The notes beneath the pieces are model-generated. The model saw only the letters and a program-made list of their open reading frames with translations. It made no database searches and was not told where the DNA came from. 64,000 nt of DNA from Escherichia coli (lineage in GTDB: Bacteria > Pseudomonadota > Gammaproteobacteria > Enterobacterales > Enterobacteriaceae), in NCBI GenBank assembly GCA_032372955.1, contig GCA_032372955.1_4725.1, one strand, 5' to 3'. The position numbers and the translations under genes are program-made. The stretch's first letter is position 1, and each line of letters begins with the position of its first letter. Shown in pieces: positions 1 through 64,000 of the stretch.

Positions 1-200
1 TGCGTTACGACTTCGATCCGTTAGCACTGCAGGCGCTGATCGAAGCTGCGGCTGATGCTGGCTTCACCATCCGTCCTGAGAACATCCAGCATCTGGCAGG
101 TACCGCTGTTCGTGGTAACATGGCAGCACGTGCTCGTGGTCTGGGTAACATCTCCGGTAACATCTACGCACGTAGCGATCGCCCGAATGTTGGCGGTAAC
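1..200 (+). CDS. hypothetical protein, C-terminal fragment (gene begins upstream of window)
   Basis: Frame-3 open reading frame runs from window edge to TAA 198-200 with coding-like codon usage; not in ORF track because it lacks a start. Confidence 0.4.
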
Positions 201-256
201 AACATGGGTGGGGCATTCAACCTGTTCTAATGGAAGAACGTTCGATGTAATCTGAC

Positions 257-280
257 GGGAGGGAGGGCAACCTCCCTCCC
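257..280 (+). terminator. GC-rich stem-loop downstream of upstream gene
   Basis: Inverted repeat GGGAGGGAGG / CCTCCCTCCC read directly; no T-tract. Confidence 0.35.
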
Positions 281-322
281 TTATACGTCCTAACGTTCTT
301 TTTCATTTGTAGGAGATACCCC

Positions 323-2916
323 ATGGCCATCATGCTCGATATCGTGAGTTTCGATAGACAGCTCGCAGAACTTCCTTTTACGCCGATTTTGTTGAATGAT
401 TACGATACAAAAGTCGTCGAAGAGAAGAAGAAATTAAACAGTTTTATTACCCGTGTTTACTCCAGCGATACGTTGGATATCACGCCACAATGTGGTTGTG
501 GTTTCTACAATCGTGGTGAGCTACTCGGCACGGTGTGTCCAAACTGTAAAACGGTTGTAACCTACCCAGCAGAACAAGAGATTCGTTCGACGGTTTGGGC
601 GCGTGTTCCTGAAGGAATCGATGCGTTCATTAACCCGTTGGTCCATCTCGTGCTGGCAAGCGAGTTGAATATCAAAAGCTTTGAAACGATGACGTGGCTA
701 ATTGATGCCAGTTACCGTCCAAATGTAAAACGACCCATCGAACTCAAGAACTATCTGGAGCAGCAATTCGATGTATTCGGGATACGGCGCGGTGTAAATA
801 GCTTTATACAGAACTTCGATCGCATCATGGAGATCTTGTATAAAGGACCTACGTTACGTGGACCGAAGAACACGGAGAAAGTTGACACACTACGAGAATT
901 CATCCGTATCCATCGTGATAAGTTCTTCAGTCAGTATATCAGCTTTCCTGCGGCCATGATGTTCGTTATCGAGAATACGCCAACCGGTCGTTATGCGGAT
1001 AGCAAAATGGAAGGTGCGATCGATGCTATCGGTACGTTGAACAGTATCTATCATCCAACAACACCTTTGAGCGCCAGAAAGAAAGAAAACTGGATGGCGA
1101 AAGTGCAATTGAAGCTGCTGCAATACCATGCGGCGATTTTCGATGAGTTCATCGGTAAGAAGAAAGGTATTACACGTAAAAACATATTAGGTACATTACA
1201 TCCATTCACCACGCGTACCGTAATCAGTTCGATAACAGCGAACCATCGTTATTATCATCTGCATTTCCCATACGCGCCATTTACTTTAACCAATAAAGAA
1301 CATATCCAATCCAAGTTATTCCATCGTGGTTATTCGCCAAGAGCAGCACGTGCGTTCGTTGCGGAACATGTTCGCAATTATCATCCGATGATGAGCGAGC
1401 TGCATGATGAGCTTATTGCTGATACACCGTTCGATGGGATTGTGTGTGGTTTTGTTCGAAACCCATCACTTGACCGAAGCAGTAACCAATGTCTTGAAAT
1501 CACCAAGGTTAAACGCGATCCGCAGGATAACACCATCGGGTTAAGCGTGATGATCTTGAAAGGGTCGTTAGGCCCAGTAACGCAGAAATGTTGTTACGAG
1601 GAACTCCCTAATGCGGGAACCTACTTAGAGCCTTGTCCACCAACCACGTCTGGGAACAGAGTGTGGGGCTGAACTAATCATTCAGGTACGGTAAAAGCGG
1701 CAAGGATTGGGGAATCCGCAGCGAAGTCTCCAGAACGGAGATGTGCTCAACGACTATCGCTTACGGGCGTTAGGGCCAAGCGGTGTGGGAAACCACCGGT
1801 CATTTGACCGCCGAAATGGGAGCCCCGACCAGATAATGCTGAGGGTGAAAGATATAGTCTCTTCTTACGTGAAAGACGTAAGCAGTACCTTAGGTACGGG
1901 TATGGAGTAGCGAACCATACTGAAGATTTAGATAATGCAGATTTCAGTTTTTTCAATTAAATCAATAACTTACGATGATTTATTGATACCGTCGGGATCT
2001 GGTTTCTGGTAACAGGAACATAGTTAAAACTCTCTAATTGACGGGAAGTTTCTGTAATCGGACTACACACCAACTCATCGTGGTGACACAGATGAGGGCC
2101 AGCGTAATGAACTGGGTACGGTAAAAGAGGTAGGACGGGAATAATCCGCAGCGAAGCATCTCAACAAGAACGTTCACCTGATTATAGGAATCCACGAATG
2201 TTCGTTAAGATGTGTGCTCACAGACTATCGAAAGACGCGATGTCGAGTAGAGTAGGCTCTGTTAAACACAGACCCAAACGGGAGACTCCTCGCAACGAGG
2301 ATGAAGATATAGTCGATAAACAGCGACGGGGATGCTTAATCATAGGCCCTGCCTTCCGAAAGGAAGAGCTTGGATTCCGTGAATTGCTGGGAAGGGCTAA
2401 GGCCGCTACGCCTCGTAAGAGGAACCGATAAGGTAGAAACAAGGTAGCGGATGTACGCGGCTTCAATGACAATCCCTTCGGGGATGCCTACCGTACATGA
2501 CAATGTTCGATCAGCAGCGAAGCTCCGTTTAGGAGAACGTTCAACGAATACGTGGTCTCAAGCGAGATCCAGCGCGGAAGTCCTACGTTCCATTTGGAAT
2601 ATGGATAAGATGTATTCTGGACATTCCGGTAACACCGGAAGCTGCAGGTAAAGCTGCGGGTATGAGGTAGCGACTCATGCTGAACACTACGATGAACAAC
2701 CATATCGTCCCAGACATTTGGACTGCGAAACATTTCGGGCGTTTTCGACCCGAACTCGGTATGATGGATAATAACGTACCTTTTAAGGTATCTAAGAAAT
2801 GTGAACATCAGTCACCGGTTATTTCTACCATTGACTGTTGGTTCAACGAATTCGTGGAGGGCGATGACGTAGAACCTTATCTTGACGAAATAGAAGCAAC
2901 TAACAACCATTGCTAA
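323..2916 (+). CDS. RNA polymerase beta-prime-like subunit, N-terminal part; proposed exons 323-1565, 1932-1944, 2324-2336, 2692-2916 (about 497 aa)
   Basis: Zn-finger CGCGFYNRGELLGTVCPNC and RKNILGTLHPFTTRTVI resemble bacterial beta-prime; proposed spliced product reads [21 protein letters not shown], matching the universal [15 protein letters not shown] catalytic loop; RBS AGGAG before ATG 323. Confidence 0.55.
1566..1931 (+). ncRNA. group I intron 1 (putative self-splicing, no ORF)
   Basis: Q-like AATCCGCAGC 1713-1722, R-like CTCAACGACTATCG 1746-1759, S-like AAGATATAGTC 1849-1859 (R/S complementary GACTAT/ATAGTC); exon ends in U1565, intron ends in G1931. Confidence 0.55.
1945..2323 (+). 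ncRNA. group I intron 2 (putative)
   Basis: Second copy of GGTACGGTAAAAG and AATCCGCAGC (2143-2152), R-like GCTCACAGACTATCG 2215-2230, S-like AAGATATAGTC 2304-2314; boundaries inferred from reading-frame continuity; 3' splice site unusually close to S element. Confidence 0.4.
2337..2691 (+). ncRNA. group I intron 3 (putative)
   Basis: R-like GTTCAACGAATACG and complementary S-like AAGATGTATTC; 3' module GTATGAGGTAGCGACTCATGCTGAA mirrors intron 1 end; TAGGCCC near 5' end as in intron 1; ends in G2691. Confidence 0.4.
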
Positions 2917-2931
2917 AGGAGGACGCCTGTA

Positions 2932-3570
2932 ATGGCGCAAATATTTACAGGTGGACGAGACAGTTATCGTGCACTGAGGTTCGGAGAAATGTCCTCCGGT
3001 CTCGATAAAAGCTTTATGGAGTACGGCCACAAGCTGATGAATAGCCTCGGCGGCGCAAGCGAACACGTAAAGCATTTTTACGCTGAATCGTTAGCAACGT
3101 TCGACGCATTCAATCAGATAAACTATGCTGAACTCCGTAAGACGCTGTTGAGACAATCGGAGAACATCTTCCATGACGATGTGGTTATGCCATGTATCAC
3201 CGTGGAAGACTTCCGTGCCGCAAACGGCATATCTCGACAACTGATCATGGCGTGCCCTGAATTACGTACGAAGGCACAGCGTCAGCAGATCGAGGGGTAT
3301 GCTGAATGTTACACCGATCCGTTCAGTACGTTCAGTAATGAACTGCATCCGGACTACATGCGTGTAACAGACGGTGTGTTGATAACCGATCCTAAAACAG
3401 ATGAAACGTGGAGTATTTCCTACGAGTTTGATGATCATGAACTCGACCTACCAGAACTGAGTATCGATGATAAAGCAATTACATTAACCAACTGGGACAT
3501 GGCACGTATCCTACTGCAAGTTCCTGATGGCGAAGATTTCACCAATATCGCCGGTGGTAAATTAGGTTAA
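2932..3570 (+). CDS. hypothetical protein
   Basis: ORF track; RBS AAGGAGG upstream of ATG. Confidence 0.65.
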   Translation: MAQIFTGGRDSYRALRFGEMSSGLDKSFMEYGHKLMNSLGGASEHVKHFYAESLATFDAFNQINYAELRKTLLRQSENIFHDDVVMPCITVEDFRAANGISRQLIMACPELRTKAQRQQIEGYAECYTDPFSTFSNELHPDYMRVTDGVLITDPKTDETWSISYEFDDHELDLPELSIDDKAITLTNWDMARILLQVPDGEDFTNIAGGKLG

Positions 3571-3585
3571 TCCATTTAATGGCTG

Positions 3586-3619
3586 CCCTCCCTGCCTTAT
3601 GCAGGGAGGGTTTATGCCG
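3586..3619 (+). promoter_or_regulatory. GC-rich hairpin followed by TTTATGCCG (terminator plus putative late-promoter TATG motif)
   Basis: CCCTCCCTGC / GCAGGGAGGG stem then TTTATGC; member of recurring cassette. Confidence 0.45.
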
Positions 3620-3652
3620 CATGCAATCTTAAAATTGAAAACGAGGACAATC

Positions 3653-4450
3653 ATGAGTGTAAAACGTACTTCTCTGGGCTATCGTCGCATTGCGAGCCTG
3701 GCAACCCAAGAGGATATTATCTATCGTATCGAACACGATAAATTAGAATTTACCATGAACGACGCAGCCAATATCTGCGGTCGTTTAAACATTGAACGCG
3801 ATAGCAATAATGCGATGTATGTTGCCGCATTGTATTTTAATGGACGGTTGATTGAAACGAGTTTCAGCGTTGATCGCTTTGAGGATACCAGTAGCAGAGT
3901 GAAAACATTGATGGCGAACATGTTCGTCCGTACGTATTTACGTACACGTATTTCACGTTACGTTGGAAACGGTTTATCGGAAACAGAAGAGCATGGCTTA
4001 CGTCGCGGACTTTATAAATTGCTTTTAGAATTGCTGCCTACGCGGTACGGTATTACGGTTCCTGATGTGGATGATGTGTACTGGCGAGATACGTTGGACT
4101 GGATGCTGTATCAGATTTCCGAGACGACCTCCGACCTTCGTTATACCCGAAGCTTAAAAGGAGGAAGCTATGCCGTATACCGCAGCCTTCGTTATAATGA
4201 ACAGCAACATAAGGCGATGATAGTCACACGTCTTGTCTTCACGGTGAAAAGCGGATTAGGAGATACAGCTAACATTGAACCTTTCTCTGAGAAAAGCCAG
4301 TATACGACACATCTCATCGAACCCGTCGATTGTGTTACTGACGATCATACGCTCGATCGTTACGCACGACAGATCTGGCAGACGCTGACGTTACCGCATA
4401 TGGACATCGGTCTTCAGTCGTATACGCATCGTGATAGGAGAACACGTTAA
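3653..4450 (+). CDS. hypothetical protein
   Basis: ORF track frame; start moved to ATG 3653 downstream of hairpin, RBS GAGGA. Confidence 0.6.
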   Translation: MSVKRTSLGYRRIASLATQEDIIYRIEHDKLEFTMNDAANICGRLNIERDSNNAMYVAALYFNGRLIETSFSVDRFEDTSSRVKTLMANMFVRTYLRTRISRYVGNGLSETEEHGLRRGLYKLLLELLPTRYGITVPDVDDVYWRDTLDWMLYQISETTSDLRYTRSLKGGSYAVYRSLRYNEQQHKAMIVTRLVFTVKSGLGDTANIEPFSEKSQYTTHLIEPVDCVTDDHTLDRYARQIWQTLTLPHMDIGLQSYTHRDRRTR

Positions 4451-4458
4451 TCCAACAT

Positions 4459-4482
4459 TTTTCACGGCTATATTACTTAAGT
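4459..4482 (+). promoter_or_regulatory. putative early promoter TTTCACGGCTATATTACTTA
   Basis: Near-identical motif also at 27737 and 57151, related copy at 9736; contains TATATTAC core. Confidence 0.45.
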
Positions 4483-4569
4483 GATGTACAACATCAATCG
4501 ACTGTATAAGGCATATCACATTGTCCTTATATTGGAAATTAAATCCTAACGAAATCCGAGGATAGTAAA

Positions 4570-5034
4570 ATGACTTTAGCACAAGAAACCCAAATTCTGT
4601 TTATCCTGTCTCTCATCCTGGGCGCAGGTCTTATAATTTATTTAGCAGTAGCAGGTATGCGGTTACGTGAAGATGATAAACTTTATCAGATGACCGCCAA
4701 CTGGTTATTACGTCGTATCAACAAAGACTACGACAGCAGCTACTGTGAATTACTCGACAATCTGTCCAAAGACTGGATTCGTGCTTACGCTTACCCTGTT
4801 CGCCGTATGGCACAGCTGAGCAAGAAGTGGTTCAAAGCCAATCCGCGCACGACAATCAAACTCAACGGTATGGAACAAGCAAAGGTAATGACTTGGTTAC
4901 TTAACTTCGAACAGTATCCTGAAAATTGGAAAGTGGCCAAGATTCGTACAAACCGTTCCCTGGATGAAGTTATTCGTTTAGCGGCAGAGTTGCGCGGTCG
5001 TAATGTTAACGACGTTATCGCAGCTTTGGTTTAA
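4570..5034 (+). CDS. hypothetical membrane protein (N-terminal TM helix)
   Basis: ORF track; hydrophobic stretch FILSLILGAGLIIYLAVAG. Confidence 0.65.
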   Translation: MTLAQETQILFILSLILGAGLIIYLAVAGMRLREDDKLYQMTANWLLRRINKDYDSSYCELLDNLSKDWIRAYAYPVRRMAQLSKKWFKANPRTTIKLNGMEQAKVMTWLLNFEQYPENWKVAKIRTNRSLDEVIRLAAELRGRNVNDVIAALV

Positions 5035-5045
5035 GTATTTTTGCG

Positions 5046-5096
5046 GTCTCTCCCTACCTTCGGGTGGGGAGGGGCTGCCCATTCTTTTTTATTTTT
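5046..5096. terminator. rho-independent terminator (stem-loop plus T-tract)
   Basis: CTCTCCCTACC/GGTGGGGAGGGG stem followed by CATTCTTTTTTATTTTTG. Confidence 0.6.
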
Positions 5097-5152
5097 GTAA
5101 CTTTCTACGAATTTCCACCACCCTATGAAATGAAAAGCTTGAGGAGAACGGA

Positions 5153-5602
5153 ATGATCCATTTTGATGGTAATAGCAGCCAGCATTTTTCCTTTGAGGTC
5201 GAACAAACAAACAGTACCTTGGTCGGACGTTTCGGTGATGGTAACACACCGTTGTTTACCTACACGTACATGCTCAATAATGAACAACCGATGCGAATTA
5301 ACGCGACCAACTTCATGGCGGCGTTATGGGTGATCTACGGACTTAAAGTCGCCAACAGTAAATCGTACGCCTACAATAACTTTTTTCATGCTTGGTGGCA
5401 GCTTGAGTGTTATAATCGATTAAAGATTCCCGTACCTAAACATCCAGCAGAGTTGTCCGATATTGTTTATTTGGACTGTGGGTATATCGATATGCATACG
5501 CGAACATTTTACGCACCACGCACCAATGTATCCATGCCCGTCGAACTGGAGTTAGGGCATATGCCTAACTACGATAGATTGGTTGGAATGAATTACGCTT
5601 AA
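5153..5602 (+). CDS. hypothetical protein
   Basis: ORF track; RBS GAGGAG upstream. Confidence 0.65.
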   Translation: MIHFDGNSSQHFSFEVEQTNSTLVGRFGDGNTPLFTYTYMLNNEQPMRINATNFMAALWVIYGLKVANSKSYAYNNFFHAWWQLECYNRLKIPVPKHPAELSDIVYLDCGYIDMHTRTFYAPRTNVSMPVELELGHMPNYDRLVGMNYA

Positions 5603-5615
5603 AGAGGAGTTCCTC

Positions 5616-6023
5616 ATGGCATCGAATCCGTTACCTGGGCTGTCGAGCTTTTTAACCGCGTCGGGAAAAAAGCTGGATGGGTTAATGACCAATTTCGCAA
5701 TATCGAATTATTCCCAGTCGTATTGCTACCAAGGCTCTATCGTTTCACTACCGTACCTCATTGCAACGTCGCAGTATAGCGCACCCAAATTGGAAGATGC
5801 GACATACCGGATGTTGTATGATTATTTAATGCGTTATTACGATCGCGTGGAATTGAAAGTCCGTGTCAAGTATATCGATCCGACGACGGAACGTGTCGAT
5901 CTCCAGATTGGTGGGATTGTCACAGAGAAAGGTATATCGTACGATTTGGGCGGTGTTCTGCGATCCGAGCGTGGTAATTTTATCAAGTGGCAGGAGGAAG
6001 TAAATGAAGGCGCGCCAAACTAA
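5616..6023 (+). CDS. hypothetical protein
   Basis: ORF track; RBS AGAGGAG upstream. Confidence 0.65.
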   Translation: MASNPLPGLSSFLTASGKKLDGLMTNFAISNYSQSYCYQGSIVSLPYLIATSQYSAPKLEDATYRMLYDYLMRYYDRVELKVRVKYIDPTTERVDLQIGGIVTEKGISYDLGGVLRSERGNFIKWQEEVNEGAPN

Positions 6024-6786
6024 CAGCAACGTTAGCGAAGGAACGGATTTATTGGGGTATCCGGCTGGGGTGGTGGTTGTAAATGAAGAAGAGCGCATCC
6101 GTCGCGCTCAGGATCCGTCCATCCCGAAAACAAGACCGGACATGTGGCAGGAGCTGGTAGACAACAGCGAGCTTCTACGAAAAGGTTTACAGGAGATGAC
6201 GCGTCCCAACATCCTGCCTGAATCGCTGTTTGTTAAACATTTCTTGTATCCGTTCGCAGGAATGTTTTCGCAGGATCCTGAATACGCGGAGATGCTGAGT
6301 AATAGCACCATTGTTCACGATTGGTGCAAGATAGCAGGCCAACCGCATCGTGCTGTTAATATTGTTGCTGATGGGAATAACAACAAGGTTCTGTTTACGG
6401 TACCAGCTATCTTTATCCGGACACGTTCATACATCAATCGTGACCCCAATACGTGTTTCCTCGCGATGGTGGACAAAGCACGCCGACAGTATAACTTCAA
6501 TCCTGAAAGCGCTAAAGCTTACGTCGACCATCAGCTTGATCGCTTTGCCCCAAATGAAAGCAAAGACCATGTTGTTGCTGATTACGTGCAATGGCTTCGG
6601 ATTTTTGACCATTATAACGTACCCCTTTACGACGTTCGTGATGGTTCACGTCGTACGGTAAAAGAGCGTGGGTTATTAAATGGATTGAATCTGGCCAGAA
6701 CTTCTTCAACAACTGCGTCGGTGGGTAGTAGAAACATGCCGTCTACGACGGGGACTATTAGCAGCAGCAACTTAGAGGAATTCTGA
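6004..6786 (+). CDS. hypothetical protein
   Basis: ORF track; RBS GGAGGAAG upstream; overlaps neighbours by few codons. Confidence 0.6.
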   Translation: MKARQTNSNVSEGTDLLGYPAGVVVVNEEERIRRAQDPSIPKTRPDMWQELVDNSELLRKGLQEMTRPNILPESLFVKHFLYPFAGMFSQDPEYAEMLSNSTIVHDWCKIAGQPHRAVNIVADGNNNKVLFTVPAIFIRTRSYINRDPNTCFLAMVDKARRQYNFNPESAKAYVDHQLDRFAPNESKDHVVADYVQWLRIFDHYNVPLYDVRDGSRRTVKERGLLNGLNLARTSSTTASVGSRNMPSTTGTISSSNLEEF

Positions 6787-7928
6787 TGCGGGACTTCAGT
6801 CGAAATAAAACGCCTGGGGTATTACGTGGAATCAACTTGTCGGATATTCACTTTATCCATCGTCAAACACCGACAGTAAACCTGATTAGCCAACTACGTT
6901 ACTACATCACAAAAGAAGATCCTGCGCTGCTTGATGTGATTACGTTCAGTGGCGATGTCTTCGATCGTATTACGACATTTGTGACGAGTGATGTGGTTGC
7001 TGTTCGTGCCTGGGGTACCTGGTTGTTACGGTATGCGAGAAAACACGATATTACGTTGATCTTTCTTGAGGGTACCAATTTACACGACCAGAAGCAAAGC
7101 CAGTGGTTCGTTGAACAGAACGAGGTCATGGAGATAGGAGCGAAAGTTCGTTATTACGATGATCTCTGCATGGTTGATGAAGACTTCGGTTTAAAAGTGC
7201 TTTATCTTCCAGATAACTACAGCCACGATCCGGATGTGACGTTGTCGGCTGTGAACCGACTTATTGATGAGAAGGGATCGCCGGACTTCATTCTGATGCA
7301 CGGCGCGTTCGAATATCAGCTTCCACCAGAAGCGTTAAAAGCGACATGTGTTCATAGCAGCGATGCATATAACGCAATGGTAGAGAAGACCCAAGGGTGG
7401 GTCGTGAGCGGGCATATCCACTTACAATCCCAGAAAGGACGTATCATGGTTGGTGGTTCGTTCGGCCGCTTGTCGCATGGCGAAGAAGGTCCAAAGGGGT
7501 ACCTCCGTTATACGTTAACAGAATCGTTTAACGACCAGTGGGAATTTGTTGAGAACAAGAAAGCAGATGTCTACAAGACGATAAAACTGCACGGTCTTGT
7601 TGGAGATGAAATCATTCGTGTGTTGGAACGGGAACTGGCTCCATTGAAGAAGGGCGATCATATTCGAATACGCTGCGATAAGGAAGACGATGCGGCGAAA
7701 ACGTTTCGTTCCATTCCTTCTTTGTATCCAGGCTTTGTCTGGTCAATTAAAACGGACGCCAAGAACAACCAGTCGCTATTAAAGAACAGTTTTGTCAATA
7801 ACGTTATCGAGAAAGGCGGAGACTTGACAAAGGACAACGTTAAGCGTTTGTTGGTCGAACGCATTCGTAATAAATACCCGAACGTTGATGCCTTAAAGGT
7901 TTCTGCTTGGCTTGATACGTTGCCATGA
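6786..7928 (+). CDS. calcineurin-like metallophosphoesterase, SbcD/Mre11-like nuclease
   Basis: Motifs LSDIHF, GDVFD, GTNLHD, LMHGAFE, SGHIH in canonical order. Confidence 0.55.
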   Translation: MRDFSRNKTPGVLRGINLSDIHFIHRQTPTVNLISQLRYYITKEDPALLDVITFSGDVFDRITTFVTSDVVAVRAWGTWLLRYARKHDITLIFLEGTNLHDQKQSQWFVEQNEVMEIGAKVRYYDDLCMVDEDFGLKVLYLPDNYSHDPDVTLSAVNRLIDEKGSPDFILMHGAFEYQLPPEALKATCVHSSDAYNAMVEKTQGWVVSGHIHLQSQKGRIMVGGSFGRLSHGEEGPKGYLRYTLTESFNDQWEFVENKKADVYKTIKLHGLVGDEIIRVLERELAPLKKGDHIRIRCDKEDDAAKTFRSIPSLYPGFVWSIKTDAKNNQSLLKNSFVNNVIEKGGDLTKDNVKRLLVERIRNKYPNVDALKVSAWLDTLP

Positions 7929-7947
7929 TAAGAAGGAGTTGTGGGGT

Positions 7948-8745
7948 ATGAGCGATATGTACGCCCGCACGTTAGGTGATTATCCTTTATCGGTGGGGAC
8001 GTCAGCAACATTATCAGCCGTGCAGCAACAGCCAGAAACACAGATGGATTGGTTGTTCAACCTTCGTACTTTAGCACGCAATTTCGTTGAAAGCTTTGAA
8101 GACGTTGAACAACATAAATTACCGTTATCGATGATAACGGGGGATTTTCAAAACGAGTTACTGCAGCTAAGGCAGTTGGTGAATGAACTCGTTCCCCATA
8201 TTCGCTTGCGGATATATGCGCCAACCTATGCGTCAATAAAGCGTGTTTATCCGCACGCGATACATAAGGAGCCACACACCGAAAAACAAAAAGGACTCGC
8301 TACACTTTATCGTGGGTTGATGGCGTCTGTAGATCGACTCCCTAATATCGAATCGATGGATTGTAAATTACCCACGATAACCAAGACATCGTATATCACC
8401 ACGCACTATGTTTCTGACTTGTTGGCAAGAACCGGTTTTGGTGAACTTATTTTGGTAGAAAGCCATACCGGAACTTTGAAACGAAAACATCAGTGGTCAA
8501 CCAAACTTACTGGTGGGGATCGTCCAGAGGTTGCGAACCTTCCATTTACAAAGATGACCTTGGGGACGTTCGGTGACCAAGCCGTACAGTTCAACAGCGG
8601 GCCGGTGAAAATAAAAAGGATGTTGTTAGATCTTGCGAAACAGAGTCAGTGGAATCCATTAACAACGGAAGACCGTACACGCTTTGGCGTCAACCAGTTA
8701 CGTGACCCCTTTGCAAAACGTTTTCTGTTGGACATGTTCCGCTGA
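7948..8745 (+). CDS. hypothetical protein
   Basis: ORF track frame; ATG 7948 preceded by RBS AGAAGGAG. Confidence 0.6.
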   Translation: MSDMYARTLGDYPLSVGTSATLSAVQQQPETQMDWLFNLRTLARNFVESFEDVEQHKLPLSMITGDFQNELLQLRQLVNELVPHIRLRIYAPTYASIKRVYPHAIHKEPHTEKQKGLATLYRGLMASVDRLPNIESMDCKLPTITKTSYITTHYVSDLLARTGFGELILVESHTGTLKRKHQWSTKLTGGDRPEVANLPFTKMTLGTFGDQAVQFNSGPVKIKRMLLDLAKQSQWNPLTTEDRTRFGVNQLRDPFAKRFLLDMFR

Positions 8746-8818
8746 GGCTGTAATTTTTAACTAATATTGACTATCATCTGAACCAGAAATTGATTCACAC
8801 TACGTAACGAGGCTGAAA

Positions 8819-9610
8819 ATGAGCAATTGGAATTCGGGCAGTAAACCACAAGGAAACATTATTCCTACAGCGTATGACGACAACAACTGGAAACTGTGGG
8901 CGGACGAAAAGGTTGAGGGCGGTAATTCAGTCCCCTCATTGAAAATTAGCGTTGCTAAGAATCAACCGCGTATCACGGTTTACACTGGTCGTAAAGACCA
9001 GCAGGGTCGCGCTGAAAGCATTTGGGCACGCATGAGCTCATACGCGTTCTATAACCTGCTTGCGATCCTCGAGCAGGTTGCTAAGGGTAAGCCAGGCCAA
9101 CGCTTTGCGATGAAGAACGAAAAGGTTATCGACGATCGCAATAACCCAGGTAAGAAGAAACAGATTACCGAAAGTACAACGTGGGTTGGTAAGAACGATG
9201 ATGGTTCGGTATATATCGCTGTAACAGCATACCAAAAACCAAACATCCAATTCGTATTCAAGCCACCGCGTTTCCACGCTCTGGTTGATGAGTCTGGACA
9301 ACCTTTACAGATCGGGGTTGTTTCTCCGCTTTGTGCGTTGGAATTTGTACGTATTCATCGCGCGGTGTTGCCGAGCATCCTCGCAACCAATTTCGACGGT
9401 GAAAGCCGTAGCGTAAGTAATGGTGGCAACAATAACTATAACCGTAACAATAACAACGGCGGCGGTAACCGTAATGCTGGTAACGGCCAGTACAACGGTA
9501 ACTCTAACGCATCAAGTTCGGCTTCAGTGGCCCCTGATACCCGTTGGGATGCGCCAAGCGCAAATGACGACGATGATCCGTCCGTAGCCTTTGATGGCTT
9601 AGCGTTCTAA
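8819..9610 (+). CDS. hypothetical protein, possible ssDNA-binding protein
   Basis: N/G-rich low-complexity linker and acidic C-terminal tail ending DDDDPSVAFDGLAF, reminiscent of SSB C-terminus. Confidence 0.6.
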   Translation: MSNWNSGSKPQGNIIPTAYDDNNWKLWADEKVEGGNSVPSLKISVAKNQPRITVYTGRKDQQGRAESIWARMSSYAFYNLLAILEQVAKGKPGQRFAMKNEKVIDDRNNPGKKKQITESTTWVGKNDDGSVYIAVTAYQKPNIQFVFKPPRFHALVDESGQPLQIGVVSPLCALEFVRIHRAVLPSILATNFDGESRSVSNGGNNNYNRNNNNGGGNRNAGNGQYNGNSNASSSASVAPDTRWDAPSANDDDDPSVAFDGLAF

Positions 9611-9628
9611 CAATGCTTTAGCATCGCA

Positions 9629-9649
9629 TTCTGAGTCTTCGATTCAGAA
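9629..9649 (+). terminator. short stem-loop after CDS
   Basis: TTCTGA / TCAGAA inverted repeat. Confidence 0.25.
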
Positions 9650-9735
9650 GGTAACGCGAATATTTTCCGTTAGTGCAAGGTGTCTCGCTTCGGCGGGATG
9701 CCTTGCATGCTGAGCGATAACTCAGCCGGAATCCA

Positions 9736-9763
9736 AAATTATTCACGCTTATATTACCTTTGT
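9736..9763 (+). promoter_or_regulatory. putative early promoter variant (TTCACGCTTATATTACCTTT)
   Basis: Shares TTCAC and TATATTAC with the three conserved copies. Confidence 0.35.
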
Positions 9764-9814
9764 GGTAGACGTCATAGAATACGTTTTAACAGGGAACCGC
9801 GAAAAGAGGTTGTT

Positions 9815-11401
9815 ATGCACATAGTGCCCGTCATTACGACGCAAGGAAAAGAAAAGCTGGATCACTATCTCATCAAACACCGTGATGGACGTACTGTGGA
9901 ATTTTCAGGTCAGGGTTACATCAAGATTGATGGGGATATGGCTAGCAATCAGATGCGGGAGATTAACAAGTATCTCGCCTGGATAGAACAAAAGAACCCA
10001 CGTCGAATTGACGACATCTTTGAAGGGTTCGTTAAAGCACGTGAAGCGATGGATAACTACATTGCTCCACAACAACAAATGGAGGAGTTGAGCCGCGCTG
10101 TTGGTGAAATTTACAAACCGGTTGTGTATGAAGAGATTCTGGCATTGTGTAATACCCCAGGTTGGGTAAAATTACCGCCGGACATGAAAACAACATTAGG
10201 TGAGGATGATATACCCGAGAAAACCTATTTACGAAATGATTACGTTGAGTTAACGGCGTTAGCGATCTACGTCCGTCTGATGGTGCCGATTTGGGCAGAG
10301 TTTCTGATTGACGCAGGGAAAACGTACGGGACGGTCCGTAAAGAAGAAGTGGCTATGTCGCTGATGTATAAAACACGCATTCATGATATCGCCGCTTACG
10401 ACCGACTGGAAGACTATATCCGCGCACAAACGGGTGATAAAAAGATCACGCTGTCGATGACCGTGGATTACATGTCGACGGAGAAAGTACCCGGTTGGTT
10501 GCGTTCACAAGCCATCGTTCGTCGTCTCGCTGTACGCGATTTGGACCAAGCTGTACAGCCTGTCGTTAAAGATGGGGTGTTGGTGAGTTGTACGCATCTG
10601 GTAACGTTAATCTTTAGCTATGTGAATAACCTTTGTACGGAACGACGTTTCAGTGGACCGATTCGTGAGAAAACCCCACGAGGAAACGCGCAAGATGAAG
10701 ACAGTCAAGGCGTGATCGATGCGTTGATGGTGAAAGATAAACGTTCACCGCGTGTACTCATTCTTGACATCGCCTATCTTACCCAGATGGAACGTGTGTT
10801 GCACGACGTCGACGAAACGGCACCTTACGGTAAAGTTGAAGACATGTATGCGCGTATCGCAAAACGTTACGATGGATACACGTACGCTAAACACGATGAC
10901 ACCGTTGAGTTAAAACCAATCAACCGCGGATGCCGAGCACTGGCACAATGGTTGCTTGATAGCCATCTTCCGGCGAGAAGTCTGGCACCGATTGAAGCCG
11001 TGCATCAGGCAAAAGCGTTAGCCATCGCAGCGTGCTTGTTAGACCATTGGGGTTTTCCTCAACTGGCCGCGCTGACCGTAGGTATCCAGGTTAAACGCGA
11101 CGATGTTTATCAGATTATCCACCAATTAAAACCACAGGAGATCATTACTGTCAATAAATTGTATCCACACGCCATGTATGAAGATGAACGTACAACTTTA
11201 CCGGTTGTCGGTATTAACATGGTGGCCGATGCGTTTTGTGAATGGGACTGGGATGTTTCAGCAGCAGGCCCGGAAATCCTTGAGAAAGTCCCAGCTGACC
11301 GTAAAGGATTGATGCTTTGTCCAGCAGATATCCGTCAGCAGCTTGTGCAATTAGTTGTTCGATTAAATGAACACGTAGTAAATTTAAGAGGAAAAAAATA
11401 A
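9815..11401 (+). CDS. hypothetical protein
   Basis: ORF track frame; start moved to ATG 9815 with RBS AAAGAGG; upstream part of track ORF overlaps promoter region. Confidence 0.6.
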   Translation: MHIVPVITTQGKEKLDHYLIKHRDGRTVEFSGQGYIKIDGDMASNQMREINKYLAWIEQKNPRRIDDIFEGFVKAREAMDNYIAPQQQMEELSRAVGEIYKPVVYEEILALCNTPGWVKLPPDMKTTLGEDDIPEKTYLRNDYVELTALAIYVRLMVPIWAEFLIDAGKTYGTVRKEEVAMSLMYKTRIHDIAAYDRLEDYIRAQTGDKKITLSMTVDYMSTEKVPGWLRSQAIVRRLAVRDLDQAVQPVVKDGVLVSCTHLVTLIFSYVNNLCTERRFSGPIREKTPRGNAQDEDSQGVIDALMVKDKRSPRVLILDIAYLTQMERVLHDVDETAPYGKVEDMYARIAKRYDGYTYAKHDDTVELKPINRGCRALAQWLLDSHLPARSLAPIEAVHQAKALAIAACLLDHWGFPQLAALTVGIQVKRDDVYQIIHQLKPQEIITVNKLYPHAMYEDERTTLPVVGINMVADAFCEWDWDVSAAGPEILEKVPADRKGLMLCPADIRQQLVQLVVRLNEHVVNLRGKK

Positions 11402-11402
11402 A

Positions 11403-12989
11403 ATGATCCCGATGAATGTTCGTGAAATCCTGATGGTTGAAACCGCACCGTACAACAACGTACAACGTCGTCCACTACGATTCCACGCAGATAGCATGCG
11501 TAGCATCGAAGACTTTATTAACACGACGCGGTTCGGTACGGCAACAACACCATCAGCAATCAATAAGCTTGCAACCGGGTTGTTGCAGCAGTCTGCAGAA
11601 CCTGAGGGGGTTTCGGAGATTGCGAATGGTTGGGGCACACGCCGTTTCCATTTCATGATGGCTGTAGAAGAATCCTTGGCTCTCGCACCAGGAACCAAGC
11701 GTGTCCATTACATTTCTGGATACACCGACCATTCTGTAAGCCTTGATGCGTTTACAACGCGTGCTATCGATCTGCCGAATGAACTGGTGTTCTTCTTCAC
11801 GAATGTAATCCAGGTAACCGAAACAACCACAACGGATATGTTCGGTAAGCAAATCGTTCGTGCAACCCCGATGGATGCAACGAACCTGTTGACTGGTGCA
11901 TACGACCCCGTTAATCGCGATGTTCAGTTCAGTACTCGTGTTCAGGATACGCTGACTTATGCATCGACCGCACGTTGGGTAGGCAATGGTGGTTTTGATA
12001 ACCAGTTCATGGACCCAGCGATGCAGAACGTGATGCAGCAGTTCGATCCCGCCTACGCTGACGTGGTTCATCGTACATCCTACCCACCGCAGCCGGAACC
12101 GGTTTTCCGTGGTGTGGAGGCAGCAATGTGTTTCGCAACGGAGAAAATCAAACCAGCTAGTGCCGATACGAACATCCCAACCATCTATCTAAGAAAAGCC
12201 TTCGATAATGTTGGGGCTATTCGTCAAACGTACGAAAGCGGGTCTCATCCAGGTAGCGCAGAGAACGAGGATATTTACGTAGAAGCCGCTCAAGCTGTTC
12301 GTGAAGAACCGTTGGTTGCGCATCCAGTATTCGGTGCGATTATGCGTGATGAAGGATTCGCTTTCAGCGGTAGCCTGAGTTGGGCTGACATGAAACGGAT
12401 GTTCGGTGAACATATCCGTGACGTCTTAACGTTATTCCCGTATGTGGAAGCCCGTCGCGGTACATCAGCAACCACCGAGTTTGGTTGGATGCCGACCGAC
12501 AGCCAGAGCTGGGATGTGATCGATTATCCAACGCTGTATTGTTCATCGCTTGCTGCAATGATGCCTGCTGCCATGACGTATCGCATGTTGGAATCGTTCC
12601 GTTTCATTGCTGACAACCACGGTCACCCAGAACTCGGTATCATGCCAGGTCAATGGGCGGTTGCGGTTACCGACGCCGTACCGTTCATTAAAGGATACGA
12701 TTGTAACCGTGCTGCTGAACAAATGCGTTCTGACATGATTACCAATATCCTACCCTCCATGTTGGGCAACAACCCGAATGCGGTTATGGTGAGCGGCGCG
12801 ATTAACCTGTTCCTGGACAGCCAGTTCAAGATCAGCGTTGACGGTTCTGCACCGATTCCGTACACCATGCCGAACATCAACCCATCCGCATACAGCCCGC
12901 TGCTCAACCGTAGCCAGCAGGAGGTGTATAAGCTGAGCGTTGATTTGTTTAACCTGGTGGATGCGGTAACTACCAAAGGCAACTTCTAA
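11403..12989 (+). CDS. hypothetical protein
   Basis: ORF track; tightly coupled to upstream gene. Confidence 0.65.
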   Translation: MIPMNVREILMVETAPYNNVQRRPLRFHADSMRSIEDFINTTRFGTATTPSAINKLATGLLQQSAEPEGVSEIANGWGTRRFHFMMAVEESLALAPGTKRVHYISGYTDHSVSLDAFTTRAIDLPNELVFFFTNVIQVTETTTTDMFGKQIVRATPMDATNLLTGAYDPVNRDVQFSTRVQDTLTYASTARWVGNGGFDNQFMDPAMQNVMQQFDPAYADVVHRTSYPPQPEPVFRGVEAAMCFATEKIKPASADTNIPTIYLRKAFDNVGAIRQTYESGSHPGSAENEDIYVEAAQAVREEPLVAHPVFGAIMRDEGFAFSGSLSWADMKRMFGEHIRDVLTLFPYVEARRGTSATTEFGWMPTDSQSWDVIDYPTLYCSSLAAMMPAAMTYRMLESFRFIADNHGHPELGIMPGQWAVAVTDAVPFIKGYDCNRAAEQMRSDMITNILPSMLGNNPNAVMVSGAINLFLDSQFKISVDGSAPIPYTMPNINPSAYSPLLNRSQQEVYKLSVDLFNLVDAVTTKGNF

Positions 12990-12995
12990 TCCATA

Positions 12996-13018
12996 GGTCC
13001 CCTGTTGTAGGGGGGACC
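12996..13018 (+). terminator. GC-rich stem-loop
   Basis: GGTCCCC / GGGGACC inverted repeat 7 nt after stop. Confidence 0.4.
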
Positions 13019-13045
13019 GTTGACGTAAAGAAAAGGAAATACAAT

Positions 13046-14326
13046 ATGTCGAAGCTTATCGAAGCTTATCGCAAAGCACTACAGAGCGTTAACTATTTTG
13101 AGAATGACGCCCACGAATTAGAATATCGTTTTACGGATGGGGATGGTAAAGTTGTTGCGGTTGCCGCTACCGTGGAAAGCATGCCGCTGCTGATGCCGGT
13201 TTCCGAAGTTCGTACCGGAAATCAGCTGGCTGAACGTGTGCTGTTCCATCCGCTAAGTGAAGACGTGATGAACGGCGAATCGGAAGTACTTCAGTTCCTG
13301 CGTCGTGCGATGGTTGTTCGTTTTAATGCCACGCTATGCTCCATGCTGATTTGGATGGTTGAAACCGCAATCAATCCTAAAGAAGCAAAACGTTTCGGAC
13401 CGAAGCAAAAAGAGTTCTTCAACATCCTTGCGGACGCCAGCGATAAAACATTAACGACCCTGGGCAAACTGGTCACCGTTTGGCTGAAACGTGACACACC
13501 GTATACGCTGTCCAAAATTTATCTTCGTCGTACTGGTGCAACCTACATGGGTAAGAAGATGACCCGTGTTGCGGTCGTTACTTTCCCGTTCATGGAAGAA
13601 GAACACATCAGCACGAAAGATAAGAAAACGTACTGGTGTGGTGTTGAGATTTCCAAGAAAGATCTTAACATGCTGAGAAACCTGGTTGAGTACGTTATCC
13701 CGCACGCGGGCGAAGTAAGTGAAACGTACAATGCTGGGTCAAGCGATCCTCATGCTCCGTATTTCGATTGTCTTATCCACAGCTTCGCTAAGCTGATGGA
13801 ACCGCTGAACCATCTCATCAAACTGTTTGGTGATAAGTACGACGGTAAAGAGAACGGTTATTGTGATGTTACCTGGGTCGAGGATTTTGAACCGATCAAT
13901 CAACATCGTGGTCAGATTCCGCCAGCGAAATACAACATGGGTGTAACGCTGAACAGTCGTCCACAGCCGACGGTTAAGCCAAACCCATCAGCAGCTGCAC
14001 ATGAAGGTATGCAACCGCGTCCTGCTTCAACAGGCAGTGTGATCGATAACCTGTTGGGTAAAACCGCACCTGTCCAACCTAATCAGTGGGAAAGTGGTGG
14101 TAACCAACCGGCAGGTAATAGTACGTTTGATGCGTTGATGAACCGTGTTGCGGAACGTAACGGTACGATGTTCAATAATGCTGCTTGGCCAGGCATGGGC
14201 ATGCAACCTGCTGGGTGGGGGATGCCGCCAGCACCGCAGTCGCCAAACGGTTTACGTCGTCGTGCTGAGATGGAACGTAACAACATCCTGAGCGCGTGGA
14301 CAGGACATACTGTAAATCGTTTCTGA
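13046..14326 (+). CDS. hypothetical protein with low-complexity Q/P/G/N-rich C-terminal region
   Basis: ORF track; RBS AAAAGGAAA upstream. Confidence 0.65.
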   Translation: MSKLIEAYRKALQSVNYFENDAHELEYRFTDGDGKVVAVAATVESMPLLMPVSEVRTGNQLAERVLFHPLSEDVMNGESEVLQFLRRAMVVRFNATLCSMLIWMVETAINPKEAKRFGPKQKEFFNILADASDKTLTTLGKLVTVWLKRDTPYTLSKIYLRRTGATYMGKKMTRVAVVTFPFMEEEHISTKDKKTYWCGVEISKKDLNMLRNLVEYVIPHAGEVSETYNAGSSDPHAPYFDCLIHSFAKLMEPLNHLIKLFGDKYDGKENGYCDVTWVEDFEPINQHRGQIPPAKYNMGVTLNSRPQPTVKPNPSAAAHEGMQPRPASTGSVIDNLLGKTAPVQPNQWESGGNQPAGNSTFDALMNRVAERNGTMFNNAAWPGMGMQPAGWGMPPAPQSPNGLRRRAEMERNNILSAWTGHTVNRF

Positions 14327-14357
14327 TGTATTAAGTCATCGAACGACGGCATAAATG

Positions 14358-14386
14358 CCCTCCCTACGCTTTACGCTGTGGGAGGG
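14358..14386. terminator. bidirectional stem-loop between convergent genes
   Basis: CCCTCCC / GGGAGGG between plus-strand stop 14326 and minus-strand stop 14392. Confidence 0.45.
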
Positions 14387-14391
14387 TTATC

Positions 14392-14745
14392 TTAAGCGCT
14401 GTAGTGGATTGTGCGGTACTGTTGTTTTAATGTGTTGATTGCGCTTGTATCGACAATCTTCATGGTTAGAACATCGGCGGTGTATTCCGTAGGGTCGCGA
14501 TAACCATTGAGTCTCATGGTTATCCAGTGCATTGGTTCACTGCCCTCACCGAGCAGAACACGGCACAATCCATAAAAGTTACCATCGAATTCGTAGGCGC
14601 GTTCGGGTGGTATGTCTATCGTAGAGACCAGTCCGGCATTTTTGAAATATTCCAGATGCATCTCAACAACGTTCCTGAAATCAAGATCGTGGATGAGGTC
14701 ATCGGGGTTTGTCTTAAGAAAGTCGTTCAGGGGCGTGTTAGACAT
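14392..14745 (-). CDS. hypothetical acidic protein (reverse strand)
   Basis: ORF track; start set to second Met with RBS GAGG. Confidence 0.55.
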   Translation of the reverse strand: MSNTPLNDFLKTNPDDLIHDLDFRNVVEMHLEYFKNAGLVSTIDIPPERAYEFDGNFYGLCRVLLGEGSEPMHWITMRLNGYRDPTEYTADVLTMKIVDTSAINTLKQQYRTIHYSA

Positions 14746-14776
14746 GACGTACCTCAATTCGATAATAGGAAGTCCT

Positions 14777-16945
14777 ATGCATTATAAAGAAAAACCTCTT
14801 TATGAATCTGTGAAGCAGGCAATCGCTGAAGGTAAAATCATTCCCATTAAACAGGAGTATACTGGCGTAGGGACTGGACTTAACGGGCTACTGCATTATA
14901 ACTCAGCACAGCGCGCTGCGATGTTTGGTGGACATCTTAGCCAAGCGTTGGTTATCAAAGATGCGAAACCGTCCCGACTGACGACGGGGATCGAATACCA
15001 GTACGGACAGAACACGTGGTCAGTAGAGTTTCCAGTCGAATCTCGCATCATAGATATCATCCCACGTTTCCAACCGGGGCATACAGCAAACAGCATCAAA
15101 ACAAACACGATGCATTACGTGCTGTATGAAAACCAAGAGGATGGTAACCGTCACGAGCTACGCTTGCTTGAAGTGCCTGAGCATCACATCATGCATCAGC
15201 AGTACGGTTTCCGTTTTCGACCAACCAACTTGTTCCATTCCCTTCGTCGAGGCCAGATCGTACCGCGATATTCTCGTTTGATGGAAAGCCCAGCGATCAA
15301 TCAAGAAACGCGCGAGTGGGGTTACGGTCGCGATTGCAAAGTGTGTTTCGGTAGCTTCTATCAATGTATCGAGGATGGTGGTGTTGCCCGTCGTGGTGTA
15401 TTGAAGCATTTCACCAGTACCGGCATTGAGAAGCGAACGATCACATCAGGTAAATCACGATACCCAATCAATCTCTACGGTGATGATGAGGTATATCAAG
15501 CAATACCCGAGAACGGTGAGCGTATTCGTAAGGATGGGTTGCTTGCCGCAACACGCGAAATCGATCCTATCCTTAGCGTTGTTGACATGATGACGTGTAA
15601 CCTTCAGCGTGTGGATTATGTTTACGACGATCTCACTTACGCTGAACCGAATGCGCGTGTAACGGATATCGATGTTGTCAGTGATCGACATCGTCGTTCT
15701 GGACGTCAAGCCCGCGAGCGTGCGATTATGATGGAAGAGAAGATGCGTCCTCCGTATCGTCAATTCCTGAAATACGAGAACGCAATCGGTTTGCTTTACA
15801 CCCGAATTCAGGATGCTGTTCGTAAGTACGAACGTGAACGCGTTGGTACGTCGATACGTCATCATCAAACGGTGATGTGGTGGTTGAACCTGGCTGATGC
15901 TGAACACGGTATTGATATCCGCAATCCTAACGGACAGCTACGTCATGTGTTACCAACCCGCGATTACCGTAAAGAGAATCTCGATGATTGGCGTGTGACC
16001 ATCACGTACACGTATGACGTTGTTCCAGGTATCGGGTTTAAATTCACCGGTATGGCGGGTGATAAATTCGTTGTAACCGACATCATGGAAGACGATGAAA
16101 TGCCGGTTGACCAATGGGGTAACGTTGCGGACTTCATGTTCGACGATAGTACGGTAATCAAAAGGATGAGTTTAAGTCGTGTTAACGCACCGTACATCAA
16201 CGGCGTTGGCGATCAGATCATGCGTGAACTGAAACCGGTGATGGATGCAGGCGATCTGGAGACCGCTTGGAACACACTGATGCGCTACTACTATATCGTC
16301 AGTCCTGAATTCGTGGAACAGGTTGTTGAAAAATACTGTATCACGGATGAGGATAAATGGGATCATTTACGGTACGTACAACGCCACGGTACGGAAGTTT
16401 ATATCCCGACGGACAGTATCGCAGCCGGTTCAGAACGTATGGAGAATCTGATTCGTGAGTTCCCGTTGAAGAAAGGTCCTGTACGGTATCGTGGACGTTC
16501 TGGGCAATGGCGGACAACCAAGAACGATATTGCGATCGGCGACACGTACATCATGATGTTGGAGAAGACGGCGAACGACTGGTCAGCTGTGGGTATTCCT
16601 AAACTGCAAGCGCACGGATTACCGTCGAAACTCAGTAATAGCGATAAATACAGTTCTCCGGGTAAAGAGCAACCGACTCGTTACTGTGGTGAATCTGAAC
16701 ATCGTGAAGTTACCGCCTTTGCTGGCGGATGGTTCGCAAGCGTCTTTATGGATTATGCGAACAATCCAAAACAGGTGGATAGCATCACTGAAAGCATCTA
16801 CGCGACCGATAAGCCGTCAGCGATTCCTATTGCGACCAACTTCGAGAAGTATCCCATTGGCGGTAACCGTGCGTTGAGGATTCTGTATCATCAGCTGAAC
16901 GTTGCTGGCGGACAAATCATCGACGCAGATGACTGCGAAAGCTAA
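14777..16945 (+). CDS. RNA polymerase beta-like subunit, C-terminal part
   Basis: SAQRAAMFGGHLSQA resembles beta RAMMGANMQRQAVP; GMAGDKFVVTDIMEDDEMPVDQWGN resembles GDKMAGRHGNKG...EDMPYDENG; start moved to ATG 14777. Confidence 0.6.
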   Translation: MHYKEKPLYESVKQAIAEGKIIPIKQEYTGVGTGLNGLLHYNSAQRAAMFGGHLSQALVIKDAKPSRLTTGIEYQYGQNTWSVEFPVESRIIDIIPRFQPGHTANSIKTNTMHYVLYENQEDGNRHELRLLEVPEHHIMHQQYGFRFRPTNLFHSLRRGQIVPRYSRLMESPAINQETREWGYGRDCKVCFGSFYQCIEDGGVARRGVLKHFTSTGIEKRTITSGKSRYPINLYGDDEVYQAIPENGERIRKDGLLAATREIDPILSVVDMMTCNLQRVDYVYDDLTYAEPNARVTDIDVVSDRHRRSGRQARERAIMMEEKMRPPYRQFLKYENAIGLLYTRIQDAVRKYERERVGTSIRHHQTVMWWLNLADAEHGIDIRNPNGQLRHVLPTRDYRKENLDDWRVTITYTYDVVPGIGFKFTGMAGDKFVVTDIMEDDEMPVDQWGNVADFMFDDSTVIKRMSLSRVNAPYINGVGDQIMRELKPVMDAGDLETAWNTLMRYYYIVSPEFVEQVVEKYCITDEDKWDHLRYVQRHGTEVYIPTDSIAAGSERMENLIREFPLKKGPVRYRGRSGQWRTTKNDIAIGDTYIMMLEKTANDWSAVGIPKLQAHGLPSKLSNSDKYSSPGKEQPTRYCGESEHREVTAFAGGWFASVFMDYANNPKQVDSITESIYATDKPSAIPIATNFEKYPIGGNRALRILYHQLNVAGGQIIDADDCES

Positions 16946-16956
16946 CGAGGTATACG

Positions 16957-17367
16957 ATGGATCATTCGGATAGCGTGATAGCAATGATTACGCCACATCT
17001 GTTGCGCAACCTTCCAGCACCGAACGTCAAAACGAAGAATCATAATCGTCTTCTTGGATTATATCGAGACTGGCGGGATTCTGAAGGATTGACACGGATC
17101 GCGAACATCGATGCGGCTTATGATGCATTTCGTGACGAACACGATGAAAACGGCAATCTTAAGCCCATTGCAGCGCAGTTACGTAAAGATGTCGGTGATG
17201 ATGAAGTTCGCGATCTCCGCATCTGCGAAGAGGTTGCTACGAAGACCGCTCGGGGGTTAATGTTGCTGGAACTCTTCGGTGAACAAGGCCGTACCGAATT
17301 GCAGTCTGAACTTATCGCTTGCTTCGAAGACACGTTGTTAGAATTTAAAGATCGTCCTCCTTTCTGA
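16957..17367 (+). CDS. hypothetical protein
   Basis: ORF track. Confidence 0.65.
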   Translation: MDHSDSVIAMITPHLLRNLPAPNVKTKNHNRLLGLYRDWRDSEGLTRIANIDAAYDAFRDEHDENGNLKPIAAQLRKDVGDDEVRDLRICEEVATKTARGLMLLELFGEQGRTELQSELIACFEDTLLEFKDRPPF

Positions 17368-17378
17368 TGCATATTACG

Positions 17379-17419
17379 CCTCCTCCTGCCCATGTGGTGG
17401 GAGGAGGATGTTTATGCTG
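17379..17419 (+). promoter_or_regulatory. GC-rich hairpin followed by TTTATGCTG
   Basis: CCTCCTCC / GGAGGAGG stem then ATGTTTATGCTG. Confidence 0.45.
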
Positions 17420-17485
17420 ATTAAAGGGACGGTTTATTTTAACTGCTTAACACTAGAATGTGAAGACTTAAAGAGGATCCCTGGT

Positions 17486-17833
17486 ATGAGTGATAACGAA
17501 AATCGTTCCGTAGCAGTGAACTACGTCAACAATTTAATCTTGCAAGAACTTACTCGTGATGCAGTAAGGGCATCAAATAAGCTAGGTTTTATCAACCACC
17601 ACGGACACATCATCGACATTAACAATCCTGACTGCCAGATCGTCGACATACGCAGCCAGGTCGAACACGTCGCTAACGTCATGGTTAAAGCTGAATACTG
17701 GCTGGAAACCATGAAAGAGCATGTTATCCAACCCCAACAATTAGATATCGACGTTGATGAAATTATTGAACAAGTTGAAGAGTCGTTCAATGAACTTGTC
17801 AACCACCGTATCGAAAAAGTTTTAAAGTTTTAA
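17486..17833 (+). CDS. hypothetical protein
   Basis: ORF track frame; start moved to ATG 17486 with RBS AGAGGA. Confidence 0.6.
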   Translation: MSDNENRSVAVNYVNNLILQELTRDAVRASNKLGFINHHGHIIDINNPDCQIVDIRSQVEHVANVMVKAEYWLETMKEHVIQPQQLDIDVDEIIEQVEESFNELVNHRIEKVLKF

Positions 17834-17866
17834 ACGATTGCTAACATTCACCTGAGGAAAAACATA

Positions 17867-18229
17867 ATGAACTTAATTCGCAAATTAACACTGCAAGAAC
17901 TGGCCCGTCCAATCGGTATTGAGGCAGCACTGCATGATGAAGATAGCAATGCGCTACAAGTCGCCGTGTTTACAGCAACCACGAACTACGCTGTTGATGT
18001 AGGTACCATTGAACCCGTACGTAGTTTTGAAGAAGATGCAACCGTTATTGATACCGTTGCTCAAAACGTCGCACAGGGTTTGGTTGTACTTGACCTGGCT
18101 GGTGATGCTGGTGAAGAAGCACTGCGCGAAGCGATGGCTGATTACGCAGCTAACTGGGATACCACCGTCACAATGAAAACATTCGATGGTTCTGAAGAGG
18201 AAGATACGGAAGAAGACAGCGTAGAATAA
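17867..18229 (+). CDS. hypothetical acidic protein
   Basis: ORF track; RBS GAGGAAAAAC upstream. Confidence 0.65.
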   Translation: MNLIRKLTLQELARPIGIEAALHDEDSNALQVAVFTATTNYAVDVGTIEPVRSFEEDATVIDTVAQNVAQGLVVLDLAGDAGEEALREAMADYAANWDTTVTMKTFDGSEEEDTEEDSVE

Positions 18230-18243
18230 TAAACACGAATAAC

Positions 18244-18280
18244 CCTCCCTCTCCCATGCGGAGGTGGGAGGGAATTATGT
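18244..18280 (+). promoter_or_regulatory. GC-rich hairpin followed by AATTATGTCG and T-rich tract
   Basis: CCCTCCCTCTCC / GAGGTGGGAGGG stem. Confidence 0.45.
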
Positions 18281-18386
18281 CGTTGTTTTTATTTTCCGTT
18301 ATTTCTGACGGAAATAAAGCAATATATGCAAAGGCAACGTATATCCAACATGTCATCTATTTCTACGTAGAAGAGGAAATGAGATT

Positions 18387-18872
18387 ATGGAGATAGCACA
18401 CGCCAACATATACGGCGATGGGTTAACGGTATATGAAGAAACATGGGCGAATGAACGAATTGTTTGGCTTAACGGATTCAATGTCAAAACGATCGAGGAT
18501 CCTTCGTTAGGCGTCGCATATACGTATCCTGTCGATACCTTAGAACAGCTATTTCAGGATATTCGTAACGACCTCATTGAAGTGGAGGGTGTGGATGGAA
18601 CGGTTTATGGCCGAGTCGATAAGTTCGGACGTGACCTTCGAGGCGATCATCCAAACATCATTTCTATTGGTGTTTATCCGTATTCGACATTCCCGTTTGT
18701 TGATGGCGTTTATGTTATCCGACCAAAGTTGGTTGGTGAAGAAAACGTATACCGTAACGATAAAGGATTGCGTGTGACCGAAGTGAGACAGATAAAGGGC
18801 TTCATTCTCACGGTTGTTTCGGATATATCAGACGCTATGGATCCGTACGCTCTACGACAGAAAGCCGGGTAA
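18387..18872 (+). CDS. hypothetical protein
   Basis: ORF track; RBS AGAGGAAA upstream. Confidence 0.65.
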   Translation: MEIAHANIYGDGLTVYEETWANERIVWLNGFNVKTIEDPSLGVAYTYPVDTLEQLFQDIRNDLIEVEGVDGTVYGRVDKFGRDLRGDHPNIISIGVYPYSTFPFVDGVYVIRPKLVGEENVYRNDKGLRVTEVRQIKGFILTVVSDISDAMDPYALRQKAG

Positions 18873-19017
18873 TGTCGCCGACTTTTACTCCGGCAGTGGA
18901 GATATATTAACACCTACATAACCTAAGAGAAGGGATTCCCGATGCTATCATGGCGATAGTAAATTCCAACGGAATTGGTAAACCGTATGATAAAACCATT
19001 TAAATCGGAAAGTAATA

Positions 19018-21024
19018 ATGATTACAACACAGACAACCACCACGAAACGTCGTGTGAGGGCACGCGAGCTTATGCATTGGCCGGTTGATGAGGTGTTCGA
19101 ATGGGCACAGCCTAATGACCGTGTGTATATCGAGATGGACGATGGCGTTCATGAATTGCGTGCACGACGCATTTTCTTTAGTTACATGCACTGGTCTGTG
19201 CATCGCATGTATCCTGAGACCCCACTAACAAAAGAGAACCTGGTTGATAAACGCAAGTTCACAGCGGGTTCATCGGTTGCGTTGCAAAGCGCAGCGTATC
19301 GTCAATGCATGTATGCTTATCCACAAGAGAATCGTGAGGTTCTCTGGAAAGCATTGTTCGATATGTTTAACAATGTGTATAACTTCTTTACGTATGCGTT
19401 GGAGGAATACGTAACAACGATTTGCGCGGACGATTTTTATCAGATTACCGTACACCCCGAAGTTAAGAAAATCATCGCCGAAGCGGAACCCACCCGCGAA
19501 GGTATCGAAAGCGCATACAAGAAACTGACAAAGGTACTGAGCACCGATAAAACGTTACACGCAAACCCTATTGCACGTGCGGTAAGAACCGAACACGTTT
19601 CGATCGGACAGGTGCTGCAGTGTATTGGGATGCGTGGATTCTTGACTGATATTAACTCCGAGATATTCCGTGACCCAGTGATGCGGTCATACGCAGCTGG
19701 TTTGATCTCTCTTCCAGACAGCTTGAAAGAAAGTCGTTCTGCGGCAAAATCGTTGCTGTTCAACAAAGAGCAGATTAAAAAGTCTGAATATTTCGGTCGT
19801 GAACTTCAGATAGCGACAGCGGTTGTACAACGACTCCATCCTGGTGATTGTGGTAGTAAAGAGACCATCCCGATGCCAATCCGTGATGAGACCGACCTGC
19901 GTGGCTTCCACGGTCGATTCATTATTCGTGACGACGGTTCGTTGGTAGCGATACAACCACACATGAAAGAATTGATCGGCACCACAGTGCGCATGCGCTC
20001 TGTTAACTATTGTCATCATCCCGATCCTGCTGGGGTATGTACGACGTGTTACGGTGAATTAAGTCATAACTTCGCATTGACTGATAATGTCGGCGACGGT
20101 GCAGCGCGTACCTGTTCGCAACAGGTAACGCAGAACATTCTTTCTACCAAACACCACGATGGTTCGTCAACGGTATCCACAGCACCAATCCCACCGGAAT
20201 ATCAACATATCCTTCGCTACAGCCAGAACATGAACGACATCAAACTCGCACGTGAGCTGAAAGGTAAACACGTGTTGATTAAGATGAAGTTAGGTCTTGC
20301 GAACATGTTGTACGACGTAGCGGAAGCGGAAGAAATCAGTTCGCTGATACCGCAACGTCTGTTTAACATGACGCTTTGCGATATGGAGATTTACGACAGG
20401 AAAGATGAAAGCTATCGTAAGCTCAAAGTCAATTTCGATTTCTGTGGTCGTCCTGTTGTACCGAGTAAAGCGTTTATCCGGTATCTCAAACGCCATAGCT
20501 GGGAAGTGACGTCTGACGGGATTGTGATTTTCGACTTGAAACATTGGGACAATTCACGTACGTTATTCCAGATGCCGTTAATCCACAAAAACATGATGGA
20601 ATACGCAAAAGAAATCGAACGTGAATTCAAATTCGGGAAAGGTTCTTTCAGTGCCGGATTCCTCTCGGAAGACGAAGCAACACCGGAAGAAGTTGCAAAC
20701 GTGCTGTACTATTGGCATCGCCTGTGTGCTCAGCGTCTGCGAATGAACCTTTCGCATCTCGACGTTATTCTCTACGCCAGCATGATTCGTTCACCGCACA
20801 CGAAAGATTATCGCATGCCGAAACAGGGAACAACACGATACTTCAGTACCTTCAAGAAGAACATGAACATGCGCTCCTTGAGTATGAAGTTCGCTCACCA
20901 AGAGCAGCTGGATGCGTTCCAAAACCCGAACAGTTATATCCCAACCATGAAGCCGGATCATCCGATCGACTACATGCTGTTACCGCGTAAAGAACCTAAA
21001 CCGGAGGATGTAATCACGTTATGA
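19018..21024 (+). CDS. RNA polymerase beta-prime-like subunit, C-terminal part (tentative)
   Basis: QCIGMRGFLTDINSEIFRDPVMRSYAAGL resembles beta-prime GMRGLMAKP...NFREGL region preceding the bridge helix; weak overall. Confidence 0.45.
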   Translation: MITTQTTTTKRRVRARELMHWPVDEVFEWAQPNDRVYIEMDDGVHELRARRIFFSYMHWSVHRMYPETPLTKENLVDKRKFTAGSSVALQSAAYRQCMYAYPQENREVLWKALFDMFNNVYNFFTYALEEYVTTICADDFYQITVHPEVKKIIAEAEPTREGIESAYKKLTKVLSTDKTLHANPIARAVRTEHVSIGQVLQCIGMRGFLTDINSEIFRDPVMRSYAAGLISLPDSLKESRSAAKSLLFNKEQIKKSEYFGRELQIATAVVQRLHPGDCGSKETIPMPIRDETDLRGFHGRFIIRDDGSLVAIQPHMKELIGTTVRMRSVNYCHHPDPAGVCTTCYGELSHNFALTDNVGDGAARTCSQQVTQNILSTKHHDGSSTVSTAPIPPEYQHILRYSQNMNDIKLARELKGKHVLIKMKLGLANMLYDVAEAEEISSLIPQRLFNMTLCDMEIYDRKDESYRKLKVNFDFCGRPVVPSKAFIRYLKRHSWEVTSDGIVIFDLKHWDNSRTLFQMPLIHKNMMEYAKEIEREFKFGKGSFSAGFLSEDEATPEEVANVLYYWHRLCAQRLRMNLSHLDVILYASMIRSPHTKDYRMPKQGTTRYFSTFKKNMNMRSLSMKFAHQEQLDAFQNPNSYIPTMKPDHPIDYMLLPRKEPKPEDVITL

Positions 21025-22595
21025 AGTTAGCTCGTATCGACGTCTTCTCGCATGGCATGAGGCTGAGCGGATACGGACTTCGATTTGCCCATCTTATCGG
21101 CCATTACCTTCGAGACCGTTGTTTGCATCTGAGGAAACGGCGTGACCCTCGTACACGGAGAATGGTTACCGATACCATAAACACGTATGCCGCGGCAAGA
21201 AGCGATTATAGCGAGGTATACTTACTCCGCGAACAGTTGAAATCGTTTTTGGATTTTATCTTTTCCCGAGGGATACGAAAAGAGTGGTTGGAAATCGTCT
21301 ATCACGATCCGGTACCAGGTAAGGAAGTGGAGTTCGTAAAGAAATGGAAGTTTCCATGGCGTGAAGATCAGCAAGAATGGTTGGAGTACATGGACGGGGG
21401 TAAGGATACCCCCTTCAGAATGAGCCTAAACACCGCTCAAACGGGGTCGGGTAAAACAGCCATGTCTCAGGAGATTACCTTCCGACGCGGTGTACGGACG
21501 GGCATCATTCTGTCGCCGAGATACATGCCAGGCTGGCGAAGCTCACTACTGAACTTCTTCGGAATGGAACCAGGGGACGTTATCGAGATACGCGGGAACG
21601 CTAAGGAGGATCCACCGCATCCCGACATTCCTCGTTACAGTATGTTGGAGTTTCAAACCTTGGTTGAACAAGGTGAACTCGACTTCAAAATCGCATTGTT
21701 CTCCTTGAACATGTTCCAACGTTATATTGCGGACTACGAGAAGAATAACTGCGTTGCGCCATATGCCTTTCATCCCGCTGAGTTTTGGGAAAAGACCGGC
21801 ATAGGTTTGCTGATTCATGACGAGTGTCACGAAGCATTGCATTTCTTGTTTAAGGTCAAGTGTTACGCCAATATTCCGGAAATCATTTATCTGTCGGCAA
21901 CAGCGGTATCCGATGATCCGTTTATCGAACAGATGCTGTATTTGATGTATCCGAAAGAAGCCCGTTATGCGAAAGGCGAATACAAGAAATACATTGCGGT
22001 AAATGCGGTAACGTACCGACTACGCAGTACAGATAAAGTCAGATACAAAGGGTTTGGTGGAGCTTATTCGCACACGATATTCGAACAGTCTATCATGAAG
22101 AACAAGCAACTCAAACTCGCGTATTTTAACTTCATCTATACCGTTATTATCAAGGGTTTCATGAACCAGTATCAGGAAGGTATGAAGATGCTGGTGTATT
22201 GTGCGACCGTTGATATGTGTAAGTCGTTGTCGCATTATCTCAGTGAACGTATTCCTGAGCTAGAGATCGGTCCTTATACTGCTGAAGAAGATTTCATGGT
22301 CTTGCTGGATAACGATATTAGCGTTACGACAGTGAAATCGGCAGGTACCGGTATCGACCTTCCTGACTTGGTGATGACGTTCATGACGTTAGCGATGGGG
22401 TCACGAACCGGCAACATTCAGGTGTTGGGACGACTGCGTCAGCTGAAAGGGAAGTTTGAAGGAATGACGCCAACGTTCTGGTATCTGGTATGTACTTCTA
22501 TCGAAGCGCACCGTAAATACCATCAGCGCAAGGTGGAGTTCTTCAGCGACAAAGTGCTTACCCAGCGTGTTATCGATGAAGATTTTGAATTGTAA
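21021..22595 (+). CDS. SF2 DEAD/DEAH-box helicase
   Basis: Walker A TGSGKTAMS and DEAH-like LLIHDECHEA; ATGA start/stop overlap with upstream gene. Confidence 0.65.
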   Translation: MKLARIDVFSHGMRLSGYGLRFAHLIGHYLRDRCLHLRKRRDPRTRRMVTDTINTYAAARSDYSEVYLLREQLKSFLDFIFSRGIRKEWLEIVYHDPVPGKEVEFVKKWKFPWREDQQEWLEYMDGGKDTPFRMSLNTAQTGSGKTAMSQEITFRRGVRTGIILSPRYMPGWRSSLLNFFGMEPGDVIEIRGNAKEDPPHPDIPRYSMLEFQTLVEQGELDFKIALFSLNMFQRYIADYEKNNCVAPYAFHPAEFWEKTGIGLLIHDECHEALHFLFKVKCYANIPEIIYLSATAVSDDPFIEQMLYLMYPKEARYAKGEYKKYIAVNAVTYRLRSTDKVRYKGFGGAYSHTIFEQSIMKNKQLKLAYFNFIYTVIIKGFMNQYQEGMKMLVYCATVDMCKSLSHYLSERIPELEIGPYTAEEDFMVLLDNDISVTTVKSAGTGIDLPDLVMTFMTLAMGSRTGNIQVLGRLRQLKGKFEGMTPTFWYLVCTSIEAHRKYHQRKVEFFSDKVLTQRVIDEDFEL

Positions 22596-22627
22596 CGATA
22601 GCGTTTGGTGGAATCAAAAATCAATGA

Positions 22628-22646
22628 GGGGCCTCGAAGCAGGCCC
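22628..22646 (+). terminator. short GC stem-loop
   Basis: GGGGCCT / AGGCCC inverted repeat. Confidence 0.3.
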
Positions 22647-22663
22647 TTATAACCGGAGCATGT

Positions 22664-23557
22664 ATGTCACAAGTAAGAGGCGTGAAACAAATCGCCAATT
22701 TAATGATGTTAAGTGGTGAGACACAGCAGGAACGTGAGCTGGTCTTCTTTGGTAAACTGGCTGAAGACGGTGTTGAACGTCTTCGTCAAGTCGCATCAAA
22801 AATCGAACATATGGTGCAACATCAATGGTTGTTTGATAACACAGCCGTTGGTGGTGTGAAAGGTCAGGTGCGCGCACGTGCGATACAGATCGATAACGAA
22901 GAACCGAAATACATCATGACTACGAAGGTGTATCGCGGTCCAGGTGATGCAACGGAAAGCGAAGTCGAAATTCCGGTCGAGATGTTTGACGCGATCGAAC
23001 GTATGGCTCCTGAAGGCCAAGCGAAAACACGTTACACCGTAGAAAGCGCTGATGGTCTGGCATGGGAAGTTGACGTCATCTATACACGAGACCACCAGGT
23101 TGTTGAGTGGACGAAGATCGATATTGAAATTCCGGCTGGAACTTATCTTCGTGAAAATCCGACGTTGCCTGAAGCGTTGAGTGATGTGTTTGTGCAGATG
23201 ATCGATCGTCCTCACGCAAAACGTACGGATGAAGAGAACGCTATTCTTGACGATCTGTTCAAGAACAAATTCTACATCAAGAACGATAAGGTTGTGGTGA
23301 GCAAACTTCCTGAAGGGTTTGAACGCTTTGTTGATCCTAAGGTCGTCATTGAAATGCTGATGCCTGCCATCGAACCTCTCGTAAATATGATTCCAGCGTT
23401 AAGCTACAACGAGAAGTATTTTGATTTCGATGAAGAAGGTCAGCTGAAAAGCGCTTTACAAGAACTCAAGCATGCCGCACTCAGTGTCTTACGTTTAAGT
23501 AAGAAGAACAACGAAGAGTGTGATTGCGACCAAGATAAGAATGGAGAAAATGAATGA
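22664..23557 (+). CDS. hypothetical protein, possibly CYTH-like (triphosphate tunnel) fold
   Basis: Alternating charged motifs ERE, RAR, EVEIP, EVDVI, DIEIP suggest CYTH-like strands; weak. Confidence 0.6.
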   Translation: MSQVRGVKQIANLMMLSGETQQERELVFFGKLAEDGVERLRQVASKIEHMVQHQWLFDNTAVGGVKGQVRARAIQIDNEEPKYIMTTKVYRGPGDATESEVEIPVEMFDAIERMAPEGQAKTRYTVESADGLAWEVDVIYTRDHQVVEWTKIDIEIPAGTYLRENPTLPEALSDVFVQMIDRPHAKRTDEENAILDDLFKNKFYIKNDKVVVSKLPEGFERFVDPKVVIEMLMPAIEPLVNMIPALSYNEKYFDFDEEGQLKSALQELKHAALSVLRLSKKNNEECDCDQDKNGENE

Positions 23558-23892
23558 ACGTACAACAAATCTGTTTAATCGATGATCAGTTCAGTGAAAT
23601 TAACGGTGAGCGTTACAATGTTGTAAGCTGGACGCTTTCGATGGTCCAGGCTGCTGAACAATTCCCGATGGACAAACACAGCCCTGAAGCGTTCCGCGAT
23701 GTCTATAAACAAACCCAGCTGGTTGACCGTAAACTACCCGAAGGTTACGACGACGAGAAACTACTGAACGATATTAAGCGTGCGTTCGCCTTACACATGC
23801 TAACCTTAACCGAAGACGATCCTTTAGAAATCCCTGACGAGTGGCTTATCTACGATATGGAAGCCTACTTCATGAAAGAACTCTGGTTCTAA
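23554..23892 (+). CDS. hypothetical protein
   Basis: ORF track; overlaps upstream stop. Confidence 0.6.
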   Translation: MNVQQICLIDDQFSEINGERYNVVSWTLSMVQAAEQFPMDKHSPEAFRDVYKQTQLVDRKLPEGYDDEKLLNDIKRAFALHMLTLTEDDPLEIPDEWLIYDMEAYFMKELWF

Positions 23893-23909
23893 ATTAAATT
23901 GACATAAAC

Positions 23910-23966
23910 CTTCCTCCCCGCCCGTTATGGGTAGGGAGGAAGATATGCTAACTATTTTTTTTTTTA
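23910..23966. terminator. bidirectional terminator (hairpin plus T12 tract)
   Basis: CTTCCTCCCC / GGGTAGGGAGGAAG stem then ACTATTTTTTTTTTT; lies between convergent genes. Confidence 0.55.
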
Positions 23967-25415
23967 CTCGGTGAAGTGTGGTTTATAACCAGCCTGCCAT
24001 GCGGCGGTCATGGCGTCGTAGTTGATGTGTGAAGTGCCTGCCGGGAATGTCCAACCACTCAGATCCTGATTGAACGCGAAGCACCCAGACAACATATTGT
24101 TTGCATTCTTAACAGACGAAACATCCCACGAACCGATCGGTTGGTTGAATGTAGCGCAACCGTAGAAGAGGTCCTTCATTGAAGTAATGTTGCGGGTGTT
24201 CCATTTGGTGATGTTCACGTCGTTAATAACGCTGCATCGCGTAAACATACCTTCTAACGATGTCCAGTATGCCGGGATATAATCGGGAACCTTAGTTAAA
24301 CTGTTCGCCGCAAGGAATGATGGGGCCTTAGGTAATCCGTTGTTCCAGTCAACGATTTCAGTGATGTTACCACCGGTGAAGCTTTGCTGTACCTCTGTAT
24401 CTTCAACATTGGTAGGGGTACCCGTAGCGACGATCGTACGTTCCGTAGTGTCCGCATAAGTGTGCCGATATTCATTATCGCCTGAGTCCTGCGTCGTCTT
24501 ATTCCCATCACCCCAATCGATATTGACATTTGTCCAACCATCTAATGACAATATAATGCTGCCGCCTTTTGTTTTAAGAACGTATTGGATTGGTTTAGGT
24601 GAAGCGTGACCAACAACCATAGCACCCTTAAGGCTACCGATAACCCAATCTTTCTTGGTGGTTACCAGTAACTCGGCGTCACCGTATGACCGCACCTCTA
24701 CTCTACGAGCGTCTTCGCTTCCGTTAATTGTCTGCATTGCTTGTTGCATTTGTTCGCTGGTAATATCACCATAACGAACCATGACGTTCAGGATATTCTG
24801 GAAGTACGCAGCGTCAAGGACACCTTCAGTTGTTTCGGCATTTCCGTTTTCGCCGATAACCGAGGTTGTTGCTAACAGTAACGAACCAGATGTGTCAGCT
24901 TCAACGCCATCCAGATAAACCAGATTCGTAAGATTGGTTTGCTTGATGATCGTAATCAAGCTCAACGTATCGTTAGCGATATTGAACTGAAGATTACCAG
25001 CCCAAACATAAGACGTGTTTGCAACCGGAACCGTAATGTCTTTAATACCGGTGTCTTCGAACGTAATCTGCTTATTCAGCTCGGATTCGAGGAAGTCGAC
25101 GGTTGTGTCGAATACCAATCCGTAACGTTCAGCGATCGTGTTGATGATATCCCTTACGGCGGTATCATTTTTAACGATAACCCGTAACGGGATCCCAGTG
25201 AAGTTTTTAGCGATGTCTCGACGGATATAGGTCAGGGACTGCTCGTTAAAGTAACGGCTAGCATCGTTCGGTTTGATCGTAACAACAACCGTTCCGGGCA
25301 CTTCGCTTACCGGTTCAGTTAGTTCAAATTTTACGTCGTCTAATGTCAGCTGTAAGCTGTTTTTGCTATTTACTAACGCGAGAAGTTCGTCTTTCCAGCT
25401 TTGTTTGAGTTTCAT
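23964..25415 (-). CDS. DUF285/BspA-type repeat protein (reverse strand), possible virion or host-interaction protein
   Basis: C-terminal repeats FYGCATFNQPIGSWDVSSV and GCFAFNQDLSGW. Confidence 0.55.
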   Translation of the reverse strand: MKLKQSWKDELLALVNSKNSLQLTLDDVKFELTEPVSEVPGTVVVTIKPNDASRYFNEQSLTYIRRDIAKNFTGIPLRVIVKNDTAVRDIINTIAERYGLVFDTTVDFLESELNKQITFEDTGIKDITVPVANTSYVWAGNLQFNIANDTLSLITIIKQTNLTNLVYLDGVEADTSGSLLLATTSVIGENGNAETTEGVLDAAYFQNILNVMVRYGDITSEQMQQAMQTINGSEDARRVEVRSYGDAELLVTTKKDWVIGSLKGAMVVGHASPKPIQYVLKTKGGSIILSLDGWTNVNIDWGDGNKTTQDSGDNEYRHTYADTTERTIVATGTPTNVEDTEVQQSFTGGNITEIVDWNNGLPKAPSFLAANSLTKVPDYIPAYWTSLEGMFTRCSVINDVNITKWNTRNITSMKDLFYGCATFNQPIGSWDVSSVKNANNMLSGCFAFNQDLSGWTFPAGTSHINYDAMTAAWQAGYKPHFTE

Positions 25416-25514
25416 TTATTCTGCCTTATTAAATAAGTACAACGCATATACGTCATACGATCTTGCAACAAATACAGCATAAAGCTCTGCATGATGTCAG
25501 GTAGAGCTTCTTAA

Positions 25515-27596
25515 TCACCATTCCAAGAACGCAGGTCGTGGTTTAATATCGTATTCCGTGGTGTTTACGGTAACGTATTGATCGTATCCTTCCATCGCCA
25601 ACGTTTCTTGCAAGTTAACATCATCTTGCTTGTTCACAACATATTTGACACCCGTGATTTCTTCAACAAGCTGTCGACTTAACTCCATGATTTCGTGGCT
25701 ACGTGTAGAAACGTTACCCTCGCTTCCCGTATCTAACATGAAACGATAAATCCGAACAGGTTGCGTTTGCCCTACACGGTCAAGACGGCTGATGGCTTGG
25801 ATTTCATCGGATGAACGCCATGGGTTGTTCAGGAAAAGACCGACATTACACATCAGCATCGGAACCCCTTCAGCTAAGCTATCAAATGTTGCGATAGCGG
25901 GACCGCTGTCAGGATCATCGCGTAAGCGAGCAAGTATCTGGTTGATGTTCTTGTTGGTCTTCCCGTAAATGGGTTCAGGTAAGAAACCCGCATCACGAAG
26001 CATGTTGTCGACGCGCTCAACCACCTGAACGTACGACGTGAAGATCAACACTTTGGCTTCAGCGTTGTTGATGTACCCTTCGAAGTCGATGTACTCCACC
26101 ATGTCGACATGACACCGAATGCGGGCTGCACCTAGAACACGGGCCAACGCTTCACCCTGAATTTTCAACCCAACGTACTTGATGACACTCTTGGCGTCTT
26201 TGAAAGCAATCCTTAAATCGGAAGGAAGAACCGGCATGATAGAACGTTTTTCAAACGCATTGCAGAACATCGCATCTTCTTTGTCTCTGACGGGATCGTA
26301 ACCTTTCTGGAAACGAGCGACGATCGATTCGTATCGAGATAGCTCTTTACGTTCTCCGTCGGTACGAATAGTCTTACGATAGTAGTCCAAGGCGTCATCA
26401 AAAATCTTTCTGTAGTGTCCCCAGTTATCCTTGTAATACTTCGCCCGATCGCGTACAAATATCGCCATGTCGTCGCGGATACTCGAGATGGTATAATCGC
26501 TGCCGTTAGGGAGCTTCACGTAAACATCCTGAACTTCCGGTCGGGTTTTACGATAAGCTTCTTTAGGTACAACATGCATCATGAACCCAAGACGATGTCT
26601 GAGGATATCGTTAGCGCGACTGCTGGTTAAACCGTAAATCGCTTTGAAGCTATCGACCACCTGTCCTTGGAACATCGGGTCGATACAACCTAAACATGGG
26701 ATCATCTCAGAACCCATCTGTTTAACGGGCGTACCCGACATAAACAAGACATGCACATCCGCATTCATGGTCTGACGCATCGTCTGTACGAGATCAACCA
26801 ATCGTTGGGAACGTTGGCTGTTCTTGTCGTTGAAGTTATGGCTTTCGTCAACCACGATCAACACGCGCTTCGCTGTGCGTTTATGCTTGATCATTACATC
26901 GTTTAATAAACCCATCGACTCGTAATGCAGAAAATAATACTTATCGCTTTTCTGCAACTGTGATGGTGGCATTGTATCTGACCAGAACGCGGTTTCTGTT
27001 GCGGGGTCAACGATGGCTTTGTTTACATCGGATTGCCATGCTGAACGCATGGTGTTCTTAGGACAGCAGACCACAAATACATCGACGTTCATTGCGGCGC
27101 TTAAAGCCAATGCGGTGATTGTTTTACCGGCACCAGCACCCATCGCACACACGTATCCTTTCAGTCGGTATTTAGGTACGTTACGGTTATAGATGTCGAT
27201 AAACTCATCTTGATAATCGAACAGGGAGAGCGTTAGCATTTTGTTCATGCGTGCTTTATCGAGGATTGCAGGTTGTTCGATTGTGGTATTTTGCAGCCAC
27301 GTTTCCTGCAGCAGTACCTCAATAAGGTGTTTCAGCATGCGTTTGTTACTGCGGGTATTCTTTGCTTCGATGATCGTTTCGAGAATATAAACGAAATCGG
27401 GAAGGTAAAAGTTGTGGAGACTGAGTCCACTAGAAGAGAAATTACGAAACATATGTTTCATAAATCGGGAGGTACCCCATATTCGCTGAATGTCATCTGA
27501 AAGACGCCAGGCATCGATACCCCCGATATGCACGGTGTTGTTACTCTGATTTTTAACCGCTATTCGGTTCATTAAACGATTGATTCTATCCAACAT
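25515..27596 (-). CDS. SNF2-family helicase/ATPase
   Basis: DExH box VVDESHNF, motif III FMSGTPVKQ, motif VI QAISRLDRVGQTQPVRIYRF; start set to internal ATG (MLDRIN). Confidence 0.7.
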   Translation of the reverse strand: MLDRINRLMNRIAVKNQSNNTVHIGGIDAWRLSDDIQRIWGTSRFMKHMFRNFSSSGLSLHNFYLPDFVYILETIIEAKNTRSNKRMLKHLIEVLLQETWLQNTTIEQPAILDKARMNKMLTLSLFDYQDEFIDIYNRNVPKYRLKGYVCAMGAGAGKTITALALSAAMNVDVFVVCCPKNTMRSAWQSDVNKAIVDPATETAFWSDTMPPSQLQKSDKYYFLHYESMGLLNDVMIKHKRTAKRVLIVVDESHNFNDKNSQRSQRLVDLVQTMRQTMNADVHVLFMSGTPVKQMGSEMIPCLGCIDPMFQGQVVDSFKAIYGLTSSRANDILRHRLGFMMHVVPKEAYRKTRPEVQDVYVKLPNGSDYTISSIRDDMAIFVRDRAKYYKDNWGHYRKIFDDALDYYRKTIRTDGERKELSRYESIVARFQKGYDPVRDKEDAMFCNAFEKRSIMPVLPSDLRIAFKDAKSVIKYVGLKIQGEALARVLGAARIRCHVDMVEYIDFEGYINNAEAKVLIFTSYVQVVERVDNMLRDAGFLPEPIYGKTNKNINQILARLRDDPDSGPAIATFDSLAEGVPMLMCNVGLFLNNPWRSSDEIQAISRLDRVGQTQPVRIYRFMLDTGSEGNVSTRSHEIMELSRQLVEEITGVKYVVNKQDDVNLQETLAMEGYDQYVTVNTTEYDIKPRPAFLEW

Positions 27597-27631
27597 AATC
27601 GCGCTCGATTTAATAGAATGTATGATAAAAA

Positions 27632-27660
27632 CTCCTCCCCACACCTTTCCTGGGGAGGAG
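27632..27660. promoter_or_regulatory. GC-rich hairpin in divergent intergenic region
   Basis: CTCCTCCCC / GGGGAGGAG inverted repeat. Confidence 0.35.
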
Positions 27661-27736
27661 GCCGGGGATGTCCCTTAAAATGACGTCATTCGACAATCCA
27701 TAAAATACGATGGGCATCGAAACGGACCAACACAAA

Positions 27737-27762
27737 TCCTTTCACGGCTATATTACTTACGT
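27737..27762 (+). promoter_or_regulatory. putative early promoter TTTCACGGCTATATTACTTA
   Basis: Identical 20-mer core to copies at 4459 and 57151. Confidence 0.45.
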
Positions 27763-27804
27763 GGGTAAAGAAAATTTATTAATAGATTCAAAGAGGTACG
27801 TGCG

Positions 27805-28491
27805 ATGAAATCTTTATATTCGTTGGATTGTTTAAATTTCTTATCTCAGGAAACACGCGCTGAAGTAATTGAAAATATTCGGAAGAACGATCTTGCCCAT
27901 CAAGAAGAACATGTGCTTGCTGTTGTTGAACTGGCAAATGAACTTGCTGATGTGGTTGGTATCATCAAGCCCACGGAACGTCGTCGTCTATTAACGGCTG
28001 CTTTTATGCATGATATCGCTTGCCACGAAAACAGAACATACCACCACCTTATCGGGGGTATTCGTGCGTCGGTTATACTGCTTCGTAACGAGCAGCATAT
28101 TTTCACACCGGAAGACATCGAGGAGATACGCGTACTTATTGCTGAGCATCGTGCGTCGTATTCTGGTCCACGTAGCTCGGTTGCTTCTCAGGTGCTTCGT
28201 CTGGCGGATATGGGTCGTCTCGATAGCGAACGTTTTGGTATCCGTGCAATCGAACATCGTTACGGTCAGATGAGCAAAGAGTTCGCATTACAGGAAACCG
28301 CCGACTATCTTATTTCTAAATTTGCGCCTGATGGCTACGCTTGGATTACGTATCCGGCGTTAGGTCAGCAACTTTATATGAAAGAGATTGCGGTGATTAA
28401 ATCGCTCTGTGCGGATCGTGATAAACTCATTGCTTATTTGGATGATGTTTATACGTATGTTGAAAAGAAACATGGTGAAATCATGTGTTAA
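27805..28491 (+). CDS. HD-domain phosphohydrolase
   Basis: His...HD signature (EEHVLAV ... FMHDIA). Confidence 0.55.
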   Translation: MKSLYSLDCLNFLSQETRAEVIENIRKNDLAHQEEHVLAVVELANELADVVGIIKPTERRRLLTAAFMHDIACHENRTYHHLIGGIRASVILLRNEQHIFTPEDIEEIRVLIAEHRASYSGPRSSVASQVLRLADMGRLDSERFGIRAIEHRYGQMSKEFALQETADYLISKFAPDGYAWITYPALGQQLYMKEIAVIKSLCADRDKLIAYLDDVYTYVEKKHGEIMC

Positions 28492-28513
28492 ACATGAAAG
28501 CGGAGAATAATGA

Positions 28514-28996
28514 ATGAGTATCGTTGATTTAACATTAACAGAAGTTGGTGATGGTATTGAGGTTTCGATGAAAACCTCCGACGATCGCACCGTTGTTGCT
28601 AAACTGGAAGAAACCCTGTACGGCAATTACGTGGTGGGCGTTTCAGGGAAGGTGAGTATGTATCGCCTGGCTGGTATTTTAAGCGTCTTTGATGGGGGAT
28701 TGCTGCCGTCCGACCAACTCGAGCTCCAGAACAAATTGATCGACAATGACTTCTACACGGAAAATGTGAAAGTCTTTGGTTACAGCATGATGGGTGGTGT
28801 ATTTAGCGCCGCGACGAACACGCTTAACTTCGGTACCCAACAACTGATTCAGTTCAGTATCGAAAAGGGTAAACTGAAAACGGCGTGGAAAGGCAGCGCT
28901 GCATTCACACCAACCGATCTTCTGCTTACTTCCGCAGAACAGCATTTAAAAGCAAGTAAATCGGGTCGTGCGTTTCTGGAGCAATTAAATCAATGA
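28514..28996 (+). CDS. hypothetical protein
   Basis: ORF track. Confidence 0.6.
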   Translation: MSIVDLTLTEVGDGIEVSMKTSDDRTVVAKLEETLYGNYVVGVSGKVSMYRLAGILSVFDGGLLPSDQLELQNKLIDNDFYTENVKVFGYSMMGGVFSAATNTLNFGTQQLIQFSIEKGKLKTAWKGSAAFTPTDLLLTSAEQHLKASKSGRAFLEQLNQ

Positions 28997-29550
28997 CCCC
29001 GGCCATCTTCTTTATGTCGGATACCCATTTTGATAGCGAGCGTACCTGGACGTATTCACGCCGTCCGTTCGCAAGCGTCGCTGATATGAACCAGCACATG
29101 CTGAAAGCCATCAACAAGCTTCCAAAGAACAGTGTGTTGTGGCATTTAGGTGATTGGGGTAAGTTCGAGTTCGTGGAAGCCATTCGTTCTGATATCCAGG
29201 TTCAATTGGTATTGGGGAATTGGGACGAAGACGCATACAAAGCAACAGGATTAAGCTTTGAAGCGTGGCGTGATAAATTGCTCGGTATGGGGTTTGCTGC
29301 GGTTTATGAACATCCGTTGGTATTGCCGATTAGCAATGACGAATCCTACTGGCTATGCCATAAGCCCAGCGAAAGAAACCCAGGCTACTTTAATTTATTC
29401 GGTCATATTCATCGCTGTATGTTAGCGAAGGCTAACGGACTTAATGTCGGCGTTGATCAGCATTTCTATGCGCCGATTAGTTTGGACACCGTGCGTTTTT
29501 GGCGTAATGCGATAGAAAATCATTACGACGAAGAAGTATGGATGGAGTGA
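28993..29550 (+). CDS. calcineurin-like metallophosphoesterase
   Basis: Motifs SDTHFD, LGDWG, GNWDED, GHIHR. Confidence 0.55.
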   Translation: MTPAIFFMSDTHFDSERTWTYSRRPFASVADMNQHMLKAINKLPKNSVLWHLGDWGKFEFVEAIRSDIQVQLVLGNWDEDAYKATGLSFEAWRDKLLGMGFAAVYEHPLVLPISNDESYWLCHKPSERNPGYFNLFGHIHRCMLAKANGLNVGVDQHFYAPISLDTVRFWRNAIENHYDEEVWME

Positions 29551-29560
29551 TCATTAACCA

Positions 29561-29587
29561 CCCTCCCTTCGGGGAGGGTTTATGCTG
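29561..29587 (+). promoter_or_regulatory. GC-rich hairpin followed by TTTATGCTG
   Basis: CCCTCCC TTCG GGGAGGG then TTTATGCTGCG. Confidence 0.5.
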
Positions 29588-29616
29588 CGTTACCAGCACC
29601 TGTTAAGGAGATAAAG

Positions 29617-29892
29617 ATGTCTCGATCATCGACACACCCTGATCCCTGGAAACGATTTCTTAAGGAGCTTCATTATCATGTCGCAGCTCGACCCGGTTTG
29701 AGCGCACACCAAATGGAAATCGTTCTACAGGCGTTACTCATACGACACCCTCAAGTTACACGTATTAAATCATTCATTGGATCTGGAGAGTTCTATGCTT
29801 GCAAAAACTGTTTTAGCCGTCGTGACCATTACATCTACTTCTATTATCGCGCGGTTCCTTCGTCAATGACGGGTCGCGGTGTGGATTTTTAA
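29617..29892 (+). CDS. hypothetical protein
   Basis: ORF track; RBS AAGGAG upstream. Confidence 0.6.
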   Translation: MSRSSTHPDPWKRFLKELHYHVAARPGLSAHQMEIVLQALLIRHPQVTRIKSFIGSGEFYACKNCFSRRDHYIYFYYRAVPSSMTGRGVDF

Positions 29893-29966
29893 CACATGAC
29901 TACGGTAAAAATTAACGGTTTTTCATGTTCGTATAGGACATGAAAACAAACAATAAAGGCGTTAGA

Positions 29967-30401
29967 ATGAAGAATTCCATTGTTCGTCACGATTCGGATC
30001 GCGGGTTTTTTATCGATACGGATATCCTTCACGATATTTATTTCAATGACGATCGTGAATTAGCTGAGCTTGTAGACCAACGCTCGGAGACAATCGTCGC
30101 TGCTGGAGGAATATTTAAACCTCAACGATGGGAGGGACTTGATGTTAGTATCCGTCCCATCATCAGCCGAGAAACGCCTTTTGAATTACTCTTTATTTTC
30201 TCACCCCGATCGTTACCTGATGAACAACCGACAACGTTATCCTTAACGGCTGAAGTTGGTTATTGGTCGTACCATATCGAACAAAACGGCGTGGTACGTG
30301 AGGGTACGCTCGAACCTTTGGAATTAAAGAAGTTTCTTGGTACCATCAAAGACCAAGAACGTAAACGTAACCGTGCAATACGGAAACAAAACCGGAATTA
30401 A
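29967..30401 (+). CDS. hypothetical protein
   Basis: ORF track frame; ATG 29967 has better RBS spacing than 29940. Confidence 0.5.
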   Translation: MKNSIVRHDSDRGFFIDTDILHDIYFNDDRELAELVDQRSETIVAAGGIFKPQRWEGLDVSIRPIISRETPFELLFIFSPRSLPDEQPTTLSLTAEVGYWSYHIEQNGVVREGTLEPLELKKFLGTIKDQERKRNRAIRKQNRN

Positions 30402-30456
30402 TTTATTAGCAATCTCGACCACAGAAATCGGTCACTTTTAATAGGAATTGAAAAGA

Positions 30457-30978
30457 ATGAAAAAGTTGTTTCTTGCGGCTTTATTTATTACGGCTTCAGC
30501 ACATGCTTGGGATTATAGCGAACTGGAAACCGGACACGCCAAACTAGGCACGATGTATACCTGGTCATCAGCAGAAGTCAGTGCACCAACCGCCCTGGAA
30601 GTTAACTGCTTGTCTACGGGAGGCGCGTGGGTAAAACTGGATACGGAAGATGAAGGTTATCAGGCACCTCTTCTTCGTGACTATCCGGGTATCGTTAAAA
30701 TCACGATTGGAACCGTTGATGGAATCAGTTATTTCAATGGAGAAACCGATCTTAACTTCTGGTCGAAGGGTGGACAACAGCGTTTGGTGAACTTCGTTAG
30801 TGAATTGAATCAAGCGTTGACCATTTCGGTGTTAACCGATGATGGTAAAACGTACCGCGTTCGTCCGATCGAACCGGAGATGCGAATCGATGTCCGTAAA
30901 TGTCCAGCGGGTGTGCCAGCAATGGTTGACCCCAACACGCGTACCGTACGCACACCTGAAGAAATGAACGCACTTTAA
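30457..30978 (+). CDS. hypothetical secreted/periplasmic protein
   Basis: Signal-peptide-like MKKLFLAALFITASAHA. Confidence 0.6.
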   Translation: MKKLFLAALFITASAHAWDYSELETGHAKLGTMYTWSSAEVSAPTALEVNCLSTGGAWVKLDTEDEGYQAPLLRDYPGIVKITIGTVDGISYFNGETDLNFWSKGGQQRLVNFVSELNQALTISVLTDDGKTYRVRPIEPEMRIDVRKCPAGVPAMVDPNTRTVRTPEEMNAL

Positions 30979-30993
30979 CATGGAGGAAGGTGG

Positions 30994-31257
30994 ATGGGCG
31001 TACCCATCCACCTTCACGAGGCTATTATGGCGAAGAAACCAAAGAAACGTAATAAGAGATACAATCCGAATAAACGTTCGAAGTTTACGCTGGTTTACAT
31101 GACGGACACTGAGTTCCAGGAAGCCAATCGACGTCATCGTTGTCTACGGGAAGCTTACCTCAATGAACATGGCTCTAAGGTTCTAACGGCTGCTGACGAT
31201 GTTCCTGAAGAACAGTTTACCGATATTCAGTTATTCTTATCAAAAGGAATTCAATAA
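30994..31257 (+). CDS. hypothetical basic protein
   Basis: ORF track. Confidence 0.55.
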   Translation: MGVPIHLHEAIMAKKPKKRNKRYNPNKRSKFTLVYMTDTEFQEANRRHRCLREAYLNEHGSKVLTAADDVPEEQFTDIQLFLSKGIQ

Positions 31258-32213
31258 TGAAAACGCTTATTGATACGACATGCCCTCATTGCGGACACGA
31301 CATTTCGCTGGCATCGATTCGTTACGATATGTTTTCGGATATGCCGTTGCCGAACACGTGCTATGTTTGTACTAGCTGTTTGAAAACCGTTAAGGTATTT
31401 GTTGTCGATAACAGCGCAGAACGCCATATTTCGTTTTTACCATCGGATGAAAAACACGAAGCGATTTGGTCGATTATTTTCTCTAATACAACTCGCCCAG
31501 CCAATCCGTTTGTTTCCAGTACATCGATGGCTGTTGATGTCGATTGTTTTATGTCTGAGTTAACCTTGGGTACCGTCGAACATATTAATGCGATCGCCGA
31601 TCTTTATATTGGTCAGTCGTTGAATCAAGGGCATCTGTCACCAAACGGGACTCTCTGTATCGAAGGAGACAACTACGAAGAGGCGATGTCGCATTACCGC
31701 ACGCATCTGACGATACCCATGCGCTACATCAGCGATATTCAAGAAGCCGCACTTTTCGCAACCGATCTTGCGTGGTTATTTAATGCGGTTATCCATCAAG
31801 CAAATGAGGGTACGTTGTTGCAGAAAGTTGATGGTAAGATCGGCTGGTGCCACAGCGTGCGTAGTGCGGTTGTGATCGATTACTTATTGCGTAATCGGTG
31901 GATTGCCCAACTGTTTAATTATTGGTATCAATACGTCTTGGATTACGACGTTGAGCCGGTTCTTTACAGTGCTGATGGTAGCGTCTGGTTGTCGCATGGG
32001 TTTGTTAAAGGGCTGGATGTTGATGAACCCCTGTTCCTCTATCCACGAGGATTTCGGGAACTAACGTTTGATGAGGCAATGGAACTGTTAAAACAGGATA
32101 ATCCTGTCAACCACCATGAAGAGAACGCTCGTCGATTCAGTCCTGATCGTAAAGCGACGGATCTGTCCGACAGCAATGCTTCGATAATTCCAGCAGATCG
32201 TGTCTTGCATTAA
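31257..32213 (+). CDS. hypothetical protein with N-terminal zinc ribbon
   Basis: CPHCGH ... CYVCTSC. Confidence 0.6.
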   Translation: MKTLIDTTCPHCGHDISLASIRYDMFSDMPLPNTCYVCTSCLKTVKVFVVDNSAERHISFLPSDEKHEAIWSIIFSNTTRPANPFVSSTSMAVDVDCFMSELTLGTVEHINAIADLYIGQSLNQGHLSPNGTLCIEGDNYEEAMSHYRTHLTIPMRYISDIQEAALFATDLAWLFNAVIHQANEGTLLQKVDGKIGWCHSVRSAVVIDYLLRNRWIAQLFNYWYQYVLDYDVEPVLYSADGSVWLSHGFVKGLDVDEPLFLYPRGFRELTFDEAMELLKQDNPVNHHEENARRFSPDRKATDLSDSNASIIPADRVLH

Positions 32214-32228
32214 CAAGGGGGTCTCGGT

Positions 32229-33071
32229 GTGAAAATCAGTTATCAGGAACAGGATCATCGCTGTAAACACTGTGATAAAGATCTTAGTAAACCGATGCTT
32301 GCAGCATACGGTCAACACGAACCAACGGTGGTATGTGATGACTGCGCAAGCCGCTACTCACTTGTGCGTGAAGGTGATGATGAGGGTATCCAACTTAAGT
32401 TACGTGATACCCATGAATATCGACTTCGTGTTGTCGCGGTACTGGCTCCACCGTACCAGAAAGGGAAACCCCGTAAAGCAGCATGGACGTTCGCGGAGTT
32501 CGATGTGGCGATTGATAAACCGATTACGAAAGGTCTTTCACCGTTCAACGACATCGTTGAGTATAACAACATCAAGAACGCGGTTGCTGATTTGCTCCCA
32601 TTATCACCACACAGTTGTGTCTATGGGGTTGGAACGTTACCGCAGGTGTGTTGTGTCTTACCACGAGAAACATATATATCGTTAGGTGCCCGACAACTGA
32701 TTAAGTTCTTTGGGGTATATGACGATATGCTGAGTAAGATCGGTGAGCTTCTGGTTACCATGTCGAAAACCAAAGACGTTAGCCGGAAGAACAAAGATGT
32801 GCGTATTAGTCATGCGGTTTGTGCGCATCTGATGGCGGGGTCGATGTGGTTGGGTGATTACGCTAACACGGTTATTAGCCAGCTCCCCATTTCGTACGAG
32901 GTTGTGTTTAAAGATGGCGTTTTCTACGGCGTGCGTCGTAAAGATACGGCTTTCCAGCTGAAGAATATCATTCTCGACTTACCTATCGATCATCTTATCG
33001 CCACTGTTATTTCTGATCCCTCACGCGTTGTCGACATGGTACGTGGAAAACTAAAAGGTAACCCAGCATGA
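32229..33071 (+). CDS. hypothetical protein with N-terminal zinc ribbon
   Basis: CKHCDK ... CDDC; GTG start per track. Confidence 0.55.
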   Translation: MKISYQEQDHRCKHCDKDLSKPMLAAYGQHEPTVVCDDCASRYSLVREGDDEGIQLKLRDTHEYRLRVVAVLAPPYQKGKPRKAAWTFAEFDVAIDKPITKGLSPFNDIVEYNNIKNAVADLLPLSPHSCVYGVGTLPQVCCVLPRETYISLGARQLIKFFGVYDDMLSKIGELLVTMSKTKDVSRKNKDVRISHAVCAHLMAGSMWLGDYANTVISQLPISYEVVFKDGVFYGVRRKDTAFQLKNIILDLPIDHLIATVISDPSRVVDMVRGKLKGNPA

Positions 33072-33379
33072 AACGACTATCTGCAAGACAGGTGTCGTTG
33101 TGTTACTACGGAATGGAGTACGATGCCTTAGCAAAATTGTTTCGTCAGTATCTTGAAGATCATCACCTTACCAACGATGATCTCTTTTCTTATTCTTATT
33201 TGAACTACCCGATTAACATGATACGCTACTCGGAAGCCGAAGGCGAATACCTGGTGGTTGCTTCCGTTATGCGTTATCTGTTAGTTGATCTATACAAACG
33301 TCTGTACCTGCCGGAGAGACTGCGTATACAAGAAACATTAAGGAGACTTCATAGTGAGCGTTTTACGGGAAGCGTTTAA
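33068..33379 (+). CDS. hypothetical protein
   Basis: ORF track. Confidence 0.55.
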   Translation: MKRLSARQVSLCYYGMEYDALAKLFRQYLEDHHLTNDDLFSYSYLNYPINMIRYSEAEGEYLVVASVMRYLLVDLYKRLYLPERLRIQETLRRLHSERFTGSV

Positions 33380-33950
33380 GTTCGTTGCTGGAGAACAGAC
33401 CGACGATGATATTCGGCGATTCATGGCATATATCGCACCGCTGAGTCACGATGGGGTTCCGGGACATAATGTGTTCCTGCCGTTGCGGGGTGTTTCGACA
33501 ACAGCCGCCTATGTCCGTCTGTTAACCGAGATGTTGCGGATTAGCGAGCACCCTGGTGGTACCAACCGTGTTAGCTTGAAAGGGCTTGCTGAGCAATTAT
33601 CTTACATGCCTGTTATCCGTGAGAAACCATCATGGGCGGAAGAACGTCGCGCGTTAACCCTGATACGCAATCTGGATTCTGATGCTTGGCGTGAGAACCT
33701 CATCACGTATTTGTTGATCATCAAACGTCGTCAGAAACCAGCGAAGAGTCTGCTCATTATTGACGACAACGACCCGAACGTTGATTTGGTTGAGATCACA
33801 CGAGCAATAAGCGCGTTGACCGGTGAATCAATCAATCCTAAACTTGAACCGTTGGCCGCAATCCGTCAGATGGTCAGCAGGCTGTCTGATAATACGGCCT
33901 TTGTCAATATTTGCAGCGATTACGATAAAGAAAAGGAGAGTATTCGATGA
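33354..33950 (+). CDS. hypothetical protein
   Basis: ORF track. Confidence 0.55.
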   Translation: MSVLREAFKFVAGEQTDDDIRRFMAYIAPLSHDGVPGHNVFLPLRGVSTTAAYVRLLTEMLRISEHPGGTNRVSLKGLAEQLSYMPVIREKPSWAEERRALTLIRNLDSDAWRENLITYLLIIKRRQKPAKSLLIIDDNDPNVDLVEITRAISALTGESINPKLEPLAAIRQMVSRLSDNTAFVNICSDYDKEKESIR

Positions 33951-34282
33951 TAGACAGTATCGAACTTAATGAAGAGCAGCCGTTATCGGTCGTACAACAA
34001 CTTTTAGCGCAGCATGAGCTTGTTTGGTCGGAAGAGCGTACGCCATGTGAAAACTGTCGCTATAACCATGTTGTCGCTGAGACCGTTTTTGGTTCTCTAA
34101 CTATCGAGTGGAAAGGTTGGAAGGATTATACCAGCTACGACTGCGATTTACCTTTCCCAGTCAACGATGAGTTTCCACACATCAACGCTGATAGTTTAGA
34201 TGAAGCGAAAGCGAAAGTAAAAGCTTGGTACGACTACGTGATATTGGCTGGACTCGGCCTGACAACAGATAAACCAGAATAA
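33947..34282 (+). CDS. hypothetical protein
   Basis: ORF track. Confidence 0.55.
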   Translation: MIDSIELNEEQPLSVVQQLLAQHELVWSEERTPCENCRYNHVVAETVFGSLTIEWKGWKDYTSYDCDLPFPVNDEFPHINADSLDEAKAKVKAWYDYVILAGLGLTTDKPE

Positions 34283-34294
34283 TGAAAAGGTGTT

Positions 34295-35620
34295 ATGATG
34301 AGCAAACTACTGTTTGAAATTAACGGGAAAGAATATACACCGCCCCAGGCAGTTATCGGTGCGTTATTACGATACACTGCATACCGGCGTCAAGGATGGT
34401 TGTTTGATATTGATGGACCGGCGTTTATTACAGCGATACAGGATGCTATCGCCCCGAAGAAATTATGCGATAATTACAATACTGAACTGTCGTACAAATT
34501 ATCGCCTATGGTTCCATATGCGTCCTATAAGGAACTTTTGACGGGTATATGTTCGTATGAACAAGGTGGGTCCACATCGTACACGCGTGCGCTGGAATTC
34601 GTAGAAGAAATAGTGCGTCGATTGAAAGTTGATCCGTATAACACGCGTAAGGGAATAATACAACTAATGGTGTACGATTTCTCGGCTAGCCAAGAAATCA
34701 TCGCGGAGTATAATCCTTACTTACTTATACGTGCTTTCTTCTGGATCGATGCAGCGCTAGATGATCGTTCCGGACCATGCCGTTTAGCGATTCATGCCGG
34801 TGAACGCCAGTTGAAGCAATGGTTGGAAGATTGCGATATCAATTTGCATGGCATGACGATACCCGATTTCTTCGAAGACTATTTTTCGTTATCGGGACTC
34901 GATGATGCTGTAGTAGAACTGAAACCTACGGATACCGATCCGGTTGTCGTCGAACTTAAAACCGAATCGGATACCAGCAACCATTCGTTCGAGCCGTTAG
35001 CGGTAGAGAAGCCTGCATTTTGTTTAGATGTTGAAAACCTTAGTTTGGAAAAGAATGGAGTATTGCTGGAAATCGGTATCGTGTTCTTCGATCTGGCTAA
35101 TCCAGAATCCATTGTTAACGGTCCGCGTATAGATATCTTCCCTGACGTTCATGGTCAAATCGCTGACGGCGGTCGTATCAGTGAATCAACAGTAGAATGG
35201 TGGCAAACCAAAGCACCAAAGGAAGCGCGCGACTATTGTTTTCAACATTGTAAGGCAATGGGTTATAAAGAAGCCATCGCCGAAGTAAATGCGTTCGTCA
35301 ACAGTATTCGTGACAGAATGACTGAATACTACGGTAAAGATACCTTCTATTATCTTGCTCGTGGTGAAACAGATTGGCCTCAATTAGAGCATTGGTTCCG
35401 TAAAGCGGGCTTTAAGCCAGTTTGTCGTTATAACCAGGTTCAGGATATCCGTTCGATGATTGCTGCGTATCAAGACAAACCGGTATCCATCTTAGGCACC
35501 AAAGAGTATCCAGACATGGGTATTCCGCTGATCCGTCATACCGCTATCGGTGACGCAATCATGGATGCGTACGACGTTGCGTTAGCGCGAAGCATGGCGA
35601 CGTCTAAGCTACTGAAGTGA
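34295..35620 (+). CDS. DEDDh-type 3'-5' exonuclease (DnaQ-like domain in C-terminal half)
   Basis: Exo motifs LDVENL, ARGETDW, HTAIGDAIMDAYD. Confidence 0.55.
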   Translation: MMSKLLFEINGKEYTPPQAVIGALLRYTAYRRQGWLFDIDGPAFITAIQDAIAPKKLCDNYNTELSYKLSPMVPYASYKELLTGICSYEQGGSTSYTRALEFVEEIVRRLKVDPYNTRKGIIQLMVYDFSASQEIIAEYNPYLLIRAFFWIDAALDDRSGPCRLAIHAGERQLKQWLEDCDINLHGMTIPDFFEDYFSLSGLDDAVVELKPTDTDPVVVELKTESDTSNHSFEPLAVEKPAFCLDVENLSLEKNGVLLEIGIVFFDLANPESIVNGPRIDIFPDVHGQIADGGRISESTVEWWQTKAPKEARDYCFQHCKAMGYKEAIAEVNAFVNSIRDRMTEYYGKDTFYYLARGETDWPQLEHWFRKAGFKPVCRYNQVQDIRSMIAAYQDKPVSILGTKEYPDMGIPLIRHTAIGDAIMDAYDVALARSMATSKLLK

Positions 35621-35671
35621 TAGCACCCTGCGCAATGAATATGACGATGATCGTTTAATAAAGGAAAGAAG

Positions 35672-35986
35672 ATGTCTGAAAAGCATATTGAAATTCTTGA
35701 TGCCGCTATCGCTTCGAAAGATAGCGGTACATTCATCAAAGCGGTATTTGCAGAACAGCGTAATAACCCAGCAACGCTGAATAAAGTTCGTGATGCAATT
35801 GCATTCCGTCTTACCAAGTCAGATATTTCTGATGTGGATAAAACAACGATGCGTAAATTACGCGACGATCTTAATGCATACATCGCTCGTGGTTGTACGG
35901 ATAAAACCGTTCGTGAGGTTCTCGATTCTAACGTGAAATACGAATCAGACTTCAAGAAGAACGGTTCAACACCGAAAACAGAATAA
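35672..35986 (+). CDS. hypothetical protein
   Basis: ORF track; RBS AAAGGAAAGAAG upstream. Confidence 0.6.
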   Translation: MSEKHIEILDAAIASKDSGTFIKAVFAEQRNNPATLNKVRDAIAFRLTKSDISDVDKTTMRKLRDDLNAYIARGCTDKTVREVLDSNVKYESDFKKNGSTPKTE

Positions 35987-35995
35987 CAGCATATT

Positions 35996-36036
35996 CCCTC
36001 CTCCTTCCCTGATGGGTTGGAGGAGGGTTATGTTCG
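35996..36036 (+). promoter_or_regulatory. GC-rich hairpin followed by TTATGTTCG
   Basis: CCCTCCTCC / GGAGGAGGG stem. Confidence 0.45.
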
Positions 36037-36049
36037 TATTGAGGTTAAC

Positions 36050-36349
36050 ATGCTCGATCGTGAACGATTGAAGAAAACGACAAAGCTCCTCGATGAGTTC
36101 AGAACCGCGGGTCAATTCGAGAGCTTCACTAAGAACCGAGCTATTGTTCGATTCCTTCTTTATTTGTGTTGCGTTGATTCGTCAGAGCGGGTTAGCCATA
36201 CGTGTCCTCTGCTCAACGAAAATCGTATTCCGTTATACAAAGCCGAAGAGTTATGTGAGTTCTTGATGAAATTCGGCGTTTTCTGTAACAGATATCGTGG
36301 CGATAGATCCGATGGGTATCTTGTCGAATTTAATGTCTTATTTCATTAA
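36050..36349 (+). CDS. hypothetical protein
   Basis: ORF track frame; start moved to ATG 36050 downstream of hairpin. Confidence 0.5.
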   Translation: MLDRERLKKTTKLLDEFRTAGQFESFTKNRAIVRFLLYLCCVDSSERVSHTCPLLNENRIPLYKAEELCEFLMKFGVFCNRYRGDRSDGYLVEFNVLFH

Positions 36350-36434
36350 AACATTACTGAAATAGGATATCTAATGAGGTGAAATTCCTCGCTACTACTT
36401 ACTTACTATAATTACTTATTTACCGAGGTATCAA

Positions 36435-37037
36435 ATGACTGTTTATTTGAAAATGATTAACGGGCATTCCAATGAAATTGCCGACGCTAATCGTCCTTTC
36501 AATTTATATCCCGTTCCTGACGGAGCTTGTATTGAATTCAATCGTGATCCTACAGGGAATCCGTTCATTAATGTCGTCATGAGCGATAAAACAAAAAGAT
36601 CGTTTTATCCGACAGGTAATACCTATGTCGTTGAGGATAAAACGACGGTATCCAAGTTTGAGTTCGAAGAAAAATTTAGCGCTGAAGATCGTAAAGAGAC
36701 GTTAGATTTTCTTCAGAGTTTGGATTCATATCAGAATTTACCGGCGGATATTAAATGCTTAAAAATCGAAGATATGCTGTTAGCATTAAAACATACACCT
36801 CTTAAATGTTCAGAGAAAACGCCACGCGTGTTTAATATCCGTCTATTGAAATACTGTACACAACCGGTTAGAGTGAAAGAGAGTCAAACTCCATTGCTGG
36901 AAAAGTTATTCAGCGATTGTGGTTATCCCCACGTTGGATTTATTTACCCGGAACCAGAAAAATCATCAACCGAAAGAACGGTAATGCACATTGTTGTTAA
37001 ATTACCTTCGGCGGAGAATATCCTGTCGGGTTGGTGA
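36435..37037 (+). CDS. hypothetical protein, paralog family member 1 of 3
   Basis: Shares N-terminal pattern with 37110 and 37730 (LKMI..G, NRPF, VPD, IEFNRD, GNTYV). Confidence 0.65.
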   Translation: MTVYLKMINGHSNEIADANRPFNLYPVPDGACIEFNRDPTGNPFINVVMSDKTKRSFYPTGNTYVVEDKTTVSKFEFEEKFSAEDRKETLDFLQSLDSYQNLPADIKCLKIEDMLLALKHTPLKCSEKTPRVFNIRLLKYCTQPVRVKESQTPLLEKLFSDCGYPHVGFIYPEPEKSSTERTVMHIVVKLPSAENILSGW

Positions 37038-37051
37038 TATACCTCAACCCT

Positions 37052-37077
37052 TGAAGGGGAGGGTTAAATCCCCTTCA
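37052..37077 (+). terminator. stem-loop between paralog cassettes
   Basis: TGAAGGGG / CCCCTTCA inverted repeat. Confidence 0.4.
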
Positions 37078-37109
37078 TTACTACTACTAGGACTACTAAG
37101 GAATAAAAC

Positions 37110-37643
37110 ATGAGCGTTATTGTAAAAGTAATGGGCAACTGCGATACTAGCGATCGTAACAACGCAAAACCGTTTACATTGCATGTGGTACCAGATCGCT
37201 TGACCACAATTGAATTCAACCGCGATTCGATGGGTAGACCGACACTGGAATTCGTCGCCCATGGTGATAAGGATCAACGATTTATCGATTACCCAGGTGG
37301 TAACGTTTATGTGATGGACAATGGTAACACCATCGCAACGTATGCCTATTCCTGTGGTTTTGGGAAGGATGATGTTGACCGTATGTACGCGTACGTCCGT
37401 GCTACGAAGTATGGGGAAGTGCTGGATGCGAGTGGTAAACTTGACGATCGCCTTATTTGTGCGTTGTTGGAAATCCGTTTAATCGATCGTGATATAAAAC
37501 AAACGCGCAATATCGAGTTTGTAAAATCAGACAATCCTAACTTTGTTAGTCACGTAAATCGTCTTTTACAAGAGTTGTTTACTGGTGAATTAACGGCATA
37601 TTACGCCGGTGCGAACGGCAAAATCATCGCGATCGTTAAGTAG
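37110..37643 (+). CDS. hypothetical protein, paralog family member 2 of 3
   Basis: Paralog pattern as above. Confidence 0.65.
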   Translation: MSVIVKVMGNCDTSDRNNAKPFTLHVVPDRLTTIEFNRDSMGRPTLEFVAHGDKDQRFIDYPGGNVYVMDNGNTIATYAYSCGFGKDDVDRMYAYVRATKYGEVLDASGKLDDRLICALLEIRLIDRDIKQTRNIEFVKSDNPNFVSHVNRLLQELFTGELTAYYAGANGKIIAIVK

Positions 37644-37653
37644 TAATCCCTAC

Positions 37654-37677
37654 GAGGGGGTGGGATAATACCCCCTC
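37654..37677 (+). terminator. stem-loop between paralog cassettes
   Basis: GAGGGGG / CCCCCTC inverted repeat. Confidence 0.4.
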
Positions 37678-37729
37678 AATTTGTTGTACTATCTATCATT
37701 TCTATTATCTATTATCATGAGGTTCTATT

Positions 37730-38278
37730 ATGTCTATGTTTTTGAAAATGATGAGCGGTTACAATCTCCCCGATGAGAACAATGCGAAGCCTTGTACGGT
37801 TCTACCGCTTTCGGATAAATGTAAGATCGAATTCGGTCGCGACGAGTACGGCGCACCTGTTGTAACCGTCGCCTATGAAGACGGAACAATCGAGAGCTAT
37901 CATCCTGATGGGAATACTTACCTCACCGAAGATCGTCGTACGATCGCAGCGTATGCGTACTCTGAATACGTAGCGCCAGGTCGTCGTATGGCTGTCGAGG
38001 TCACGATGAAAGACCTTAAGCGCTACGACGATTATGCACAGTTCGCAACCAATAACCAGATTGCGCATTTCCTAACTGTGTTATCTTGCGTTCCTCGCGG
38101 ATGCGGCATAACCCGTAAATGTCGTCTGTCTGTTGACGATCGTATCAATGTAGGCGATATTGATAAACTTAGCGATTTTATCGCGGATATGGGTTATCAA
38201 TTTGCTGGCTATACCACAACAAATCCGATGGATGACGAAATTATTTACGTTCTCGAATTCGCTGTTCTCGTGAAATAA
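37730..38278 (+). CDS. hypothetical protein, paralog family member 3 of 3
   Basis: Paralog pattern as above. Confidence 0.65.
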   Translation: MSMFLKMMSGYNLPDENNAKPCTVLPLSDKCKIEFGRDEYGAPVVTVAYEDGTIESYHPDGNTYLTEDRRTIAAYAYSEYVAPGRRMAVEVTMKDLKRYDDYAQFATNNQIAHFLTVLSCVPRGCGITRKCRLSVDDRINVGDIDKLSDFIADMGYQFAGYTTTNPMDDEIIYVLEFAVLVK

Positions 38279-38291
38279 GTTGATTGATGGA

Positions 38292-38320
38292 GCCTCCCGT
38301 AATGGGAGGCTTTTATGCTG
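38292..38320 (+). promoter_or_regulatory. GC-rich hairpin followed by TTTTATGCTG
   Basis: GCCTCCC GTAAT GGGAGGC then TTTTATGCTG. Confidence 0.5.
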
Positions 38321-38442
38321 CCATATCCCGTCCATCAAAACTAACGGATTTTAAGAATTCTCTGAAGCCAGGAGAACCGACGTTGTAAGTAATTAGGGCG
38401 TCTCGACAAAACTCTATTTACTTTTACGACGAGGTGAAAACG

Positions 38443-38646
38443 ATGTTAACGAAGGAATCCAAGAAGAACATTGAAGCATGGATTTTTGATAATGCGCCGT
38501 TGAATCTATCATTGGATCCGAAGGTTCGTGGTTTACAAGCTGATTTTGCGTATAACGTGTTACATGGTTGCTGTTACACGTTAAGCAATCCTAAATATCG
38601 TTATAAATTTCAGGAACTACTCGAAACACTTAGAGGATTAAAATGA
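38443..38646 (+). CDS. hypothetical protein
   Basis: ORF track frame; ATG 38443 with RBS GAGGTGAAAA. Confidence 0.55.
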
Positions 38647-39662
38647 AACAGTATTTGGACCTTTTGCAAGACATCATGGATAACGGTCGCGATAAAGCCG
38701 ATCGCACAGGTACCGGAACCCGTTCCGTATTCGGGCGTCAAATGCGTTTTGACTTGAAGAAAGGATTCCCGCTGGTAACCACCAAGAAGATTCACCTTAA
38801 GAGCGTTATCCACGAACTGCTCTGGTTTCTTAACGGTGATACGAACGTTGCTTATCTTCAAGATAACGGTGTTCGTATCTGGAATGAATGGGCTGACGAA
38901 GAAGGGAATCTAGGACCGATTTACGGCAAACAATGGCGGGAATGGATCGACTATAAAGTGGTTGTTCCGCACGATACAGAACGTACTCGTGAGTTGATGC
39001 AACGCGGCTATGAGTATTGCGGCATCCTTGACGCCGGTATGCTAAAACACCTCGTGTATGTTAAACCTCACGATCAGATTGCAAACGTAATGCGTCAGCT
39101 TAAAGAAGATCCTGATTCTCGACGGATCATCGTTAGCGCGTGGAACGTAGGCGATTTAGACGATATGCATCTCGCTCCGTGCCATTCATTTTATCAGTTC
39201 TATACCCACGAGCTCACGATCGATGAACGCGTTGATTATGTTCAACGCAATGACGTATTAAGAACCCAATGGGTTACGGATGACGTACGGCATAGTGAAA
39301 CGGAACTTTGGTTGAACGCGCATAACGTACCAACACGTGCTTTATCCTGTCAGCTTTATCAGCGATCGTGCGACGCAGTGCTTGGGAAACCGTTCAACAT
39401 CGCATCGTATTCGTTGTTAACGCATATGCTTGCCCAACAGCTGAATATGGACGTTGGTGAGTTCGTGTGGACGGGTGGAGATTGCCACATCTATCACAAC
39501 CACTTCGAACAGGTTAAAGAGCAGCTCAGTCGTGAGCCGTACCCATTACCGAAGCTAACAATCGTACGTAAACCGGAAAGTATTACGGATTACCGTTACG
39601 AAGACTTTGTGTTTGTTGGATATCAATCACATCCGGCTATCAAGGCTAAGGTGGCGGTGTAA
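38643..39662 (+). CDS. thyA: thymidylate synthase (ThyA-like, with two insertions relative to the ~264-aa canonical enzyme)
   Basis: [78 protein letters not shown]. Confidence 0.9.
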
Positions 39663-39674
39663 ATTAACAACTGA

Positions 39675-39692
39675 GGGTGGGTACGCCCACCC
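39675..39692 (+). terminator. short GC stem-loop
   Basis: GGGTGGG / CCCACCC. Confidence 0.3.
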
Positions 39693-39709
39693 TAATACGG
39701 AGAACTATC

Positions 39710-40003
39710 GTGGATGAAGTAAGTTCTGAACTGTTAGAAGCAATGGATGAGCGAGTAACCACTATCGGTTTTTATCTCACTGGTGTTACTGAAGCATTAC
39801 CCATACCGAAAAATAGTTACGAGATGGAGGCTGATAGCATACTTACACAAACCCTTCCTATACAGCTTAAAGCAGAAATTAACGAACGTCTACGCGTCGA
39901 TATGCTTACGAAAGAACAGCGTGAATCCTTGCTGGAAGCATTAGATACCATCGACAAGAGAATGACGCTTCTTAAATTAGGTTTTAAGAAGCAATTGCAT
40001 TAA
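39710..40003 (+). CDS. hypothetical protein
   Basis: ORF track frame; GTG 39710 downstream of hairpin with RBS GGAG. Confidence 0.5.
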   Translation: MDEVSSELLEAMDERVTTIGFYLTGVTEALPIPKNSYEMEADSILTQTLPIQLKAEINERLRVDMLTKEQRESLLEALDTIDKRMTLLKLGFKKQLH

Positions 40004-40033
40004 GAATATCGAGATTTATTTTAGGAGTTTAGA

Positions 40034-40174
40034 ATGGCCTGGTCATACCCCTATCGTATTCTGATAGGTGTTAAAAATAAGAAAGGTCCCCGTAAAGGTA
40101 AATGGAGATACACCTGGTTATGCGGACAGATAGAACTAAAACCAAGGATCTTCTCTGCCTGGAGTAAAAAGTGA
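40034..40174 (+). CDS. small basic protein with KKGPRKGK motif (46 aa)
   Basis: ATG with RBS TAGGAG; not in ORF track (below length cutoff); motif shared with three other small ORFs. Confidence 0.4.
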   Translation: MAWSYPYRILIGVKNKKGPRKGKWRYTWLCGQIELKPRIFSAWSKK

Positions 40175-40377
40175 TGATTAATTCTCTACAGCGCCACATA
40201 CTAAATCATGTTATCAACGACATGATTGGTGTTCGTTTAGTCAAAGGAAAACACAAGAAAGGTTGCAATAAAGGAAAACGGTTCGTGGCGTATGTGGTAC
40301 CAACGACTGAACGAAGGATCGCAAATGCTGCGGTGGATTCTATCGCGAAAGCGATGCCGTGGCTTATGTTGGACTGA
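40171..40377 (+). CDS. small basic protein with KHKKGCNKGK motif
   Basis: ORF track. Confidence 0.5.
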   Translation: MMINSLQRHILNHVINDMIGVRLVKGKHKKGCNKGKRFVAYVVPTTERRIANAAVDSIAKAMPWLMLD

Positions 40378-40403
40378 CTTTTTAGAGGAAAGAGAGGTTA
40401 CGC

Positions 40404-40595
40404 ATGCAATGTCTCGAAGTGACAGAAGCAGGTACGCTAGAATATATCGACCCGATGTATTCATCCCGATTTATCGCCACTCGATATTTGGATCGTGTTT
40501 ATAACAAACGCGTTAAACGAGGCCCAGGTAAAGGCAGACAGAAGAAAGTAAGTATTTATAAATGCCATAAAGCGCCTAATCCGGTGTATTATTGA
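40404..40595 (+). CDS. small basic protein with KRGPGKGRQKK motif
   Basis: ORF track; RBS AGAGAGG upstream. Confidence 0.5.
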   Translation: MQCLEVTEAGTLEYIDPMYSSRFIATRYLDRVYNKRVKRGPGKGRQKKVSIYKCHKAPNPVYY

Positions 40596-40939
40596 AGATA
40601 GCGTTGAAGAGGATCTACCCTATGCTTAGCATCACTTATTTTCGTCGATGCTGGTATATTCATCAGTACCGCAAAAACAGGAATCAGATTATCGATATAA
40701 AGTTTCATATTGACTCTTTACTCAAACTAGAGAAGGTGAAAGAACAACCGTTGGTTGTCGTTCGGTTGAGGTCTTTATTAGAACGTTTACGTATAGCGTC
40801 GCAGGTGAATGAACAGCTTCATCAGGCGAATAAAGCGCGTGCGCCAAGGGTTGTACGGAAATGTTATCGTTCCGGATTTAACCATCGATTGAAAAGTATA
40901 CGTAACAGTTTAAAGCATATAACGGAGAATATGGCATGA
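40592..40939 (+). CDS. hypothetical basic protein
   Basis: ORF track; AT-rich segment. Confidence 0.5.
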   Translation: MKIALKRIYPMLSITYFRRCWYIHQYRKNRNQIIDIKFHIDSLLKLEKVKEQPLVVVRLRSLLERLRIASQVNEQLHQANKARAPRVVRKCYRSGFNHRLKSIRNSLKHITENMA

Positions 40940-41580
40940 AAGATATCGCGGAAACAAAAGAAGAGAAATACACCCAACTGAAGAAGAAACTGGAGAAACA
41001 AGGTTTTCTAGCGAAACGTTTAATCCGTGTTATGCGTTATAAATACAAATGCTATTTCGGTACGGAGCTATCGAACGGTGATGCGTTTGTTAACGAGTGT
41101 CGTCGGACAATATCTCGCATTAATGACTTACAAGCGCGTAATGATTGGTGGTACAAAGAATCGGAAAACTTCACTGATACCGACCGCCGTACCGTATCCC
41201 ACTTAGAAAAACAGTTGAAGGAGTTAATGGAAGACAGAGCCGACTTACAACGTCGAATCCATCAGCGATTTGATGAGTGGGAGAAGGGGGCTTTTATTAA
41301 CGGTGATGAGATACGTATCGATAACATCATTAGACGTCTTATCGCTAAAGATGATGAGGAAGACTTACCGTTACCGGACGATCACGATACCGCGAAACAG
41401 GTTCTCGAACAAGCGGTACGTTGCATGGGTGCTTTGCTCTCCCTGGGTCATATCGAACGCAAAAAGATCGTTCAATGTAAATTCGAAAAGCTTCTCGTTC
41501 AGTTCCACCGCAAGTTCTTTTATAGCACCGAAAAAGAAGTTGCTGTACAACTAATAGAAGGTATCAATGAAGTTAAATAG
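40936..41580 (+). CDS. hypothetical protein (coiled-coil-like)
   Basis: ORF track. Confidence 0.55.
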   Translation: MKDIAETKEEKYTQLKKKLEKQGFLAKRLIRVMRYKYKCYFGTELSNGDAFVNECRRTISRINDLQARNDWWYKESENFTDTDRRTVSHLEKQLKELMEDRADLQRRIHQRFDEWEKGAFINGDEIRIDNIIRRLIAKDDEEDLPLPDDHDTAKQVLEQAVRCMGALLSLGHIERKKIVQCKFEKLLVQFHRKFFYSTEKEVAVQLIEGINEVK

Positions 41581-41935
41581 AACTGTTCGGAGTATACAGT
41601 CATTTTGGTATCGATATTGGTTTAATCGTAATTTACGTGACTTCGTTCGGCTTATCCGTTATGTGAAGCTCATGATAAATTGTCGTGAGTTAAATAGAGA
41701 GTTGGGGATAGGTAGTGCGAGGAAATATACGTACGATACAGACCCGTTTATCGAGTACTGCAATTCGTATATAAGAGATATCGTGGTTCTGATGAAATCG
41801 AGCCATGAGTTGTTTATGTATTGCGATTCTTGCTACAAGTCCTTTCTCGGACGCCGTGTTCGTGCAAATCGAATAAGAAATGCGATCTCTATGTTACATT
41901 GGCGATTTTACTATTTTCCAGACCCCGATAAATAA
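41567..41935 (+). CDS. hypothetical protein
   Basis: ORF track. Confidence 0.5.
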   Translation: MKLNRTVRSIQSFWYRYWFNRNLRDFVRLIRYVKLMINCRELNRELGIGSARKYTYDTDPFIEYCNSYIRDIVVLMKSSHELFMYCDSCYKSFLGRRVRANRIRNAISMLHWRFYYFPDPDK

Positions 41936-41940
41936 ACAAC

Positions 41941-42273
41941 GTGTATATGAATCAGACAGCTATAATTGATATTTATAACTATCGTAAATACACATCCATG
42001 CTCGATGCTGCGACTTCGCTGTTAGAGCACAAGTTACGCGAATGCAACGTACAGACCGCTACAGAAGAAGTTCTGGAAATCGCGCAGTTGTTACTTGATC
42101 GTTTAAAAGAACTTCGAATTTACGTGGCGAGCATGTATGGGAATGGTCCCGATGCTGTAAGTATTGCTTACAACAAACCAAGATTGATGGTGGAGAAGAT
42201 TATCGAGCAAACCGGTAACATCGACAATGAAATCAGCGCCTTTATAAGCGGCGTCAATACGTTAAAACTTTAA
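41941..42273 (+). CDS. hypothetical protein
   Basis: ORF track. Confidence 0.5.
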   Translation: MYMNQTAIIDIYNYRKYTSMLDAATSLLEHKLRECNVQTATEEVLEIAQLLLDRLKELRIYVASMYGNGPDAVSIAYNKPRLMVEKIIEQTGNIDNEISAFISGVNTLKL

Positions 42274-42278
42274 GAGAG

Positions 42279-42587
42279 ATGATAAAAATGAACGAAAACA
42301 ATTGTGAACTGGTTCCAGAAGAAAGGTTGGTTGCGATTCGTGATTACTTCTTGGCTGATGAAGAGAACAAACCATTCTTCGTCTTTTCGGATAATAAACA
42401 TCAAGCAACCTGTGAACTCGCTGCAGCCGAGGGTATGCGTGATGCGTTAGTGTATCGATTGGAAGCGAAACGATCTGTTGTATCAGACACGACAGAGATC
42501 GATAATGCAATCAAGGCGGTCGATCGTCGATATGACGAGTTACTTACCGAGTATGAGAAAGGGTCGCAAACGGTAATTCTTCACTAA
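42279..42587 (+). CDS. hypothetical protein
   Basis: ORF track. Confidence 0.55.
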   Translation: MIKMNENNCELVPEERLVAIRDYFLADEENKPFFVFSDNKHQATCELAAAEGMRDALVYRLEAKRSVVSDTTEIDNAIKAVDRRYDELLTEYEKGSQTVILH

Positions 42588-42617
42588 TCCGCCCCATCCA
42601 TTTGCACGGAGACGCAG

Positions 42618-42899
42618 ATGTTCAACAGTTCGATGGTGTATTACGGTAGTATCGTTCAGGTATTGGTACCTTTCATCGATGATCGTACCTGTTTAGCAGC
42701 AGACGCACGGTATATTCAACGCTGGGTAAAACTTGGGCGATTAACACGAAAACATTTACAGCATGCGATGACTTCAACCCATGCTGCGATTCATCTTATC
42801 GACCCTAACTTTCGCGACGGTAAAAGACACATTCACCTTTATCGTGAAAGTTATGTCCGCTGGTTAGAAAACGCATTAAAGGATAAAGAACATGAGTAA
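42618..42899 (+). CDS. hypothetical protein
   Basis: ORF track. Confidence 0.55.
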   Translation: MFNSSMVYYGSIVQVLVPFIDDRTCLAADARYIQRWVKLGRLTRKHLQHAMTSTHAAIHLIDPNFRDGKRHIHLYRESYVRWLENALKDKEHE

Positions 42900-43377
42900 C
42901 ACAGTTAAACTTAATGAAAACAATTTTTCAAAACTGGACGATTTTATCGAAGAATATATCGAGAAAAAGCAATGGGCTATTATCAGTGTCGCTCCTGATG
43001 AGGGAAGCGACGAGCCTGGCTTTATGTATACTGTTGGTCTAACCGAACACGGAATGCCGGAAATCTTCGTATCCGGTTACTGCCCTGCCCTTGGTTCAGC
43101 AATCAACAAACTGGGTAACTTCATGGTGAAGGCAAAGACCATCCCGTTAGGCGCGTTCGATGGTAATCTGATTTTGAAGGGTACGGGTGAAACCTTGCGT
43201 CTCGACGTACGCGAAATTGAGGATATTGAATCCTTCAACGAAGTGTATGCGATAGCGGCTTTCGCTCGATACGGTAAAAAAGTTGCAGGTATTCAGCTTG
43301 TTTGGCCTGACACCAGCAATACGTTACCACATGAAGGTGGTTACGAATCATGCTGCTGTCCGCAGATCCTGCTTTAA
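42892..43377 (+). CDS. hypothetical protein
   Basis: ORF track. Confidence 0.6.
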   Translation: MSNTVKLNENNFSKLDDFIEEYIEKKQWAIISVAPDEGSDEPGFMYTVGLTEHGMPEIFVSGYCPALGSAINKLGNFMVKAKTIPLGAFDGNLILKGTGETLRLDVREIEDIESFNEVYAIAAFARYGKKVAGIQLVWPDTSNTLPHEGGYESCCCPQILL

Positions 43378-43415
43378 TCTTAATACCAATAATTAAATTG
43401 TTTATAGGAGTTTTT

Positions 43416-43604
43416 GTGAAATCGACCATCAACCGCACCGATTTTCATCCCGATCGTATTGCGGAGACCTTTGCTCGTATGGATAATAACACGTTCGCCA
43501 TGTTGTTCAACAGCGGATTTGATTCTACCCACGAGACCAGTCGTTCTACCGGTGTGATTATCGATGCGGAATGTGTCCATGTTAAGGAAACAAACGCGGA
43601 ATAA
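43416..43604 (+). CDS. hypothetical small protein
   Basis: Track ORF 43350-43604 trimmed to GTG 43416 with RBS AGGAG. Confidence 0.35.
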   Translation: MKSTINRTDFHPDRIAETFARMDNNTFAMLFNSGFDSTHETSRSTGVIIDAECVHVKETNAE

Positions 43605-43610
43605 GACGCA

Positions 43611-43985
43611 ATGTACGTTATTATCGATGATGTTGAAGGACGACAGCTAACGCCAGTTCAATCGTTACGATTGCGTAATGCCGCATTGATGTACGCTGTG
43701 TTATGGTGGGACTGTAAAACACGCTTACCTAGCGATGCAAAATCGATGCGGCGCTATTCAGAAGCATTAGTGTCGTGTGAACATGATGAGATTTTTCAAC
43801 GACTCTTTGACCGGCTATCAGGTTATCAAGCAATCATTCGGAAGGGTTTGTTTGTCTCTATTGAATGGTTCGGTACTGAGTTACGGTTAATCGTTGACCG
43901 CAAGGGTATGACATTACGCCCTAACGCATTCGAGTCGACACGAGCGATTGCTTGGTGGGACGAGGAAGGTAATCGTCTCTGGTGA
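43611..43985 (+). CDS. hypothetical protein
   Basis: ORF track. Confidence 0.6.
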   Translation: MYVIIDDVEGRQLTPVQSLRLRNAALMYAVLWWDCKTRLPSDAKSMRRYSEALVSCEHDEIFQRLFDRLSGYQAIIRKGLFVSIEWFGTELRLIVDRKGMTLRPNAFESTRAIAWWDEEGNRLW

Positions 43986-43991
43986 TAAGCA

Positions 43992-44010
43992 CCCCGTCTT
44001 AATGACGGGG
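43992..44010 (+). terminator. short GC stem-loop
   Basis: CCCCGTC TTAAT GACGGGG. Confidence 0.35.
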
Positions 44011-44062
44011 GATACGCTTAAGTAAAGGTATGAGATCAGACAACAACCGAACGAGGTGAAAC

Positions 44063-44179
44063 ATGGTGAATAATGACGAGCTTACGGAAATAAAATCTTG
44101 GGTTGCTAAAGCGCTGCTTGCGTATAGCGCCGTCGGCGTACTGTTTGCCGTAATTGGCATGGTAGGTATGCTACGATGA
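44063..44179 (+). CDS. small membrane peptide (38 aa, one TM helix)
   Basis: ATG with RBS GAGGTGAAAC; hydrophobic ALLAYSAVGVLFAVIGMVGML; stop overlaps next start. Confidence 0.4.
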   Translation: MVNNDELTEIKSWVAKALLAYSAVGVLFAVIGMVGMLR

Positions 44180-44442
44180 GCATCGAGGATGACTTTTTAC
44201 GGAACGCACTTGACTTTTATTCTAAACCATTAACACCCGGTGGGTTGGAATTGGGTGTGGTCGATCCTGATAAATTGCATCCAATTGCTAAATGGTTGAA
44301 TCAACATCGAGAAGGGCTGTATTCCGTTGACCAACCGGAACTGGTGGCACGTTGGCATATTAAGAAAAGCGGTCTCAATATGTCGTTACAAGCGCGTGCG
44401 AACAAAGACCATATTGCCCTATCGATCATGGGTACTTTTTAA
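44176..44442 (+). CDS. hypothetical protein
   Basis: ORF track. Confidence 0.6.
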   Translation: MSIEDDFLRNALDFYSKPLTPGGLELGVVDPDKLHPIAKWLNQHREGLYSVDQPELVARWHIKKSGLNMSLQARANKDHIALSIMGTF

Positions 44443-44456
44443 CGAGGATAATTTAC

Positions 44457-45434
44457 ATGGCTTCTGTTGGCCCAATCGATAAGACACGCGATGCGGTAAA
44501 GGCGTTGCTCGAAAGAATTTATTTTGAGCTTGCGAATGCCGAACATCCAAGCGTGAGTCTTTTCGATGATAAACTCACAGCGATTAATAACGTTCATCCA
44601 ATGCTGTATCAGGATCTCCTTACGTCGTGGAAACCGATGGGTGTTTTCGCGAACGCTTTTTCAGATACCGTCGTAGCCAGCGGCTTTGAAAAACCGAAGC
44701 TACCTTTTGTCTATGAGCCGTCGGTCGATCCAAGACGGGAGCGTCTGGGTGTTTTAACGCACGCTCTGATTGACAGTATTGGTTATTATCTTTCCTCTGA
44801 ATGGACAGCTAAATATACCGAGCTGTTAGACGAATACGAGCTGTGGCGTAATCAGATCTTAACGGATGCGGAGAAGAAAGCATACGCGATCGCGTTGGCG
44901 GAGAAAACCCGCGGGGACGTTGGTCGCTTAATCCACGATTTTTACGCGGTTTTGAAACCAACCTACTACGAAACAAAACGTCAACTGACCTGGGAAGAAG
45001 CACAGGCGTTGATGCAGAGCGCAGAAACAGCGGATGATATTTCGGGTATAATCCACGATTACTGTATGTCAAGAATCCTGCTGGATAAAGGCAATCAGAA
45101 ATACGTTCGTGAGGTTCCGCTTCCCAATAACGCGATGGGGATCGCAAACGAGATTTTCGAGTTCCTGAACGAATGGAATCCGCCGTTACTTGCGATTACG
45201 TATATCTGCGATGATATTCTTACCGAGGATCTGTTCCTTCCATTGTTAGGTGAAGCGTCGCTGCGACGTTATTCCCAGACGTTCAAGAACAGCGCAACGA
45301 TGGCATCGACCGTACCGGTTAGTTTACCACGTCGTCGTAAAATGCTTACGGTATCCGCTGGCAAGATTAACCTCTTAGTGTTGTATTATGCTGTAAGAAA
45401 CGGCCTGCCAACATTAATTTTCAGGAAAAAGTAA
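44457..45434 (+). CDS. hypothetical protein
   Basis: ORF track; RBS ACGAGGATAA upstream. Confidence 0.65.
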   Translation: MASVGPIDKTRDAVKALLERIYFELANAEHPSVSLFDDKLTAINNVHPMLYQDLLTSWKPMGVFANAFSDTVVASGFEKPKLPFVYEPSVDPRRERLGVLTHALIDSIGYYLSSEWTAKYTELLDEYELWRNQILTDAEKKAYAIALAEKTRGDVGRLIHDFYAVLKPTYYETKRQLTWEEAQALMQSAETADDISGIIHDYCMSRILLDKGNQKYVREVPLPNNAMGIANEIFEFLNEWNPPLLAITYICDDILTEDLFLPLLGEASLRRYSQTFKNSATMASTVPVSLPRRRKMLTVSAGKINLLVLYYAVRNGLPTLIFRKK

Positions 45435-45851
45435 ATGGCTGAAGCGACTGTACAAAACCCCCTTTCATTGATTCAGCAAATAAACATACAGATTTCTCCA
45501 AAATGCTGTTCTCTTGAACTTGCATTATCCCACGTCGAAAGCTGGGTAACCTTTCGCCGCACGGTGCATCCGCGTTTCCCGGTAAATATCAGTCCTGTCA
45601 TCGTGGTGGCATTAGAAAACGAAGACCTTACTCAAGACATGTGGCAACGCATCCGTGGACGCATACCGCAATACGTAAATGTGATGGGTGTTCTGTTAGT
45701 AAGTGACACCGAAGCATTCGAAAGCCATCCGTTGTGTTACGCCGATGTGGTGGTTACGGATAACCCGATGATGCTTGAACGTATGCGTGCTGTGCTGACT
45801 AATCCGGTTCGAACGGAAATACTCATCGACATTAAACAGGATGCTTCTTAA
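45435..45851 (+). CDS. hypothetical protein
   Basis: ORF track. Confidence 0.6.
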   Translation: MAEATVQNPLSLIQQINIQISPKCCSLELALSHVESWVTFRRTVHPRFPVNISPVIVVALENEDLTQDMWQRIRGRIPQYVNVMGVLLVSDTEAFESHPLCYADVVVTDNPMMLERMRAVLTNPVRTEILIDIKQDAS

Positions 45852-46161
45852 CAGTTTGGGTGATAACATGCGTTATTGGAAACTTTCAGCTTATCAAATT
45901 GCGTTATTGGGTATCGACACCAAAGAGAAAGAATTGTTGCACGGTGAACTCGACACCGCTTACCTTTCAGAAAACAACATGGTTGTATGTAAATTTGTTG
46001 GGTTAACGACGCGACGTAATACGGTACATGAAACCTATGCGTTGAAGGGTAAAGGCATGCAGGAAGTTGCTGCCGTGATTCGTACCGGTATCGTGGTACC
46101 GCCAGGTGTAAGTGATAATCTTGATGAGGTGTTACATGGAACTCGTAAAGCAACCCGTTAA
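45841..46161 (+). CDS. hypothetical protein
   Basis: ORF track; alternative start ATG 45868. Confidence 0.5.
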   Translation: MLLNSLGDNMRYWKLSAYQIALLGIDTKEKELLHGELDTAYLSENNMVVCKFVGLTTRRNTVHETYALKGKGMQEVAAVIRTGIVVPPGVSDNLDEVLHGTRKATR

Positions 46162-46744
46162 TGCGTGGACGATCATGCCGGATGAAGCTGTTCGCTATGG
46201 CTTCCTGAAGAAGCACGCGCCGAAGCTCATCGATGGTACCATCGGACCGGAACAGGATTTGTTGTATGCCGTGCTGTTTGATGACTATCGTGCGATGGCG
46301 GTTTATGGTGAGTCAGGAAAAGCACACGTCGTAAGCATCGAACGTTACGTGTTTAATGAGCCGGGTGTTAAGGAACAGCTTGATGCCATCATGATGAACA
46401 CGAAACCCGTACCTGAACATATCAAGCTTCAGTTCCTCGAGATGCTGAATCCAGATGAACGGACGGTGCGGCTTATTCGTAACGATCCTGCCACCCAGGA
46501 ACTCACGGAAGTATTACTGGACCTGAAACTGCATGTCGCCCTCGAACGTGCTGAAGGGGGTAAGGTTAATACCTGTATCCGTCAATTCTGTAAATCCCGT
46601 GAAGCGAAGGTTAAACACCATCAAACACGGAATATCCTGAAAGCGATTCGTTCCGTCGCGTTACCTGAAATTAAAATGAAGGAAGTGCTGTCGTTATACG
46701 AAGCTTATATGAACGACGAAGTCGAATGCGTCGTGAAGTCGTGA
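46136..46744 (+). CDS. hypothetical protein
   Basis: ORF track frame; ATG 46136 with RBS GAGG. Confidence 0.55.
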   Translation: MELVKQPVNAWTIMPDEAVRYGFLKKHAPKLIDGTIGPEQDLLYAVLFDDYRAMAVYGESGKAHVVSIERYVFNEPGVKEQLDAIMMNTKPVPEHIKLQFLEMLNPDERTVRLIRNDPATQELTEVLLDLKLHVALERAEGGKVNTCIRQFCKSREAKVKHHQTRNILKAIRSVALPEIKMKEVLSLYEAYMNDEVECVVKS

Positions 46745-46761
46745 CGAAATAAAAGCATATT

Positions 46762-46807
46762 GCCTGTGTCCCTCCCATCATGGGCGGGCACGGGCGTTAT
46801 GCTGATG
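46762..46807 (+). promoter_or_regulatory. GC-rich hairpin followed by GTTATGCTGATG
   Basis: GCCTGTGTCCCTCCC / GGGCGGGCACGGGC imperfect stem. Confidence 0.45.
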
Positions 46808-46851
46808 TACATTTTGACAATTTTTTGGTTTCGTATGGAGGAAACGACAAC

Positions 46852-49902
<3,051 letters not shown>

Positions 49903-49906
49903 GAAA

Positions 49907-50227
49907 ATGGGTAAATGTTGGACGGATAAAGAAGATGAAGCGTTGCTGCTTATTCTTAGCACGTCACCAAAAGCGAGTTATAAAGAAGTAGCACGTTGCA
50001 TGAATCGAACACCATGTTCTATTCGCGCACGTTACATCAGGTTGAGGAAACGACGTGGTGATCTACCGCCTCGCGGGGGAGCTTACACACCCGAAGAAAG
50101 GGTTAGGATTACCATGCTTGCAAAGAAACATACCCTAAAAGAAATTGCTGAAATAATGAATCGTAGCGTACACGCCATCCGGTGTTATTGTTTTCGAAAC
50201 AAGATATCGCTTAAAGTAAGACGTTGA
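49907..50227 (+). CDS. Myb/SANT-like HTH protein, tandem paralog 1 of 6
   Basis: WTDKEDEALL plus HTH-like TLKEIAEIMNRSVHAIR. Confidence 0.55.
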   Translation: MGKCWTDKEDEALLLILSTSPKASYKEVARCMNRTPCSIRARYIRLRKRRGDLPPRGGAYTPEERVRITMLAKKHTLKEIAEIMNRSVHAIRCYCFRNKISLKVRR

Positions 50228-50239
50228 TGGGGTGGCACT

Positions 50240-50707
50240 ATGGTCAAGGACTGGACACCCGAAGAAGACGCGATATTGATTACCCTGTACCGAAACGGTA
50301 TCCCGATGCAAGAGATTGCGGCACGGCTTGACCGAACAGAAGGTTCGGTTCAAGGTCGAATTAACCGTAATCGCAAGCGCTGGAAACTCATGTCGCGTCA
50401 CCGCTATTGTTGTTTCGAAGAACGCGTGATGTTAGCCGATTATCTTAAGACGCATAGCGTAAAAGAAGCTGCAGCGATGTTCAACCGTAGCGTGGACGCA
50501 ATCGCTAAACTCTGCTACCGTTACGGTATTGTTGCATGCAAAGCGCAACGTCGAGAGATGATTTATTATCGAATACATACGCTTAGAAAAGAGAATAACA
50601 CCTGGGAGAGAATACGGAATATCATCAATAACGAATTTAACACCCATTACACGTTAAGCGGTGTTCATAGCCTCTACTACACTCAAGCATTAAAACGCGT
50701 AGAATAG
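50240..50707 (+). CDS. Myb/SANT-like HTH protein, tandem paralog 2 of 6
   Basis: WTPEEDAIL plus SVKEAAAMFNRSVDAIAKL. Confidence 0.55.
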   Translation: MVKDWTPEEDAILITLYRNGIPMQEIAARLDRTEGSVQGRINRNRKRWKLMSRHRYCCFEERVMLADYLKTHSVKEAAAMFNRSVDAIAKLCYRYGIVACKAQRREMIYYRIHTLRKENNTWERIRNIINNEFNTHYTLSGVHSLYYTQALKRVE

Positions 50708-50720
50708 GAGAAATCTCGTT

Positions 50721-51224
50721 GTGAAACCTCCAGTACGACGATGGAATCGTAAGGATGATGAACAGTTGCTGGAATTGTACTATCGTCACCCGAAATTAAA
50801 AATCCGTGAAATCGCAGAAATCATGGAAACAACGTACGGTGCAATTAAATCGAGGTTGATATACTTAAATGTTGAACGTCGTAAACCGCATAAACGTTTC
50901 AGTGTCGATGAGTTGGAATACATCAGAGTGCACTGCAAACACAAAAGTTACAAACAACTCGCACGCGATTTAAACAGGGATCCAAACAGTATTAGAACGA
51001 TTGCACACCGTCATGGTTTCAAGCGGTTAAGCGAGGCTGATACTAAGATCTTCATAGCCTTCGTTGATACATTGTTAGAAGAAACACAGGATTGGCACCA
51101 CATTGCTGAACGGGTTAATGCGCATTTCGGTATAACACGTACGAAGCAGGCTGTCTATCAGCGTTGGTGGCATCATAGAAAGAAAAGAGGGATACAAGAT
51201 GGGACGATCTCGACCGTGGCGTGA
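50721..51224 (+). CDS. Myb/SANT-like HTH protein, tandem paralog 3 of 6
   Basis: WNRKDDEQLL plus SYKQLARDLNRDPNSIRTI; GTG start. Confidence 0.5.
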   Translation: MKPPVRRWNRKDDEQLLELYYRHPKLKIREIAEIMETTYGAIKSRLIYLNVERRKPHKRFSVDELEYIRVHCKHKSYKQLARDLNRDPNSIRTIAHRHGFKRLSEADTKIFIAFVDTLLEETQDWHHIAERVNAHFGITRTKQAVYQRWWHHRKKRGIQDGTISTVA

Positions 51225-51702
51225 CGACGAGCTGAAAGATGTTACGCATCTGTATTTGAACACATCGATGACGATTGATGAAATCGCGCAACGGACAGGG
51301 CGAACACGCGCCAGCGTCGACGCGCGTCTGGGGCGTTTGGGAATACGTCAACGTCAAAAGCATCGGCCGTATACGGAAGAAGAACGCACATACATCAAGT
51401 CGGTAATCAAACAAAAATCGCTGAGGGAGATTGCGTACGATTTAAACCGTTCGTATGACTCGGTTCGTCAGTTTATACGGCTTAATAGAATTCGTCGTGC
51501 GCTAACCAAGCAAGAACGGGAAGCGATTATCGCGTTTATCGCGGAACGACTTAACGTTACCCAAAATTGGAATGTTATCACATACGACGTTGTTGTTAAA
51601 TTTGGGATTACAACGAATAAACATGCGTTGTATCAACGTTGGTGTTACTACACGAAAAACAAAGGAGCTGCCTATGCGCAAATACCGTCGCTGGACAGAT
51701 GA
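51199..51702 (+). CDS. Myb/SANT-like HTH protein, tandem paralog 4 of 6
   Basis: WRDDELKDV plus SLREIAYDLNRSYDSVRQF. Confidence 0.55.
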   Translation: MGRSRPWRDDELKDVTHLYLNTSMTIDEIAQRTGRTRASVDARLGRLGIRQRQKHRPYTEEERTYIKSVIKQKSLREIAYDLNRSYDSVRQFIRLNRIRRALTKQEREAIIAFIAERLNVTQNWNVITYDVVVKFGITTNKHALYQRWCYYTKNKGAAYAQIPSLDR

Positions 51703-52204
51703 GGAACTCTCACGCCTCGAGAATTACGCGGACCAGATACCCAGACCACCGGTTAGTGAGCTGGCTGCTGTATTTCAACGCACAGAAAGCGCGATTAAGA
51801 ATAAGTTGTATATGTTGTTCCCTTCGATGAGAACCAATGAGGCATATACAGACAACGAGATTTCCTATATTCGCGACAATATCCACAGATACTCGGTTAA
51901 ACAACTGTCAAATCATCTTGGCCGATCGAGAGCGAGTGTCGCCTCCGTAATACGACGACTTAAGCTACGTCGATACGACCCAGATGAATGGTGCAAAATT
52001 TCAGACCGTATTACAGCACTTCGACGTGAAGGAGTTAACTGGAGGGAAGTTGCTCGCATTATCAGCGTCGAGTTCAAACGGGAGTATCGTCACACACATC
52101 TTTGTCAGCGTTACTATTATAACACACGTGGTAAGAAATGGCAGCAGGTAAAGAATACACAACAACCGAAATCGCATTCATACGCCGAAACGCGGGCGTC
52201 ATGA
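51674..52204 (+). CDS. Myb/SANT-like HTH protein, tandem paralog 5 of 6
   Basis: WTDEELSRL plus SVKQLSNHLGRSRASVASV; start ATG 51674 with RBS AAAGGAG. Confidence 0.55.
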   Translation: MRKYRRWTDEELSRLENYADQIPRPPVSELAAVFQRTESAIKNKLYMLFPSMRTNEAYTDNEISYIRDNIHRYSVKQLSNHLGRSRASVASVIRRLKLRRYDPDEWCKISDRITALRREGVNWREVARIISVEFKREYRHTHLCQRYYYNTRGKKWQQVKNTQQPKSHSYAETRAS

Positions 52205-52644
52205 CATCGAAAGAAATAGGTGAAGCGTTAGGACGGAGTCAGAGAGCAATTAGCGCGATTGCTTCAATGCTTAACATCAAACTGAGTCATCGTAATCGGA
52301 ACGATATTTTATCGCGGGTTGTCCATTTACGTGATGGCGAGAACCGTCGATGGCGGGAGATCATTACCATCATTCAGGATGAGTTTGATGTCACGTATTC
52401 CGAATCGGGACTACAGCGTGGATATCAACGCGTGAAGCTCACGACGATAAAGAACACCGATCCTACTCGTCTTCGTATGTTAAATGAAATCCATCGTTAT
52501 CGGCAATACGATAAACTTCCATGGAAAGAGGTGCAAAAACGTATCGAGGTGCGTTACAACAAACATTATCAAATCACAACACTTTGTCAAATGTACCGAC
52601 GTCATCGTAATCGACTGTTAGGTAATGAGGGAATTTTAGCATGA
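52138..52644 (+). CDS. Myb/SANT-like HTH protein, tandem paralog 6 of 6 (start uncertain, overlaps paralog 5 in another frame)
   Basis: YTTTEIAFIRRN plus TSKEIGEALGRSQRAISAI. Confidence 0.45.
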   Translation: MAAGKEYTTTEIAFIRRNAGVMTSKEIGEALGRSQRAISAIASMLNIKLSHRNRNDILSRVVHLRDGENRRWREIITIIQDEFDVTYSESGLQRGYQRVKLTTIKNTDPTRLRMLNEIHRYRQYDKLPWKEVQKRIEVRYNKHYQITTLCQMYRRHRNRLLGNEGILA

Positions 52645-53174
52645 GCATCAAAACAGTAGTTATTAATGAACGGCCGTTCTATTGCGTTATCGCCTCAACG
52701 GCCGCCGATCCACACCTTTACCCACATAAACGACAGATTCGTGAGCTGTACCGTATTCTCGACGACGTAGAATCAGAGGCATGGGCTACCACGTTTATGT
52801 TTGAGAATATCCCCGATTTAAAACGCGAGTACGATGCCTTAGAACTAGAAAAGCGTTTACCAGACACCGCAAAGTTGGTCGTTATGATCGACGCCATCGC
52901 TTCGATGCCGGTAGGCCTCTTGGAAGTGAATATAGAGAGCCATATGGGTATTCATGACGTTACATCGATTATTGTAAAACCCGAATATCGCGGACGTGGT
53001 ATCGGCCACGCCTTGATGAACGAAGCACGTAACATCGCTTACCAGTGCGGTGGGCATTCTATTGGCCTGGATGTTCGTGCCGATAACGCTGAAGCCCAGG
53101 CGTTCTATGAGTCTGAGGGTTTCACGGTAAGATCGTCCTGGTTAACATCGTCCGTAAAACAGAAAGGAGCTTAA
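52641..53174 (+). CDS. GNAT-family N-acetyltransferase
   Basis: Motif A VKPEYRGRGIGHALM and C-terminal AQAFYESEGF. Confidence 0.65.
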   Translation: MSIKTVVINERPFYCVIASTAADPHLYPHKRQIRELYRILDDVESEAWATTFMFENIPDLKREYDALELEKRLPDTAKLVVMIDAIASMPVGLLEVNIESHMGIHDVTSIIVKPEYRGRGIGHALMNEARNIAYQCGGHSIGLDVRADNAEAQAFYESEGFTVRSSWLTSSVKQKGA

Positions 53175-53175
53175 C

Positions 53176-53604
53176 ATGAGCTGGTTCGATCGTAAATTCT
53201 TCACGTTGGAAGAAGTCTTGAACCTACCTTGCGACGCGAATAAGGAAAAGATCGCCGACATGCAACGAATCGCATTAACTCACGCGATTAATGATGTCTC
53301 ACAGTTCTCTATCGGTGATCGTGTTGAGCTTCCGTTCGGAACCGGCGAAGAAGGAGATAACACAGCGGTTAAATTCGTTCCCGCTGTTGTCGTGGGTGTC
53401 CATTTCACGGCATCACAAGTCAGTTACGACCTTGCGATACCTATCGACGGTTGTGACTTGTTTATGGTCTTCAACAATTTCCGTGGTGATATGCGCACGA
53501 TAGACGGAAGCAATGCGACCGATTTCATCGAGAAACGTGTTGCCGAGGCGTTGGTGAAGAAAACGCTCGGTACGCCGAATCTTAAAGTTATTGAAAATGA
53601 ATAA
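53176..53604 (+). CDS. hypothetical protein
   Basis: ORF track. Confidence 0.6.
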   Translation: MSWFDRKFFTLEEVLNLPCDANKEKIADMQRIALTHAINDVSQFSIGDRVELPFGTGEEGDNTAVKFVPAVVVGVHFTASQVSYDLAIPIDGCDLFMVFNNFRGDMRTIDGSNATDFIEKRVAEALVKKTLGTPNLKVIENE

Positions 53605-53609
53605 TTGTA

Positions 53610-53637
53610 CCCTCCCGGCATGGGAGGGCTTATGCCG
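53610..53637 (+). promoter_or_regulatory. GC-rich hairpin followed by CTTATGCCG
   Basis: CCCTCCC GGCAT GGGAGGG. Confidence 0.5.
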
Positions 53638-53653
53638 ATAAAAAGGAAACAAA

Positions 53654-54304
53654 ATGAACGACGTTATTGCATTAGTCACGCAAGGCGAAACCAAAATGCC
53701 GTTGCCGTACCAGCAGCTTGCTGCTATCTTAGAACCAATGACGCACCATCAACAATGGATCGTGCGTGAAGAATATACCCAGCGCATCGGGTGGTCATTG
53801 TTAACCATGGATACCGCGCTCCAGTTAGCGAGCATCTGTTACGGGCGACGCGTCGCTGACCTGGGTTGTGGGACGGGTTACCTGACTTACGTGTTACGTA
53901 AACTCGGTGTTGAGGATATTACCGCGTACGACATCGCAATACATCCCCATCCGTTTATTGATGATATCCAGCAAGCGGACTACACAAACATCGATCTTTC
54001 ACAGTACGACGTTATTTTACTGTCGTGGCCACCTTACGACAAACCACAAGCGGCATTGGTTGCCGCACGTATTCAACCTCACCAGCTTTTGGTCTATCAG
54101 GGTGAAGGATACGGAGGCTGCACTGGAGATGACACCTTCCATTCGATGCTTCGTTCGGATTTTGCCTCTGTGGAAGAATTCACCGTTAACTTAAATGCAC
54201 GTCATTTGAACTTTTACGGTATATACGACTCATGGACGGTTTATCGCAAGCAATCAGAATTTACAAAACAAAAGGATGATTTGGAAGATATGCGTCATGA
54301 ATGA
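53654..54304 (+). CDS. class I SAM-dependent methyltransferase-like protein with noncanonical SWPPY motif
   Basis: Motif I VADLGCGTGYLT; downstream DVILLSWPPYD resembles amino-MTase motif IV (D/N/S)PPY but with Trp before PP. Confidence 0.5.
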   Translation: MNDVIALVTQGETKMPLPYQQLAAILEPMTHHQQWIVREEYTQRIGWSLLTMDTALQLASICYGRRVADLGCGTGYLTYVLRKLGVEDITAYDIAIHPHPFIDDIQQADYTNIDLSQYDVILLSWPPYDKPQAALVAARIQPHQLLVYQGEGYGGCTGDDTFHSMLRSDFASVEEFTVNLNARHLNFYGIYDSWTVYRKQSEFTKQKDDLEDMRHE

Positions 54305-54314
54305 AGGAAAAGAA

Positions 54315-55001
54315 ATGGAGGACCGTTTTATGTTAATCGTAACCAGCAGGCAGGAAGTATCCGATTGGCTTAACATTCATCTTAACGCTAACGCCTCCCC
54401 AGGGGGCGTTGTGATCAATCCCGTTTATAATGGGCTGCCGTTCAAAGCTCGATATGAACGAGGTGCGTTGGTATCTGCGAAAGTGAATGACGTCTCATTA
54501 AATCCGGAACATGCTTTACGCGTATTTCGTATTCCGTTAACGATCAATTATCGTGGTTTAGCAAAAGTGATGGTCGTTTCTGGTACGGTATGTAAATACG
54601 CTGAAGCGTCTATCGATGATTTTCATAATGGGGTAAGGCACTTTAGTGCGGTTGCTGTAGGTTATCCTGAAGCGGATCGGGTTGAGGTTATCGAACAGGG
54701 ATCTACAGCTATTCCGTCCGACGTGTTTAAACTGCGTTGTTTGTTCGAGACTTGGCGCTTAGCCAGCTTCAAACAGTCGCGAATCGTTCCACATCGAACA
54801 GTATCGGACGCGCTACGACAGCTTGATGTGATCGTCGCAACGTTAAATCGGACAAAAGGTATTTCTGCGTTGTTGTTTTCGTTGAACAGTCCAGAAGACC
54901 GTTCACGAACGCAGAATCCAGACTGTGTGTTCTTAACCCCGGAAGGAGTTATCCATGGTTTACCGAAGAAGTCTCTGGAAGGTAAGATGGCAACGTCTTA
55001 A
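54315..55001 (+). CDS. hypothetical protein
   Basis: ORF track frame; ATG 54315 with RBS GAAGGAAAAG. Confidence 0.55.
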   Translation: MEDRFMLIVTSRQEVSDWLNIHLNANASPGGVVINPVYNGLPFKARYERGALVSAKVNDVSLNPEHALRVFRIPLTINYRGLAKVMVVSGTVCKYAEASIDDFHNGVRHFSAVAVGYPEADRVEVIEQGSTAIPSDVFKLRCLFETWRLASFKQSRIVPHRTVSDALRQLDVIVATLNRTKGISALLFSLNSPEDRSRTQNPDCVFLTPEGVIHGLPKKSLEGKMATS

Positions 55002-55045
55002 GTGGTTATGTAAAGAGAAATGGAAAAAGATAAAGAGGGCTTTAA

Positions 55046-55645
55046 ATGACAGTGGTGAGTATTACTGAGCCGCGGTTTATCCGCGAAGTTATCGACCGTC
55101 GTCGATCGGTGATCGTTGCTTACGGACGAATGGAAAGTACCGCACCTCAAGAACTTTGCGTGCTATTCCAGGGGTGTTTCGTACACCGACAGGAAGGCCA
55201 TAAGGGTAAAATCGTTCCTGGTGATTTGATTAAAGCGATGCGTAAGATCGATGTTGAACAACGCAAGCTGAATCTGTCGCATCGTCTGCCTCCCCTCGAT
55301 GAGGCCGAAGCCAAAGACTTCGCCGATCGGGTTATGAAATCAGCTATCGTTCAGTACTTCGGAAACATGCCAAGCAAACGTAATAAAGCCTTACATGTTG
55401 AATCCGATCAGCTGCTTCATTGGAATTCGAAAGCGTTCCGATTCGAAGAGGTGTTCTTACCCACTTTCGGTAAACGGTTGGCGTGGGACTTTTCAACAGA
55501 GTATGTTTACAGCGGAGACATCCCGCCAGAAATACAACATAAGAAAGGGAAAGTACTAGAAGAGCAAACAGAAGCTGCAGTCATCGAACAGGTTTACCAG
55601 CGTCTGACATTCTGGTTGTTCGGACCAATACTGGAACCTAAGTAA
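55046..55645 (+). CDS. hypothetical protein
   Basis: ORF track; RBS AAAGAGGG upstream. Confidence 0.6.
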   Translation: MTVVSITEPRFIREVIDRRRSVIVAYGRMESTAPQELCVLFQGCFVHRQEGHKGKIVPGDLIKAMRKIDVEQRKLNLSHRLPPLDEAEAKDFADRVMKSAIVQYFGNMPSKRNKALHVESDQLLHWNSKAFRFEEVFLPTFGKRLAWDFSTEYVYSGDIPPEIQHKKGKVLEEQTEAAVIEQVYQRLTFWLFGPILEPK

Positions 55646-55723
55646 AACATTACATACACCAAATAACTTTTTAATACCGGGTAAATCCTCCTTATCTAAA
55701 CATATTTCAAAAGGACAGTAATC

Positions 55724-56170
55724 ATGCAAATTACAAAAGCAGAACGTATCGAAATTTTCAAAACCACAAAAACCAACGAACAGAATCGAATCGCTAACAA
55801 TACTCGACTGGTTGCTCGAATGTTGCGTGCGGGCTACGAGCAAGCCTCTCGATTTACCAGCCATTTAAAGCAGACTGGCATTGCTTATTACGACGAAGAT
55901 AAAGACATTCTGATTTACACCGGATGGATCGAAAACCATTGCTGGTGCGATCACGGACATGCGATAATGCACCTGCTCCCAAGCGGTAACGTTAGCGTAA
56001 CGTTTACATTAACGCCGTTGATGGTGCGTCGTGCGTTCCGTATGAATAACTTCATGGAACTGCAGGCGTACGTCCCAATAGCAGCAAAGATGGTATTACC
56101 GACCATCCACGATTGCACGGATATTGTATTCGATGGAAAAGACCTATCCATCACGTACTATTTAGATTGA
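55724..56170 (+). CDS. hypothetical protein
   Basis: ORF track; RBS AAAGGA upstream. Confidence 0.6.
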   Translation: MQITKAERIEIFKTTKTNEQNRIANNTRLVARMLRAGYEQASRFTSHLKQTGIAYYDEDKDILIYTGWIENHCWCDHGHAIMHLLPSGNVSVTFTLTPLMVRRAFRMNNFMELQAYVPIAAKMVLPTIHDCTDIVFDGKDLSITYYLD

Positions 56171-56177
56171 GGGAAAG

Positions 56178-57134
56178 ATGATGGCTGTGCTAACGCCCAG
56201 ATACTTCACCTTCGTTTGCGGTAATAAACCGAAATTTAGTTACAGTGATGATATCCATCGCATGCTACGTAACCGCGTAGCAAAAGCGTTGATTGCACTC
56301 ATTTCGGAGCGTTACGGGTTTGGTCTCGATTACCCCAAAGAAGGAGGTCGGCTGGTTGCTCCGTTACCACCGAATGATCATCCGATACACCCGTTATTGG
56401 ATACGGTGATTCTTCCCCTGTTCACTGAACAGACGCCCCTAACAAAAAGTTTATGTCGCCATTTGCTCTATGATTACAGTGTGCTGTGGGAGCCATTACG
56501 TACGATGCAACCACCGCGTAATTTAGGCGTATTTGACAAGTATGAAGTGTCAACCATTGTTAATCTGCTTGGCGGCGAACATGCTTTAGGTTGGCGCGTT
56601 GCCGATGAACTTACGATAAGTTGGGGGGTGAGTAACGTCACAGATTACGATATAGACCGTAAACAAATCTGTCTTTGGGAGCATACCGGCCCGACAGTGC
56701 AAGAACTGCTTGATATGCCCAATCTCTTCTACACGGGAGTGATACTGGGTTATCGGCCAGGGGATAAGGACTTCTACCTCGAAAATCATCGATGGTTAAC
56801 GCAATATGGGCACACTTTAACCTACCCAAAACTTGAAGAAATGGGGAATAATGTTTGGTGTATCCGTAATTTAGCCATTCTTCCCGATAACGAGCATTTT
56901 GCGAAAATACTTGCCGATAAAGGAGGCATGGAAGATATTTACAGCGTGTGTTTTGATTTAGGCATCGCCTGTGTCTTTCGTATCGCTGACGTCGGAGGGA
57001 GTCCGCGCATCGAGATGGTTGAACGCTATCGTTGGGCAGAAGGTACGATACCACCTGATGAAATACTCAAACTTTTCCCTGAGGTTGTGGTTAAACGGAT
57101 TAATGAGATCCAACCCTACTTAGCAAAAGCGTGA
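56178..57134 (+). CDS. hypothetical protein
   Basis: ORF track; RBS GAGGGAAAG upstream. Confidence 0.6.
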   Translation: MMAVLTPRYFTFVCGNKPKFSYSDDIHRMLRNRVAKALIALISERYGFGLDYPKEGGRLVAPLPPNDHPIHPLLDTVILPLFTEQTPLTKSLCRHLLYDYSVLWEPLRTMQPPRNLGVFDKYEVSTIVNLLGGEHALGWRVADELTISWGVSNVTDYDIDRKQICLWEHTGPTVQELLDMPNLFYTGVILGYRPGDKDFYLENHRWLTQYGHTLTYPKLEEMGNNVWCIRNLAILPDNEHFAKILADKGGMEDIYSVCFDLGIACVFRIADVGGSPRIEMVERYRWAEGTIPPDEILKLFPEVVVKRINEIQPYLAKA

Positions 57135-57150
57135 ATGGGTTAATACATTA

Positions 57151-57175
57151 ATTTTCACGGCTATATTACTTAGGT
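57151..57175 (+). promoter_or_regulatory. putative early promoter TTTCACGGCTATATTACTTA
   Basis: Third identical copy; followed by hairpin GGTGAAGC...GCTTCACC. Confidence 0.45.
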
Positions 57176-57242
57176 GAAGCAATGCAGTAATCAGCTTCAC
57201 CTTGAATTATTAGCAACCAATCCAATATAAAAGGATGTCAAG

Positions 57243-57560
57243 ATGAGTATGTTTAAAATGGCTGTATTCGCTATTCGTAATAATCGCGATATCTTAGGTC
57301 ATTTGGAAGCCGACGCGGAAGGAACATTGATTCGTTTCATGCGTCGTGTTAAAGAAGCCTTTGATAATCGCGAGTATCTCGTGGAAGTTGTTGAGGACCT
57401 TCCACCGAACTCGATGCGTTTTGTCGCTATCGATGGGTCCGCAACCGACATCCGTTTCATCACCGTTAACGGAACAATGATGATGTTTTCGGGCGATGAT
57501 ACTGTTACAGGGCTGTTTCCAATCGTAACGGTTCTGGGTCATTTCTTACGTGCAAACTAA
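57243..57560 (+). CDS. hypothetical protein
   Basis: ORF track; RBS AAAGGATG upstream. Confidence 0.6.
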   Translation: MSMFKMAVFAIRNNRDILGHLEADAEGTLIRFMRRVKEAFDNREYLVEVVEDLPPNSMRFVAIDGSATDIRFITVNGTMMMFSGDDTVTGLFPIVTVLGHFLRAN

Positions 57561-57563
57561 TCA

Positions 57564-57586
57564 GGCCCCCCTAAATGGGGGGGCCT
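57564..57586 (+). terminator. GC stem-loop followed by TTTATACC
   Basis: AGGCCCCCC TAAAT GGGGGGGCCT. Confidence 0.45.
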
Positions 57587-57620
57587 TTATACCGATTTTA
57601 TTTCAACGAGGATCTTTATC

Positions 57621-58043
57621 ATGAAACTGTTCAAAAATATCGCATTCGCTATCGTCACCACTCTGGCTTTTGTTAGCACGCAAGCACAGGCTAACTGGAT
57701 GGCTCGTGGGAATAACTGTTACGCCTACAGCGAAGACGGTCGTTATCAGATTGGTATCTCCGATCGTTCGCTTGTTGTCATGGGTCAATTTCAATGCCGT
57801 GCGCACTATCCGATGTCTGATACCGTAGGAATCAATGGACGTGTATACCAAGCATTGAATATCTGCAGTCCGGACATGCGTTTGATCCCGGTTATTAGCC
57901 TTGCGAATACAGATCAAGCTGCTAGCGCAATCGCCAGCCTTAAAGAAGCACGTCGTGCGCGTATTCGTGCGTTTAACGAAACCATCATCGTAAATACCGA
58001 TGATATTCAGGCATGCGCTAACAGTGTAGCGGCCGTACGTTAA
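57621..58043 (+). CDS. secreted/periplasmic Cys-containing protein
   Basis: Signal-peptide-like MKLFKNIAFAIVTTLAFVSTQAQA; several Cys in mature part. Confidence 0.6.
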   Translation: MKLFKNIAFAIVTTLAFVSTQAQANWMARGNNCYAYSEDGRYQIGISDRSLVVMGQFQCRAHYPMSDTVGINGRVYQALNICSPDMRLIPVISLANTDQAASAIASLKEARRARIRAFNETIIVNTDDIQACANSVAAVR

Positions 58044-58079
58044 TAGGTATTGTAACATTTTACTTTCGAGGAAAATATC

Positions 58080-58430
58080 ATGAAAACGTTAACTAAATTG
58101 TTTGTTGCTGTTGCTATTCTGTTCGGTAGTGTTGTCGGTTCAGCACAGGCTGGATTGCTGGATAGCCCAGAGGTTTACGATAAAGCAAAAGCAATCTACA
58201 TGGCCATGGAGAGCATGACGCCAGCAGACCTTGAAGAATGTGGTGTTGATTTCGGTACCCCGAAAGAACTTCCCGGAGTTAAGAACCCTACCAACCCCAG
58301 CGTGAAATTGAAAGTGGCAGACTTCGAAGTTTTCAACCCCTCTTTCAAGACCTACGCGCGGGTTCGTATACTTGTTGATCCAGCAACCGGTGTTGTTCAG
58401 GGCGGTGAATATCTCTATCTGGGTAAATAA
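58080..58430 (+). CDS. secreted/periplasmic protein
   Basis: Signal-peptide-like MKTLTKLFVAVAILFGSVVGSAQA. Confidence 0.6.
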   Translation: MKTLTKLFVAVAILFGSVVGSAQAGLLDSPEVYDKAKAIYMAMESMTPADLEECGVDFGTPKELPGVKNPTNPSVKLKVADFEVFNPSFKTYARVRILVDPATGVVQGGEYLYLGK

Positions 58431-58448
58431 TTGAGTAAGGACAATACG

Positions 58449-58658
58449 ATGATTCCAGCTAACCCTCTTTTAAGTATCAATCCTTTCCACAGCAATCCTG
58501 GTGTCGATCAGATACAACCTGCTTTTTTATCACAGTTCCGGGCTGATTATGATGGCGACACCGTAACTGGAAACAGTATCCGTCTGTTGAATCGCCGCAA
58601 GAAAGGTCCAGGTAAAGGCAAAGTAAAAATCATTCAACGTTTAATCTCTTATGTATAA
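58449..58658 (+). CDS. small basic protein with KKGPGKGK motif
   Basis: Track ORF trimmed to ATG 58449 with RBS TAAGGA; motif shared with 40034-40595 cluster. Confidence 0.5.
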   Translation: MIPANPLLSINPFHSNPGVDQIQPAFLSQFRADYDGDTVTGNSIRLLNRRKKGPGKGKVKIIQRLISYV

Positions 58659-58676
58659 ACCAACACTGTTTGATAA

Positions 58677-58716
58677 GTGCCGCCTACATATGGGCGGCAC
58701 TGCTCTGGTCTTTATG
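58677..58716 (+). promoter_or_regulatory. GC stem-loop followed by TTTATGTTG
   Basis: GTGCCGCC TACATATG GGCGGCAC then TGCTCTGGTCTTTATG. Confidence 0.4.
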
Positions 58717-58740
58717 TTGTACAACAGTTGTCAAGGAGGT

Positions 58741-58821
58741 ATGTGGGTACGTGCGTTGTTACTCGCATTCGCGTTAGTGATGTTTCTAAAATTTGAATCA
58801 TCGCTTTATCAGAAAAAGTAA
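58741..58821 (+). CDS. tiny hydrophobic peptide (26 aa)
   Basis: ATG immediately after strong RBS CAAGGAGGT; sequence MWVRALLLAFALVMFLKFESSLYQKK; below track cutoff. Confidence 0.3.
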   Translation: MWVRALLLAFALVMFLKFESSLYQKK

Positions 58822-58831
58822 GAAGGAGTTC

Positions 58832-59026
58832 ATGATGGGACATATGCTACTACGGGGATTAACGGGGATGGTTCTAGCATGGATGGTCATTGGGTTTTGT
58901 GGGATGATGTTCTTCATGGTCGATGAACCTGCTGCCCGAATTAACGTAGGGTTATGGTTCGTCTTCTTGATGATAGCGGTATTCGTTATCGTTACCTTGT
59001 TAAGGAATGTAGGAAAGCGCAAATAA
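58832..59026 (+). CDS. small two-TM membrane protein, holin-like
   Basis: Two hydrophobic helices and charged C-terminus RNVGKRK; RBS AAGAAGGAG. Confidence 0.45.
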   Translation: MMGHMLLRGLTGMVLAWMVIGFCGMMFFMVDEPAARINVGLWFVFLMIAVFVIVTLLRNVGKRK

Positions 59027-59042
59027 ACGAACGGGAAAAGCC

Positions 59043-59414
59043 ATGGGTTTAAAGACATACGCAAAAATCTATTTCATTTTCACTTTTATAATGATTGGGA
59101 TTTCTGCAGCGAATATCGATTTTGAAACAACGACGGAACGCGTTTATTACGTTATCCGAACCATCGTTTGTGTTATAGGGCAGCTTCCCCTTTTGTATAT
59201 TTGTACATGGTCGACGCGTAACATCAGACGGTTTGTCGTGTATGGGTTCGCGTACGTTCTTTTTATGCTTGTTATGTGGCAGGTCGATGCTCGACTGAGC
59301 GATATCGCAAATATCATCGCAACGGCGATTCTCAGTGCAACAAGCTGGTGTTTATTTTTACCGATGTGTCGACGTGTCGAGGATGAAGGTTATGGGTATC
59401 ATGGAGAATCTTAA
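59043..59414 (+). CDS. multi-pass membrane protein
   Basis: Four hydrophobic segments. Confidence 0.55.
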   Translation: MGLKTYAKIYFIFTFIMIGISAANIDFETTTERVYYVIRTIVCVIGQLPLLYICTWSTRNIRRFVVYGFAYVLFMLVMWQVDARLSDIANIIATAILSATSWCLFLPMCRRVEDEGYGYHGES

Positions 59415-59703
59415 GTTAACTAATCGCATCCTTGTCGATAGAGAAGTTGTTTTACGCGAGATACGAAGCGTGATGGCGATCTTTAATCTGGATCATCGAT
59501 CTGCCATTATGTCTATTCTCTTGAATAAAACAACCTTTAATATCCGGGAGATACGTCGTATTCACAACGGTATGGAACGACGGCATAAATTAAGCGACGA
59601 ACTCGTACATTGCGAGTTTATACCGCATCAAGTCTATCGACGTATTTATCGTGATCCATGCCTTCGGGATAAATACAACCTATGGCTCGACGGTAGAGGT
59701 TAA
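59392..59703 (+). CDS. hypothetical basic protein
   Basis: Track ORF trimmed to ATG 59392 with RBS GAGGATGAAGG. Confidence 0.45.
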   Translation: MGIMENLKLTNRILVDREVVLREIRSVMAIFNLDHRSAIMSILLNKTTFNIREIRRIHNGMERRHKLSDELVHCEFIPHQVYRRIYRDPCLRDKYNLWLDGRG

Positions 59704-59955
59704 CATCTTTGAGAAACTATATGAATTCAAACGATGTACACCTTTACCGCGTTGGATGCGGGAAATGGGTTCTGTTATCCAACGTTATGTTTATTGCCAA
59801 ACCAGAGGAGACCGTAATTTCAGTACCGTTTATTTCTGTCGTGGATGTCGGGCAAACATCTGACGCTAACCTGCTGCCCGCTGAATAGAACAACCCGATG
59901 ACGGGATGCGTTATCAAGACGCCAGTGGACAGCACCTTATCGTGAGGTTATTAAG

Positions 59956-60453
59956 ATGCAAGGTATTTTACACACGTTGATTTTAGGGCTTGTTATGTTG
60001 CTTATCACACCGTTCAGTCAAGCATCGGTGAACGCAGGACCTAGAATCGATTGCCGGAAAGAGATCGTCGCATGCGCTGTGTATATGGAAGCCAGAGGCG
60101 AATCTGTAAAAGGGCAATACTCCGTGGCGTTTTTAATACATAATCGATCTATGGACTACCGATTCCCTACGAACGTCAAAGACGTCGTACTGCAAAGAGG
60201 TCAATTCCCCTGGACAAAACAAAGGCGTATTGTCATACGCGATCACGCTGCTTTTGAGCGAGCAAGAGCAATAGCACGAGAGGTCGCAACATTACGTTAC
60301 ACTGACATTGCGGCTTACCATAAAGCCGACCCAACACGAGGAGCCGTATTCTTTAACGCGAAACATCTTCGCCCTAAACATTTCAGAAAACATGCTACCA
60401 ATATCACCGTGGTAGACAGCCACATTTTCTTTGGTAAACGACGTCACACGTAA
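59956..60453 (+). CDS. SleB/CwlJ-type cell-wall hydrolase with N-terminal signal or signal-anchor, candidate endolysin
   Basis: VYMEARGESVKGQYSVAFLIHNRS matches Hydrolase_2 core; hydrophobic N-terminus HTLILGLVMLLITPFSQA. Confidence 0.6.
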   Translation: MQGILHTLILGLVMLLITPFSQASVNAGPRIDCRKEIVACAVYMEARGESVKGQYSVAFLIHNRSMDYRFPTNVKDVVLQRGQFPWTKQRRIVIRDHAAFERARAIAREVATLRYTDIAAYHKADPTRGAVFFNAKHLRPKHFRKHATNITVVDSHIFFGKRRHT

Positions 60454-60467
60454 AACAAATCCGTATG

Positions 60468-60501
60468 CCCTTCCTGCGTAATGCAGGAAGGGTTTATGCT
60501 G
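60468..60501 (+). promoter_or_regulatory. GC-rich hairpin followed by TTTATGCTG
   Basis: CCCTTCCTGC GTAAT GCAGGAAGGG then TTTATGCTG. Confidence 0.5.
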
Positions 60502-60546
60502 TTAAACTGACTAAATGTAATCATCCTAATAAAGAAGGAAATCATC

Positions 60547-60804
60547 ATGAAAACGATCAAAGCAACTAAATCCGTTAAAACAAATAAAACTAACGTTCAG
60601 CCGCTGCACCATATCACGGTTTACCGTAACAAAGATAACGCCATCACCAAGTTCCGCGTTCGTGTAAAAGCGGCTGAATCCGTATTAGAGAAATTGGTTG
60701 ATATGACGGTTTCTGTCGATGCCTATGATTCGTATCAGAAAGCAATGCTGGCAGCAATTCAAATCCGCGATAAAGCGCTGAACAACCCAATCAACGCATT
60801 TTAA
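60547..60804 (+). CDS. hypothetical protein
   Basis: ORF track; RBS AAGAAGGAAATC upstream. Confidence 0.6.
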   Translation: MKTIKATKSVKTNKTNVQPLHHITVYRNKDNAITKFRVRVKAAESVLEKLVDMTVSVDAYDSYQKAMLAAIQIRDKALNNPINAF

Positions 60805-60826
60805 TTACTTAGCAACTTAGCAAACG

Positions 60827-60862
60827 GTTCTTCTCTTCCTGAAGCTGTGGAGGGGAAGAACC
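60827..60862 (+). terminator. imperfect stem-loop
   Basis: GGTTCTTCTCTTCC / GGAGGGGAAGAACC. Confidence 0.4.
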
Positions 60863-60933
60863 AGAAAGGAGTAATTATGTTTTCTTTTGTTGTCAGCGAA
60901 GAACAATTAGCGAAATTCAAATAACGTGCATGG

Positions 60934-61377
60934 ATGGCTATCAAGGAAGGAGTCATTGAACCCGGAATATTACCCGCGTGCCAGGCGTTGTTAGATGCGC
61001 CTGGTGTTGCACCGATGTGGTCATGCGAAGGACACGATAATGTAACCCGTAAAGTGGTCGTTGATGGGAAAACAAGCACAAAGGTTGTTCGTAAGCACCC
61101 GCACGTTATCGTCGCTGTAACGACCGAAGGGTTGTCTTATATAGACGCTATAGGTGAATGCTTACGACGCCAACCCGCTGATTATATTTGGCGAATTGGG
61201 GTTAACAGATTGAGCGATCCCACCAAAGAAGATGACACGTCGGAGACACTCTATTGGGCTTGGGATATCCACTCGGTTAATTTCAAACATCGCGATGGCG
61301 GGACAATGGAGGAACGCGGTCAACGATTAAACGCTGCTATTCTGGAAGCGGTAGAGTTCGTAAAGAACAAGAATTAA
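60934..61377 (+). CDS. hypothetical protein
   Basis: ORF track; no obvious RBS, possibly coupled to upstream 15-codon ORF 60877-60924. Confidence 0.5.
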   Translation: MAIKEGVIEPGILPACQALLDAPGVAPMWSCEGHDNVTRKVVVDGKTSTKVVRKHPHVIVAVTTEGLSYIDAIGECLRRQPADYIWRIGVNRLSDPTKEDDTSETLYWAWDIHSVNFKHRDGGTMEERGQRLNAAILEAVEFVKNKN

Positions 61378-61454
61378 CTTTTACAGAAATTCAGTAACCT
61401 GTGTACTTGTAATCATGTCGCGTAAAAGACAATCTTTTGTTTGAGGAATAGAAA

Positions 61455-62204
61455 ATGCAAGAAGCACGTTATCAAGGAAGCATCATGCTTTCCTGTGGTT
61501 TTGTTATCGAACACCCAACGCTTGGTAAATTGTTCATCAAAGAAGAAATACGTAAACCAGGACAATCGAAGAACTTTTCGCCGCTTTTAGCCGCTAAAGC
61601 CTTATTAGAATCGTTCGAGGATATTAACGTCGTCACTTATCACACAACGTTATATCAAGCTGATGGGTACAGATGGTTCGACGGATGGATTCGTGTTCAT
61701 CACGATCAGATCGAGGTCGCTGTGGGAAACCTAGACGCTCTTCCGTTTACCCGTCATGATATCGATGCTGTTAAAATCGATCATAGTGACGCGGTGATCA
61801 AACTGCAGGACGATGAGTTGATCCAAGATGTACGTCGTTTCTGGTCGAACTATCAGGATAACATTTTGATTCCGGTACCTGACGAACTCTCTAAAGTTTA
61901 TGATGGACTGGTTAGCGAGAAGGGGGACGTATGGCGCACGTGCGAAGATCCCTATCGCTTCTTTACACGTAAACAAAAAGAACGTTTGATGGTACGCGGC
62001 TGGATTGAGAATCCTCTCGGCGATGTTTACCATTACGTTGATGCGGAAGCTGTGGTAAGTGACGAACGGCATAAATTTGATATTCGTGATGAACAGTTAA
62101 TATGGACAGCGCAGCGTTCAGTAGAGCAAGATGATGTGATTACTATGTTCTATGATCCTGAAATCAAATTGACTCTGTTTGTAGAAGGGGATATTGACGA
62201 ATGA
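61455..62204 (+). CDS. hypothetical protein
   Basis: ORF track; RBS GAGGAATAGAAA upstream. Confidence 0.6.
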   Translation: MQEARYQGSIMLSCGFVIEHPTLGKLFIKEEIRKPGQSKNFSPLLAAKALLESFEDINVVTYHTTLYQADGYRWFDGWIRVHHDQIEVAVGNLDALPFTRHDIDAVKIDHSDAVIKLQDDELIQDVRRFWSNYQDNILIPVPDELSKVYDGLVSEKGDVWRTCEDPYRFFTRKQKERLMVRGWIENPLGDVYHYVDAEAVVSDERHKFDIRDEQLIWTAQRSVEQDDVITMFYDPEIKLTLFVEGDIDE

Positions 62205-62776
62205 ATTGGATTAAGGTAGTGTTGTTTATTATACTTGTTGCTGTATCTATCGGACTATTCTTTTACACACGTCGGAAAGAACAGAAACGTAAACCGAGCA
62301 GACCGTTGGTTACCGGTGTTGTAACACCCGCAAAACAGTCTGAATTACCTAAATCGCTTTATATGACGGAAGTGACTTTAGATGCATCTAAAGGCAATGA
62401 GCTTGTGCTCGAAATGTTAATGCAGAAACATTATAAAGATGCTGTATTGACTGCCGAGTATTGGGTTGATCCTAACAGGCCAGGCAAACGCTGGCGCGCA
62501 TGGTATCCTTTACATGTGCCGTGCACAAACACCTGGATTGAGTGGCCTGCATTGGTTAGCTATCGTTCAACCGATAAAGCGAACAAAGCAGCGTTCTTCT
62601 TAGACACCAATCGTTTCAAATGGTATCCCGATAAGGTAACGAATGAGCCGGTATGGATGCCTAAGAAAGGTGGTACGTGCTTTACTGTTGGACAAGTCCT
62701 GTTAACAGATTTGGACGACCAGAACAACTTCTTTGTCATTGAAGAAGAAAAGCTTAACGATCTGATTCCTTACTAA
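62201..62776 (+). CDS. hypothetical protein with N-terminal TM helix
   Basis: ORF track; hydrophobic WIKVVLFIILVAVSIGLFFY. Confidence 0.6.
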   Translation: MNWIKVVLFIILVAVSIGLFFYTRRKEQKRKPSRPLVTGVVTPAKQSELPKSLYMTEVTLDASKGNELVLEMLMQKHYKDAVLTAEYWVDPNRPGKRWRAWYPLHVPCTNTWIEWPALVSYRSTDKANKAAFFLDTNRFKWYPDKVTNEPVWMPKKGGTCFTVGQVLLTDLDDQNNFFVIEEEKLNDLIPY

Positions 62777-62795
62777 TCGTTCGATATAACGGTAC

Positions 62796-62854
62796 ACGGT
62801 GTTCATCCCTAAAAAGGATGAACACCGTTTTCCTATTTTTCGTTTTTTTTTTTT
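62796..62854 (+). terminator. rho-independent terminator
   Basis: ACGGTGTTCATCC / GGATGAACACCGT stem followed by long T-tract. Confidence 0.7.
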
Positions 62855-62913
62855 GAGGTTCCCATGGTATGAATTAGGTTTCTTTCCTATCAACGATCAT
62901 CTATGAGGTCAGT

Positions 62914-63744
62914 ATGTATCCTGAAGCATCGTGGCAGGAAGAAGCGTTATCTAAAATAAACGCTTATCTCCAGCATCCGTTGTCTCTGTCAGACATTACG
63001 TTAACGCCAGCCTGGTATGGTGCATCAGGTCGGTTACGCCTTTCTATAGCCCCCACACCACAATCGGTTTACTACGTCGAAGACCCCGTACAGGTTTATC
63101 TTCAACGTCGCGATATTAATAAGCTCTTTATCAAACACCAACCTTTTATTGTCGTTGCTGATATGACGACGACAGCAGACTGCTTAACGCAGCTGTTTAA
63201 GAAGTATGGGTTGAAGATCGATTTAACGATCTTTGATTCTTCAGCGTTAGCGTTACCGGTTAAATTTGAAAGCGGTGAGAAAACCATATCTGTTCCCGTT
63301 CTTTCTGACGCATCAGCATCGTGGTACGGTACGTTTCAATTCCTCGCACGAAAAGATGTAAGTGCCGATATTAGCGAACTGATTACGGTACGAGAACCGC
63401 TAACCTCGTATTATCCAGAAGATAGTAAACAAGGGGATTTCCACACATTCAGTACATACGGCATCAAGCTAAATATACCGCCGCAAGATGCGATACGTTC
63501 GATGTCGGTTGGAGATACTCCCGAAGGATACAACGCATTCCGTTTAGCCTCATCGCTGATTTCAATGAGTTATACCTCAGCTTGGGAACTCATCACAACA
63601 GCCAGTGTCGTTTATAATGGAAAAGTTGCCGATGCGAACGATTTAGATGTTCCAATACTTCCGTCGTTCGGAAGCTCTGTTCTGGTGTTAAAACCTCATT
63701 CCGATAGCGGCGTCAGCAGCAAACTTTATTTTAGTTACGATTAA
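62914..63744 (+). CDS. hypothetical protein
   Basis: ORF track. Confidence 0.6.
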   Translation: MYPEASWQEEALSKINAYLQHPLSLSDITLTPAWYGASGRLRLSIAPTPQSVYYVEDPVQVYLQRRDINKLFIKHQPFIVVADMTTTADCLTQLFKKYGLKIDLTIFDSSALALPVKFESGEKTISVPVLSDASASWYGTFQFLARKDVSADISELITVREPLTSYYPEDSKQGDFHTFSTYGIKLNIPPQDAIRSMSVGDTPEGYNAFRLASSLISMSYTSAWELITTASVVYNGKVADANDLDVPILPSFGSSVLVLKPHSDSGVSSKLYFSYD

Positions 63745-63758
63745 GGTGGAGTAAATAA

Positions 63759-64000
63759 TGGCGACATTCTTACCTGACGATAAGCAGGATCTGGTTGACC
63801 AACTCAATATACTAAATAAAACAGATATCCCGGTTGATGGTATCGCAGTCACTGCTGTTGGCGATAGTCAAAAACTTGATGGTGTTGGAAAATACACGGG
63901 GACGGTTACGGTTAATAAACCAAAACGGTCATTCGCGACATTGTTTCCGTTCGGCGCGATCATGAAAAAAGAAACCGGTGATGAGGATGTTACTGGTCGC
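63759..64000 (+). CDS. hypothetical protein, N-terminal fragment (runs off window end)
   Basis: ATG 63759 with RBS AAGGTGGAG; open to window end. Confidence 0.45.

Follow-up and report, generated by a model that had tools for sequence, protein, structure and literature searches.

A putative host-lysis control module with an exported SleB-type hydrolase in Goslar-like chimalliviruses

Among the chimalliviruses, lysis has been worked out experimentally for phiKZ only (2026): its cassette consists of the i-spanin gp141, the o-spanin gp141.1, the class IIIb holin gp142, the regulator gp143, and the transglycosylase gp144 (PMC12894885). The pairing of a hydrolase with a protein of two transmembrane domains (TMDs) has already been noted in the Vequintavirinae. 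In Pectobacterium phage CB7 (CB7_83/CB7_82), the hydrolase CB7_83 carries a signal peptide and was reported to be toxic when expressed in E. coli (“data not shown”), and its gene is overlapped by that of a 65-aa two-TMD class II holin candidate (PMC7344957). Escherichia phage A73 has the same pairing (A73_73/A73_74). In Oenococcus phage fOg44, the signal-peptide endolysin Lys44 is controlled by holin-mediated depolarization. Secreted signal-peptide endolysins are described as a general class (PMC7143992), and holins are defined by timed lethality that uncouplers trigger prematurely (PMC12894885, PMC9239132). Goslar is the main E. coli model of nucleus-forming phages, and our analysis indicates that it has neither the phiKZ lysis genes nor a spanin.

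We analyzed a stretch of DNA of 64,000 nucleotides (the window), which belongs to a Goslar-like chimallivirus with 94.5% DNA identity to Escherichia phage Goslar. An initial annotation had proposed a lysis cassette of four ORFs here; all four were found on the + strand at unchanged positions. The features of the locus are as follows.

58676..58701, + strand: GC-rich hairpin of 11 bp (by folding), 3' of the gp102 homologue; present in relatives too
58741..58821, + strand: pep26, a 26-codon hydrophobic ORF (MWVRALLLAFALVMFLKFESSLYQKK) with the Shine-Dalgarno (SD) sequence AAGGAGG; unannotated in Goslar
58832..59026, + strand: p64, 64 aa, homologue of Goslar gp101 and holin candidate; AAGGAG upstream, two hydrophobic segments
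59043..59414, + strand: p123, 123 aa, homologue of gp100 with four hydrophobic segments; fast-evolving, accessory
59401..59703, + strand: p103, a soluble, basic, all-helical ORFan of 100 aa, homologue of gp099 (annotated start 59392, 103 aa; pLDDT 90.8)
59704..59955, + strand: 252-nt leader separating p103 from the hydrolase, with almost no nucleotide changes; the conserved island extends to 60024
59721..59888, + strand: “p55” ORF within the leader, probably not coding
59749..59785, + strand: hairpin H2 in the leader, 15 bp (z -3.3)
59858..59948, + strand: long hairpin in the leader, whose basal AUCU (59858-59861) pairs with AGGU (59945-59948), overlapping the hydrolase SD GAGG (59944-59947)
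59956..60453, + strand: 165-aa SleB/Hydrolase_2 muralytic enzyme (by homology, Pfam PF07486), homologue of gp098
60467..60493, + strand: terminator-like hairpin closing the unit, 11 bp followed by UUUAUGCUGUU (z -5.25; 0 of 200 shuffles equally stable)

The p103 gene and the 252-nt leader were not listed in the initial annotation.

The gene order is shared with Goslar and seven more relatives (L001-L006 and L022). The eight genomes extend down to a relative with ~69% DNA identity and to one with a p64 homologue of ~55% protein identity. Within the cluster, constraint is strongest on the hydrolase and p64, which are never separated among the relatives. Relative to Goslar, codon changes are mostly synonymous both in p64 (10 synonymous, 2 non-synonymous) and in the hydrolase (6 synonymous, 1 non-synonymous). 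The comparison argues for strong purifying selection on p64 and, since this synonymous excess in both genes is accompanied by a recurrent gene order, indicates that the arrangement is more than chance. Hairpins bracket the cluster. The one on the 5' side is not a clear terminator because it lacks an immediate U-run; it is possibly a 5' boundary, an attenuator, or a stabilizer of the unit. A search of Rfam over 58300-60700 gave no match, and a scan for sigma-70 promoters scored at or under the shuffle expectation. A k-mer search for a shared intergenic promoter motif recovered only GGGAGGG/CCCTCCC, which we read, without folding, as hairpin arms and set aside.

Pfam, PHROGs, and NCBIfam gave nothing significant for pep26, p64, p123, p103, or three upstream proteins; matches to FtsW, CaiF, and CoA_binding_3 in these databases were sub-threshold and were disregarded. 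A tblastn search of p64, p123, and p103 against 50,697 phage records matched Goslar only, and matches in a collection of 5.8 billion proteins were restricted to Goslar-like genomes. A literature search found no published Goslar transcriptome or gene-essentiality data for the genes of the cluster.

The hydrolase had been assigned to the SleB/CwlJ family and described as having a hydrophobic N-terminus, and both statements hold. It matches the full length (1-100) of the Pfam Hydrolase_2 profile PF07486 (E-value 4.2e-16; score 59.8 bits, cut-off 27), PHROG 938 “endolysin” (3.9e-16), and TIGR02869 SleB (1.3e-10, under the equivalog cut-off). Its YMEARGE motif aligns with YGESRGE in chains of the SleB structures 4F55 and 4FET, and five phage homologues all share residues E45, A46, R47, G48, and E49. 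We take the first Glu of YMEARGE, Glu45 (codon 60088-60090), to be the catalytic residue. Judged by homology, the protein is a true peptidoglycan-cleaving enzyme of the SleB type, and it carries an export signal at its N-terminus.

On inspection, residues 1-23 of the hydrolase resemble a signal peptide: ILHTLILGLVMLLITPF is followed by S-Q-A|S(V), with Pro at position -5. The segment thus combines a hydrophobic core, small residues at -3/-1, and a helix breaker, as in a Sec signal. The n-region MQG is atypical in being uncharged rather than positive, a feature common to all relatives including L022 (MQGIIHT), and the hydrolase homologues of Arash, A73, and KEY have classic signal peptides of the form MK/MKK/MRK, core, and A|x. 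SAR endolysins have two to three basic residues before a weakly hydrophobic TMD, and G/A/S/T make up 10 of the 20 residues of the Mu gp22 TMD (PMC9239132). In contrast, the Goslar-like enzyme begins MQGILHT, is free of Lys and Arg ahead of residue 30, has a strongly hydrophobic N-terminal segment (71% L/I/V/F/M/W; 3/17 G/A/S/T, or 18% vs ~50% in Mu gp22), and ends this segment in the signal-peptidase-type site SQA|S. The N-terminus therefore looks like a cleavable Sec signal peptide and not a SAR domain. Of the two possibilities first offered for this enzyme, “secreted or SAR-type”, the former is retained and the latter is dropped.

The 64-aa protein had been called holin-like for its two TM segments and charged C-terminus, and the predictions agree. 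Hydropathy places the segments at ~9-30 and ~39-57, ahead of the tail RNVGKRK; the loop DEPAARIN (net charge -1) and the tail (+4) fit a predicted class II, N-in/C-in topology. This predicted topology is kept across 14 homologues. Variation is almost absent from the periplasmic loop D(E/V)PAARIN and from TMD2, and the C-terminal tail is cationic. With respect to a dual-start (holin/antiholin) motif, the start region varies: MMGHM in the window, an upstream in-frame MKSGGIM in the L004 group, and a single start in the L002, L003, and L022 types. The gene is present in every relative, L022 included. p64 matched no described holin family in Pfam, PHROGs, or NCBIfam and was not matched to A73_74 by BLASTP. 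Given the well-known diversity of holins, these results weaken membership in a family but not functional analogy. Two more proteins came from a profile search against 1.84 billion representatives: one belongs to the divergent relative L022 and the other to a bacterial island. The latter, the only distant homologue with readable context, adjoins a sulfatase-family gene and not a lysis locus.

A 26-codon hydrophobic ORF with a strong ribosome-binding site was recovered as originally described. Its frame, length, SD, and hydrophobic character are retained in 8/8 genomes, and pep26 is probably a real gene on this moderate evidence. The uncharged stretch from R4 to K17 is only 12 residues, which is short for a normal TM helix. 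pep26 is the 3' portion of a longer frame open from 58651 (56 codons), the version picked by gene callers in related contigs, and it is possibly the short form of that ORF.

The four-TM protein proposed for the cassette exists as an ORF with four hydrophobic segments, but a core role does not stand: two relatives (L002 and L022) lack the p123 gene, which indicates that it is dispensable. In L004-6, its nucleotide identity is 58%. The soluble p103 is retained in both L002 and L022; no structural relative of its predicted structure was found. By its position, it is a candidate cytoplasmic regulator.

Among genomes that differ by 20-40% in the flanking genes, the ~250-nt leader hardly varies. The p55 ORF within it was rejected as a gene: its third-position changes are 0/56 vs 0.33-0.54 in the flanking genes, its substitutions are all non-synonymous, and L022 has stops and a frameshift. 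In hairpin H2, all five variable pairs remain paired, with one compensatory UA>CG change. The long hairpin (21 pairs, 100% paired; dG -35 kcal/mol, z -4.1) has invariant arms and a variable apical part with indels, and the minimum-free-energy folds of L005 and L022 contain an identical basal helix. Covariation over the whole leader was not significant, since the variable sequences are too few, and supports the two helices weakly. Such a conserved leader before the hydrolase argues that the dosage or timing of the enzyme is critical. Stem-loops occlude the ribosome-binding sites of lysis genes in the lambda S sdi stem-loop and in the MS2 lysis-gene hairpin. The predicted Goslar-like stem-loop likewise covers the ribosome-binding site of a putative lysis gene; unlike these cases, the element is a nearly invariant leader of ~250 nt, and the occluded gene encodes an enzyme, not a holin.

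No credible lipobox ORF with a plausible start occurs in the 64-kb window, in agreement with the initial annotation, which had seen no lipobox-bearing spanin candidate. Neither a spanin nor another outer-membrane disruptor was found in the window or in the Goslar sequence examined, which comprised all but ~3 kb, inside the tail-fibre gene gp090. The sole lipobox ORF in that sequence, gp088, was rejected as a spanin: it is 167 aa long, has no C-terminal TMD, and adjoins tail-fibre genes. In the gp094 homologue (62201-62776), a basic cluster follows the N-terminal TMD, so the body of the protein is predicted to be cytoplasmic. A phmmer search of ORFs of at least 40 aa from the window and the Goslar pieces gave no homologue of phiKZ gp141, gp141.1, gp142, gp143, or gp144; homologues of gp139 and gp140 were the only matches. 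Outside the window, Goslar gp024 is a soluble protein with the canonical endolysin architecture GH108 plus PG_binding_3; it adjoins tail-fibre genes and has no membrane-protein neighbour. Since Goslar lacks homologues of gp141 to gp144 and has no membrane protein beside gp024, no other recognizable lysis cassette was found in it. The membrane proteins do not appear to be virion components, the finding that the initial annotation had named as adverse to its proposal: gp098 to gp102 are absent from the Goslar virion proteins in the available part of the mass-spectrometry text.

The individual parts of the cluster are of known kinds, and by gene content the whole is probably built differently from that of phiKZ, the only lysis module tested in this virus family. 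The two loci share the order of holin candidate, soluble protein, and muralytic enzyme, upstream of DUF7941/tail-fibre genes. The Goslar-like cluster, in contrast, has no spanin pair, its holin candidate is a two-TMD protein lacking a long cytoplasmic domain, and its enzyme is SleB-type and predicted to be exported, whereas that of phiKZ is a cytoplasmic transglycosylase. CB7 and A73 are similar in that they encode a Hydrolase_2 homologue (30-36% identity) that begins with a signal peptide, together with a two-TMD protein (65-70 aa there) that has a cationic C-terminus and is encoded on the same strand. However, their small protein is encoded downstream and overlaps the hydrolase gene, whereas p64 is encoded 930 nt upstream and is separated from the hydrolase by two further genes and the leader; function in all of these systems is proposed from the genes. 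As in the pinholin/SAR systems (phage 21 S68/R21, P1 Lyz, and Mu gp22), predicted Sec export would be independent of a large-hole holin, and the small class II partner has two TMDs and would act via membrane depolarization; the catalytic fold is SleB-type instead of T4-lysozyme-type. Lys44 of fOg44 resembles the present case in the cleavable Sec signal of the lysin (predicted here) and in a holin-like protein that is kept though not needed for export. Goslar-like phages differ in their Gram-negative host and in the catalytic domain.

We propose, with a probability of roughly 0.55, that the cluster is a host-lysis control module of Goslar-like chimalliviruses, which is the best reading of the sequence data. 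The hydrolase would be exported by Sec, probably with cleavage after Ala23, and would thus reach the murein without a large-hole holin. p64 would build up in the inner membrane until, on a programmed schedule, it makes small lesions and the proton motive force collapses; this collapse would set the moment at which the periplasmic hydrolase, possibly together with the soluble GH108 protein gp024, destroys the wall. The leader RNA would throttle enzyme production through occlusion of the SD by the long hairpin, and pep26, p123 (as a dispensable member), and p103 would modulate timing. A spanin would take no part. The original proposal of a lysis cassette is supported by the enzyme, the holin-like topology, and the bracketing hairpins; the lack of a holin family, the presence of gp024 elsewhere, and the occurrence of homologues outside cassettes count against it. 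As a more speculative and, taken whole, unlikely scenario, Goslar-like phages may lyse E. coli without spanins or phiKZ-type proteins by a Sec-exported SleB-type enzyme gated by the leader RNA, with timing set by enzyme translation in addition to, or instead of, holin triggering, and with pep26 and/or the cationic C-terminus of the gp102 homologue replacing the spanin.

It is also conceivable, though rather unlikely, that the cluster is an accessory envelope module in which the SleB-type enzyme and its membrane companions remodel or locally open the murein, and that lysis is performed by gp024 with a holin encoded elsewhere, such as the membrane protein gp085, a candidate alternative holin. 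The architecture of gp024 is that of classical Gram-negative endolysins, and its place beside tail-fibre genes is like that of phiKZ gp144; gp085 has a long cytoplasmic N-terminal domain followed by TMD(s), resembling the topology of phiKZ gp142, and is conserved in other chimalliviruses, with homologues in PCH45, PhiEaH1, Moabite, and Klebsiella jumbo phages. Furthermore, the secreted Hydrolase_2 homologues of T5-like and rV5-like phages lie outside recognized lysis cassettes, that of T5-like phage KEY among small genes and tRNA genes, and phages of these groups also carry other candidate endolysins. However, gp085 shows no sequence similarity to phiKZ gp142, gp024 stands apart from any membrane protein gene, and the CB7 homologue of the hydrolase was reportedly toxic in E. 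coli (PMC7344957). According to the available part of the proteomic text, purified Goslar virions contain ~76 copies of gp024 and also contain the tail-fibre proteins encoded beside it, a finding suggestive of a virion lysin; virion presence is nevertheless compatible with a lysis role, since the annotation of phiKZ likewise lists gp142 and gp143 among the virion structural proteins.

The small inner-membrane and periplasmic proteins could instead block incoming phages by superinfection exclusion or envelope modification, as T4 Imm and Sp do, with the hydrolase incidental. The two genes upstream of the cluster (57621-58043 and 58080-58430) encode signal-peptide proteins, the membrane ORFans are lineage-specific and fast-evolving, with the four-TM gene gained or lost between relatives, and the bacterial island with the p64 homologue also carries WYL and methylase genes. 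We consider this improbable: it leaves aside the constraint on the hydrolase and p64 and their constant association, as well as the elaborate conserved translational leader. Chance juxtaposition, in which the small hydrophobic ORFs are unrelated ORFans and pep26 is not a gene, would be consistent with the lack of a clear third-position bias in pep26 substitutions and with the fact that a random 27-codon frame is open about one quarter of the time, (61/64)^27. The conservation of gene order, SDs, and purifying selection on p64 in eight genomes makes it highly improbable.

Our analysis offers a set of candidates, namely the holin gp101, the exported enzyme gp098, the rivals gp024 and gp085, and the structured leader in front of the hydrolase gene. 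With these candidates, the timing of lysis in an E. coli jumbo phage can be addressed directly by CRISPRi-ART knock-down and lambda complementation, both already available, and the role of the secreted SleB-type hydrolases in about a thousand enterobacterial phage records would become clearer. The RefSeq label of Goslar gp098 is already “endolysin”.

A megablast search matched the region 57000-62000 over its full length to Escherichia phage vB_EcoM_Goslar at 94.5% identity; this phage is a chimallivirus (Goslarvirus) that forms a nucleus and has a genome of 237 kb. The window corresponds approximately to the reverse complement of Goslar 107-171 kb, since the ORF at its first bases is common to Goslar at ~171.1 kb. 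The initial annotation had proposed a lysis cassette at 58741-60453, consisting of a tiny transmembrane (TM) peptide, a holin-like protein, a four-TM protein, and a SleB-type hydrolase. All four ORFs were found where it had placed them; it had left out a soluble basic gene and the 252-nt gap preceding the hydrolase. The features of the region are as follows.

58741-58821, + strand: pep26, 26-codon hydrophobic ORF (MWVRALLLAFALVMFLKFESSLYQKK), AAGGAGG upstream
58832-59026, + strand: p64, 64-aa protein with two hydrophobic segments and tail RNVGKRK
59043-59414, + strand: p123, 123-aa protein with four hydrophobic segments
59401-59703, + strand: p103, soluble basic protein, 100 aa (annotated start 59392)
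59956-60453, + strand: lys165, 165-aa hydrolase (Pfam Hydrolase_2, 4.2e-16)
62914-63744: homologue of gp093, DUF7941

The Goslar counterparts are gp101 (64 aa), gp100 (123 aa), gp099 (103 aa), and gp098, which is labelled "endolysin" in RefSeq, while pep26 is without annotation there. The p103 start at 59401 was assigned by comparison with relatives. Codon changes relative to Goslar were mostly synonymous in p64 (10 synonymous, 2 non-synonymous) and in the hydrolase (6 and 1). Fold analysis revealed terminator-like hairpins at 57563-57586, 58676-58701, and 60467-60493; the latter two bracket the cluster, and the last, directly 3' of the hydrolase gene, is the strongest (z -5.25).

The proposed membership of lys165 in the SleB/CwlJ family was borne out by the Hydrolase_2 match and by its YMEARGE motif, which aligns with the active-site region of the SleB structures 4F55 and 4FET and is invariant in the homologues of phages Arash (45% identity), A73, and KEY and of the L004 group of Goslar-like relatives. 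Homologues occur in ~1,040 non-Goslar phage records, mostly enterobacterial myoviruses of 115-180 kb, and those inspected have a textbook signal peptide at the N-terminus (MKCLLTISLLLGLFVAKPVLA/S, MKKLVLCGLICTLSLAPGVTYA/K, or MRKTLALVFLLFSFNSFA/S; slash, cleavage site). In lys165 the n-region (MQG) has no charge; it leads into a strongly hydrophobic core of 17 residues, of which 18% are G/A/S/T, and this is followed by P-F-S-Q-A/S. A SAR sequence is defined by basic residues followed by a mostly weakly hydrophobic TM domain (TMD) (Mu lysis paper). lys165 has neither, which argues for a cleavable, if atypical, Sec signal. Thus, of the "secreted or SAR-type" N-terminus suggested initially, secretion is retained as a prediction and the SAR alternative is disfavoured.

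Common to p64 and the 14 homologues known are a short N-terminus containing Arg or Lys, a Gly- and Met-rich TMD1, the loop D(E/V)PAARIN, which hardly varies, then TMD2, and a cationic tail. This predicted topology is that of a class II holin, in agreement with the holin-like arrangement first noted; no holin family match was obtained for p64 in Pfam, PHROGs, or NCBIfam. The most distant homologue (65 aa, profile E 4e-5, same topology) lies in a bacterial genomic island (L023-L026; e.g. L023 6001-6198), where it is followed by a 557-aa sulfatase-family (PF00884) gene and has WYL, H-NS, and DNA-methylase genes nearby. This setting is not one of lysis genes and counts against a simple lysis cassette.

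In the first searches, homologues of p64, p123, and p103 were confined to Goslar-like genomes, many of them ~240 kb contigs from E. coli or Salmonella sequencing data. The order pep26, p64, (p123), p103, leader, hydrolase is common to the relatives L002-L006 and the more divergent L022, which was recovered by a profile search with p64. The p123 gene is cleanly missing in L002 (6204-6231) and L022 (310-314), and its DNA identity is just 58% in L004-L006; it is therefore an accessory membrane protein gained or lost within an otherwise conserved cluster. The AlphaFold2 model of p103 was confident and all-helical (pLDDT 90.8), and searches of the PDB and of viral models yielded no structural relative.

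The pep26 frame is kept relative to Goslar with four conservative hydrophobic changes, and its counterpart in L022 is MWVRVLLLTVALIMFLRFESSLYRNEK. The 30 codons 5' of it are likewise open and show some third-position bias (8/13 changes in L004), so a 56-aa form may exist; an 11-bp hairpin sits in this open stretch. Directly 5' of pep26 is a gp102 homologue (58449-58658, 69 aa). Its N-terminal two-thirds are variable, with 10 amino-acid changes relative to Goslar, its C-terminal part, NSIRLLNRRKKGPGKGKVKIIQRLISYV, is amphipathic with a strong positive charge (+9), and its last 19 residues (KKGPGKGKVKIIQRLISYV) are identical in Goslar and L002-L003. By analogy with phiKT gp28, this protein might take the place of spanins as a disruptin-like factor.

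The segment 59704-60024, comprising the 252-nt leader (59704-59955) and the start of the hydrolase gene, is 97-100% identical in L001-L006, except for an indel-rich stretch in L005, while identity drops to 58-65% (p123, p103) and 81% (mature hydrolase) in the flanks. In L022 the leader region is 80% identical. Invariant blocks are interspersed with variable, indel-bearing spacers. The ORF "p55" within the leader (59721-59888; also a TTG start at 59709), called as 55 or 59 codons by gene callers on related metagenomic contigs, is unlikely to be a real gene: third-position divergence from L004 is 0/56 in its frame and 0.33-0.54 in neighbouring genes, its few changes from L004 are all non-synonymous, and in L022 the frame is broken by stop codons and by a frameshift. 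Three frames are open across it. The constraint therefore appears to act on the nucleotide sequence. Two helices are consistent across all seven sequences compared.

59749-59785, + strand: 15-bp hairpin (z -3.3); five variable pairs all stay paired
59858-59948, + strand: long hairpin, 91 nt (dG -35 kcal/mol, z -4.1); dominant fold in the window

In the former, one variable pair is kept by a compensatory UA>CG change. The 21-pair basal helix of the latter is invariant and is also the minimum-energy fold in L005 and L022, where the apical part is wholly different. At its base, AUCU pairs with AGGU (59945-59948), the core of the hydrolase SD (GAGG, 59944-59947). Whole-structure covariation was not significant because only seven sequences were available, and Rfam gave no match. 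The leader is likely an SD-occluding regulatory element. Its conservation could instead reflect an array of promoters or operators, or a point that anchors recombination between mosaic modules. The genomes L006 and L004 are equidistant from the window upstream of the leader, while third-position divergence in the mature hydrolase region (60025-60453) is 0.13 for L006 and 0.40 for L004. This pattern points to mosaicism inside the L006 hydrolase gene, with a recombination breakpoint at or near the conserved leader.

We favor, with a probability of about 0.55, the interpretation of the cluster as a lysis-control module, in which a Sec-exported SleB-type enzyme would work with a class II holin-like protein and with accessory modulators, its gene being preceded by a translational leader. 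Its parts are of known kinds and the enzyme already bears the annotation "endolysin"; for specialists, the points of interest are how the module differs from the phiKZ cassette, the missing spanins, and a structured leader with almost no variation. The pairing has a direct published precedent (PMC7344957): the SleB-like protein of Pectobacterium phage CB7 and other Vequintavirinae carries a signal peptide and is reported to be toxic in E. coli, and a 65-aa two-TMD ORF that overlaps its gene has been put forward as a class II holin. We observed the same arrangement in phage A73, although its two-TMD protein has no sequence similarity to p64.

The main alternative, which is rather unlikely, is that the cluster is an accessory murein-remodelling module and that lysis is carried out by gp024 with a holin encoded elsewhere. 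Against a simple lysis cassette, Goslar carries two other muralytic domains outside the window, in gp024 and in the giant tail protein gp204 (a lysozyme domain), and gp024 is soluble with the canonical endolysin architecture (GH108 plus PG_binding_3); however, no membrane-protein gene adjoins it. Furthermore, in T5-like and rV5-like phages, groups that include phages with other candidate endolysins, the homologous hydrolase lies away from recognised lysis genes. A holin for this alternative might be sought in gp085 (Goslar NC_048170 93878-94447; L008 43878-44447), a 189-aa protein outside the window in which a long cytoplasmic N-terminal domain (~100 aa) precedes the TMD(s), a layout that recalls the phiKZ class IIIb holin, but it lacks sequence similarity to phiKZ gp142. 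The gp085 gene is conserved in other chimalliviruses (PCH45, PhiEaH1, Moabite, and Klebsiella jumbo phages) and often adjoins thymidylate kinase. In the available portion of Table S4 (bioRxiv 10.64898/2026.04.21.720040), gp024 is present in purified virions at ~76 copies, like the adjacent tail-fibre proteins, and gp098-gp102 have no entry. The proven phiKZ holin gp142 and regulator gp143 are annotated as virion proteins, and therefore virion detection cannot separate these roles. Small membrane proteins are hard to detect in virion proteomics.

The lack of a spanin reported initially was confirmed, as no lipobox ORF occurs in the 64-kb window; this, too, counts against a simple lysis cassette. 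In the Goslar sequence scanned (all but ~3 kb inside the tail-fibre gene gp090), gp088 alone is clearly a lipoprotein; it lies outside the window (NC_048170 97923-98426; L008 47923-48426; lipobox LGGC). We rejected it as a spanin, as it has no C-terminal TMD and adjoins tail-fibre assembly and tail-fibre genes; >200 copies are reported in virion preparations. By position it resembles a receptor-blocking lipoprotein, T5 Llp for example, and not a spanin.

In both phiKZ and Goslar, DUF7941/tail-fibre genes lie a short way downstream of the candidate lysis genes. A phmmer search found no Goslar homologue of phiKZ gp141-gp144, a further point against a simple lysis cassette, and the placement of p103 between holin candidate and enzyme parallels gp143 in position only. 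The readings of gp143 (L018 5694-6227) conflict between two papers: the Goslar virion-structure preprint lists it among DUF7941 baseplate-filament proteins, and the phiKZ lysis paper describes a cytoplasmic lysis regulator.

Just upstream of the cluster, after the strong terminator-like hairpin 57563-57586, the gp104 and gp103 homologues (57621-58043, 58080-58430) have classic cleavable signal peptides (AQA/N, AQA/G). In Table S4 of the Goslar structure preprint, they are present in purified virions at ~39 and ~29 copies, which is odd for periplasmic proteins; the gp095 homologue is recorded at ~15 copies in virion mass spectrometry. Downstream, the 191-aa gp094 homologue (62201-62776) carries a single TMD at its N-terminus and then a basic cluster (YTRRKEQKRKPSR), from which a cytoplasmic body tethered to the membrane is predicted, similar in topology to Mu releasin. 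An ATGA overlap joins its gene to the stop of the gene for an acidic 249-aa protein (61455-62204), which suggests translational coupling.
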